Positions 1 to 64,000 of a stretch of DNA of 64,000 bases are shown in pieces. Each line of letters begins with the position of its first letter. Within the stretch, counting starts at the first letter, position 1. This DNA is from Leucoraja erinacea. Its lineage: Eukaryota. Below the pieces are notes generated by a model, which saw only the letters and a list, made by a program, of their open reading frames with translations, was not told the DNA's origin and did not search any database. The stretch lies in contig NC_073393.1 of NCBI RefSeq assembly GCF_028641065.1, forward strand, positions 16,492,001-16,556,000, read 5' to 3'. Made by a program: the position numbers and the translations under genes.

Positions 1-1479
1 ATAAGTATGACCTAAACTTGCACGAAGTTTCAGGTCCAATCCAGAAGCGTCAGCTATCAATGTTCTCCAGAGATGCTGCTTGATTCACTGATTTACTCCA
101 GCACTTAGTGCATTTTATGTGCAAACCAGCATCCGCAGTTCCCTGTGACAACTTTTTCAATAAAATATAATAAAATTCACACAAGCATTATCACCCGCAA
201 TCCACACAAAGCAATATTAGGGAAGAAAATCAAATGCTTATCAGAGAACAGGATCTTAAGGAATATTTTAAAGGAGGCAGATAGTCCAGTCGAACATGCA
301 ATAAGAACATATTTCACTCAAAATAATCTAATATTAAAGAGGCCAAGTGGCCATACTGTAAAAGCAATTTTGTGGCCTTCACACAAATAAAACCTGACCA
401 AACATGCTGTGAGAAACCAATGGATGTTTTAATGAACAAGTTATTAGTTAAAGGAAATGATGGAGGAGCTATTCATATGGAAGCACAAACAGGATGGAGA
501 GTAATCAGACCATACAATGGCATGTGCTGGTTGTAATTCAATTGGTTGTTTCCTTTGCTGAACCCATATGGTCTGGCTTAGTAACATGGTGTCAGGGCAA
601 TAACCTCTCTCTCAATGTCCCTGTTGTACTTGTGTATGGCTTGATTGTACTCATATATGCTGTGATTTGACTGGATAGTACGCAAACAAAGCTTTTCACT
701 GTAGCTCAGTACACGTAACAATAATGAACCAATACCAATACCAAAGGCACAGAGAGTTAGTAGCAACCATGGTTCCACTAAGTCTGGTCTCAACCCAAAA
801 GCCCTTTGGAAATGTTAATGCTCAAAGTGTTGCTAGATTGAAAACAATTCACCAGCTTTCAAACTGTTGAATAACAGAACTGTTACCATCAAAACATCTT
901 TACATGACAATAGACAAAACTTCCAACTGGATGAGCTTCTTTTGGGTGGACACTTCACAAAACTTCCACCAAACATTTATAGTCATGATAAAGATAATAC
1001 AATCAAAGTAGAGGTTGCATCAATCAAATTGTCACTGTTGTTGTACAATGATATAAGGGTTCAGGGAAAATTGGGCAACTTGCAAGGAATTTGTCAACAG
1101 GGATAAGCACCTTTAATGATGGGAATGAGTTTGTTCGTGTGAGCATCAGTACAACTTGTTATTAGTGTTATCCAGAGGTAACAGATGAATTTATATATCT
1201 GATCTGTTTGGATAGCATGCAAAACAAAGCTTTTCACTGTACCTCGGTACATGTGACAATAATAATCCTAAACCTAAACCTAAAGTTACAGTTATAGTCA
1301 AGAGTTAAAGCTGCTTAAGTTATTAAAGGGAATAGATCATTATTAGTGCATTGTATCACCTGGTGTTTTGTTGCTGTTAGTTTAGGAAAAATAAGTGGGT
1401 AGTTTCTTGTAATATAGAACAAAAATAATAGAACAGGACAGCACAGGAGCTTCAACTTATGATGTCTGTGCTGACAATG

Positions 1480-1760
1480 ACACAAAGTTCTAGTGCAACT
1501 CAGCCGGTCAGGCAGCATGGTTAAGTGACGTTTCGGGTTGAGACCCTTCTTCAGACTGGTTGTGGTGGGGAGGGGAGGGTTGGAACGAAAGTTGGAAAAA
1601 AGGAGGGGTCAGACAAAATGTGACAGGTAATAGGTAAACACAGGTGAGAGGGGTTTGACAGGCAGATGGCTGGACAAAGGCCAGAGATGAAAAATACATA
1701 ATGTGGGAGACAAAAGGATTGAAGAGTTACGAATTGTGAAGCCAGAGGTAAGAATGTAGG
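1480..1760 (-). mobile_element. Penelope terminal fragment with an intact hammerhead core
   Basis: Minus strand CTGAAGA-aGGGTctcaACCC-GAAAC-GTC. Related fragments at ~9590-9850 (+), 11075-11370 (+), 28710-29530 (-), 32545-33020 (-), 47150-47500 (+). Confidence 0.7.
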
Positions 1761-4021
1761 TGGATTGCGAGTGCCCATGGCATGGGCTCACCCTCTGGTA
1801 TTTGACATTTCTACTCTACAAAAATGTTTCTGATTATCTATCCTATCTATGCCTCTCATCATTCTTTAAACTCCCATCACGTCTCCCCTCAGATTGCAAT
1901 GGTGCAGGAAAAACAATTCAGGTTTACCCAACCTCACCTTATAATTAATCCAGGAAAATTACTGGTGAACCACTTCTGCAACCTCTCCAAAGCCTCCACA
2001 CTTTTCATGCAATGTGGCGACCAGAACTGCACATAGTATTCCAAATGTGGCTAAACTAGAGGTTAAATAATGCTTCAATGTGGCTTAACTAAAGCTTTAT
2101 ACCGTTACAACATGACTACTCAACACTTGTAGTCAACAACCCAGCTGAAGGCAAGCAGCCATAAGCCTTCATACCACCCTTTGCCCCTTTACGGAACTAT
2201 GGACTGCACCACCAGATCCTACTCTACATCAATGTCCCCATAATATGTTACATTCTTCCTTGTATTAATGTTTTATTTATTTGTTGTGTTTTCTCAGTCT
2301 TGATAAAGTTTGAAAAGAACACTTGCTGGTGCTGCTACTTCAGTCTTGACTAGTCTTATCCGGCGTGGATGGGTCCGGAGACTTGATGCAAGAGACAACT
2401 ACCTATATGAGAATGGTTGAGGATGTTTAGAGAGGGAATTCCAGAATTTTGAACTTGGCAGGATCACCAATGGTGGACTACACTCATCGAAGTTCAAGCT
2501 GTAGTTGGAAGAGCCGAGGAATGTAGGATGTTGTAACGGTAAAGAAGGTTACAGAAACTGGGAAAATTAAGACCACGTAGGAATCTCAAAACAAGGATGA
2601 GCATCTTAAATCTGAGGCGTTACCAAACTAAGAACTACTGTAGGCTAGGGGATAATGGATGATCCAATTTAGACTAGTGATATGGATAAAGTCATGAAAC
2701 AACTCTTTAATACATGCTAGTAGATGGAGGACAAGTGAAGATAACATTAAAAATAAGTACAAACACAGCGATGCTGGCAACACTCTTCATTACAGGGTCT
2801 TTCATACAACACCAGGTATTTGCCGTATCAACGAAAAGGAGAGTTCAACACATTGACTGAGCAGTCACCCATTCTCTGAGACATGATTTCACCTACATGT
2901 ATTTCAGTGAGGAACACACAGCATCAAAAGCACAGTATTTGCCAGAATCAGAATCACACTTTATTCGCCAAGTATGTTTTGCAACATACGAGTTATTAGC
3001 TTCTCACAAGTACATAGACACATAGACAATAGGTGCAGGAGTAGGCCCTTCGAGCCAGCACCGCCATTCAATGTGATCATGGCTGATCATCCACAATCAG
3101 TATCCTGTTCCTTCCTTCTCCCCATATCCCTTGATTTTGCTACCCCTAGGAGCTCTATCTAACTCTCTTTTGAATGCATCCAGTGAATCGGCCTCCACTG
3201 CCTTCTGAGGCAGAGAATTCCACAAATTAACACCTCTCTGTGTGTACAGGCAGCCACTCACTGCACTCATGTGCCCATTAGGGCATTCTTAATGAGCAGG
3301 GACCTTTCCTCAGCAGAAGGCATTTCACCTAGTGACTGTATGGATGGTTGTGCATCATCAGAAAAGTCTTCTGACTGTGAACTAAATCTCAGTGCAAGGA
3401 ATGCTGTTATCACAATGTTAAGGTAATAGGAATAAGAATAAATAGGAATAGGTACAGATACAATATGTTCCTGAATGATAGATCTCTTTACAATTTCCCA
3501 TCATTTCTGTTTACTGAAGGAAGGTAATTGCATAAGCCCTGCCTTGAAGTATCTACTGTTTCTTGGGATGCTTCACAGTACCTGGTACGGTCTTGCAATA
3601 TATCCTGACCTGCAGTCTCTCTGCGGCACATAATTAAGATTCTTTGGTTCCTCTTGAATAAGATCAAGCGCAAAAAACAGGTTTGATGTTTCCATTGTTT
3701 AGGAATAACTTTCCCGGTGCACCCACTGGTAGATACCGTCTCTTTATTGACTCGCTGAAAATGGCATCACTCTGCTCAACTCAAATTTTCTAACATCACT
3801 AATTATGATGACATAACTGTAGTCACAGCCCCAGCCTCTGCCTCATTAATTGTTTGAATGCATGTCACATGAAATCCTGTGCAAATTATGTTTTAAAAAA
3901 TCATACAATGCTCAACCAATGTCATTGGCAGGATGATTAATTGCTTGTCATTCTACCTCTGTTCCACCAGTGCAAGATGAAACCATCCCGTGGAAAAATG
4001 AAAATGAGGAAAGAACAGAAG

Positions 4022-4976
4022 CAGTATCACAGCCTTCTGCCCATCAGAGACTCCTGTTTTTGATGGCTGGCCCGGAGAATGAATGTTCTGGCGCTCTTCC
4101 AGATCATGGCTCAAGGTGAAATCATGTGAGCTCGCATAGAACATGCACTTATATAATCAATAAGCGAGTGTTTGTATCCAAAACTACTAACAAAAGTTTA
4201 CTATGATTTTAATGAGATCTCATTCTGATAAATTACAGTCCTTTAAAATCTAGGTTTATCTCATATTATCCCCATTCCTTTTGCACTTGGTGCTACATTC
4301 CTCCCTTTCACATAGATTGATCAAGGTTAGAAGCCATGCAGCTACCTTGCTTTAGAATTTAGAGATACAGCACAGAACAGGCCTTTGGCCCACCCCGTAG
4401 ACTAACTACACATACTAGGGACTATTTAACAACTTACTGAAGCCAATTAATCTATAAACCTATAAGTCTTTGGCGCGTGGGAGAAAATTAGAGCACCCAG
4501 AGAAAACCCATGCAGTCACAGAGGGAACGTATAAACTCTGTACAGACAGCACCCATAGTCAGGATCAAATCCAGGGCTCTGGCGCGGTAAGGCAGCAACT
4601 CTACTGTTGCGCCACTGTGCTGTCCGAATTAATGTAATAAAATATAAACAGATTTGTGGATTCTGATTAATGAATGGGCAAAGAACATTTTAGAATAACA
4701 AACAACAATATTTTAGCAAAACACAGGGAAAATAATTGATAAAGCTACAAATTTCAGTTTGTCAAGGTTTCACCGACATGAGTGGCAGTATCACAGCCTT
4801 CTGCCCATCAAAGACTCCTGTTTTCGATGGCTGGACTGGAGAATTAATGTTCTGGCACTCTTCCAGACCTTACCCCAAGGTGAAATCACGTGAGCTCGCA
4901 TAGAGCATGCACTTATATAATCAATAAGCGAGTGCTTGTATCCTAAACTACTAACAAAAGTTTACTATGATTTTAA
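4022..4976. repeat. Local direct duplication of ~190 bp (4022-4212 and 4786-4976)
   Basis: Ungapped alignment with ~15 substitutions, offset 764 bp. Confidence 0.92.
4355..4623 (-). mobile_element. tRNA-derived V-SINE (HE1-like)
   Basis: Minus strand GCACAGTGGCGCAACAGTAGAG..GGATTTGATCC (A/B-box-like) plus V-domain-like GGGTTTTCTCTGGGTGCTC..CTCCCAC. More degenerate copies at ~45195-45480 (+), ~57215-57325 (+) and ~61090-61150 (-). Confidence 0.75.
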
Positions 4977-6139
4977 AACTAGCTGTGCTTCTTAGTTCTT
5001 AAAACCAGGGATATTTATTACACCAGACACCGAGCTAGTCTCGGATGACATTGAGAAAGAAAAGTTAATCTTATCCGTTTGCTAGATGTCCTTGCAGATG
5101 GCCCCATCATTTATGTGTTCTTCCAGGTGAGCCCAAGCATTTTCTCCAAGCATCTAATTGTTTTTCTCAGTGAGCCTGCTTGCTAGACATGTGGTGCTGT
5201 TATTGGCAACTCCATCTAATCTGAAAAACCAGTTTGCTATTGCTGTTGCTTCAAATAAGAAATTGCATTGGGCATAAACTGAGGCAGTTCTTTACCTTTA
5301 AAATATTTTTTTCTCATACCCACTTTCTCATCTTGCAATTTCCTGAGGCTTATAAAGCTCAAGTAGATTGTCAGTTTCCGTCAAAACATCTAGGTACTGA
5401 TCTCAAGTTATTTTAATAACTTCAGTTATTGCAGACATCCCTTTCACATTTCCAAAACGTATTTTCTTTTCCTCTCCATATTTCATTTTTCTCCTCATAT
5501 TTATGCTTCTCACTGACATACAATACATTATTCATGAGTTGTTTCTTTAAATCTTAGCCAAACTTATCTAACAAACTGATAAAGTGCAGATCCTGGAAAA
5601 CTAAAATTTAAAAAAAAATAGGACACAGGAAATACTCAGCTGGTCAGGTAGAGTTTACGGAGCGAGAAAAATATATAGTGTTTTAAGTTAATGATATCTC
5701 ATTGGAATTGAGAATTCATAGAAATCAAACATAATTTAAGTTGTGGAGTAGAAGAGGTGGAAAGAATAGAGGGAATGGCTGGAAAGGCGAGGAGTGAAGG
5801 TAAGGAGATGTTAAAACAGATGAGAAGTGAGGAAAATAGTTGAAACCGGGAGAAACTGGAGAAATAAAATACAGCAGATGGTGGATATCTGACACAAATA
5901 CAGCACCTGGGATGACAGTTACAAAACTAATATTTCGGGCTGATTATTGTTTGTACGGGCTTCTTATTGTGCAAACTGAAAATTGAAATTGAAATTGTTG
6001 AATTCCACATTGAGTTCTGAGGGTGTGAGTGGCCTAATAGTAAAATGAGATCTTGTCAACCCAAATTTAAGTTGTAAGAGACAAAAGACAGTGAGGTCAG
6101 AGTGGAAAGGAGGTGCAGAACAATGTGACAGGTAAGTGG

Positions 6140-7020
6140 AAGCTCAGTTTATCCCTCTGCAATTGGATCCTCGACTTCCTCATCCACAGACCACAGACAG
6201 TTCGAATTGGCAGAAACACTTCATCCTCAGTAACAATCAGTACGGGAGCACCTCAAGGCTGCATGCTCAGCCCCCTGCTTTACTCATTCTATACCCATGA
6301 CTGCATAGCCGGACATAGTGCCGACGACATCACTGTTGTTAGACGAATCACAGATGGTGATGAGTCAGAGTATAGAAGTGAGATCGATTGTGGAGAGGGT
6401 CAAAAACTTCAAATTCCTGGGCGTGCATATTTCTGGACCCAGCACACTGATGCAATTATAAAGACGGTACATCAGCCACTCTACTTCGTGAGAAGATTAC
6501 GGAGATTCACAGTAGAGAGCATACTGACTGGTTGCATCGTGGCCTGGTTCAGCAAGTTGAACATCTAGGAACGAAAAAGACTGCAAAAGATTGTGACCAC
6601 TGCCTAGTTCATCACCGGCTTTGACCTCCCGACCATCGAAGGGATCTATCGAAGTCGCTGCCTCAAAAAGGCAGCCAACATCATCAAAGACCCACACCAT
6701 CCTGGCCACACACCCATTTCACCAATGCCATCGGGAAGAAGGTACAGGAGCCTGAAAACTAACGTCCAGGTTCAGGAACAGCTTCTTCCCTACAGCCACC
6801 AGGCTATTAAACACAATAACATATAAGCTCTGAATTGCAACATAATATTATTATTATTGCACAATATTTGTTATTTATTCAGTAAGTGTGCATGTGTTTA
6901 CACACACTGAACTTTTTTTTTCCCTTTTCCCGTTATGCACTGTGTTTACATATTCTGTTGTGCTGCAGCAAGTAGGGATTTCATTGTCCTATCTGGGACA
7001 GACTCTTGACTTGACTCTCT
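6140..7020 (+). mobile_element. 5'-truncated Rex1/Babar-type LINE, RT C-terminus
   Basis: [42 protein letters not shown]; frameshifts and stops; CTTGA-repeat tail. Confidence 0.85.
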
Positions 7021-8119
7021 TGAGGATCACCCTTCTGGCCAAATACGTGTTTTGTTTGGTTTCTCAACTCTGGAGACCACATAATGAGCACTGAATAAAT
7101 TAGAAGTGAATTGCTACTTCGTCTACGAATCCTTGGGTCCCTGGATGGTGGGCGGGAGGTTAAAATTAAGGCTCATGGGGAGCAGCACATAAAAGCTCAG
7201 AGAATTTAGCAGAATATAATACAACTAGGACTCTATAACAAAACAGAATTTGTGTATATTATAATACAACAAAACGGGAAGCATGTGCTTGTTGTCAGTG
7301 TTGGCTCTGTGGTCAGATGAGTCCATCTGTGCTGCATGACTCTAGTATTAATCACCCTATAATATTAAAATAAGAGGGGCAAAGTGGGTGCCTGGAATGA
7401 AAGACTGCATTCGCCCTATCTATTCCCCTCGTAATCTTGCACACGTCTATAATCAGCCTCCAGCGATCTAAGGAATACAGTACTAGTCTGCCTAACCTCT
7501 CCCCACAGCTCAAGCCTTCAAATCCTGGCAACATCATTATAAATCTTCTCTGCACTCTTTCCAGTTTAACAACATGCTTCTTATGGCATATAGAAGTAAA
7601 GAACTGCAGATGCTGATTAATATATAAAAGGGCACGAAGTGCTGGTGAAATTCAGCAGGTTATGCAGCTTCTCTGGAGAACATGGAAAGGATGGAGATGT
7701 CTCAGATAGAGTCTCGAACCACAGCATCATTTATCCATGTTCTCCAGATGGTCGATTATCCTTTGCATTCATTTCCAGCTGCCTGATATTTGCTGTAAAC
7801 GACTAGTTTCATAATTTAACTTGGGAGTATTTGAATTTCAAAAGAATGAATCCCTTTCTCTAGCAATTAATTATAAACACATTAAATCACCAGAACAAGT
7901 AATCTAAATTTAAAAAGTATGGTATTCTCAACCTTCTGAATTTTGTAGTCGGCAGGGCAGTACTCTGCATATCGCCAACTTGGACAATTTAACATTTTTA
8001 TCAAGCCACCGTGACTGCCCCTCAGATCAACCATAGCGTTAAAAATGGATAAAACATAAAGGTCATTCACTTTTCCAGATATAAACGTGTGTGAGCTCAA
8101 TCCCGTTTCCGATAGACGA

Positions 8120-8270
8120 ATGGCAGATTGGCAGGATCATACCGCCCTCCCACCGGTAGGGACGCGCTGCCAAGGAGGCCACCGCCCACGTGGCTGTTTC
8201 CTTGTCTGGCTAAACACTGAGCGACTGTTTGTTGATGCGCATGCGCGGGAAAGGGCGCCGGAATTTGAAC
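8120..8270 (+). promoter_or_regulatory. CpG-island promoter with inverted CCAAT, NRF1, E2F and CHR elements
   Basis: ATTGG 8127-8131; TGCGCATGCGC 8236-8246; GCGCGGGAAA 8243-8252; TTTGAA 8264-8269 preceded by GC-rich GGCGCCGG. Confidence 0.75.
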
Positions 8271-8297
8271 AAGAGGAGCGGCGGTTGATGTGTGCGA
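8270..8297 (+). other. anln: Probable first (5'UTR) exon of the anillin-like gene; TSS approximate
   Basis: Lies just downstream of the CHR element in a CpG island. Strong donor CGA|GTGAGT (intron starts 8298). Contains an ATG at 8288. Confidence 0.6.
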
Positions 8298-8315
8298 GTG
8301 AGTGGAGCAGCCGAA

Positions 8316-8591
8316 GGACCGGGAATAGGGAGACGGTGCGGGGGGGACCGGGAATAAGGAGACGGTGCGGGGGGGACCGGGAATAAGGAGGCGGTGTGAG
8401 GGGGACCGGGAATAAGGAGAGGGGGACGGGAATAAGCGGGCGGGGGGGACCGGGAATAAGGCGGTGTGAGGGGGGGACCGGCAATAAGGAGGTGGTGCGG
8501 GGGGACCGAGAATAAGGTGGTGTGAGGGGGACCGGGAATAAGGAGGCGCAGCTCACGGTGCGGGGGGAGGGGGACCGGGACCGGGAATAAG
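8316..8591 (+). repeat. G-rich minisatellite in intron 1, ~10 units of ~20-30 bp
   Basis: Repeated core GGGGACCGGGAATAAGGAG(A/G)CGGTG. Confidence 0.9.
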
Positions 8592-10477
8592 ATCTTGTCA
8601 CCGCGCAGGGTGCGGACGGGTCGGTTGTTGGTTGCAGACTGAGTGCATTCTGGTGGAGCATTCGTGCCGAACGCTGGAGCTCCCTCGGCCTCTGTCGCTT
8701 CTACCACAACACTTCTACCCAAATATACTAGAGGAGCTCTATCTTTGCTTCTTCCTGGAGGCGGTCCGGGTGAAGGGCCCCCTTTCACGTGTAATCTGTG
8801 ACAGCACAATTGGCTGCCGATTGGCGATGTATGTTTAATTGAGGGGTGCTCCAGTAAACTCAAGGCGCGTTTGCAGGCGAACTCTTTCCCCGCATGAGCT
8901 TCATGTAACCGCGGTGCGTATACGGAGGAATATCGCCCCGTGGCCGCCCAGCTCAGGAATGCATGCGGGACCAGCAATGTGCCAAACACCATGGGCTCGC
9001 CCATCATTCGCGTCAAACTTGGCAGCTTTCACCCACCGGCCACAGGGTGGGGTGGGGGCGTGGTGGAGGCTGATCAATCCCACTGTTTTCATTCGCATTA
9101 AACGTGATAAATGCGGCCACCTCGGGCCGTGGGTCCTGATGAGCAAGTTGGCCGCATTCAAGTCACTCTTCCGCTCCTGGACTCCCGCTGCCAGCCTTCT
9201 ACCCTCTCATTTATTTCCCACTGGTTCCGTAATATTAACTGTTCACTCTTCCCCTTGCCCACTCCAATCTTGCCCCTCTGCTCACTCAATAACAATCCCT
9301 ATATTGTCGCCAAATCTGTTGAAAAGGTTGTTGTTGTTGTCTGCAAGATAACCTCTATCATGCTGAGGCCAGGCATCAACTATTGGACACCTACGATAGT
9401 CCTCTACCTACTCCTCGACCATGCCTTTGATAAACTCCAGGACACCACCTCCCAGAGCATCTCCAATCTTATTGTCCCTGATCTCCCATGCATAACATCT
9501 AATCGTGTATTTCCCCAATACTGCAGTGTCTGTTACTATCTCCATCCAAAGCTCACAAGTAGATCTGCCTTGGTATATTGTTTCTGCCTCCTGCTGCTGA
9601 ACTGAAGGGTTTCGGCCCGAAACGTTGCCTATTTCCTTCGCTCCATAGATGCTGCTGCACCCGCTGAGTTTCTCCAGCTTTTTTTTGTGTACCTTCCTCT
9701 TCAAATATCTTGATTCTATCTTGTTCCTCCTCACTTCACTCCCCTTCTCTCCTTATGTTTTGGCTCCTTTTCACCTCTGGCCTTTGCTACTTACACCATC
9801 CACTGGCCAATAGAACCCTCGCCTGTATCCATCTTATCATTTACCAGGATTTGTCCTTGCTGAGGGAGTTTACCACTATTTTGTCAGCCCCAAACTTTGC
9901 TGTAATGTTCTTTCCAACACATTCAGCACAACTTAACTTGTATTTTAAGTGGGGCAACACAAAATCTCCTGTTGATTATGATGTTGGATTTGTGCATTTT
10001 TGTGGGTAATGGGATTGGTAGAGGCTTCTTGATATCTTAGATATGTCTTCCTAGTAAGAGAAAAAATGAAGTGGTTGCCCATCTCGTCAGTCTGTCATTG
10101 GTTGACAAGAAACATTTTGAGAGCCAACAAGTAAACGGATGAATGGATGGGTCTCGAAGTGAACAGCCATATTATTGCAAAATGTCTCATCACCAAAACG
10201 TTAAAGCAAGATGTTGTTCAGCAATTAATTGACTTTCTGTTAGATCCAGATGAAATCTTGCTCGAACGTTTTGACGATGAGACATTCTGCAATGACATAG
10301 CCGTTCACAGCTGAGTAGTATGGAATTTGTTGATAATTTGTCTTTTTGGGCGTATGACAGAACTTTGCTTATGCATCTCATTTTGAAAATTGTAGATGTG
10401 ATAGCAAGTTGCATTATTATTTGGGCCTTTCTACTCTTGCTTTGCAGACAACATTGTACTTAAAGTGATATAAAAAC

Positions 10478-10568
10478 ATGTCATCTCTTTGCACTGTGGA
10501 GTCGATGTTGCGCAGCCCTTTGAAGCGCTTGAGGCAGCCTTCCACAGACAATGAAGGAAATGAGGGAG
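10478..10568 (+). CDS. anln: anillin-like coding exon 1 (exon 10448-10568), [30 protein letters not shown]
   Basis: Acceptor tttgcag|, AAACATG start context, donor GAG|GTGAGT phase 1. KRLRQP resembles ANLN KRARQP. Confidence 0.8.
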
Positions 10569-12198
10569 GTGAGTTACACTGGTTAAACTGCAAGCAATTC
10601 TACTCAAAAGGTTTTCCCACACTGCCTTTGTGGTACAAAAATAGAGTGGTCACATTCTACTGATCTGTGTAGTTTTTCATTTTCCATTGAGGTATTATGT
10701 TGATTACAAACCAGAAACTAACTTGGCTGTTGCCTACTAGGCATGGTCATTTTACCACATCCTTTTAAACTATTGAAATTGTAAATGACTAGAAGATTAG
10801 TGAAATTCATTAACAACCTGAGGTGCTTCTTCAAATTATCTTTAATTTCTTTCCAAACTACTTTCCATGGTTTCTTAAAATTTGCTTATTAACTTGCATT
10901 GATTCCCCTGCCTTTGTACTTGATCTTACTCCAACCTCTCTTATTTTCCTATTTACAAACTTGTTTTTAGTCCCAGCATGGAAAAATTGAAAAATCTATC
11001 ACTCCCTTTTAAGAACATTTTAAGCCATGTGTTGCATTTGAACTGGAAGATAAAAAATAGACATCTCCATACCTGAAGTAGCCCTTGCTTTCCCTCTCTC
11101 TCCATCCCCTCCCCCTCCCCAGTTCTCTTACTACTCTTACTGTCCCCAGCTACATTTTATCTCTGTACCGCCCATTCCCCTGACATCAGTCTGAAAAAGG
11201 GTCTCGACCCGAAATGTCACCCATTCCTCTCCAGAATTTTGTGTCTACATGCCTCCCTATAGGTATGGGTCCCTATACCTTCTCCCTTGCCTCCTACCAG
11301 GGATCCCAGCAATCCTTTCAAGTGAGACGGGTTTATGTGCACCTCCACTGACCTCATCTACCGCATCCGATCCAACCCTTTAGTTTTTTTTTACAGTTTC
11401 TTGTTTCTCTAAAAATACATGTTGCTCTAAGGCAACTTTATCATCATTGCTTTGTGCTTGTTATTAGTTATGTCTCCAAGAAGCAGATACCTTTTATTGG
11501 AAAAAAATCTTTCTTGTGGGAAAGACATTTGTGAAATTTCATTTTGTAAAAGTGAGTTCTAAGTGAAGAGCTCTGTTGGCATGAGCTTATTTCAAGAACC
11601 CTATGTTTTTAGCGCTTTTGTAATGTGGCAACTTATTTAAAGACCTGAAAATCTCTTCGACTAGCAAACCCTCTGAATGTAAAATAAATAGAGGTAGAGG
11701 CCAAAATATGTTTATTCTTTTTTTTGAAGGTGTCAAAACAATGGTTTAAGAAGGTAGACACAAAAAAGAAGGGGTACTCTGTCCTTGTAACGGATGGGGG
11801 AGCAGTGGGATATCGAGCAGGCCCTAGCGAGAGCCTCGTCTATAATGGAAGGGGGAAACCCCCATTTCCTAAAGAATGAGGACATCTCCGATTCATTAGG
11901 GAACGGGGGTTTCCCCCCCTTCCATTAAAGATGAAGCTCTCACTAGGGTCTCCTCAATATCCCACAGCTCTTCCACTCTTGCTCTCTCTACCCCCCCCCC
12001 CCCCCCCCCATCCGTAATAAGGACAGAGTCGCCCTTATCCTCACCTTCCACCCCATCAGCCGCTACACACAGCATATAATCCTCCAACATTTTCGCCACC
12101 TCCAACGGGATTCCACGACTGGCTACATCTTCCCATCTCCACCCCTTTCATGTTCTTTGCCCTGCAACCGCAGGAGATGCAGCACCTGTCCCTTTACC

Positions 12199-12232
<34 letters not shown>

Positions 12233-15200
12233 ACTCCATCCAAGGACCCCAACAGTCTTTTCAGGTGAGGCAGAGGTTCACTTGCACCTCCTGCAACCTC
12301 ATCTACTGTATGCGCTGTTCCATGCGTCAACTCGTGCATATCAGCGGGACCAAGCACTGGCTCGGTAATTGTTTCGCTGAACTCCTCCACTCAGTCTGCC
12401 TTAACCAACCTGATCTCCTGGTTGCTCAGCACTTGATCTCCCTGTTGCTCAGCACTTTAACTCCCCCATCCATTCCCAATCTGATCTTTCTGTCCTGGGC
12501 CTCCTCCATTGTCAGAGTGAGGCCCAGCACAAATTGGAGGAACTGCACCTCGTAGTTCGCTTGGGTAGTTTACACCCCAGCGGTTTGAACATTAATTTCT
12601 ATGACTTCAAATAGCCCTTGCTCTCCCTCTATCTCCATCCCCTTTCCCTTCCCAGTTCTCTCACCAGCCTCACTGACTCCGACTACATTCTATCTCTGAA
12701 GAAATGTTTCGACGCAAAACATCACTCATTCCTTCTCTCCAGAGATGCTGCCTGCCCCGCTGAGTTACTCCAGCATTCTATATCTACATTCTATCTTTGT
12801 GCCGCCCACTCCCCTGACATCAGTCTGAAGAAGGGTCTCGACCTGAAATGTCACCTATTTCTTCTCTCCAGAGATTCTGCCTGTCCTGCTATTCCAGTCT
12901 GCCTATTTGTCACGTTTAAACCAACATCTGCAGTTCTTTCCTACAGTAATGGTTTAAGAAGAACGGAATACAAAATCAAAACTTTGATGCTATTCTTAAA
13001 AACATCTGTAGAATTAAGCATTACTGGGCACCACACACTTCAGTTCATTTCAGTGGTGCAGTTTTCTTGAAACTAGAGTCTGGGGTTGTTCTTACTGAGC
13101 AGGGGCAGTTGTGCGGATGTTTTTCAGAAGGTTTTGTTTTTGAGAGGAAATGAATATAGCAACAGGGATGTTGATAACCAGAGATTATGTGTAGTGTAAG
13201 ATAACTGGCGAAAGCGGCTGGGTGAGGGAGAAGGGATTCCAGCGTGTTTTATTTGATTTTTAAATGGAATTGTTTATTTTAAACCCATATTGTACACCAC
13301 CTTACTCCTTCCAGCATCGTCTCTAGATTCTCTAAAGAGTCAAACGCCTTTGTCCTTGGATGAAGAGATGGAAAACATTAATCCTGTGGAATCTCATATG
13401 TCATCAAAGTTTAGAAACCTTGAGCATGAAGTCAAGCCAGACACTCCCATGGTTCCCTCGGTGCAATCACGGCTTCGAAGACTAGCTGAACAGAAGAAAG
13501 AATTGTGTTCTGATGGTATGTGTTGTGCCTTACTTTGAAACAGGATATCTTTGTAAGTTAGGAAGCTAGCTATATCATGTTTATAAATATCATTGTATAA
13601 GCAACAGTGGCACAGCTATTGTAAGAAGATGATTGTAATGACATACACCATCTATTTAGATCTTCTCTCCAATGCACGGTTACCTTCAGACACAAAATAT
13701 GGAATGGCTTCTCCAGCAGAAATGATCAACGCCTGGAAGAATGATCTCATCAGACCAGCTATTAAGAAGGTAATTCAATTGGTCCTTGAATCGTGGCGAT
13801 CTACTGAAAATAACTGTTGTTTTTGGAATACGAGGCTGTCAAGAAGTCTGGTAGAAACATTTGAAATCATGAAAGGAATAAGCAGTTGAACTGTTCTCAT
13901 CAACATAGGTGTTAAGAGCTTGGAGATACAAAGTGGATGTTCCTGCGCTGTTCTATGTGATTGGTGATAGAATCAAAATGACAGTGATTAGCGTGTGGAA
14001 TACAATGCCAGGATTATTTGTGGAGGCCGCTTCAATTGTTTAAAAGAGAAAGCTGTATAAATATCAGAATGTAAAGAATTTAAAGCTGCAGTGTAACTGC
14101 TGGCAGAAACTGAATGGGCCATAATACTGTAACCATGTATTTCTATCAATCAATTGCCCTTGTCAATAACCTAAATGATAATACCATGCCCTTAATTTGG
14201 TTTTCGTCACAAGATATTCTTCTGTCACCCGCACTGGCTGCATCATGGATATTCTTGCCATATTACCTTGCTACTCTTCTCCCTTCTCTGACCATCATGT
14301 CTTGCTACAATCTGGCCATGACATTTTTAAATTGTCTTCTATTTCCGAATTCATCCCAACCCTCCAATTTCCATCTCCAAACTAGCCCTTGCTAATCTGC
14401 ATTCTCCAGTTCTGGTCACTTGACTGTCCTTCTGTTTATTTTAACTGAATCCATCATTAGCAACTGTCTTCAGCTGCAAATGCCTGAAATTCTGGGATCT
14501 CTTCAACCTTCTACCCTACTGCACCAAACAATCATTTTAAACAGTTTAATATCTCTGCCTCTTAAATTATCTTTTCAAGCTTTTAGTGACCTGTTTTGTG
14601 TAGTACCCAGATTTTAAGATTCTTTCAGGTACCCGAGGACGAATTGTTACAATAAAAGCACTAACAATACAAATGGTGCAATCTGCAGTTTGTACATTAG
14701 CAACAAAGCAAATTAATCCCTTGCATATGAACCTTGAGGAATTAAAACTATTTATTGGGATCGGGCAAGTCCCCCAGGCTTGTACACCTGGGATTGCTTT
14801 GTGATGCTTCTCGAGGAATGTTGTTGTACTTCTTACAAATCAATTAACTTTTGAGCTACATACCCGTTAGCATCCCTATTTGTTGCAAAATTCCAAATGA
14901 ACCACATTAAATATTTAGATTTTAACACTCTTTTGTGGAAACAGGCCAGAAAAGAGACTACAGATCAAACCGTCATGCCTTCTATGGATGTGAAAACTTC
15001 ATTAATCTCAAGTAAGTGTGCTCTGCTTGACTTATTGTCTTACTATTATGATATTTTGTAAACATATAGATTGATTACTGGTTTGCATAACCTCTAGTCG
15101 TTCTATAAATATGACCCTGAATTGTGGTTGTACAATTTAATATTACCCCCACTCTGCTGTGCCTGTCTTCAGCCTCTAATACTAATCCATCAATTCCTTA

Positions 15201-18200
15201 ATGGAAGTGCCCTTCATTTTATGATATGGCCCAATACTAAATTCATAATCCAGAAGGTTGTGCTTTAAAAAAAAAAAAAGTTTTATTTATTCATTATTTA
15301 TTTTATGTTACTTGATTGTAAGGAAAATCAATTTTGTTGTCTCTTATGAGATAATAACAATAAATTGAATACAATCCAATCCAATGAATTCAGGTGAGCG
15401 TCCATTCAAGCCTTATCTTGTCTTTCTAGCATTTCTTTTCTCTATTGGATTTTATTTCCAAGCCAAATATTATTTCAATAGATGTGGCCTCTAATTACTT
15501 AGCCTTTGCCATTCTTAGCTAGCTGGTGCATACCACCTGCCACTTTAGTTATTCAATCTTTTCTTGCTGTTCACTATCACTGTCATTCTTTAGGATTTCC
15601 CACACCCTGGCCTCCCCTGTTTCTCTACAACTTTAAAAGCTCCTTATTATTCGTGAATCGCCAATCTTTCCCAGCTCTGAAATGTTGCTAACTTGAACAA
15701 TTAGTTTTGTGTTCAAGGATAATGCCAGATCTCTGTTTCAACCAGTTATTTTTATATTGGACATCAGGCGCACTGTCACATCCTCGTGGAGAATGGGGAG
15801 TCTGGTTTCTGGCTCAAGTTGGAGACAGAAGACCAATTTGTAGCTGTATAGTCCTTGCTATATGGTGATACAGTGCATTCAGAAAGTATTCAGACCCCTT
15901 CACTTTTTCCACATTTTGTTACGTTACATTACAGCCTTATTCTAAAATGGATTAAACTTTTTTTAATCATCAATCTATGGACAATACCCCATAATAAAAA
16001 AAGTGAAAACCGGTGTCTAGAAATTTTTGCAAAGTAATTGAAAAGAAATAACAAATATCACATTTATGTAAGTATTCAGACACTTTACTAAGTACTTTGT
16101 TGAAGGACCTTTGGCAGCGATTACAGCCTCAAGTCATCTTGAGTATGACACTACAAGCTTGGCACACCTGTATTTGGGTAATTTCTGTCATTCTTCTCTG
16201 CAAATTCCCTCAAGCTCTGTCAGGTTGGATGGGGAGCATCGATGCACAGCTATTTTCAGGTCCCTCCAGAGATGTTCGATCGGGTTCAAGTCCGGGCTCT
16301 GGCTGGGCCACTCAAAAGACATTTCCAGACTTGTCACTTAGCCACTACTGCGTTGTCTTGGCTGTGTGCTTAGGGTCGTTATCCTGTTGGCAGGTGAACC
16401 TCCGCCCCAGTCTGAGGTCCAGAACGCTCTGGAGCAGGTTTTCATCAAGGATCTCTCTGTACTTTGCTCCGTTCATCTTTCCCTCTATCCTGACTAGTCT
16501 CCCAGTTCCTGCCGCTGAAAAACATCCCCAGGGCATGATGCTGCCACCACCATGCTTCACCGTAGGTATGGTATTGGCCAGGTTTACAGGTGCCTGGTTT
16601 ACAGCCATGATCATATTGAATGGCAGTGCAGGCTCGAAGGGCTGAATGGCCTACTCCTGCTTCTCTATGTTAGACCAAAGAGTTCAATCGTGGTTTCATC
16701 AGACCAGAGAATCTTGTTTCTCATGTTCTGAGAGTCCTTTAAGTGCCTTTTGGCAAACTCCAAGCGGGCTGTCATGTGCCTCTTACTGAGGAGTGGCTTC
16801 CGTCCGGCCGCTCTACCATAAAGGCTGGATTGGTGGAGTGCTACAGACAATATCTATGTCCTCGTCTGCTTTACTCTCTGTAAAAGTGTACAGAGATATG
16901 AAGTCCTGGCCAAAATGTATCCCCTGACCAATCTTAAGAAACTAGCTATTGATCTTGCTTTGGGCATGATATTGCATGTATATACATCTATAATGTGATT
17001 TTGTTAAATAAGTAAGTTTATTGGCCAAGTATTCACATACAAGGAATTTGCCTTGGTGCTCCACCCACAACTAACAACGTGTCATACAGTGACAGTTACA
17101 AATGGCTCAGAAAACACTAAACATTAATAATAATAAAACATTAATTGTTGTTGCTCTACTCAACAGCCAAAAATCTGTAGCCTGCCTTTGATCTGGTATT
17201 TTGTTGGTTCACATGCTTGATCAATGGTGTTTTATCAATTCAATTCAATTCAACTTTAATGTCATCACACAAATACAAGTATGAGTACAACGAGATGCAA
17301 AACTGCATTTTGTTGTACTCGTACTTGTATTTGTGCGATGACATTAAAGTTGAATTGAATTGAATTGATAAAACACCATTGATCAAGCATGTGAACCAAC
17401 AAAATACCAGATCAAAGGCAGGCTACAGATTTTTGGCTGTTGAGTAGAGCAACTACTCGTGGATGAAAGCTATTTTTATGTCTGGCTGTGGCAGCTTTGA
17501 CAGTCCGGAGTCGCCTTCCAGAGTCGAGTTCCAGAGGGAAGTGATTCAAAGAGTTTGTGGCCAGGGTGAGAGGGGTCAGAGATGATTTTGCCCGCTTGCT
17601 TCCTGGCCCTTGCAGTGTACCATCAATGGAGGGAAGGTTGCAGCCAATAATCTTCTCTGCTGATCGGACGATTCGCTGCAGCCTCCATGTGTCGTGCTTG
17701 GAGACTGAGCCAAACCAGACCATGATGAAGAAAGTGAGAACAGACTCTACGATGGCCGTGTACAATTCGACCATCGTTGTCTGTGGCAGATTGTGCTTCC
17801 TCAGCTGCCGCAGGAAGTACATCCTCTGTTGTGCCTTTTTGACTGTGGAGTCGATGGTAACCCCCCACTTAAGGTCCTTGGAGATTATGGTTCCCAGGAA
17901 CTTAAATGCTAAGGCAATGGAGGCAATGTAAAAATATTAGCTAAGCATTTTATAGTTCTGGATTGGATACATAACTTTTAGGAGTAGCAGATGGAGATCA
18001 TTTACCGGCAGTGTAGCTTGTTCTGGCTAGTTATCATTTTTTGTATACAACCCAATGAAGTTAAGCTATGAAATTAAAAAAAATACTTCCAGATCATGTG
18101 AATAAAGACCACTTTTTAATCAATTATAATCTATTCTTTCTTTATTGAAATACAGGTAGCATTGTTGTGCAAGCAGTTCGAGACAAATTTGAAGAGATGA

Positions 18201-21200
18201 ATCATGAGAAACAGAACCAAGGACAAATGGGAAACTTCCTCAGCCCTGAAGTAACTCCAAATACCAAAGCCATTCAGGCAATGCTGTTTCAGAACTCTAC
18301 TCCCAGTGCCTCTCATGTTATTCGGATAAAAAGGGTAAACTTCATATCTTGATTTATTAACACAAATGTAAACCGGCTTAATGAACCACAACTTGAATAA
18401 GTGTTTGAATTGCAGAATTCCCAAATTTGGGATTGGACCCATGAAGGAATAACTGAGGAGGTAAATAAAGGAAAGGTTAAACATGGTTATTTTTGATGGT
18501 GAAGAATTAAGCAAGGCTGAGTGATGTGAATGATAATGTGTACAATAAGACTTTAATAATCTGCTATCTGAATACTTTGAAACCCTGATGGTTTGGCATC
18601 TAGCTCACAGGAACTATGGTTCCTGCACTTGCTTTAAAGTAGGTTCCTCGGAAATTTTATTCTAATACCGAATTCCTTTTTGTACATTGTGTGTTGGGGT
18701 AATAAAAGAAACAACATCCAATAGTCCGGCATTACCAAAATCCCGAGATTGCTAAATTAACAGACTTTTCTTGCAACAAGCTAGCAGTAGCTTGCCTTTA
18801 CCTGAACTTGGGAAATGCAATGTTATTGAAGCTCAAAAGAAACTATTATGGGATTGAGATGAACTGGAGTTCCGTTTTGGCGAGAACAGACAAGGTGGTA
18901 GTTGGATGACTTGCTTGCTAACTTTGAGATGGGATTGATTTGGAGTGAGCCAGACTTTGTCAAATGGAGCTGAGATGCCTGGTATTGCAAGTCTTGCTCG
19001 AAGCGATGAATGAGGGTGTTGATGAAATGATCTTAACTTTTTTTGAGGAATTGGGTGAGATTGTGGACTGCTTTGTCTTCTGACTTTTTTTAAAAAGCTG
19101 TTAATTGAGCAGGCGAAGTAAACTTGAATGGAAATTTTAACTAGAATCTTTTTGATGCAAGCCTTTTTAACTAGCAAATGAATGAGAAAATTCTAACAAA
19201 ACATTGATTGAAATGAATTTAAGTTTATCAATTAAGGTAAGACTGAGTACAGTGATATCACAATTTTATGGAAAGTTGTAACTTTTATAGAAAATTGGAC
19301 TAAACGTTGTGGATAAATTGAAAGGCTGACTTCAGAAGATGATAAACGTTAAAAATTTGAGGATTGTAATGGAATGACTACAACTCCAAAAAGAGTGAGC
19401 AATAACTGAAGAGCGATTGTTGGGACAAGAAAAGTTGGACAATCAATACAACTCTTCAGGATGAGACTTGCTGACTCGCCGTTTTTTTTTTTTGAGGGCA
19501 TGGTGGCTATTTATGCACCAGTCCTGGAGTTGAACAGATGCATGGACAGTCGGCATGCATTGATCAGCAGATGGCACAGCAGCAGACTGACGCTGTACTG
19601 TCAAGGCAATCTGAAGTGTAATGCTGAAGAACCGTTCATTTTGATGGCAATTCCAGACCTGAGAGAGTGACAATATTTTTTATTTGTTTTTGATTTTTTT
19701 GCAACATCAATTTTAATAACAATAAAAACAAATCAGATTCAGATTCAATTTTAATTGTCATTGTCAGTGTACAGTACAGAGACAACGAAATGCAAATAAT
19801 TTCATCTAGTGTCAAAGATATTTAAAATGCCTCTTAGGTGAAAAAGTTCTGCCCTCTGCTTTGCCTTCTGTCCAAAACCTTATACCATGTTTGGGCTGGG
19901 TCTTTGCAGTATGTCCCCTGGGTCTCATTTACCGCCTGATTACATGGTGTGAGGATCAATAGTAATTCCCTGCAGCCAGCCCAGGGAAATTGCCCAGGCT
20001 CTGGTGCTTTTGAATTTTGATGATATTTTGTACAAATTATCAAGTGGACGGTTCAACTAAGTAGGAGTGTTCTGTTTGGAAATTTTTTTTACTTTTAAAG
20101 TTAGTCATACTTGTTCATGGGTGTACGTTTTTATTACATTTCTAACACTGACACTAAAGATTTTTATAGATGGGAGTCTTGCGGTGTACAACGGTGTGCA
20201 TTATGTAGTTCTTGGCTCGATGTCTGCTTTTTTTTTTTTTTTTTTTTCTTTGCTTGCCATACTAGTCATTTAATGGGCCCATATTAACTAGAGCCTATTG
20301 TCAAAGGACAAAAAAAAACATATACATTGTACGTGCTACATTTTCCCTGCTGATTTCATTTGTGAATGCTGAGTCAAAGAACTGCTCTTCTGTCATCCCC
20401 TAGTTATCCCCTAAGAATAGGTAACGTGCAAAATTCAATGTAAACTTTTTTTCCTCTTGGTAATATGTCGTGTGTTTTGAAAGCAAGACCAGGATTAATT
20501 GGCATCTTGTAATGTAAAAGATTACTTATTTGCTTGCTGTTTGTTCTTTGCTGAACATGGGGTGGTGGATGGGTTTCTGATTCTATGCATTGACACCTTG
20601 GCTTTCCTGTCTCTAGGAGCGCGAGCGGGAGCTAGCAATGCTTCGGGGCAAGACTGAGGGGAAGAATCCTTGGGTAAAAAAGAAAACATCCAGGACCTGC
20701 ACAGGAAGTGAGGAAACTCTTGAGGTAAGGGACAATGAACTTTATTCCCTCTAGAAGAATATAGGTGGGGGATGTTATTCAACAGAATTGTTTTCCCCAC
20801 TGGTATTTCCACTTTCAATGGTTCAGTCATTATTTGTCAACCTGATGAGGCTTCAATGGCACTGCTAGTGATGAGCAGTAAGTGTTCACCACAGCAGCGC
20901 ACACACACACACTATTGCTGTTGCTGTTGCATCCTGTTATGAATGGCAGAGGCCTGTTTAACCAAAGGAGCCAGTTCCCCTTGATTATCTTCCTCGTCAA
21001 TGCTATATTCCAGCACATATGCAAAAATTGAAGCAAAAACATTGCCGATGCTTGAGTGCATTCCAGTAAATGATTGTTTTCAACCTTGTGAGGATTCTCC
21101 CTTCTCAAGCCAGTTATCTTAAGCCAGGCCAGTTATCTTGAGCCATCCCAGTGCCAAGAAATGTGTAATTGCATTGGATGCAAAAAAGCCTTAGGACTAT

Positions 21201-24200
21201 CCATGTCTCATCAGATGGGCTGGCACACCCACAGCTCCTGGCATCTAGCTTGTAATGTGGGGAATTGTACAAGCATGTCTTTGATATAACAAATAAAGCA
21301 AGCAGACAAATATCTGGTTACTCAACTGAGCTCAAAAGTAAGAAGGGTTTAAGCACTCTAATGGGATTGTACTATAGGCCCCCCAATAGCCAGTGGGAGA
21401 CAGAGGAACTGATATGTAGACATCTTACCAAAATATACCAAAGCATTATCGCTGTCTTATCGGGTGACATTAACTTCCCCATTATTGACTGGGACTTGCT
21501 CAGCCGAAGGCTTGGAGGAGGTAGAATTTAAGTGCATCCAAGAAGGGTTCCCGAAACAGTATGTAGATAGATATCCCAAGAAGAGAATATACTGGACCTA
21601 GTGTTGGGAAATTGATCTGACCAGGTCAATGGTGTTTTATTCAAAGAGCATATTGGGGACCTTGTGGGAAGGTACTAAAATGGAGTAAGGCAAATTACAA
21701 TGTTATTGGGCAAGAGCTTGGGAGGGTGTGTTGGAAGCATTTGTTCTGGGGTAAGTATACTTCTGGCATGGGAGTTGTTTAAATGGCAGTTGAACAAACT
21801 TCAGGGCCGGCATGTTCCAGTAAGGAGACGAGATAAGGCTGGCAAAGTACTGGAAACTTTGGATGAACAAAGGGTTGTAAATTTGTTCAAAAAGACAAAG
21901 GAAGCAAATTCAAGGTTTAAGAAGATAAATAAAGTGGGGCTTTTAAGGATATAAAGCCAGAAGGAAAGAACTCAAGCAGGTGATTAAAAGGGGGCCATGG
22001 ATGACTTTGAGTCAGATTAAAGAAAATCCCAACACCTTTTGTACAACAAATACAAAAGGGCAGAATGATGGAATGATTGTAGGTCAATTGATTGAAACAT
22101 CAGTTACCTGGCCAGATCAGATTGGCAGGCAGTGGTGAGTGGAGTGCCGCAACTATTCACAATATATTAATGATTTAGATGATGGAATTAAAAGTAACAC
22201 TAGCAAATTTGCAGATTACACAAAGCTGGGTTACAGTGTGAACTGCGAAGAGGATGCTAGGAGGTTAATGTAGATAAATGTAAGGTTATCCACTTTGGTG
22301 GCAAGAACAAGGAAGCAGATTATTATCTCAATGGTGTCAGATTAAGAAATGGGAAGTGCAACGAGACCTGGGTGTCCTTGTACACCAGTCACTGAAAGTA
22401 AACATGCAGGTACACCAGGCAGTGAAGAATGTTAATGGCATGTTGGCCTTCATAACGAGAGGATTTGAGTATAGGAGTAAAGAGGTCCCTCTGCAATTGT
22501 ACAGGGCCCTGGTGAGACCACATCTGGAGTATTGCGTGCAGTTTTGGTCTAATTTGAGGAAGGACATCCTTGCTATTGAGGTAGTGCAGCGTAGGTTCAT
22601 GAGGTTAATCCCTGGGATGGCGAGTGTCATGAGGAAAGATTGGAGAGGCTGGGCTTGTATTCACTGGAATTTAGAAGGATAAGAGGGCATCTTATAGAAA
22701 CATGAAATAAAAGGACAGGATAAGCTAGATGCAGGAAAAATGTTCCCAATGTTGGGGAAGTCCAGAATCGGGGGCCACAGTCTAAGAATAATGGGGAGGC
22801 CATTTAAAACTGAGATGAGAAAAAAAAATTCTCACAGTTGTGAATTTGTGGAATTCTCTGCCACAGAAGGCAGTAGAGGCCAATTCACTGGATGAATTTA
22901 AAAGAGTTAGATCTCTTGGGACTAGCGGAATCGAGGGATATGGGGAGGAGGCAGGCTCGGGTTACTGATTGTGGATGTTCAGCCATGATCTCAATGAATG
23001 GCAGTGCTGGCTCGAAGGGTCAAATGGCCTCCTCCTGCACCTATTTTCTATGTAATCTGAAGTACAAAAAAAAATTGTGTTACAACTAAAGTGTGGAATT
23101 AAAAGTAGTATTATGTGGCGATCCCTCTGCGAAGTGGGTGTGAAATGACATTGGTTTAGAAGTCTGATGGGAGTGGCAAAAGGCTGTTCTTAAGTCTTGA
23201 AGTCCAAGCTCCTGTATCTTCTCCCAGGAGGCAGAAGAGAGAAAAGCGAATAGCCAGGGTGGCAGGTGTAATTGAGAATACTTCAAGCCTTCCTGATGCA
23301 ATACACTGTAAGAATGGATTGGATGGGAGGAACTGATGAGCCCGTGATGGACTGGCTTGTGCTCGCTATTCTCCAAGTTAGGGGTGTTGAGAGCAGAACA
23401 GTTGCCACACAACAGATGCACCTCGTCAGAATACACTCCATGGAGTATCTGCAGAAGTTTGAGTGTTCTCATGGACATGCAAAACCTCGGACACTTAAGA
23501 AAGTAAATGTGTTGATGCAATTTTTGATCACTATATCAGTGGTGAAGGTATCAGATTAGGTTGCTGGCGATGTGGATGCTTTAGAATTTGCAGCTGTTGA
23601 CCATCTCTATTTAAGCTTGTTGATGAGGGCAGCTTTGTGTTCGCTTTCTGGATCAACAACCAACCTGTTTCAACTTGCTGACATAGAAAGCTATGTTGTT
23701 GTCTTGACACCATGTCACAGGATTCTCCATCTCCTGTATTTCATCTCATCGTTGTTATTCCTGATAGTTCTACGCTGATGATCATCTGTGTCTAAATGCT
23801 TTTCTATCGTGTTCAACTGCATTGCCTTGTGAGTGGTGAGAATGGGGTACTGATTGTGGATGATCAGCCATGATCACATTGACCTGCACCTATTTTCTAT
23901 GTGTATCATTAATTTAAGGTATTGCTGAAATAGGTGATACTGTGCCTCCCATAAAATCACAAATTTTGTTGATTCTTTCCTCAAAAGGAGATTACAGTAC
24001 AACAGACAGAGATGAAAGAAGGCAAAGAATCGCAAGTGGACATGTTTCCTGGCAATTATACCACTTTGGGGTTTAAGTTCACTCCAAATGATGAGGAAAT
24101 CCTACATATTACTGAAGACAAAGGTAAGATTTGTGTTGAAACAAGGAACTGCAGATGTTGGTTTACAAAAGAGTTTTGTGTTCTTGCTTGTTGCATGCTG

Positions 24201-27200
24201 TCAGCGATGACAACACCTCTGCATAGTGTCTGCCTTGCTTAACTGCACCGCCACAATCAAGCTACAAACTGAAATTTTAGCTCTGCTTCATAGAAAATAG
24301 GTGCTGGAGTAGGCCATTTGGCCCTTTGAGCCAGCATCGCCATTCAATATGAACTTGGCTGATCATCCAAAATCAGTTCCCCGTTCTGGCTTTTTCCCCC
24401 ATATCCCTCGATTCCTTTAGCCCTAAGAGCTAAATCTAACTCTCTCTTGAAAACATCCAGTAAATTGGCCTCCACTGCCTTTGTGGCAGAGAATTCCACA
24501 GATTCACAACTCTCTGGGTCATATGCTCTTGTGTTACTAATTCTGATTTTTCTTTTTAATTGAATTTTGAAAGTGACGAGAGCTTGTTTTTAACTACAGG
24601 ACCCACCATTTGATGTGTTGGCTTTACAGTCAATTACATTTTTGTTTCTTCCATATTTTTGAATTAAACATAATGGGAATAAATGTTAACACTCTGTTTC
24701 TTCCCGACTCACTGTCCCTATCTATCACTGAAGTATTTAGATGCACATCTGAATAAAAATGCACATTATAATTAACTTTATACCTCCGATTTAACTGCAA
24801 TTTTGCTTTCCTCCCGTAACATGTAACCCTTGCAAAATGTGTTCATCCCAAACTAGGTGACGGCAAGGGAAAAGAACCCATGGATTGGTCTACTCCCCTA
24901 AAGAAGGTCACCTTTGCATTAGAGCCACAAACTATTCCATCGTCAGAATATATAGAAACTGACAGTGATGAAAAGTGCATCTCTGAGATCGGTATGAGAA
25001 CATTGTTGTGGCCACTTGAAATTATCAGATGCAATTTATTTCTGTATATAGTTGCAGTTTGAGGAATGAAGATGCCTCTACAAGTAGAAATATTCCTCTT
25101 TTTGATGCTCTTTTATAAATGGGATATAGAGTCATACAGCATTGAAACATGCCCGTTGGAACAACTCGTCCTTGACGACCAAGATGCTCCATCCAAGCTA
25201 GTCCAATTTGTTAGCATTTGGTCCATATCACTCTAAATGTTTCCTATCCATAAGTGTCCTTTCAATTATGTTATAGCACCTGCCTCAATTACAGTACCTT
25301 ATCTGGTCGCTTTTCCATTTACTCATCTCCCTTTGAGTGTAAAAGCTGTCCCTCGGGTTCAATTTAAATCTTTACTCTCAACTTAAACCTGTGTCCTCTG
25401 GTTCATTATTCCTCTACTCTGGGTAAAGGACTCGGCTTTCACCCTATCTATTCCCTTCATGATTTTATACACTTCAATAAGATCACCCCTCAGTCTCCTG
25501 CACTCCAAGGAATAAAGTCCTAGCCTGCGCAACCCATCCCTGTAGCTTGACTACTGGCAATATCCAACTTAATGACATCCTTTCTAAAGTAGAGTGACCA
25601 AACTGAACACAATACTCCAAATGCGGTCTCACGAATGTCTTGTACAACTTTAATATTATATATCCTAATGTCTATGCTCAGTATTCTGACTAATGAAGAC
25701 CAACATACCAAAAACCACCTTTACCACCCATCAACCCGTGACACTACTTTCAAGGAACCATTTACCTGTGCTGTGTAGGAAAGAACTGCAAATGCTGGTT
25801 TAAATCGAAGGTAGACACAATGCTGGAGTAACTCAGCAGGACAGGCAGAATCTCTGGAGAGAAGGAATGGGTGATGTTTCGGGTCAAGACCATTTACCCG
25901 TACTCATAGATTCCTCTGTTCTGCAACACTTTCCAGGGCCCTACCATTCACTGTGAAGGTAGTTTAACTACCCTGGGATTACTTCCAAAAATGCAACACC
26001 TCATTTATATGCATTAAACTCAGAGCTATCCCTCGGCCCACTTGCCCAACTGATCAAAATTCTGCTGTAATTTTTTATGGTTATCTTCATTGTCTACGAT
26101 TTCACCTATTTTAATGACGTCTGCAAACTTGAGGCGCACTACTTGTCACATGCCTCTATCCGACAAACAACCTTCCACCAGCATCCTCTGCTTCCTTCTC
26201 TTCAGCCCATTTTGTATCTAGTTTGCAGCTCTCGCCGGATTCCATGTGATCTAACCTATAGCAGCCTAATAGGTCTTGTTGAAGTCCATAAAGGTGACAT
26301 CTATGACCTTGTCCTTGTCAACCTTCTTGTTACTAATTCAAAAAAACTTGTTATCAAATTATTAATCTACGATCTCCCAAGTAGAAAACCATGCTGACTA
26401 ATCAGCCCCTATCTATCCAAATATGCATATCTTATCCCCAGAATCTTTGCATGTATGCATCGCTTGACTAGTTCGCTTTGCCGCATCATATAGACTTTGC
26501 TGACCTGCAGATTTGTAAAAGATTGTGCTGAAGGATGCTAAAATTGTTCAGCCTTGTTTTAACCCTTTCTGTGAATGGAATTTTGCAGTAATCTAAAAGA
26601 GACATATTTTGTACCAATACATTTGCTTTGCCATGCATCCAAGTAGAGGCTTTATTTCTCTCTCAGAATTGGAATCGTCCTCTCAGGAAGAGCTAAATAA
26701 CTCTGAAATAATTGATGAGCTGTTTAAAGACGTGCTTGACATGGATGATGTAAAGGAAGAAATAGAACATGAAGCTGAGGCTGAAGACCGCATGGTGGTA
26801 GAGTTGGATAAACCTGAAACTGAGGAGCAGAGTGATGAGGCAAAATCTGAAAATGAGGTAAAAGAAAAAAAAGATGAGCTGACTCTTCCCAGAATAGCTG
26901 TGGTGTCTCCACTTGCCAAATCAATCAAATTAGATGCCATGGCTCCTTTGGTAAGTACTCTAAGACCTTCACGTGTCGTACTATTTGTTGTTAGTTTGAC
27001 CGCTTTTTAATTGACTTAAGTGTGGATTGTGAAATGGTCTAACTTGCCTAGATATCTACAAAAATAACTTATTTTCTGCTTTTTGCACTCCCGAGTTCAT
27101 GATTTTTTTTAAATATTGGAAAAACTGCAGGCTGTCTGCTAATCTACAGAGGACTAAGCAGTAACTGTCTCAATTACATTGTGACGGATGAGATCTTTTA

Positions 27201-27528
27201 GTTAACATATAATTGTAAATAATCAGTCCATTCAAGTGGTTCTGAATTCCAGAGGATTGAACTATAGTGAAGCACTTTTTCAAAAAGAAAATTGCATGTC
27301 TAGTTATGATCTTACCAAATTATGGAGATAGCTTGAGGGGCTGTGAGAACTACTATGGTCATTAATATATTGTTATAGTTATTTAAATTAAACTACAGTG
27401 TAAATTCAGACCATATACTGCTAGATGCCTGCTCCAAGTTTCCAGAATTTTCGGTAGTTTTACCTCTCGGCCTGTTTTGCCATACTATCATTCTGAACAT
27501 TTCCTATTACAAATCATTCAGAAGAAAA

Positions 27529-27569
<41 letters not shown>

Positions 27570-30500
27570 TTTTATTTTATTAGAAGTAAGCACAGTCATA
27601 TGGCACCAAAGTGCCTAATATGAAAATTAAAATCTAAAGAAAATTATAACTGTTCCACATTTGGCTGAAGTTTATAGCCTTGTATTTGCCACACTGGACC
27701 TGGGCAGCTCTGGCTAGTGCAAATAAAATTGCTTTGATTTGGTTTCAAAAAACAATAACCTTTGGACTATTCTAATTGTTCATTCTCATCAGGGCAACTT
27801 AAAAGGCACTGCATATCCAATCTGTAAACCGAAGCTTATTAGTTTTTGATGCATTTCAGGGAGTGTTCACAGTTGCACCTGTCTGTTAAGCTTTTGATCT
27901 GACAATTTTATTTTTTATTTTTTATGCCATCCTTCTCTATTCCAATCTGTCTTCATATATTCAGTCGAGACTTGAGAATTAGTAGTAGTAGCTCATTTAG
28001 TCCCTCTTTGCAGTAATGACCTCTATTCCAACTCTCACCTCCGCCACTATATCTGCTTAATACACTTGAAATACCCATTTGGTGTCTAATATTAGTTTAT
28101 GTGTTGTGGTAGAAACATATGGTTTTTTTTTCTGAACTGTCCTCAATTTTGATACAACAATGTGAAAAAAGCTTGGTTGATGCCTTCTGATTTAAACAAT
28201 TCCTCTTTTCTATGGTTGGTTGCTTTGTATAACATGGCAATTTCAATTTTAGATGCTGCCACAGCAAATTGAACCTCTATTGGTGGATTATTAAAATCAA
28301 ATAGATGCATTTGATACAAAACTTTCATCTTGTTTGTCTAATTTGTCCAATATTGAATTTGGCGTAAGATCTGAGATATAGCCAAAGTGTATCAGTTTTT
28401 GGCATTCTTCAATTGTGGAAAATGGGAAATAGATTTTGTTTTTAAAGCAAAGCATAATGGTAGATGATGTGCACCCGTGATTGGTTGCCAAGATCAAGCG
28501 ATACCCTTTTCAAGTGGGAGTAGGCAAAATTAATTTTTACTGTGTTTAAGGTTTGCTTAGTGATCAGCTTGTAAATTTTAACATTGTTTTGAGCTGGTAG
28601 ACATGATGATAAATGTGTATAAAATCAATAGATTTTGTCAGTAATCTCCATTTTGTGAATTTACATTGATCATTGTATTTTGAAAGAGCCTGGGGTTTGC
28701 ATTTGCATAGAAGATAGACATATTGCTGGAGTAACTATGCAGGTCAGGTAGCATCTCAGGAGAAAAGGAATGGGTGACGTTTTGGGGCGAAACCCCTCAA
28801 ACTGAGAGTCAAGGTAGAGGGAAACTAGAGGTATGAAAATGTTCGGAACAAATCTGAGCCGGCACAGATGGCCAATGAAAGATGGAGCCTACAATGGTCC
28901 ATTGTTGGATGTGGAAGAGGTGATAACTTAAGGTCCTGTCCCACTGCGGTGACCTAATTGGTGAGCTTAGAAGCGCTTGCCCTTGACTCGTACTCGCAGC
29001 ATGGTCGACATGAGGTCCTAGGAAGTCTTTGTAACTCTCCTTCATGCTCGAGAGTAGTCCCTGTGTACTCGAGGTCTCAGCTAGGTCGCGGCGTATTTTT
29101 CAACATGCTGAAAAAAGGTCGCCATGGAAAAATCGATTTTGTTTTTACTCTTAGGGTTAATCGAAGTAGGTCAGCATGTTATTTGTAGGTAATCGACGGT
29201 AGTCGAAGGTAGTCATAGATAGTCTTCAACATAGTCAAAGGGAGATCGAAGGAGGTCGTCTTCACTCTCCACTATTCGGTGTCCAATTTTCCTGAAGCTA
29301 GTTGAAGGAGGTCTTCAACATGACACTTTTTCAAACTCTTCTAAACTCGCCAATTAGGTTGCCGCAGTGGGACATGCCCTTGAGGGATATATGGATGCGA
29401 ACAGTGGAACTGATAGGATGACTAAGATGGGGGAGGGGGCAGAGAGAGGGAATGCAGGGGTTAGTATAGAAATCAATACACTGCTGGGGTGTAAGCTGCC
29501 CAAGCAAAATATGAGATGCTATTCTTTTCATATCACTGGGTTGTAATGAATTGGGTTTGGATTAGTTTATGTCACACATCTTAAGTTTTTTCTTCTGTAT
29601 TTGGGTAGGCCACGGTACTGACATCATTGAACAACAGTCTAACGGAATCCAGTCCCTCCATCTATTCCTCTTTCAAGATGGAGAATACTGGGCAGAATCA
29701 AAATCAAACTGGAAATCTTTCACCAGCAGTGGATGGTACACCATTCTACAGGTAATAGAATGGATCTTTCCCTTATTTCCCGCAGATGTATCTCAGTATA
29801 CACTTTTTATTGCAGAATTGAACCTGTTCCAAACCACCTTTAGCTATACACGCTTCTTTGATTATTGTGCAACATAAGGGCATTAATCTTCATTTTGCAA
29901 CTGACAAACTTTGTGTTCAGTAAGCCCTCTTTCAATGAGCCAGCTTGGTCTTCAATATTTATCTGCAATTAGATGAGGAGCCAATCAGTCCCTCCCAGAC
30001 TGTTCCAATATTCTGTGGCGATAATATAGTTGCCTCCTCCAATGTGAGCATGATTGATTGGCTCCAGGGAACGCCGACACCAACCCAAAAATAGAGTCCA
30101 TTCATTGGCTCCGGGAAGCGACGACTGCCGCCCTCTCCCCCGTTGGGGATGGGGCCCACTTGGTCTAGTATCCCTTAAAATCTGTGACTGGCAATAGAAC
30201 TTTTGGCTTGCAAAAACCCGGTCTTCTTGAAGACCGGCCCGGTAGAGGCGACTGCTGCCCATGGCCAAACTAGCCCCTCACCTTTTTCTCTGACTGCCTT
30301 TCGGGTATGCAATATCTTATTGACTCCGGCGCCGAGTTATCGGTCGTTCCTCCCAGTTCCTAAGAGCGTTTACACCCTAACCCCAGATGTGTTCTCATTG
30401 CTGCGAACAATCCTAGCATACAGACATTCGGTCAGAAATCAGTCATGTTTGACTTCGGTCTGCAGAAAACGTTTTGCTGGATTTTAACAGCCGCAAACCC

Positions 30501-33500
30501 TATGATCAGAGCGGACTTTCTTTCACACTTTTCTTTGCTGGTGGATTTATGAAATCGTCGCTTGAGTGGTTGCTGCACTTTATGCACTGCATCTGCCGTC
30601 TGGCATTGACTATCTCTCACCTTACCAGCCTCCAACCCAGCATTATCATTAACACGAACTAATGCGTGTTTGGCGCTCACGAACTCACTTATCCTCGGGC
30701 ATCGCATGACGGAGAATGGCATCCTGCCCAGCGAATCAAAGGTGCAGGAAATCCGAAATTACCCAGTGCCAAATTCATTAAAACAATTACGATGATTTTT
30801 GGGGTTGAGAAATTTCTACCGAACGCCGCAGGTTCCCTATTACCCTTGACCAACTTAATCAAAGGTTCGGACAAATTGTCTTCAAAGAAACCGTTGGGTT
30901 TAACCGAGGATGCAGTGCAAACCTTCAAAGCTGCTAAAAGGACTCTTGCTGACACAACTATGCATAAGAGGCCCAATGTGCACGGCTTTCACTTAACTTT
31001 TTTTCCCTGTTGCCAGCCGGGCAACTTTGGCAGCTTTTTAAGTTGCCAAATGACAGTTTAGGCGGTCATTTAAGCCGGTTTGCATGATGCGTGCGATAAT
31101 GTGCTCGGACGAAGTGTGTAGTTACCGGTCGGAATTATGTTCAATGAAGCATTCACATATTTCTGCTTCAAATAAAGTCACAAACTAAACATATTCACCA
31201 ATCAAGACATGATATATACCACAATGACATGCAGCAAAATTATAATACAGTATCTCAACTCTTTTTAAACATTGCAATTAATGCAATTTCTAATAGTTCT
31301 TTCCACTTCCAAACAAAAATGTGGTTGTATTATTCAGCGTATGATCAACCTGTGTCAATAAATCCTGGACCATGGTCATATATATGCTTAACCATGCACA
31401 CTACAGATTGATGCTAGCATGTTTTCTGTGAGGGACCAAAAATTACCATGACAAGGCCAAAGCATGGGTCGTCATTGCTATTGGTACAGAAACACTCTTG
31501 CTTCCCACGTAATTTATGCATAACAAAATATACAGGTTGCAAGGAAATTTCTAAAGGCCTTTTATGATAATAGCTGTTAAACCTGACTATACCCATCTGA
31601 CGGGTTAAACATTAGACTAACTGACAAGAAATGGCCAAAGGACACACTTCCTGCCAAAGGACATAACTGCTGCAAATGTTCATTTGGTAATATGTTTAAA
31701 GGTGTCAAAACCAACCGACAATCTCATTCATCGAGCGGGCGAAGTCACAGGACACAAACACTTCCTGTCAAAGACCTCCCACACTGCAGTACCAAACGAG
31801 ATCAGGCTGTAAAATCAATGCGCCAGACAAAGCCAGGACAAACCTTGTGTGACTCGGTGGCTACGTGGGGACCTGTGTCGACTTCATGCCCACATGGTTT
31901 ATCGTACAGCTTGTTACCGCTAGAGGGGCCAGAGCCGGAGATGTGGTGGAGAGACAAGAGCGGGTTAAGAACTCCGCAGGTTAAAAGGCACGAATTGGCC
32001 TTAGCTGCACATGAGTTCTGAGGAGATTTTTTGTTAAAAGGGTGCTTTGGAATAAACGAGGCAGAAGGTGTTTGGCAAAGCTTGGTGTTGCTTGTGCTTT
32101 ACTTTCGGTCGTGAGATTTAGTGGATTCTACAGTCTCGCCAGGGCCCTGTACAACCACAGTAAGAGCTCCTTGCTCCTAAACTCATCCTCTCGCATTGAA
32201 GGCCAACAAGCTATTAGCTTTCTTCACTGCCTGCTGCACCTGCATGCTTACATTCTTCCTTTCACTTGTTTTGTATGTAATTTTATTCTGAATTCAGTCT
32301 AAAATGCCTTGCCTCGAGCATATCAATTCTTGCAAATATTAATTAGCTCTACATCTTCTGATATATGATTAGAAGCTTAATTTATGATCACTCTCCTAAT
32401 ATTGTGCTTCAAATGTTGAAGCATTCTGGTAACTCGACATTGCATTCCTTCCAAAGTCGATCACACAGTACACCAGCCCCTTTAAAATCGTAAGGGGAAC
32501 ATCACCTCGTATTCCATTGAGGTAGCTTGCAGCCCAATGGTATGAACATGGAGAAACGAGGAACTGCAGATGCTGGCTTACTCCAGCACTCTGGTGTCTA
32601 TTTTGTAACTCAGCAGGTCAGGCGGCATCTGGAGAACATAGACAGGTGATGGTTCGGGTTGGAACCATTTTTCAGGCTGATTGTGATGGGGCAGCAGAAA
32701 ACTGGAGGAGAGGTGGGCCAGGACAAAGCCTGACGAGTGGTTTATACAGTTGAGAGGTTTTTGATAGGCAAGTGGTTTGACAAAGGTCAGATGAAAAGGA
32801 GCGAGATAAAGATGGAAGAGGTGTGAATTGTGAGGCTTGAGGGTGTGAAAGGAGAGGGGGAAAATGGGTGAAAGTCCATGGGACATGAGGAAGAGATAGC
32901 GGGTGGGGGGGGGGGGGGTTGTGAGTTAGTTATCTAAAATTAGAGAATTCAGTGGGGTACAGGAGGTCACATTGGAATGCAGTAGATGAGGTTGGAGGTG
33001 GATGTAAACATCTGTCTCGCCTGGGTTCCAATCGGAAACATCGCCAATCCATGTCTTCCAGAGGTGCCACTTGGCCTGTTAGTATTGTTGAAAGGCCTCT
33101 TTTCATTTTTGTCTCCTTGATTAAAAGTTGCTACAAGGTTATCTACTTTGGGGTTTTGTGCCTGACAACATGCACCCACTCCAAATCACTTTGGATCTTG
33201 TTTGTTCTTGGACTAAACATTTAGAAGCTGCTCCAGTTTTTCTCTTTAATTCTCTTTAAAAATTGAATGCTCTCAAACCTGCTTTGAAAAACCTGTTTTG
33301 CCTACTTTTGGTGTGTAAATACTGTATATCTTTAACTTTGAATGTGATTATTATTGCAAATAAACATACATATGGCTGTGTTGGGTCAAATTATTAGTAT
33401 AATTGAGGTTAATTCATAACACAATTGAGTTATTTGGAGGTGACCATCAAGGTCTAAAGAGAAACTTTCTGATTCAAGGGCTTTTGGAATATTGTTTTAA

Positions 33501-36500
33501 GTGTCTGCAGATTTCTCAACCTCGTACTCTGGGATTTGTTTTTTAATTCACCTTGCGTGTGCTTCCCTTTATTGGACCAGTTATTGATTCATTTTTAATT
33601 ACACTGCAGTGTTTGGTATCTTTTTCTGTACGGTGAAGAGTGGCACAGCATGTATTTAGATTGTGCCTTTGGCAAAATACTAGCAAGCCTAATTAAAAAG
33701 CAACACTACCAGTTCATAAAATTTTAACACAGCAACAGCTTCAGAGAGCATTTTAAAATGGAGGGAAGTAGAGAATGCATTGAAATTTGGAAGCATTTCA
33801 GAGCTTAATGCCTTTGCATATGACAATTTGGTTCTCCATAGCGGAATAATTTCGAGCTGGTCTTGGGCCAGAATTGTGCATTAATCTTGTAAATGTCGGT
33901 CATAATCGGATGACACTGGAGGCCACTGGGCCTATTTAGTCCCATGCTGTCTTTGTAGAACAATCCTGGTGTGTCCTGAAAGAGCACGTTTGTATTTTCT
34001 GCATATGTGTGGCAATTTCCTTTTCACTTCTTGTTGGAATTGAATTCTCGATTTTTACACCTTGTTGCATTTACTTAATCATCATCCCCTGCCTTTTAAA
34101 TATTGCCCATATCTAAACCTGGTGTAATCTTCCAGACCTCTCTCATAATTTCATAATAGAACCAGGTCACCTGCACCAAGTTCGTTTGCACCAAAGTGAA
34201 TAATGCTAACTTCTCCAACCGAACCTATTGACTTAATTCTGGTAAACTTCCTCGGTGCAAGGACCCTCTTACCCTATTTAAAATGCAGTGAGCAATTTGA
34301 AAGGAGACTGAGATTATTAAAAATTGGTGTCAGCAAGGATGGAATTTTGAGCGAGTTGAGATTTTGCCGAATGAGTAGCAAATTTATGTAAGGGCAAAAT
34401 GGGATAAAGTATTATAATGGTTAAGTATGGAGAAAACAAGGGCATCAATGATTTCTACTTGAAATATTTTGGTCAAATCTCTGTTGATTCCATGTTTTCA
34501 ATGGTATTTTAAAATCACCTCTTTAAGGACCTTGTCCTTTTTCCATTAAAACACACAGCATTGATATACAGTATTTCACTTTTTTATGGAGATAATGCAT
34601 TGTGTCTTCATTGCATTAGTATAGCACTGAAGTGTTTCTTTTATCTTCAGTATTGATTTGTACAGAACTCAACGTCGCAGTGCTCGACAGCAAGAAAGGA
34701 AAAACAAGGAAATCAGCAAGACAAATACCCAAGGAGGAGCAGAAGGTTCTGTTTTTGAAACAAAGCAAGTCACTACGAAAGAGAAAATAAAGGTACAGGA
34801 AGTTATTTTCTCCAGGTATTTTTCCACAATCTTGCTCAAAGTGCAACAGCAAAGCAGCATCTGGGACCTTGGTGAATAAAAGGATCAAATATTTACTGAA
34901 TTTTAAAATTTAATCCTAAATCAGCCACATAGTTAATTGCTACTGCACTTTAAAAATACTACTGATGATCTTTCATGCTGCTTATGTTTTTGTAATTTTG
35001 GAGATTCGCCTCTTTAACAAATTAGATTTATGGATTGGGAATTGAAGTGAATACATCCATGTTAGTTGGTGATGACCGGGATTAGATTGAGAATAAAAAA
35101 GGAAATTTAAATGTCTTGAATCGTAAAGTCAATCCACACTACAGAGGCAATTCAAATTCCATTAATTACTTTATCCCCGAGGGAAAACGGTAATGTTAAT
35201 CACCAGAAATTTTCTGAAAGATCAATGGCCAATTAATGTGAAAGACCAAGTTATAAATGGGATACTTTATTTGTACGGTCAACTGATAAGATCACTCTTT
35301 TCCCCTTCCTTACAGATACTTAACGATGAAATTAAGAGACTGCACAACATCATGCATCAGGCGAGCCAGGCACTAAATTGTTGTACAGACAAAGAGCACG
35401 GCAAAGGCTCATGGGAAGAAGCAGAAGCAGAGCGTCACCTTCTTATTGCTTGTGAGTAACACTGAGCCAGAAACACTGACACGATGCTATACGTAGCTGG
35501 AATTAATCAATGCTGTGCAAGTAAACAATAGTAGAGGAGAGACTTTTCCTACATAATGGGTAACACTGGAGAGTTTCCTTTTGTATCTGAAATTGGGCAG
35601 CTTAAATCTTCAGGGAAATTGCTCAATAATTCTTGGCAGTGCAGTACAGATTGAACACTTTTTCCACCGGCACCCTCTGTTCCAGAGACTTTTCCTAGAT
35701 TATCAGATATTCTGGACTAACAAAGGTAATGTAATAATGAAACGGCAATACACCCCTGGCCCATTAATGACACCCCTTCCGGGTCTAATGCACCATGGGG
35801 TACCAGAAACTTAAATAGAAAATATAAACGAACACTAATGACCTACCGACTCCTCTCCGGCTCCCACTGTGTCTGAGCCCATCCTCTCACACTGAGAGGA
35901 CACAACATGCTGGAGTAATTCAGTGGGTCAGGATCTTGGGAGGACATGGATAGGTGACATTGCGGCCCTCCCTCAGACTAATTCAGTCAGCTGAGTTACT
36001 CCAGCATTTTGTGTTACAATGTGCCCCATCGGTCACCATGGGGGTCCCTTCCCTCTCGCCTGCTGTCGCTTCCAAGGTGGAGTATGTCGGCGGCTCCAGG
36101 GAAGGAGGAGGAGGCGGCGGTGGTGGGCACTGGAGGGTAGAGGGGGAGCTGTGGCTTCAGATCTTCAGATTACCACCTCCCCCGCCCTCTCCTCCCTTGC
36201 ACCGTCTTCTCTCCTGGAGTCACTGAAAATCTATAATGTTTTTTAATTAATTAACTTTATCTCTTCCAAGATGAAATAGCATTGGAGGAAATCGGAACCT
36301 TTTTTTAATATGCATTTCCTTCACAATCATGATCCCTAAACCTGTCTTTTTTCCTATCCCACTCTTGTGACCTTTTTACTGTGTTGAATGTATAGTGTAA
36401 TGCCAACAGTCTGTGGCATTTATATGATGCACTATTCTGATTAGATATTAAATTTGTTGAATGCTATTTTGGCAGAAACTTTACTAGAAATTAATGATTT

Positions 36501-39500
36501 CAAATGTATTGTTTCACTTTAAAGCTGAGAAACGTGTTGCATTACTGACTGAGCTGAGTAGGCTGAAAGGAGACGGTTATGCGGGATCCCGAGGTGAAGC
36601 AGCCCAGTTGACAAATGGGCTTGAGCCCTGCTATGGCGATGTCTGCATCTCTAATCTTCACCTGCCTCTGAAAGCTGAATTTGTGTCTCAAGCATTATGT
36701 AAAGAAGGTAAGGGAGGTATAAAGTGCACAGAGAATCAGATGGAAAAAAGTCATAATTTTTGTTTCATTTTGGTTGTTGATAATATTGTTTTATATCAAA
36801 AGTTATTGTTGCTTAGTTATATAAATACCATGCAACCTTTAAACCAGCTTACTTAGCCTGCTTTACTTGTTTAATACTGTAAAGTAGGTACATTTCTTGA
36901 ACAATGTTTTTACTCCGAAAACCAACTGCATCTTTTCAGTATTTCCAACCTCCAGGTGTTTAAAACAAATTCCACAAACTGAACCCTCTGAAATCTTTTT
37001 CTGTGCTAAATCTCAATTTGCACTGAGTCAGAGTGTAGAACAGTACAGCATAGGAATAGGCCTATGATATCTGTGCAAAACCATGTTGCTAATCTAAACA
37101 ACACACCTGCGTATATATGGACCCTGACCCTTAATGCACTGTCTGAGTAAATGCCTCCTAAATATTTATATTGTATATTCATTCTTTGGTGGATACATGC
37201 TCAATGAGCCAGCAAATTGCCTCTCTTGTATTTGTCAATTAATTACAAGGTCTGAGGATGTAATAAAGATGTGCTGTGCAGGTTGGAGGGCAATAAAAAT
37301 GCTTGCTGTATATTCTGCTCCTAGTGACACCTAGTTGTAACTAAATTACAACTGGTGAATGTGACAGGCATGTACCACATCAACATAACTTCTTCATACA
37401 AACACTCGGGCATCTGGAATATTCTTCAACTAGATGTTTGCCCAAGTTTTGCAGTGCTTCTGGTGAAGGCACAGTGATGTTGGTTGAATTCTAGATTTCT
37501 TTTGACCCAGGAATTATGAACAACGCAATTTTAAAGATTGGTCTGATCATTTGTGTTGAAAGTGCATTTTGAGGGTAGATCAAAGGATGCTTGAATGGCA
37601 ATGATTTAACTTCAAAAATACCTATGTTTGAAAAATCTTGTGTAATGAAACCACCTATATTTATACGTATTTTACATTTCTGCTTCTCTTCTTCAGGAAA
37701 GCCCACGCATTATTTCTTGCTGATGATCAAATATGGTCCACACAATATTATAGCAACTCCACTAGCAACAGCAAAGGATGCTCACCAGAATGATACCATT
37801 ATTTTCCCAACCATCATTACACTGTGAGTTCCCATCTTTAAGGTTGTCTGCAAAAAAAAAATATATGCTTAAGAGATAGTTGGATTGCCACTGACTTAAA
37901 CACTTGTGGCACATCTTAGGTTGGGTAAGGGGGAGGTGCAGCGAGACCTGGGCGTCCTTGTACACCGGTTACTGAAAGTTGGCTTACAGGTACAGCAGGT
38001 AGTGAAGAAAGCTAATGGAATGTTGGCCTTCATAACAAGAGGATTTCAGTATAGGAGTTAAGAGGTTCTTCTGCAGTTGTATATGGCTCTGGTGAGACCA
38101 CATCTGGAGTATTGTGTACAGTTTTGGTCTCCTAATTTGAGGAAGGACATCCTTGTGATTGAGGCAGTGCAGCATAGGTTCACGAGATTGATTCCTGGGA
38201 TGGCGGGACTGTCATATGAGGAAAGATTGAAAATACTAGGCTTGTATTCACTGGAGTTTAGAAGGATGAGGGGAAACCTTATAGAAACATATAAAATTAT
38301 AAAAGGACTGGACAAGATAGATGCAGGAAAAATGTGGGGCGATTCCAGAACCAGGGTCCACAGTCTTAGAATAAAGAGGAGGTCATTTAAGACTGAGGAG
38401 AGAAAAAACGTTTTAACCTAGAGTTGTGAATTTGTAGAATTCCCTGCCACAGAGGGCAATGGAGGCCAAGTCACTGGATGGATTTAAGAGAGTTAGATCT
38501 CTAGGGGCTAGTGGAGTCAAGGGATATGGGGAGAAGGCAGGCACGGGTTATTGATAGGGGACCATCAAGGGGATCAGCCATGATCACAATGAATGGCGGA
38601 GTGATACATGAAGAGCCCTCCAAGAATAAACCTTGCATTGTTTAAATAGGAAGTTTCAGTTAGCTGCCTACTGTCATAAATCTCCCCACAAACTTGTAGA
38701 GGAAAAATTCAAAGCCACATATTCAAAATTCAACTTATTTGACTTCAGTTTTTTGTGCCATAAATTTTGTTGTACCCGTTCCTTGGTTTTAATGCTATTC
38801 CCATAAAAAGATTTAAGATTAACATGTTGATTTGGGGATTAAATCCAGATTCTCATTCATTTTACCATTTGTACAATTTTTTAAAAGTTTGATTTTGGGA
38901 CAAAAGAAAATATTTTCTTAATTCGAAAATTCATTGCATGACACCGTGAATGATTTCTCTGATTATATCTGACCAATTTGCCTCCTAACTGCAGGCATTG
39001 ACACACTAAGCTAAATTATTGATATATTGTCTTTTTAAAATGTGATCTATCTTAATGATCTTCCAGGAGTGATATTCATTACAAGTTTGAAATTGACGTG
39101 GAGGTGTACAGCTTGGTAAGCAAAGTGCATTCAATTATTAAGCTAATTGATGGTGTTTTAAAACTCCCAATTTATTATGCAGCAAATTGATTTACTTTTT
39201 TGTCCCCTGTAGGCTCAGTCTTTAAATGTAACCACTGCTGAAAAGCGAAGATCATCAAGATCCAAGGTGATGTTTCAAAGCAAGTCATCTGATCTGTAAA
39301 CTTTCATTTGGTTTGTCATATTGTGTCCTTGATTCTCTTTCATGATTGGTGTTAGAGATGGCTGCTTATGAGCCCAAAAGATGCATCTTATAATTGAACC
39401 ATTGTCCACTCCTCGGTCATGCTTGAAATTATTAACTGATTTTTCTGTACTTTCACTTTAATCATATAATTTTAAAGGAAAAAACAATCCATCTGGAGTT

Positions 39501-42500
39501 GATTTTCACAGTAAGCATCCTTTACTGCTGAAATATATTGTGCAACTTTCAGCCAATTTAAAGTTGATTTGTTGCATGTTGCAAACGAATAATTCCTTTG
39601 CACATTATGGAATGCTCCTTGCCTGGGGCTGATCTGGATACTACAGCTTTGAAGCAACTCGTGGCCCCACCCCCAATTTCCCAAGATTCTGAATTTATGT
39701 TAATTTAATGAAATTTATCTTACTTGTTACATAATGGTACCTCGGAGTCTCTATTCTCTTGATAGGCAATTTATTATAATTTGATATTGGAAGAAACATG
39801 CTGAGGTTTAATAAATTGAAAAACCTGCTTGTGATTTTTCACTTCTGCATACGAGTTACAAAGTTATTACTTTTCTTATGTTACCCACCAGCAAGCAAAT
39901 TGTAAAATATGTTGACATTGATGCAGTTAAACGGTCTTAAGTGTACTGATTTTATTTTTTGGAGTTTAACATTCCTGATACCGACTTGGACTGCTGTGGT
40001 GTGTAGTGTCCAGGTAAGTTACCTCAGGCAATCTGTAGTGGATTCTACAGGGGAGATGACAAAGCTTGACATACTCTTAGGGAATTGCACAAGACAAATG
40101 ACTGAAGTGTCAGTATGTGAGCCAATTGGTACCAGTGACCAGTTTTATTAGCTTTCAAAATAGTTATCGATAAGGACAGGCCAAAGTTAGTCCACAGTTC
40201 TAAACTGGAGCAAGGCTAATTTTGATTATATTTTCAGGAACTTAGAAAAGTTGATTGGACTAGGTTGTTTGCAGGCAAAGGGATGTTCTGAAAATGGGAT
40301 GCATGTTCCTGTTTGACTGAAGGAAACCTGGATGATGAACCAGATTGATTCCTGGGATGTCAGGACTTTCATATGAAGAAAGACTGGATAGACTCAGCTT
40401 GTACGCGCTAGAATTTAGAAGATTGAGGGGGGAATCTTATAGAAACTTACAAAATTCTTATGGGGTTGGACAGGCTAGATGCAGGAAGATTGTTCCTGAT
40501 GTTGGCGAAGTCCAGAACAAGGGGTCACAGTTTAAGGATAAGGGGGAAATCTTTTAGGACCGAGATGAGAAAAACCTTTTTCACACAGAGAGTGGTGAAT
40601 CTCTGGAATTCTCTGCCACAGAATGTAGTTGAGGCCCGTTCATTGGCTATATTTAAGAGGGAGTTGGATGTGGCCCTTGTGGCTAAAGGGATCAGGGGGT
40701 ATGGAGAGAAGGCAGGTGCAGGATACTGAGTTGGATGATCAGCCATGATCATATTGAATGGCAGTGCAGGCTCGAAGGGCCGAATGGCCTACTCCTGCAC
40801 CTATTTTTATATGTTTCTATGAAAGTGAGGCTCTGGTCTAGGAAAATGATATGGCTCGGGCGTGTATAGCTGGGATGAAGTGCATCAATGGAGGAGCATA
40901 GGGGATTGAAGAGAGAACTAGGGAGTGAATAGAGGCCCCTCAGTAACCAAAATGATCATTTATGTGTGGAGCTGCAGGAGATGAGACTTCAATGCATAAA
41001 TGGCTGAGATATAAACATTTTCATTGAGGTGCCAGAAGACAAAAATGGTTAATGTTGTGCCTCTACCTAAGGGCTGCAAAGATGGAAAAGAACTCGGAAC
41101 TATAGACCAGTATACCTAACTCATGTGTTGGGCAGGTTACTAGAGAGGATTCTCTGGGGTATGGTATACATACATTTGGATGGATGGAGTTTGATTTGGG
41201 TTAGTCAGTATGGTTTAGTACATGAGAGGTCACGTCATGAGTTTTGAGGTTTAAAAAAAAAAAAAAAAGAAATAACCAAGAAGGTTGACCATGGTAAGGC
41301 AATAGACTTAGTCCATATTGATTTAAGCAAAACTTGAGGTTCCTTATGGTATGTTAGTCTTGAAGATTAGGTCTAATTGGATCCAGAGAGAGCTAGCTAA
41401 CTGAATACAAAAACGGCTTTATGGCAGGAAGCAATGGGTGGTGGGTATATGGAACAAATGCAAGAGGATACAGTTGAAGCAGTTACAATAACATTCAAAA
41501 ATACATTTTGAATGGATAGGAAAGGTGTAGATATGGGCCAGAAGCTGGCACATGGAATTAGACCAGATGGGCCATCTTGGTCGCCATGGACAAATTGGGC
41601 TGTGGAGCCTGTCAAGGAGCATGAATGTCATTTGCAAATTCTAAATGTACATGCTATAAGCCACTCACTTTATGGATCTTCAACTTGATTAATTTGTTCT
41701 AAAAATATGACCTATGTTCATTGGTTTTGGGCTCAATGAAGCCTCGACACAATCACTGGCAAAACTCAAATCTTATGATTTACTGCAATGAAATCTTTCC
41801 ATTGATGGCTCTAAAATTTCTTGCAGCTCTAATTTTAGTCTGCAAATAAATAATGCTGTAATGCTTGATTCATAAAATGAAAACTTGGTATTATTCCAGC
41901 ACTAGCTGCAAAGCATTCCTTCAGTGTTGATCTCCCCACAAACCTAATGTTGATTACAAGTCTTACATTTTATCAGTATCTATATTCCCATTTTAGTCTT
42001 AAAACTGAGATACACCGTAAGTGCAGTGCAATTCCAAGAAGTTTGTAAAGTGCTAGTCAATAGCTCCAAGCTCATTTTCAACAGGATAATCCTGTTGTAA
42101 GGCTGAGTGCTGTGAGTTATAAATTGAAAATATATCTGTACTTAAGGATCTTTGATTCAGATGTGTAGTGGAGCTATCTAGATTTGAGTGTTTGAATGAA
42201 ATGTTGCTGTTGCAATAATTAATGCAGGTCACTTTGATGTGTTTGCAAAAAAAAGTCAAAATGAGATCTAATGTTTCTTTACTACTGTACAGGCATTAAC
42301 ACCTAAAAAGCTCCTGACGTCAATAACTGTAAGTACACTTATTTGCTTTAAAATCATGATAGCTGGTTCACATGACACAACATTTGAGTGACACGTGAAG
42401 GCATTTGATCAAGCTCTAATTGCTCAGCATGATCGTGTACTATCTTTCTTCCTGGAGATGTGCTACTCTTGTTTAACATTTGCAGAGCCCTTTTGTCATC

Positions 42501-44405
42501 AGTAGTGAAGAAGCAGGCCTCTCTCTCCACCATTGGGTTTTATTTTGCCAGTCTAACATATTGCAATCATCCATAACATTCACTTGTGCAAGTGTGGCTG
42601 TTGGATATGAACCCACACCACTTGCACAAGAGGTATTTATAGGATTGAGGCCTATTTTTACACTGCTAGAATTTAGTTGGTCTGTGGCTGTGGGGTGCAT
42701 GAATCTGCTTGTGCGGTAGCCTGCTAATCTTCCAATGTGTTTTACCATTGCCAACTGCCGTTGAACCCATTTTCTCTCCAACTCCCCTCCCCCTCCACCA
42801 AAATTCTCACAATTCCATTGTCCTCTCCCAAATCCACACCTACCTCCTCTACCTTAGGAGCTGTTAAACTTTGTTTTTTTGATAATGTTCAGGAGCTAAG
42901 AATTAATGTTGGGTCAAAGACATGATCATTGCTTGTGCTGAATTTACAATTGAATGGATGAGTGGGTAAAGATTTTGGTGCTTTGAGAGGAAATGTCGGA
43001 AAGTTCTCATTCAATTGTAATTACTAGAAGTAAATTAATTTGTCACAAAAACTTCAACTGAAATTGAAGAAATGGGAAGGGAGTATATGGCTTAAAATGT
43101 AGAGATGTTTAAATTTATGAATAACTCTTGAAAAAAAAATTGTTCTGCATGTCAGTCAAAAAGAGAAACTCTTTAAATCCATGAACAGCCAAATTAAAGA
43201 ATTGATGCTAGAGTGTCGCTAAGAGGGCAAGCTGGCATGTAAGCCCATCCAAAATATTAAATGTTACCAAGGTACATCTGTTAGGAGTTGGGAGAATTTG
43301 GAAGAAATTTTGAAGATGTGTCAAAGATTAGGTTTTTATGCCAGATTGTTTCTAGAGTGTTTTTACAGTTAGAATTGGAATACAAAGTTGTGGGATGCTG
43401 AAGATGTTTAATAGACAAAAGCCATAAAATGCATGCTATTGGTTTACCTTTTGCCCATACTGAAGTTTTAAAATTTGCAATGTTTTAATGTAGTAACTAA
43501 AAAATTGGGCAAAATTCCAATGAAGTTGCATGACGGAATTTGTTATTTGCGATGAATGCAACAAAATAATCACCAGTAACATGGCCTGTGTGATGCATGT
43601 CTAAGCTGATCGGAGTAAATGTATTTGCAGCTTAAAATCTGCAGGAAATACTGGAAGTCATCCAGTGTCTGTGGCGAGACACATTTTAAGTTTCTGGTCA
43701 AGGATTCCTTATCAGAAATGGAAAACTGAGAAGACAAGCGTGTTTTAAGTCATGGAGAGAACATGAGTGTCTAATGCAATCGGTATTGTCACGGTAACAT
43801 TGAGTTAAAGATCAGCAGTAGGAGGCATGAAGAAGAAATGAAACATATTTGATATAAAGTATACCTACATCTGTAGAAGATACTGTAGGTGAGATAGGGG
43901 GTTACTTGAATTTGTTCCATTTAATGTGCAAACCCTATGAATGCTATGCACAAAACTTGTTTCGTAAAGAAAGACTGCTTGGTTCCGTGGATGTTGAGAT
44001 AGATGTAAAATAGCAGGTGCCAAATCTTCGTTTGGATGGGATATTGTGAGATGGAGAATGGTTTGTAACAGGACATTTAAGGGGATATCCCTTTGGAATG
44101 TTGAAGGGGATGGGAATGTGGGTTGGTGGCGGAATCCTGTTGGAGGAGGCAGAAATATTGAAGGATGATCTGCCGAATTTGGGTGGAAGATGACATACTT
44201 ATCGAAAAAAGGGTGAGTGAAGTGCAGGAAATGGAGATGTGGTTGACAATTATGTCTGACGGATTGGCAGCCATAGGGAAAGGGAGGATTAATGCTGGGG
44301 AGTTGATGAGCCTCTGATGGATACTGGGAACTAAACTGTCACCTGAGATGGGCAAAGGGGTGCACCCAGACTCACACGTGCTCACGCACACGCACACCCA
44401 CACAC

Positions 44406-44450
<45 letters not shown>

Positions 44451-47400
44451 ATATATATGACAGTAAACCTTGAATCTACACACAGCTGAGCGTGGCCTCT
44501 CCACTGTGGGGCTTCTGCAGTCAGCAGCACTTCAGCGTGACCTCTGCACTTACCAGAAATTATGCAATCAGCGGGCCCTCTGCACTCCCCGGAAATTACG
44601 CAGTCAGTGCGACCTGTCCAAAATGCGAAATGAGCGGGACTTTTGGACTAAACGCAGTCGGACCTAATAAAACATTGCACTTTCAAGCACAGGCAGGGCA
44701 GCAGACCAAACAACTCATGGGATTGTCATTAAGAGCTAACAAATCATTTATTGCAAGTACATTGCAGACTCACAGTTCAGTTGATTCACGCCTTAGAATG
44801 ACAGCCGTGGCCTCTCCCTCACGATCTTGCAGAGTGACTGACTCATGTCCAGGCATCCGGGGTTTTATAGACCTGCCCCCTCCACACCCCCACCACACCA
44901 CACCGGAAGGGGCGTTACTTTCATTGTGGTGATAGACGAGAGGACCAATCAGCTGATCTCATGGTTTTTTAAACTCGTAAAAAAAAAAAAAAATTTCACC
45001 GATGGGAATAATCCTCAAGGCTGGCTCAGCGGAGGAAGACTGTGAATAAGACCGCTAAAAATCACAGCGATACAGGGTAGCGTTTTTTCTGATTTTTTCT
45101 AAAATCGATATACAGCGCAGACAGGAAGTGGTCAAGATGAGACTTTTAATTAAATAGATTTCTCAGGACTGCACAATGGAAAAATATATTTAGCAGCTGT
45201 GGTCTCGGCTTCAGCAACCTGAGTTCAATCCTGACCGTGGGCGCTGTCTGCATTGAGTTTGTGTGTTCTTCCTGTAACTGAGTTTTCTCCCAGATGCTCT
45301 GCTTTCCTCCCACATCACAACGATTTGCAGGTCGGTAAGTTAATTAGCTCTGTAAAATTCTCCTGGCACAAGGTGGGATGTTGATTGTAATGTGGGGTGA
45401 ATAGTTTAAATGAAGAATTTGCAGAATTGGGTTGCTGTTTGGGCTGGTGTGGATGTGATGGGCCGAAATTGCCTCCTTCCATATTTGCGCATTATTTCAG
45501 CAGATCTTGAGTCATATTAGTGTTTGGGAGGAATGATGAGGTGTCTGAGAGCTGACATTTGGCTTCTTCTGAGATAGACACTGGCAATTCCCTTCAGCAG
45601 GTTCAAATGTACTTGAAAGGTTAAAGGTATATGTTTCGGATCATGTTGCTGCTTTACTATTTGTACTTTGTAGCTGTTAGTATTGTATGGAAACGCATCA
45701 GTCAATTAAAAGTTTGCTGTTGAATCAGAAGAAAGCATTTCATTTTAACACCAGGTACAGGAAAATGCCTGAGGCTTGTGCCTCAAGATTGATTTGTCAC
45801 CTCTCCCCTTCACAACACATCAGCATGCCTTGTTCGTGATTGTACTTTTCTTTACAAGCTGAAATGCAATCTTTACTGTGCATAACATGGTGAATCTAAT
45901 GCTTTGGTTTGTTTCTAGAATTGTACTTCTCAGAACCAATCACCTGAAGGAAAGAGTTCATGTTGTATTCTTTTTCCTTTTCAGAAAACAAACTTACAGT
46001 CGCCTGGTGAGTTAATGGAAATCAACATTTGCATAAAATACAATTATTGAATGTTATTGTCACTGCATTAGTAGTTTAAAAAAAAATCTAATCTCTTTCT
46101 GTGCAGTAGTGTACAATCATACAATCACAATAGATCTTACGATGACCATTCACTTGTATCTTTCACCAGAATTTTCTTGTTTTGATCTGGACCTTATGGT
46201 GCAGTGATTGAATCCTCTGTTAACTACACAAAGTGGGTGCACCACTGTTGCTATTGTGATAATATAACTCTATAGGTTATCATTGTATTTAAATACCATG
46301 TAGTAACATTGTAACCATCTAAGATTGTTTTTCTTACTGCAGATTGGAGTAGGTATGAGCTACTAATTTTACTTCAAATGTTATTTGTCATATTAAGTCA
46401 AATGAAAGAAGACGCTAAGTACTTGAGCAGGCACATGAATGGAGAAGCAGGCTTGTTCCTGGTTTTCTGGACATATAGATGTATAGATTGGGATTTGCCT
46501 ATCTTTTCCTTTGTCCCTGCCCAATCCACTATATTTACGGCACTTGTCAGTGGTCAATATGTCTTTTTGCAGAGCATAGGACCTTTTTTTCTTTTGGGGT
46601 GCGGAAGCTGTTGTAATCCTATCCACCTTGTAGTGGAGATCTGCAGAATGGCATATGACTTTCTTATTTCCCATTGATCAGTATTGCTTGCAATGAATAT
46701 ATGGTTTGTGAATGACCAGATGGAACATGGGCATAGGTAAATTATTCATCCAGTGCTGCCTTTCAAGTATTTCATGGCCTGTCTAGATCCATTTTTGCTT
46801 AACGATTTCATTATCCTTAAATCTATCTTAGCATTAAATGTTTATTCGACCTAAACAGTTTTGTGAAAACAGCCTTGTATTTCACTATTCTTCATGCTCA
46901 TTGTGGATGCCCTTAAATATTCTTGTTCTAATTTAACACTCTACCTTTGTTGTTTACTTCATTACTGCTCACTTAACACTTGCTTGCACTTTCCACTGTT
47001 CTTTGTAGGTGCTAGTCCTGTTCTTGGCAGTTCGATACGTGCCAGTAGGTTTGTACTGGTTGGGTCTCACACAATCACTCTGGCATCTCTGGGCAAAGAC
47101 AAGTTTGCACTGGACAAAGTAAGTCTTGAGTTTTCAATATGTTGGTCATAGGCGGTATGTTTCTTTTCCGAGGCTCCGCCATACGCTACTCCCACTAGTT
47201 CCCCTTCCCCTCCCCCTCCCTCTTGTTCCATCTGCTACCACATCTCATTCAGTTCCATTCATCACTTTCCCTTCCTATCAGATTCTAGAATCTGTAGCTG
47301 CTTGTTCTCCTCTCATTGCCTCCCATCCTCTGCTATCTCCACCCCTCCCTCCCCACCAGATTTCTCTATCAACCTCTTTACGTCTGTATCCAAAATCGCC

Positions 47401-50400
47401 TGCTAACTCTTGCCCTGCCCCTTTCACCCCTGCACCCCCACCTCTTTATACTGGTTACTTCCCCTTTACCATATCCGTCCAGATGAAGGGTTTTGACCCA
47501 AAATTGACCCATGGAGATGGTGGTTGTAGCTGGAGGAATGATCTGGTCCAAACTAGGGACAAAAATGTGATTTAAGATCATCTCAGATTTCTAAATTGCT
47601 GAAACTTCATAATTGATGTGAAAAAGCTACTTATTTTAACTACTAAACCAGGTTCGCTTCTTAATAAACAGACACCACACAAACTGTTTGGTAGACCAGT
47701 TCAAAACTTTACTTAACATCGGCCGATGGAAGGGAGGGAGAACTCCAGTCAAGTGACCAACACAGACGCTTGACTGTCCTCAGCCACCTTCTCTGAACAA
47801 CAGAATTACATTGACTTAAATAGGGTTTTCTTGTCCCCTTATCACATTCCACAGACATTAGTCATGGTCAGAGGTACTGGAAAAGGTTTCCACAGAATGC
47901 ATCACATCAAACCTTTTTTTTACATGGTACAAGATATACTAAAAACATTGTCCCATTTGTTTATCTCCAATAAGAGACCACCCTAGCTCTCTTTCGCTGC
48001 TTCCTACTGTCATTTGGTCCCTCATAAACAGGTATTTGTTTACAAAGATGTGACTGTTTATTTCTCTCTTGGATTATTGCCTTTAACTCCCCCATAAATC
48101 CTTGTTCATTTGATTTTCTGGCATCTTACTTTCAAAGATAGCTCTCTAGCTCCTTCACTTGGGACATCATGGGCTCGTCATCACACACCCCCTTGTCCTT
48201 TCACTAAGCCTAATTTGAATGCTGAACGTATAAAGCTCTAAGCTAGCCAGAAGCCAATTTAATATCTTCTTATATTTTTAACTAAAACACGGCTTCATCA
48301 GATGGGGCAATTTATGAATGAGACCATTAATCTGCGCCAGTCAAATTTTTAATCCTTGAAGGCATAAATTGTGCAGCTCTTAAGTACGCTTTTCATATGT
48401 TGAGTTCTGTGCAGCGAACTTCCCTGTCTTTCTTACCACGGTTTTGGTGGTATCACTCTCTTGATTTTTAGCATGCTGGATTTCTCATAATGTGAATCTT
48501 TGAGCTTCTCATTACCTTTTCAACCAAGCTATTCAATTGTTGAAACTGTTTAGTGCTTCCACGATAGAATTTAGCCTGGTGATTGACATTTTAGACAGTA
48601 TCTTTACCCAAAGAAAGATAACTTTACATTTTTTTGTAAGCAGTAACAATTTTGATTTACTATTTGTTCTTAAGGATTTAGTAGACTTGTATCCAATTGA
48701 TTTTTGGCTGTTTTATAAGAGAATTATGGGTAGACAATAAATTTCCAACTTCCAAATACTGGAGTCTAAGAAGTAGAAACAGGCTATCCAACATTTCAAG
48801 CCTTCTCTTGCATATTAAAATCATGGCTGGATTTTTGATTTAACTCTTTCTGCCCCATCCTGGTTATTTTGATTCTTGTAGGACCATAAAACTAAATATA
48901 CAGCTTACCTGTGAGATATTCAACTCGTACATCATGGGCTCGTCATTTCTTTCCATCTTGTCCATTTTCACTACTTTGCATCAGGAAGGCTGAATGTATA
49001 AAGAATGCCTGCCACCCATTCCTTTCTCCTACTTTCTTGGAAAAGTTGCCTGGGCAGCTTCTTTCCTACTGCTATCAGACTCCTGAACCAATCAGTCTCT
49101 TTTAGATCCCTGCCAGCATCAATTATGCCAAAGTGGTGGAGAGCTTCACGTTCCTAACCATAAATATCACCAACGATTTGTCCTGGACCAACCACGTTGA
49201 AGCTATGGCCAAGTAAGCACAGCAATACCTCTACCTCCTCAGAAGACTAAGCAATTTTGGCATGTCTCCATGATTATTACCAACTTCTACAGATGCACTA
49301 TAATAAGCATCCTTTTGGGAGATGCATCTCAGCTTGGTTTGGCAACATCTCTGCCCAAAACTGCAAAAAAAATTGCAGTTGTGAAACTAACCTAGCCAAT
49401 CACCCAAACCAGCCTCTTCCTCCTTGCCTCTGCATATTCACTATAGTGAGGGGTGCAAACCTCTCACTAGACACTTGTAATAGAATAGCTACAATATGAC
49501 TATTATACAATCAAGTCTCTCGTTGCAGTCTAATGAACATAGGGGTAGAAGCAGGAGTAGCTCAACAAGGCCGCCTTGCGTTGCACGGGCATAGCTGACC
49601 TTTTTATCTCTCTTGGCCTGTCTGTTCCCTTAACCTCAAACTTCTCATCAGCCTTGAATGTACCAGGCTACACAGCTCCCTTGGGTGGAAAATGCTAAAG
49701 ATTTGCCACTACCTGAGTGATGAACTTTCCCCTCGATCCTGTCCTGATTAGGAACCAATGGTCAGTCAGACAACCCACCCAGCCGTCTTTCCTTCCTCTT
49801 CATCGTGGGTCTGAATTTCAGACAGCACACCCCTGCTTTCCCTGGCCCCCGCCTTTGCGATGTGTGTGTTCGCGGTCGGTCGATCCAGCTCGCGGTTTCT
49901 ACCCTGATGGTCGATCCAGCTTGAGGTTTTCCAGGCGAGTGCCCTCCAGCTTGAAGGTTGAAGACACTCTTCTTAACTCGCGGAATAGGTCGCTGCAGTG
50001 GGACAGCCCCTCTAGTATTCTAAACGTACCTAAGCTAAGGAATGTGAACGCCTTATGCGCAAATATACAGGCAATTCTTCCCTGATGCTGTGCAATGTTT
50101 GCGCCTCAGACCTGAACTCAACAACTCTAAAATTCCTTGGATTGCACGTGTACTGCAGGGATGTTGCCAGTTATCATCCCCGCTACTCACAGATGCATAT
50201 ATGCTTAACACCAAGTAACATTTATGCTCTGAAAGCTATTTAGAATTTGATGCTGCTATGAAACTTAATACCCCAGTTAAAGTTTGCAACTAATCTCAAA
50301 AGGCTGTGTTAGGCTAAACATGAAACGCAGGATCAGTCCTTCCACTGAGTTTTGCTTTTGATGGAAATGGCTACTTTGTGATGCTCTTCTCAATGGGTAG

Positions 50401-53400
50401 CTGGTCATTGTGAATTATCTTTGTGGAAAACTTCTAGTGCTCATTCTTGTGATTGTTCACATAATGTCTGAGCTGCATATTAGTCAGTGGAACTTGTGAG
50501 AACAGATGAGGTCTCTTAAGAGCTATCCAGAGATGGTTCCTCTTTTTAAAACAAAACTTGCAAGGCAAGGTGTAAATGTCAATTAATTTTTGCTTGTGCT
50601 CTCTTTACTATAGATGAAGCTTGATGGAAAAGTCAGGCAACTGCTTGGAGATGAGTTTCAGGAAAAGGTTGCTGCAGTTAACTAATATCAAGATGCTTCT
50701 AATCATTAGATTTTCCTTTGTGTATCACAGCTTTAGTTTGTGACTAGAAAATGTATTTTGGATTGCCTGCTATTTGCAAAAGCAAAATTTGTTCTTTGTT
50801 CTAATATTTAAATTTCATACAGTAGTGGCTGTATATTACACTAAATTGTGATTTTCATTTTGGAGTGTGTGGAAATGGATAACTTGCATATATTCTCTAG
50901 TCCAAACTACAGCTTTGTGCAAAGTAGCAGTAGCTGATCCAGCTGGTTGGAATTTCCTCCATTTCTGCCTTGATTTTGTATGGTTCTATTTTGAATTTTT
51001 TCAAGCATAACAGGGGCATAGTGCAGAAGTTGCCTGGACTGAGCTATGGCTTGCTTCCCTATTTATTGCACTTGCAAAATTCTCATTCTGGTTCCTTACA
51101 GTGTGTTTAACCTTTACTAATTTTATTATTCCATACGTATGTGAGCTTGTTTCTATTCTTGTTAGCTTTCTGTTGTTGGGCTGGAATTAAATATATGACG
51201 GTGTACTGTAAAATTAGTTATCCTGAAGTACTAATGCATTTCCTTTACCTAAATGCAGGTCCCATTCCTATCCCCCCTTGAAGGTGCCGTATATTTGAAA
51301 CTGCAGTGCCATTTTCACTCCACCATTGAGTATTCGGGATTCCTGGTAATTACTGATTTTTAAAGTTTTTTTTTGGTGAATGTATTACAAATAGGATATT
51401 GATGCAACTTGGTTTCTTCCCACTGCTGCTCAGTCTACCAAACATCCATTTAAAGATGTGTGTCAATATAGAACAGCAATGCCTGAAGTATTCTTTTGTG
51501 TACAATGGATTCTCCAATAAATTTGTCTTTTGTTGACCAAGCAGCGCAATAAGAAGTTTCCAAAGCTGTTTTGCCTAGTTCTTGAATATGGAATCATTTT
51601 GTACTGATACTGCCTCTTTTCACAGACTATATTTGAGGATGTGAGTGGGTTTGGTGCATGGCATCGCCGGTGGTTTGTGTTGTCTGGCAACACACTTTCC
51701 TATTGGACTTACCCCAATGAAGAGAAACACACGGTGATTAATAACATACAACTTTTTCACTACAGATTTGTACTCTATCCAAATCAATTGGATGATTTGC
51801 CACTTCAAAATGAAGTAGAATAGTAAAAATCAAGACTAAATGGAAATCTATTTCTCCTTTGCTTAAATTAATAGTAATTAATATTACTATGCAAGTTCAC
51901 AATTTATCTGCACTTTCACTGTTTACAGTGAAAGACTGACTATGATGGAAGACTACTTTCATTATAGACTCCCCTTGATAATCCTGTTTAAACCATATGA
52001 TTCCAAAGGTACTAGCAATATTTTTACTTATTAAATTGAAATTCTTTATATAATCTGGTAGATAGCAGAGCATCTGAACACTGGGCCATCGTGGCTGGGC
52101 TTGATCCTATTTCCCATATCTGTATGCAAGAGCATTGAATAGAAACTCCAGCAGATTTTATTTGCTCTTCAGTCCATGACCTTGAGATTAATTACAGGTT
52201 CTCAGCCTTGACTGGGATCCACAAATTCACCAATATTAATCATTTTAGATTCCACGGTTTATTTTGTATTTTTAAGGATACGATACTGGTCATTGTTGTG
52301 GTTTTGGTGTACCCGGGAAACAATAAATGATTCAAGATTTGGGAAATTCTCTGAATGCTTTGGAATGTAGTGTACATGTACATCTTTTGGGCTTCAGCTC
52401 AAATACCTGCTATTAAAATTTGTGTAGTGTGGTGTAATTAGTTACTTTGAATTGCTGGCCATATCACAACAATTTATACATTTGTATTATGATACGATAT
52501 AACTTTATTTATCCCAGGAAATTAATGCATTGGAAAACTTTATTTTGTCCAGAAACCTATTGGGTGCATTAACTTGGCCAACTGTACCACAGACAAGATT
52601 GAACCTGCCAATCGTGAGTTCTGTTCCAGACCTAAAACCTTGGAGCTGATTACAGCATCGCCTCTGTCTAAAGATGATCATGAAACACTAATTGTACATT
52701 GTCGAGACAATTTCTGCTTTACCAAGTAAGTTGGATTAGCCATTATTATATGCTTAATTTTGAAATGGCTTGTACTCGCTAGAATTTAGAAGATTGAGGG
52801 GGGATCTTATAGAAACGTACAAAACTTAAGGGGTTGGACAGGCTAGATGCAGGAAAATTGTTCCCGATGTTGGGGAAGTCCAGAACAAGGGGTCACAGTT
52901 TAAGGATAAGGGGGAAATCTTTTGGGACTGAGATGAGAAAAACATTTTTCACACAGAGAGTGGTGAGTCTCTGGAATTCTCTGCCACAGAAGGTAGTTGA
53001 GGCCAATTCATTGGCTATATTGAAGAGGAAGTTAGATGTGGCTAAGGGGATCAGGGGATATGGAGAGAAGGCAGGTACAGGATACTGAGTTGGATGATCA
53101 GCCATGATCATATTGAATGGCGGTGCAGGCTCGAAGAGCCGAATGGCCTACTCCTGAACCTAGTTTCAATGGTTCTATGAAACATTTCTCCAAGCCACTG
53201 CTTCTCAAAAAAGATGCCATTAAACTTTCACCTAATTTCATGGTCCTGGTATATGGGAGAAACATGTTGTTTGACTATCGTCGCATCCATTTTCATCTCT
53301 TTATGGCATTAAATGTTGCTGTCTGGTAGTTCATTAGGCTGTTATGTTTTTTTGTAAACTTCAGATTCGTAGTAGAATCGGTGAATGGTAGACCTTATGT

Positions 53401-53947
53401 TTATGCTGCCCTGTTTTTCCACTTGTTTGTTGAGTTGGTGCAGAACATTCATGGTGATACAGCACAGAACTTGACCCTCTGTCTACACTATTAACCCACT
53501 CATTTGCATTAATCCCATTGTTATTTTCCCTGCACTCATTATTCCCCTCCCCACCAATTCTATCACATGGCAAAATACAACCGATATTTTATGCGGTGGG
53601 GGAAGAGAACCTGTGGTCAGGATTGAAATGTACTGATGCTGAGAGGCAGTGATTGTATTATCTGCATGAATTGCAGTGCCTGCAATGTTGCTAGGAAGAC
53701 TTGGTTTTAAGACAAGACTTTTGCTATGCAAGTGAAATACTTAGTATTTCATAAGAAAAAATTGTATTCAATATGTGGAACACAAACCAATGCTACCTTG
53801 TAACCTGCTACTGCTACTTGCAGAAACTGGCTGTCAGCTGACACGAAAGAAGAGAGGAATTCGTGGATGGAGAAACTTAACCAAGTCCTGATCAACCTCA
53901 GGACATGGCAGCAGATACCACACTTGACATGCAAGGATGGAATCTGA
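10478..53947 (+). CDS. anln: Anillin-family protein (anillin-like), spliced CDS of 24 coding exons, ~952 aa (934 aa without the 54-nt cassette exon)
   Basis: The exon chain has canonical AG/GT sites and matching phases throughout. Anillin-type motifs: [71 protein letters not shown], and PH domain [24 protein letters not shown]...[21 protein letters not shown]. Ortholog vs paralog cannot be settled from this window. Confidence 0.93.
11760..12945 (+). mobile_element. Penelope-like retroelement 3' part (GIY-YIG endonuclease remnant), with a 5' inverted segment and a tandemly repeated terminus
   Basis: [32 protein letters not shown]; terminus CTGAAGAAGGGTCTCGACCTGAAA. Confidence 0.85.
13315..13515 (+). 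CDS. anln: anillin-like exon (SSLDSLK...[14 protein letters not shown])
   Basis: ccag| ... G|GTATGT, phase 1-1. Confidence 0.88.
13660..13769 (+). CDS. anln: anillin-like exon (..[11 protein letters not shown]..)
   Basis: tttag| ... AAG|GTAATT, phase 1-0. Resembles ANLN ..TI.SWEDD. Confidence 0.82.
14945..15011 (+). CDS. anln: anillin-like exon ([22 protein letters not shown])
   Basis: acag| ... AA|GTAAGT, phase 0-1 bridges the neighbouring exons. Confidence 0.75.
15871..16850 (-). mobile_element. Truncated Tc1/mariner DNA transposon, interrupted by a CR1 tail (~16600-16668)
   Basis: TA|CAGTGCATTCAGAAAGTATTCAGAC terminus; transposase fragments WSDET and [24 protein letters not shown]. Confidence 0.92.
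17030..17905 (-). mobile_element. Rex1/Babar-type LINE 3' fragment carrying an internal palindrome
   Basis: [42 protein letters not shown]; the same 3'UTR recurs at 59065-59242. Confidence 0.85.
17150..17453. repeat. Near-perfect inverted repeat, 150-bp arms, 4-nt loop
   Basis: The arms are reverse complements with 4 substitutions; loop AAAC at 17300-17303. Confidence 0.93.
18156..18334 (+). CDS. anln: anillin-like exon (..[23 protein letters not shown]..)
   Basis: tacag| ... AGG|GTAAAC, phase 1-0. TPNTKAIQ is anillin-like. Confidence 0.87.
20617..20724 (+). CDS. anln: anillin-like exon ([12 protein letters not shown]..)
   Basis: ctctag| ... GAG|GTAAGG, phase 0-0. Confidence 0.88.
21320..23050 (+). 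mobile_element. Degenerate CR1 LINE (endonuclease + RT fragments)
   Basis: [19 protein letters not shown]; [31 protein letters not shown]; 3' tail GGCCTCCTCCTGCACCTATTTTCTATG. Confidence 0.88.
23090..23780 (-). mobile_element. Degenerate Rex1/Babar-type LINE fragment
   Basis: Similar to the 6.1-7.0 kb element on the reverse strand; many stops. Confidence 0.6.
23988..24123 (+). CDS. anln: anillin-like exon ([12 protein letters not shown]..)
   Basis: aaag| ... AAG|GTAAGA, phase 0-1. An in-frame alternative AG lies 3 nt downstream. Confidence 0.75.
24857..24991 (+). CDS. anln: anillin-like exon (..[12 protein letters not shown]..)
   Basis: actag| ... CG|GTATGA, phase 1-1. Confidence 0.8.
25125..26450 (-). 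mobile_element. Degenerate CR1 LINE with a nested Penelope terminal fragment (~25775-25890)
   Basis: Reverse-strand remnants of [13 protein letters not shown] and a CR1-type 3' end. Confidence 0.7.
26667..26950 (+). CDS. anln: anillin-like acidic exon (..[19 protein letters not shown]..)
   Basis: tctcag| ... TTG|GTAAGT, phase 1-0. Confidence 0.9.
28931..29380. mobile_element. Non-autonomous PIF/Harbinger-like DNA element with ~45-bp TIRs, nested in a Penelope remnant
   Basis: Left AGGTCCTGTCCCACTGCGGTGACCTAATTGGTGAGCTTAGAAG; right (reverse complement) AGGGCATGTCCCACTGCGGCAACCTAATTGGCGAGTTTAGAAG; flanks TTA/TGA. A related single end at ~49760-50011. Confidence 0.75.
29609..29751 (+). CDS. 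anln: anillin-like exon ([12 protein letters not shown])
   Basis: gtag| ... AG|GTAATA, phase 0-2. Joins to the next exon to give [10 protein letters not shown]. Confidence 0.82.
30170..30970 (+). mobile_element. Degenerate Gypsy LTR-retrotransposon pol fragment
   Basis: [40 protein letters not shown] resembles the RT/RNaseH connection; heavily deleted. Confidence 0.65.
30981..31700. mobile_element. Probable DNA-transposon end fragment (hAT-like)
   Basis: Abrupt start CACGGCTTTCACTTAAC followed by TTGCC/GGCAA sub-terminal motifs; no partner TIR found. Confidence 0.35.
34651..34792 (+). CDS. anln: anillin-like exon ([14 protein letters not shown])
   Basis: cttcag| ... AAG|GTACAG, phase 2-0. 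Confidence 0.9.
35316..35451 (+). CDS. anln: anillin-like exon, Rho-binding part of the AH domain
   Basis: [45 protein letters not shown]; phase 0-1. Confidence 0.95.
36525..36707 (+). CDS. anln: anillin-like exon ([23 protein letters not shown])
   Basis: taaag| ... AAG|GTAAGG, phase 1-1. Confidence 0.93.
37697..37823 (+). CDS. anln: anillin-like exon, C2 region ([20 protein letters not shown]..)
   Basis: ttcag| ... CT|GTGAGT, phase 1-2. Confidence 0.93.
37930..38600 (+). mobile_element. CR1 LINE 3' fragment
   Basis: [40 protein letters not shown]. Confidence 0.9.
39067..39115 (+). CDS. anln: anillin-like exon ([16 protein letters not shown])
   Basis: ccag| ... TTG|GTAAGC, phase 2-0. Confidence 0.92.
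39213..39266 (+). CDS. anln: anillin-like exon ([18 protein letters not shown]), polybasic stretch
   Basis: ctgtag| ... AAG|GTGATG, phase 0-0. Confidence 0.88.
39970..41610 (+). mobile_element. Old CR1 remnant with a younger CR1 3' end nested at ~40340-40820
   Basis: [36 protein letters not shown]; flanks show degraded CR1 ORF2. Confidence 0.8.
42293..42328 (+). CDS. anln: anillin-like 36-nt exon ([12 protein letters not shown])
   Basis: tacag| ... ACT|GTAAGT. Matches ANLN AITPKRLLTSIT. Confidence 0.9.
44385..44449. repeat. (CA)n microsatellite
   Basis: Direct read. Confidence 0.95.
44450..45158 (-). mobile_element. Helitron-like non-autonomous element (5' part)
   Basis: Minus strand A|TCTATTTAATTAAAAG start; internal ~36-bp tandem repeats; CpG-rich relative to the intron. 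Confidence 0.5.
45985..46006 (+). CDS. anln: anillin-like 22-nt microexon (KTNLQSP)
   Basis: Strong pyrimidine tract ttttcag| ... CTG|GTGAGT. Needed to bridge phase 0 to 1. Confidence 0.85.
47009..47118 (+). CDS. anln: anillin-like exon (..[27 protein letters not shown])
   Basis: tgtag| ... AAA|GTAAGT, phase 1-0. Confidence 0.93.
47615..48290. mobile_element. Possible solo LTR (ERV-like), reverse orientation
   Basis: Composition and layout only; ends and TSD not resolved. Confidence 0.3.
50614..50667 (+). CDS. anln: Probable alternative cassette exon ([18 protein letters not shown])
   Basis: ctatag| ... AAG|GTTGCT (weak donor), 54 nt, phase 0-0. Confidence 0.7.
51259..51345 (+). CDS. anln: anillin-like exon ([20 protein letters not shown])
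   Basis: tgcag| ... CTG|GTAATT, phase 0-0. Confidence 0.95.
51626..51733 (+). CDS. anln: anillin-like PH-domain exon ([21 protein letters not shown]..)
   Basis: cacag| ... ACG|GTGATT, phase 0-0. Confidence 0.95.
52553..52725 (+). CDS. anln: anillin-like PH-domain exon ([27 protein letters not shown]..)
   Basis: tccag| ... AA|GTAAGT, phase 0-2. Confidence 0.95.
52768..53180 (+). mobile_element. CR1 LINE 3' end
   Basis: Near-identical to 40400-40820. Further tails at ~3025-3240 (-) and 24290-24520 (-). Confidence 0.9.
53824..53947 (+). CDS. anln: anillin-like last coding exon ([31 protein letters not shown])
   Basis: tgcag|; TGA at 53945-53947. Confidence 0.95.
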
Positions 53948-54764
53948 AAATGAGATGATTCATCCTCTACCACAGCCATCCTCACTACTGTACCATTCCA
54001 CTACAAATGGTACAAGGGATGTGGTTGCATTTGATATTTAAGTGCTTTGCAAGTAGTTGACTACATATCCAACCAGTTATATAATTGCTGCTAAAAATTA
54101 TTAAATTCAATTTAATCCAAAGAGCGTTTAAAAAAAAATTGTATTTCCGGAACTCTTCCTTGTTGGTATGTATCTTTTGGTTTCCTCCCCCGGTATATTG
54201 AAAAGCTTGAAATTTTTAATGTGTAAATCACCATCTTAACCTGTGAAATTCCAGGTTATTTTAAGAGGTCAGAGCTAGTTTCCCAATATGATATACAAGG
54301 AGTGCCAAAGCAGACAAGCTTGAATATGGCAGCACCATTGACTACTTCATGGGAGTGTTGAGGGGTCTCTGATTTGCTCTCAATATAAGCCTGAATCTCT
54401 TCAGCATATTGTCAGCATAAGAATATTGGACAGATTTTGACTAAGATGGCAATTCCAGGGCTGACTAGTCTAATTTACAAATGAGGGGGTAGATAAGTAT
54501 ATCCATTTTTGACCAGTCTTATGGAGACTAGTTGTTTCTGCAAATCTTGAAATTTGAGCAGGGACTGGCTTGTAATAATTGGGGATGTGGGCGGCAGAGA
54601 GAATAGTTCAGAAATCACTATTTAATCAAGGCCAGAATTTCCTTGCAAGATTAACTCTTTGGCAAGATGACAAATGATTAACTTTGCACATGTATGTCAA
54701 TCTATTATTTCTATCCTATATCTACATCTTTGTCATAATGTATTAACTTTTCTGTATACATGTC

Positions 54765-54779
54765 ATTAAAATAAATAAA
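54765..54779 (+). terminator. Poly(A) signal cluster of the anillin-like gene (3'UTR ~0.85 kb)
   Basis: Overlapping ATTAAA/AATAAA/AATAAA followed by a T/GT-rich stretch. Confidence 0.65.
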
Positions 54780-56700
54780 TATTTAAACGTGTGCACTTGT
54801 TCCCTGCTTTGTTCAGGTTCAATTGCCATCTTGCATTCTCTGAAACTGGAACTAATTTCACAGCCTAGCAATAAAATGAACCACACTGCAGGTGCTGGAA
54901 TTATTCAGGTTAATCAGCAAGCTTCTTGGGCCAGTATGTAGTCTTAGATTCAGTTAGGTGTAGGGAAAGGTTGGGGAAGATGGATTAAATAAAGCTAAAC
55001 ATGCAAGACAAGGTGGATAACATAAATTAAAATATGGGTTAAGAACAAGTGTGAAGTGGGATTTTCTGCTTGTCTTGCTGTAAAGGCTTGGTTGGAAGAT
55101 GAGCATTGACACCAAAATCAGACTCCCTGTTCAAAGCCCAGTTCTAGTTGAGGACCAAATATGCAGTCACCCCATAAGCATTTAGCTTCAGTGTTGTAGT
55201 GCAGACTTATATAAGTAGTTAATGCAGAATGCTAAATATATTTACTTTGTTGCAGCTGGTAACCATTAGGAGAGGTAAAAGGGTATGTGTAATACTTCTC
55301 TCACTTACTTGGGAGGAAGTTGGGGTTGATTTGCATACACCAGGGCATTGAAACAATCTATAACGTGCCACGTGGGAAAAGTTGATAAACCTACTTGATG
55401 TTGATGGCAGCATAGTAAATGGGGCTTCCGAAGGGCTTTAGAACCATGGTTTTATCTCAAACCAGTAATCATTTACCCAAAGCCAGTTTATCTAGTTCAA
55501 AACAAATCTCAGCTTGTCCCCTACCATGACCAGCAGCTGTAGTACTGGTAGTACATTATTATTATTAAGAAAAACATTATTTGAGGGATTGCCAAATATG
55601 GTTTCATATTGTGGAAAATCAAAATATGGACAGTTTTTCAGGCACACTATGCCCTCTGACTCGGGATTCATCTATACTCACTAGGCCAGTAAGTATAGCT
55701 TTAATTTTTGGCTCTCAATTTAGAAATATTTAAGCCCACATAAGCATCTGCAGTAACTGCAGATGCTAATCAGCTTTTAACCTAAGTGTTATTGAGTTAT
55801 GCCATTTATAAGTGGTCATGTATGATTTGTGAATTCTGTATGGGTGTTTCCACCATAACATGGGTTGCCCACACTTTATGCAAGCTCTAAGTGAACTGCA
55901 TCTAAATGTAATGTTCCTCTATGCCCCAGCATCACAGCATTGTTCGAAGAACAAGACCAAAAAAACAAAATTGCCAGAAGGCCTTTATTTCAAGAATTTC
56001 CACATCAGACACATTCCAGAACGGCCTCAGTTCTTCACGTGGGCTTTCTTCTTGATCAGCTACAAAATGCCAGCCATCAGCATACCATCAAAGATGAATG
56101 GGTCCATCCTGTGTGTGTCTCCTCTGGGATGAGACTTTCAATCCAATTACACTGACTGGTGTTTATGGAAATTATCTGATGCATGTTACATCTGAGAACA
56201 GTGTGTGGTAGTCTTGTTTACAAATGGCCGGTTCTGCATTCCATTGCATCTGAAACAAATCGCCATGAGTGAAGTAACCTGTCAAAAACATTGTCCAACC
56301 CCTCCCCTCCCCCAATTATAGCTGTTTATCACCTATCAAAAACTCCAATTTCCCCAACCGATCAATACAAATCTGTGGGTAATTGAAAACCCTAAAAAAA
56401 ATTATATTCACTAGTTCATCTGTGTCATGAAGTAAAGACTCCAGAATAACACAAGAGCAACATAAACTAATTTGCATTGATGCTATTGTTGATGATAAAT
56501 GGACAATGATCAATCAGCACTATAGTGGAATGCTTAACTCTAGATAACTTGTTTTCAACAATGGGCATTGAACATTCCAAGACCATTATGCACATGATCA
56601 CATAAACTAAGAAAATTGAGTACTGCACTTATTGCCTCAGCGTTGTAAGCATCTTTGCCGTCTCTGCAAGAGGCAGCTACAGTCAGTAAAATAAAGATCA

Positions 56701-56778
56701 AGTTCTCAGAGTAATTACTTTAACACTCCTCACTGACTGTTCAGATAATACATGCCAAACATTACTCATCATTGAACT
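56701..56778 (-). ncRNA. SNORD45: Box C/D snoRNA of the SNORD45 (U45) family
   Basis: Minus strand AGTTC-A-ATGATGA-gtaatgt-TTGGCATGTATTA-t-CTGA-acagtca-GTGAGGA-...-AATTACT-CTGA-GAACT. It has a 5-bp terminal stem and C, D', C', D boxes. The D' guide is complementary to the conserved 18S rRNA segment UAAUACAUGCC, and the +5 rule lands on the U equivalent to human Um172. Confidence 0.88.
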
Positions 56779-59700
56779 TGGGCACAGGGGAAAAAATAAA
56801 TAAAATACAGGGCTTAATGTCAAAATAACCTTTAAACAGAATGCAAAAAAAAAAGTTTATACGTGTAATATATACAGTATTATAACAATCATAAAATTAC
56901 TTCAAACAAATTGATCAATACATTGTTTATTAATAGAACCCAAGATTATAACATGCATACCAAACAAATCCTGTTTATATCGTATTGAACCTCATTATCC
57001 TTGCATATCACGCTGTTTTGACATCAATGGTTTCCAGTATCACCCATCGATTATTCATTTCACATGTATTTCCAACATCTTCATAGGAGATTAGGCAACC
57101 TTTCCTCACAAATGCCTTACCGAGATTGGGACTGCATCCTGTTTCCCAACAAATAGAAAAGGTTAGTGAATCATCTTTAAATACTTGGCCTGAAAAATTA
57201 TTGTTTGTGAAGCAATCCTCGGGTTCTTTCTGCGTGGAGCTTGCGCATAATTCCTGTGTCTGCAAGGGTTTCCTCGCACATCCCAAAGACATGTGGGTTT
57301 TTACGTTAATTGGCCGCTGTAATTGCTCCCAAAGTGGATATATGCTAAAAAATCTGTATATAGATCGGGGGAAAGGAAGTATCTATACAACTGTTCTACA
57401 AACTGTCCATGTTTTTTGAGTCAAAGCTTCAAATCTTCTTATGGTTGTTCAGATTTACTAGCAAATCATTCAAAACTAGATGGAAGAGAACAATTCCACA
57501 ATCACTCTAAAAATTAAGTACACGTTATAAAATCAAAATTAGGCATGAGGATTCTTCTTTAATTTATTTTAAAAAGTCCAATTACTCAGTTGATTTTAAC
57601 TTATTGCTTCTGATCAAGTTCCAAACATACCTTTTCAAATACAACTATCCGTGCACCACATTGTCCAACAGGTCTTCTCTGATGTGTGGCTTTCAGCATT
57701 GTAAACAAAATCATTGCCTTCCATCTCAGCACTCCCTCTAGCCTATTCTTCCATATTTGCCCTCAGCAGACTGAAGAAACACAAGAGAAATAAAAACATG
57801 TGAAAATTAGTTTGATATCTTTAAAGGAGAACATTGATGGTAATGGATGTGTAAAGGAGGTAATTAGCTACATCTAATTGTGGGATTCCCCCCCCCCCCC
57901 CCCCCTTCCTGCAATTTCCACATTAATCAATGTCGACATTTGTCACCGATGCAATAGCTTTTCGCTGAAAATTATTTGTCAGGATAATGGGCCATCTGGC
58001 AGTGTAGGTGCTCGCCAAGAATCCTAGATACTCCACACAGCCGGCGACAACACATTTCCCCCCAAAATGGTGCCATTCTGTGAGGACATTATGCAAGCAG
58101 CACAACAGCAAAAACCACCTGGAAGGATAATTAGGCATTAATCATATTGATGTCGGGCTGGAATCAAATAAAGACCACACCAACAACGCTGAAAAGCATC
58201 CTCTCCTAAAAGACGCGCATTACATTTATGGCAATTTTGTAACATAGCAATCATCACGTCATGATATTCACTTGCTGAGCGCCATCTTTTATTTCCAGTT
58301 GTCACAAAATTATTTTTTTAACAAATCTACAGGGGTTTGAACTTCCTTTTTTTTCATATTAGTCCAGGTCTCCAGATTACTACGTAATATGCCCATACCC
58401 GTTGTAATTTTGAGTTAATGGGCAAAGAGTTCTTGATTTAAAAAAAATTGATTTCCTTCTGCTGAATTGATTTCCTTGTTCCTCCTGCTCATTGTGCTGA
58501 TAAGATATGGGTAGCACAGTGGTGCAACATTTAACACTGCAGCTCCACATTCAATCCCGACAAGTTACTGTCAGTGTGAAGCTTGCACATTCTCCACCTG
58601 GGATTCCTGTCAATATCATGGTTCCCTCCCATGAGCCAATATATTCTAACAAGTATTTTGAAGGTGTTAATCAATGTAAATCCATAGCTAAATCCTAAAT
58701 ACCATTAATTCTGATGGAGTAATAGCTTTGATGAGTTAGTAGTTTTAAATTATGCAAGAGATGCTAATGTTTGGCTGCATTGCATGTACATGTGATTGCC
58801 TAACCATCTCCTCATTCCCTGGACATCGTGGTTTCATGAATGTTTTCATTAATTCATTTCAAATAAGCACCTCACTGAATATATGTATGCGAGATAACCC
58901 CATCCCGATCAGTCTCTTGGCGAGGTCGATATGGTGCACTGTTCAAGGATACGAGTATTGAATATTAATAAGACGTCTATGGATCAGTCTAGAGTTCGGG
59001 CTGGAAGCGTACTGCTGATAATGCTCACTTCATCAAAACACACAACGCAACTTAATGGGGGAATAAGTAAGTTGATTGGCCAAGTATTCACATACAAGGA
59101 ATTTGCCTTGGTGCTCGGCCCACAAGTAACATGACATAGTGACAGTTACGAATGACTAAGAAAACACTAAACATTAATAATAATAAAACATTAATGATAA
59201 AACACCATTGATCAAGCATGTGAACCAACAAAATACCAGATCATCTGACAAATATGTCAAAGGTAGTTTAGAGCAATGGTGTTATGCAGCATGGAAACAG
59301 GCCCTTTGGCCCACTGCGTGATGTACTATCCTGACTTACTGCATGACATATTCATAACACACAAGATTCCAAATATCACCTCAAACACCAATGCAATGAA
59401 TAACCTTTTGAACTGTTTTGGCAGCATTTGTAGGCATTAATCAAACGGGGGTTACCCTATACTGTTGGAGCAATCATTTTATAGCAGATGGCAAACAGAC
59501 TGCTCTCAGACTGCTGCAAAAGATTAAGGACAATGTTTTGAAGAGCAGAGATTTTCTCCACAGCAACAACAACCAGCATTTACAACAGATAACTTTTTTT
59601 TCCTACTGTCATACAAGGATCTTGCCGTATTTCAGAGGCTGTCACTAAATGCTTTCCACATTAAAGACATAAATGGCTCTACAAAAATGCCAGTGTTCTA

Positions 59701-59799
59701 CAGTTCTCCAACAATTGTAAGAATCATGTGCTTGCAGTACTTCAACATTTACTGCTCATTAGATCATTAGAACATGGATTCAAGGAAACAGAAAGAAAG

Positions 59800-59866
59800 T
59801 CCCAAGCTTTCCACAACTCATCACAGGCTGTTCAGGTAATACATGCCAAACATTACTCATCAGAGC
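59800..59866 (-). ncRNA. Second SNORD45-like copy with no recognisable D box (degenerate or pseudogene)
   Basis: TGATGAGTAATGTTTGGCATGTATTAcCTGAACAG is nearly identical to the 56.7-kb copy, followed by a perfect C' GTGATGA. No CTGA or terminal stem at the expected 3' position. Confidence 0.65.
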
Positions 59867-59989
59867 CAGGAAAGGAGAAAAAAGACATGGACAAGTAAAA
59901 CACTCCAATGAATTGACAGCCTGAATTGACTGACTCTGCATGTGGGCATAACAGAAAGGAAATGTATCCCAACCCAAACACTTGTATAA

Positions 59990-61060
59990 AGACAGACACA
60001 TAAATGCTGGAGTAACTCAGCAGGACAGGCACCAGAAGGAAAGAAAGGAATGGGTGCCATTTTGGGTCGAGACCCTTCTTCAGACTGATGTCAGGGGAGT
60101 GGGCGGCACAGAGATAAAATCTAGTTGGAGACAGTGAGACTGGTGGAAGAACTGGGAAGGGGAGGGGATGGAGAGAAAGAGAAAACAAGGGCTACTTGAA
60201 GTTAGATAAGTCAATGTTCATACCGTTGGGGTGTAAGCTACCCAAGCGAAATATGAGGCGCTGTTCCTCCAATTTGCACTGGGCTGCACTCTCTGACAAT
60301 GGAGGCGGCCCAGGACAGAAAGGTCAGATTGTGAATAAAAGGGGCAGTTAAAGTGCTGAGCAACCAGGAGATTAGGTTAGTTAAGACAGACTAAGCAGAG
60401 GTGTTCAGCAAAACGCAGAGCCTGTGCTTGGTCTCGCCGATATACAGGAGTTAACACCAGGAACAACGGATACAGTAGATGCGGTTGGAGGAAGTGCAAG
60501 TGAACCTCTGCCTCACCTGAAAAGATTTGGGATCCTTGGGTGGAGTCAAGGAGGGAGGTAAAGGGACAGGTGTTGCATCTCCTGCGGTTGCTGGGGAAAG
60601 TACCTGGGGAGGAGGTGGTTTGGGTGGGATGGGACGAGTTGACCACAGAGTTGTGGTGGGAACGGTCTCTGCAGAACGCCAAAATGGGTGGAGACGGGAA
60701 GGTGTGGCAAGTAGTGGGATCCGTTGGAGGTGGCGAAAACGTTGGAGGATTATATGTTGTATGTGACAGCGATAGGGTGGAAGGTGTGGAGGAGGGGGGG
60801 GGGGGGGGGGGACTCTGTCCTTGTTACGAATATGGGGAGGGGAAGCAAGAGCGGAGACCGTAGTGAGAGCCTCGTTTAAAATGGAAGAGGGAGACCCCCA
60901 TTCACTAAAGAATGAGGACATCTCCAATGACCTGTCATGGAAAACTTCATCCTGAGCACAGATGCTGCATAGACAGAGGAATTGGGAGTAGGGGATTGAG
61001 TATTTACAGGAAGCAGGGTGGGAAGAAGTGTTGTCTAGATAACAATGGAAATCAGTGGGT
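59990..61060 (-). mobile_element. Penelope-like retroelement remnant (RT thumb + GIY-YIG)
   Basis: [42 protein letters not shown]; same terminus as the 12.8-kb copy. Confidence 0.88.
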
Positions 61061-61399
61061 AAGTCTTTGAGATGTTGGAGCAGCCTGGGAAACCCACGTG
61101 CTCGCAGGGAAAATGCAAACCGCGCAGAGCTCAGGATCGAACTGGGGTCGCTGGAGCGCTCCATCTGTTGCACCTCCTGTAATTCAGACTTTGTATCTCA
61201 GTATGAATGACCACGCCGAGCTTTGGCGACACTAAATCAGGTTTACCAATGGAGTTGCCAGGCAACAGCTTTACTAGTTGTGTTAATTTAAATCCTAAGA
61301 ACATTCAGAATCAATTTACTTACCGTAAAATTGGATTGAAAGTACCAAATAGACGTGGGATTGAATACGAATAAACCTGGGATTGTAGCGCGTTATCTG

Positions 61400-61790
61400 A
61401 CCCGCGGCCGGAGGGCCCAACACGTGGCCTCCTGATACCCCGAGCTTGGAGCGGGAGCGCACACGCACCTGGCCCGCCGCCTCACGGAGGGAAAGTGCCT
61501 GACTGGCGATCAGGGGCCGCCCTGTTACCCCGAGTACGGAGCGGACCTCACTCACCTGCTGCCGCCTCATGGAGACGGAGGGAAAGATGGAGTACCCTCC
61601 GCTTGCCCCTCCTCCCAGCCATCTCCATGGTAACTACGCAGTGCGCGTTGACGAACCTCCCGGGGGGGGGGGGCGGGTACCTGCCGCGGAAGAGCCAATC
61701 GGGACCGTGAATTCCGCCTGATTGACATCTGACCGTCCAGAGAAATGATCTTTGGTCCAGAGCGCCTGTTCGGTTCCGCGACAGGCAATG
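61400..61790. promoter_or_regulatory. CpG-island promoter of the minus-strand host gene
   Basis: High CpG density; GCGGAAG (ETS-like) ~61686, CCAAT ~61695, X-box-like ATCTCCATGGTAAC 61621-61634. Confidence 0.65.
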
Positions 61791-62329
61791 CAGTTTCTTG
61801 CAAACAGGTGGGTGCCTGGAGATTGCTTCACATCGTCATTCCAGGTTTATATTGCAGCTGAAAGAAGTTGTGCTCTCCAATCTCCTACTTTGAGATTGGT
61901 AATAGCAAGATTAATTCATCACCTCTTGATGTATTTTGGCATCAGCTGCACCGCTAATATAAACTTGTTGTCAACATCTTTCTGAGCAAATCAGTCCAAA
62001 TAGCACCATAGCTCATTATTTTAGTGTGTCACAGTCGCTTTTCCTTTGACTTATGTATTATTGTTCTGATGCAGTGTCGCGCAGGGCAAGACCCAACATA
62101 TCAGCTGGCTTTCCCCTTTTGATGAAAGGCCCTTGACTGAAACGGCAATTGTTTATCTCCCCAGAGATGCGGCTTGACCCGATCAATGACTAGCGTTTTC
62201 TATGATGAGAGGACAGGTTAATGTGCTGAAACTTAGACAATATCTCAGTGCGCTGAATAATAATGGGGGCTTTTTAAAATTGCAGCTGGGATTGTAGCTC
62301 ATAGTGGTGGGAAATGTTCCATCAATCCT

Positions 62330-63910
62330 TCCATCCATCTATCCCCATGAGATCACCGACATGGTAGTGCTAACATTTTGTGCAGCACCTTACTCACCAT
62401 TGCCCTGTGGTGGTTTGTATAATGTTTTGTTCAGATTGAGGTTATATTTCACAAGTCATTGACAATTAAAAGTTTTTTAAAAATCCACTTTGAGAACAAT
62501 AACTTGACATATGATGGGAGATTCTGGCAGTTTGCAGCTATGATGTCACAATGGGATCTCACAGACCTCCAATCACAATCACATTTACATAAGCTGCTGT
62601 GAACAGTTCAGCGGCTAATCAACAGTGTAGGAATAAGCTCCGCCCAATGCAATGAGAGATTTCTTACAGAAGAGATTTCTTAAAGGAGAGAGAAGGAGTG
62701 GGGGATGATAGGAGACATTGTGTTTAGTGGGGGAGTGCGATAGGGGAGAGGTGAGAGAGGGAGAGACTGAGGGTAGGGAATGGGACAGGGAGAGGTGAGG
62801 GAGGGAGTGGAGGAGGGGAGGTGGACAGGGGAGAGAAGAGGGAGGGTGCAGACAAGGGTGTGTATGAGCCAAGGGTGTGTATGAGCCGTGCCTGCACAGT
62901 TGGGGGCTATAGGTGTGTGGTGGGATATTGCATTGGGGGAACGGGTTGTGTTGGGAAAAAGGATGAGTGGTGGAATCTTACATTGGGGAACAGGTTGTAT
63001 TGGGGACCAGGCCTCCCTCGGGGGCTATGGGTGAGTGGTGGAATATTATGTTGGGGGACCATGCCTCCAGTGTGACAGGGACCCAATGGGTCCCACTTGG
63101 TCTAGTATATTACTAAAACATCTATCTGTCTATATGTCTATCTGTCTATCTATCTATCTATCTATCCCAGAACTATGCCAAAACGGTACACGTAAAGTTT
63201 TTCCTTACTCACAATTGTCCTATGGTGGTTTTTGTCCAGTTTTGTTCTGATTGATGTTATAGTTTACAAGTTATTAACATTTTTAGCTTTACAAGATCCC
63301 ACTTTGAGAAGGATTTCTTCAAATCTGCACCGGCAGCTAAGACGTCACAATGGGATTGCTATCCCAGGACATTGAGTCCTTGGCAGCAAATGTCCTCGGG
63401 GAAGAATCTGCCAGCCTAACCGTGCACATTTGTGATTGCAAAGCCTTTTAATTGCTCTCTAAATTGAAAGTTTAATGATTCGATTTTGATTACTAAAGAT
63501 GGCACCTAAATCACATTAAAGAATTAAAAAATGTTAGTACAATTGCACTTTTTTAAAAGATTAAAATGAGGGAGAGCCGACCTGCACAGTTGGAATATTG
63601 AGTGGTCGAATATTGCGTAGGGGGACCAGGCCTCCCATGTGACAGGGACCCAATGTGTAGATCAATCACTCTTAGCTGATTTGATCCATGTCTGGTTTTT
63701 ACTGTTGTACACCCGATCCGTAATCCAGTCGAGTTTCTACTACATCATCTAGTGCGCCGGTTCAGCTATTCCTCAGATTCATCTTGGAGCTTGAACCTAC
63801 ACCAATTATGTGTATTTACGCTATATGTTTATGCCAATAAAGAACATATACAAAACTGAATGACTCAGTGTTTATACATCTTCGTCCACAATGGGTCCCA
63901 CTTGGTCTAG
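62330..63910 (+). mobile_element. Two tandem Helitron-like non-autonomous elements
   Basis: Both end in the hairpin GGGACCCAATGGGTCCC + ACTTGGTCTAG|T (63105, 63910). 62390-62540 is homologous to 63205-63360. The same terminus occurs at ~30168. Confidence 0.7.
63656..63888 (+). mobile_element. Solo LTR-like insertion, 233 bp
   Basis: TG...CA ends, 5-bp TSD CAATG (63651-63655, 63889-63893), internal AATAAA. Confidence 0.75.
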
Positions 63911-64000
63911 TTATACATTAAAAGTGCTCGGTCAGGAGAAAAGTAATATAAAATTTGTGCCATGATAAATCCTGTAAGAATATTGTAAGTTACATTGTAA

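Follow-up and report, generated by a model that had tools for sequence, protein, structure and literature searches.

In human and chicken, the U45 family of box C/D snoRNAs (SNORD45) is housed in introns of the protein-coding gene RABGGTB, as described for human in PMC8393311 and, for introns 1 and 2 of the chicken gene, in PMC2653536; these are the only two species for which RABGGTB is documented as a U45 host in the present comparison. Chicken U45 is described as bearing a 13-nt guide for U172 and a 17-nt guide for A159 of 18S rRNA (PMC2653536). In zebrafish, the RNA named 'SNORD45' is listed with si:dkey-239h2.3 as its host (PMC7668251, Supplemental Data 4) and A159 is reported as unmethylated (PMC7668251), while a predicted match to the Rfam model RF00279 is placed on chr4 (PMC11880993, supplement). 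For Xenopus, the supplement of PMC6984369 gives U45 as not expressed and both modifications as missing. The U45 family thus occupies different hosts in different vertebrates, with no direction of change implied. Exact retention of snoRNA hosts across vertebrates is reported to be uncommon (PMC13736004), which makes the skate gene described here informative rather than unexpected; it adds one member to the known phenomenon of U45 host change.

The window analysed, a stretch of 64,000 nucleotides of the Leucoraja erinacea genome, contains a spliced four-exon gene that is likely non-coding and is predicted to release a U45-type snoRNA guiding 2′-O-methylation of the equivalent of 18S U172; the probability of this reading was put at about 80%. 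Relative to SNORD45 of human and chicken RABGGTB, as the cited sources describe it, the skate RNA shares the full 72-position alignment, the 13-nt D′ guide for U172, the order of the boxes, an AATTAC remnant close to the D box and the presence of more than one copy per host. It differs in its host, in the decay of its second copy, in lacking the A159 guide and in its RF00279 score, which at 37.1 bits lies below the gathering cut-off of 42, so that it was filed as SNORD45-like. With zebrafish 'SNORD45', as presented in PMC7668251, it has in common a guide for U172 alone and a host other than rabggtb; the zebrafish guide lies at the D box and the sequence is otherwise unlike, whereas the skate RNA is laid out as in amniotes and carries its guide at D′. 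As a host, the skate gene resembles GAS5, SNHG1/UHG and zebrafish FP101887 (as characterized in PMC7668251) in its CpG-island start with a pyrimidine tract, its polyadenylated and alternatively spliced transcript with numerous short ORFs, its same-strand intronic C/D snoRNA and its predicted targeting by nonsense-mediated decay. Unlike them, it has a single intact snoRNA where they carry about ten, its four exons are ordinary in size, its 5′-ends were seen at A rather than C, and it houses a family whose chicken and human host codes for protein.

Transcript structure and start site

Transcript evidence consisted of poly(A)-type reads and contigs (X1, X21, X23, X24 and one contig of organism B); a further run, X22, contributed no reads. 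Junction reads, together with the four-exon contig X1, revealed a spliced minus-strand RNA at 55965-61588, bearing out the transcript that a sequence-only reading of this DNA had proposed. Contig X1 differs from the window in 7 of 644 letters (∼1%), and the differences of the reads include fixed indels; the reads may therefore come from another population or species, and the first-exon usage reported here would apply to the window's own animal by extension. The major form of exon 1 is long (61324-61588, minus strand, donor GTAAGT). Its joint to exon 2 (61324|57770) was seen in 72 and 11 reads and in contig X1, and 65 and 11 loose ends, plus the spliced contig from organism B, also connect it to exon 2. 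A short form (61556-61588, with a window donor GTGAGT placed at 61555 by consensus) was joined to exon 2 in 8 and 10 reads. The very short first exon of the sequence-only reading does exist, but as the minor form (18 reads, versus 76 using the donor at 61324). Two 1-nt insertions present in the reads mean that the short-exon donor is used there 5 nt further on (after 61551).

Exon 2 (57631-57770, 140 nt) and exon 3 (56991-57138, 148 nt) are defined by joints at both ends, exon 2 being single-copy in the genome and exon 3 partly skipped. The joint 57631|57138 was supported by 51 and 71 reads, and 56991|56249 by 36 reads in X23, 59 in X24 and 3 in X21, as well as by contig X1; the skipping joint 57631|56249 was found in 55 reads in X23 and in none in X24. 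The exon 3-exon 4 junction recurs in spliced form at two other places in the genome, where the letters past the junction fit exon 4 at 11 of 11 positions in one copy and 13 of 14 in the other. Reads run uninterrupted from 57138 to the donor at 56991, and none of the 15 joints listed (of 96) lies at 57121, so the 18-nt internal exon envisaged earlier gave way to one of 148 nt. An exon suggested at 56663-56628 was likewise abandoned, the mean depth of that bin being at most 1.1, versus ∼30-50 per strand on exon 4 (X23 and X24). The last intron, intron 3, spans 56250-56990 according to the reads. Exon 4 (55965-56249, minus strand) is single-copy and has its 3′-end near 55970; the alignment of contig X1 begins at 55973, and minus-strand single-cell reads pile up at this end (a depth of 74 in bin 55854-56080, 0.08 in the adjacent bin). 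The poly(A) signal AATAAA recognized beforehand lies at 55989-55984, and read coverage stops just beyond it.

Transcription starts in a CpG island (61300-61750; GC 0.59, CpG o/e 0.90), as had been anticipated. Within the start region (61571-61588, minus strand), A61588 is followed by T at 61587 and by a TCT-type motif with a pyrimidine tract beginning at C61586. All eight adapter-marked 5′-ends listed at the tract fell on A61588 (three in X23, five in X24) and none on C61586; transcription runs on the minus strand from the CpG island, with capped starts at A61588. The adapter is presumably the template-switch oligo. Template switching is described as biased toward G starts (PMC6280763). The pyrimidine tract claimed earlier is thus present, but the observed ends lie two bases before its first cytidine, and 5′TOP initiation is unproven since they fall on A61588 and not on the TOP cytidine. 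The definition of a 5′TOP host follows, in part, PMC6954239, which describes dual initiation as typical of snoRNA hosts. Like the promoters described there, the skate one combines a CA (YR) start with a TCT (YC) motif lying two bases away, although at the skate locus only the YR start was observed, in eight reads. RNA polymerase II may use such a dual site here, starting at both the A and the C. The start region is duplicated in tandem: a second unit (61415-61500, minus strand) has a pyrimidine tract of its own (61495-61486) and a donor-like GTGCGT, and none of the loose ends or adapters listed for the reads falls within it.

The U45-like snoRNA of intron 3

Intron 3 harbours an intact SNORD45-like box C/D snoRNA (56699-56780, minus strand), recognized by its RF00279 match, boxes, stem and guide. 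A 7-bp terminal stem (56780-56774 with 56705-56699, from the fold) encloses a C box ATGATGA (56772-56766), the guide (56758-56746), a D′ box CTGA (56744-56741), a C′ box GTGAGGA (56733-56727) and a D box CTGA (56709-56706). The RF00279 match (56700-56777, minus strand; E = 1.3e-4 in 7.5 kb) is the best of nine genome-wide. The other eight (25.8-29.9 bits) were regarded as noise; three were rescanned, and the sole alignment seen was without a proper D box. A scan of the whole window at the Rfam gathering score returned no match, so scans of that kind would miss the gene. The SNORD45 assignment suggested from sequence is therefore upheld by the rank and full length of the match, if not by its score, and the intron-3 RNA is likely a divergent SNORD45 homologue.

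The fold of the snoRNA has a z-score of -3.42, equalled by 2 of 200 shuffles. The guide, immediately preceding N-CTGA, forms 13 Watson-Crick pairs with an 18S copy from the same genome; such 13-nt matches to 18S occur twice on the host strand versus none in 470,000 control bases. The rarity of this match and the fold together indicate that the intact snoRNA is not a chance occurrence. By the fifth-nucleotide rule the predicted target is U169 in the L044 copy of 18S, the equivalent of U172, which sits 13 nt from the A159 equivalent, as in human numbering. The U172-guide pattern has three matches in the genome: the intact copy, a decayed copy in intron 1 and one on contig C13 that was rejected as a snoRNA, being without a C box. 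Judged by sequence, no intact snoRNA in the assembled genome other than the intron-3 copy carries this guide. For A159, the best duplex of the intact snoRNA with 18S is only 7 bp, and none of the nine genome-wide matches to the A159-guide pattern has a C box at snoRNA distance. Human U45B is likewise not known to carry an A159 guide.

The second U45-type copy announced by the sequence-only reading (59793-59863, minus strand, intron 1; 21.4 bits) turned out to be decayed. It is 91% identical to the intact copy across 47 nt and retains the guide and the D′ and C′ boxes, but its C box is altered, its D box and terminal stem are gone, and its fold z-score is 1.14; it may have arisen by duplication within the gene and decayed since. 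Two CpG-rich stretches of intron 1 were discarded as snoRNAs, their folds being no better than those of shuffles (z = -0.8 and -1.2), and the Rfam matches in this intron, an antisense ceN70 and a weak J26, were dismissed as chance.

An expressed snoRNA would be released in the usual manner: splicing of intron 3 would free a lariat, and exonucleases would trim it to an RNA of ∼75 nt shielded by the C/D proteins. As the snoRNA lies 448 nt from the acceptor, help from the 7-bp terminal stem in its maturation is proposed. A strong but unused acceptor with a consensus branch point follows the snoRNA at a distance of 34 nt and could hinder release. It is improbable, in our judgement, that both U45-like copies are inactive and the gene an ordinary lncRNA, with U172 either left without its methyl group, as in Xenopus, or served by an unrelated guide snoRNA, as in zebrafish. 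Such inactivity would fit the sub-threshold score of the intact copy, the loss of the A159 guide, the decay already seen in intron 1, the absence of both modifications given for Xenopus (PMC6984369, supplement) and the report that, among snoRNAs annotated in vertebrates, only about one in three is expressed (PMC10234308). However, the features that the same report ties to snoRNA expression (canonical boxes, a terminal stem, a guide and an expressed host) are all found here, with canonical C and D boxes, the 7-bp stem and the perfect 13-bp guide, which fits the 18S letters in two of the three rDNA copies examined.

Coding potential

The transcript contains 26 ATGs. Its longest ORF in the window sequence, 84 codons, lies in long exon 1 and is opened by the first ATG, 18 nt from the cap; a frame of this length was reached by 8% of 500 shuffles. 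In the reads it is disrupted by a 1-nt deletion at 61512 (29 of 31 reads in X23 and 6 of 17 in X24) and by two insertions; the indels shrink it to 7 codons, and the commonest alone to 58. The earlier statement that only short ORFs are present therefore needs qualifying for the window's long exon 1, although the 84-codon frame is within chance and broken in the reads. No Pfam family was detected in the transcript ORFs, and an 82-codon part of the longest one had no usable match in the Protein Atlas, which is weak evidence. No conserved coding frame was found in this comparison, which spans close relatives. In the three forms examined the first stop lies 132-280 nt before the last junction, and the spliced exons would accordingly be candidates for degradation by nonsense-mediated decay.

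That the gene codes for a small protein (from the 84-codon ORF, or from one of 33-53 codons starting in exon 2), with the snoRNA as a passenger, is unlikely. The early ATG and the open frame of the long form speak for it, as does the contig of organism B, which has a frame-keeping 3-nt insertion inside the 84-codon ORF. Against it stand the disrupting indels, the chance length, the database results and the position of the 84-codon stop, 280 nt before the last junction; moreover, skipping of exon 3 alters the frame, its length being 148 nt. The non-coding character proposed from sequence thus finds support in the broken ORF and the lack of a Pfam family, and the skate gene is a real and likely non-coding snoRNA host.

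RABGGTB and the origin of the host

In the skate genome RABGGTB lies on another contig, C1251, with exon 1 near 52730 and exons 2-9 at 65079-83114. Its introns, inspected for U45 by Rfam, motif and blastn searches, were empty; C1251 is short, and a U45 copy in unassembled DNA is possible. A literature search returned no paper on RABGGTB as a TOP mRNA. The locus cleanly illustrates a snoRNA family whose host is non-coding in one lineage and protein-coding in another, and homology would date the amniote-type U45 layout to at least the split between cartilaginous and bony fish. Tentatively, the skate gene might even be the ancestral U45 home of jawed vertebrates, the snoRNA having moved into RABGGTB only on the branch leading to amniotes, where the A159 guide was gained or kept, with U45 replaced in zebrafish and lost in Xenopus; if so, the locus would preserve the condition that preceded recruitment of a protein-coding host. 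For rays and skates, the rRNA pattern predicted from the snoRNA is Um172 present and Am159 absent.

Around the window (164 kb), tblastn with seven RABGGTB exon frames gave no coding sequence (best E 0.17), in agreement with the sequence-only reading, and the best blastn match of the host exons to RABGGTB DNA (E 0.04) was a 50-nt stretch away from the RABGGTB exons. Retention after genome duplication, which that reading had also offered, is not supported, neither search having found a RABGGTB relic. The neighbouring genes are an ACD/TPP1 gene, an anillin-like gene and EXOC3L1, which we take to be the human 16q22 block and not a paralogon of 1p31. This setting and the dissimilarity of the exons make it highly improbable that a RABGGTB paralogue born of whole-genome duplication decayed into this gene, keeping only its snoRNAs, even though a short first-exon form exists and the two U45 copies lie in separate introns, as they do in introns 1 and 2 of chicken RABGGTB according to PMC2653536. 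Pfam searches of 149 frames upstream detected no neighbouring gene; EXOC3L1 was identified by exon prediction combined with a homology search, its exon giving only weak TPR leads in the Protein Atlas.

The host transcript and its start site

When four sequencing runs were aligned across 55400-62200 for splice joints, a four-exon gene emerged on the minus strand (~61588 to ~55965). Its joints, all GT-AG, lie at 61324|57770 (72 reads in run X23, 11 in X24, none in X21), 57631|57138 (51, 71 and 0 reads) and 56991|56249 (36, 59 and 3 reads), each also present in the assembled contig of run X1; a further minus-strand GT-AG joint, 57631|56249, which skips exon 3, was found in 55 X23 reads and in none from X24 or X21. 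A single 650-nt X1 contig covers all four exons, and minus-strand single-cell reads accumulate at the 3′ end, past an AATAAA. The joints and the contig bear out the spliced transcript predicted by the sequence-only reading, which had proposed a non-coding 5′TOP host of SNORD45 at 55965-61586, with RABGGTB elsewhere. That reading had correctly spotted a real locus, although its exon map was wrong in places and its novelty overstated: among the 15 joints listed (of 96), none defined its 18-nt exon or its exon at 56663, and depth was ≤1.1 over 56535-56761. The joint map therefore places an intact snoRNA within intron 3, with 448 nt between it and the acceptor, and a decayed copy in intron 1, where the remaining read signal is mostly repeat-derived. 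Since the reads differ from the window at ~1% of positions, and these changes are fixed, they may come from a close relative.

The 5′ end was examined in a second alignment across 61085-62150, in which run X22 yielded no reads. Exon 2 was joined after 61324 in 65 and 11 reads, after 61551 in 8 and 10, and after ~61599 in 3. Coverage drops off upstream of 61588, and adapter letters, which we take to be the template-switch oligo, are attached directly behind this position in three X23 and five X24 reads; the capped starts observed are thus at A61588, in a CA dinucleotide two bases ahead of the C opening the pyrimidine tract. No adapter-bearing end at C61586 was among those listed for 61085-62150. 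The start therefore lies where it had been placed, but the C-initiation expected of a 5′TOP gene was not seen, all eight adapter ends at the tract being at A61588, and the TOP label is unproven. Template switching is described as preferring G starts (PMC6280763), and snoRNA hosts as typically using the two types of start, YR and YC, within a few bases of each other (PMC6954239). A contig from organism B was spliced at the identical exon 1-2 junction with ~6% differences, so the gene is common to more than one species. Adapter-bearing loose ends were also seen at 61546-61550 (16 and 5 reads, mixed consensus); these cDNA 5′ ends fall on the first intron base after the short first exon, and could reflect strand invasion, a preference of template switching for G, or a lariat stop. 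The start region, 61415-61590(-), is itself a tandem duplication of ~90 nt per unit, with the same pyrimidine tract and a donor-like site in each.

The intronic snoRNA and its guide

At the Rfam gathering score the whole window gave zero matches. At a relaxed threshold, RF00279 (SNORD45, or U45) matched 56700-56777(-) over all 72 model positions (37.1 bits, E 1.3e-4), so that the intronic SNORD45 match sought was recovered, though below the 42-bit cut-off and hence outside formal membership of the family. This copy ranked first of nine matches in a scan of the 2.19-Gb genome in which 69 candidates were scored (E 0.0092; runner-up, E 0.745). It has a canonical C box, a D′ box, a C′ box with one deviation, a D box and a 7-bp terminal stem, with a fold z-score of -3.42. 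The 13 nt preceding D′ are fully complementary to an 18S copy (L044) of the same genome, which by sequence pairing sets the fifth guide position opposite the U172-equivalent; the same 13-nt test gave 0 matches in 470,000 bases of control DNA. The A159 guide on the D side has been lost, the longest duplex with 18S being 7 bp, and in the predicted fold its remnant pairs with the bases following the C box. The intact A159-guide pattern matched nine genome sites, against three in a reversed control; when read, none of the nine had a C box in place. The exact U172 guide pattern occurs at three genome sites: the intact copy, the decayed copy, and a site on contig C13 that was rejected as a snoRNA for want of a C box.

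The intron 1 copy, at 59793-59861(-), scored 21.4 bits at the relaxed threshold. It is 91% identical to the intact copy across 47 nt, yet its C box is altered, its D box carries a deletion and substitutions, and the stem is missing; its sequence marks it as a decayed duplicate.

Positions 56664-56685(-), 34 nt downstream of the intact snoRNA, hold a consensus branch point with an acceptor; this acceptor is hardly used in poly(A) reads, and possibly belongs to an unstable exon or a snoRNA-release intermediate. The 18S copies found (L042, L043 and L044, on contigs C1, C8 and C9) are dispersed and altered, L044 being nearly full length over the stretch fetched; since these were the only three exact matches, the main rDNA array may be absent from the assembly.

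Processing, alternatives and known U45 hosts

Transcription and splicing of the host gene, the snoRNA boxes and the guide were shown. We give a probability of about 0.8 to a single explanation, in which intron 3 would be spliced out and trimmed down to the snoRNA, the terminal stem would assist release, the snoRNP would methylate the U172-equivalent of 18S, and the spliced exons would be decayed. Terminal stems are reported to compensate for distance to the branch point (PMC10234308). The host would work like GAS5-type hosts, and the RNA like U45 despite its sub-threshold score.

That the gene instead encodes a small protein is improbable. The long transcript form (838 nt) has 26 ATGs and a longest ORF of 84 codons, a length matched or exceeded by 8% of 500 shuffles. 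Read indels shorten this ORF to 7 codons, the commonest deletion alone leaving 58, and shift the short-exon donor by 5 nt; no Pfam family was found in the exon frames tested. The expectation of short ORFs only holds with a qualifier, the 84-codon ORF being open in the window but broken in the reads. In three of the three forms examined the first stop lies 132-280 nt ahead of the last junction; a stop well before the last exon junction is the usual layout for NMD. An inactive snoRNA is just as improbable: the lost A159 guide would suit it, as would Xenopus, in which U45 is reported as unexpressed and both marks as missing (PMC6984369), while the boxes, stem and U172 guide argue for function.

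Profile PF00432 found three genes, on contigs C3, C9 and C1251, which from their translations we take to be PGGT1B, FNTB and RABGGTB, respectively. Exon 1 of RABGGTB ends ATG|GT near C1251:52730, and exons 2-9 span 65079-83114. The check for U45 retained in its introns came back empty: no SNORD45 was found in C1251:52000-95000 by Rfam at a relaxed threshold, no U172 guide motif in C1251:1-135000 with two mismatches allowed, and nothing at E 0.5 by blastn of both window copies against the locus. The single A159-type match in C1251:1-135000 is antisense, and the 450 nt upstream of the RABGGTB ATG hold no TCT motif. A relic of RABGGTB at the present locus is very improbable: a search of the 164 kb surrounding the window recovered no RABGGTB sequence, as the earlier reading had held for its coding sequence. 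U45 is placed in RABGGTB in chicken (PMC2653536) and human (PMC8393311). In zebrafish, U172 is reported to be guided from si:dkey-239h2.3, with Am159 absent (PMC7668251). A 2026 survey describes exact host retention as uncommon among vertebrates (PMC13736004); its main text, in the part available, mentions neither SNORD45, RABGGTB, shark nor skate, though its supplement may list SNORD45 hosts. Among the papers listed by literature searches, none dealt with a U45 host in cartilaginous fish. That this locus is the ancestral home of U45 is a tentative idea, and rather doubtful.

Dispersed exon copies and neighbouring genes

Three dispersed copies of exon 3 (56991-57138) were found in the genome (99%, 95% and 96% identity), window 56984-57141 matching L065:1501-1662, L066:1501-1631 and L067:1501-1575; exons 1, 2 and 4 had no further copies genome-wide. 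Two continue directly into exon 4 (11/11 and 13/14 letters matching), and by their sequence clearly derive from spliced RNA, which provides independent support, within the same genome, for the splice junction; the third is ambiguous in this respect. All three stop 7-14 nt beyond the exon 3/4 junction, an end point that may represent an RNA cut at a fixed position or a site where retrotransposon enzymes prime. One copy appears to lie within a SINE, and another at the boundary between the units of a 252-nt duplication.

An exon matching EXOC3L1 by homology lies ~55 kb past the window end, the EXOC3L1 neighbour being at L034:5363-9043 on the plus strand. The exon is 100% identical to four proteins from rays or skates and 91-98% identical to those of sharks, which places the animal among the batoids. 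On the other side of the host gene are an ACD/TPP1 exon (14604-14801, plus) and an anillin-like gene (26597-54000, plus), whose Anillin and PH domains lie at 37579-37824 and 51608-51820; exon and gene alike converge on the minus-strand host. Since a teleost gene model (P0068) fuses Sec6, Anillin and PH domains, equivalent to EXOC3L1 plus the anillin-like gene, there is a hint that these two are long-standing neighbours. A Tc1/Tc3-type transposase fragment lies at 16668-16853(-) (PF01498, E 1.1e-9).
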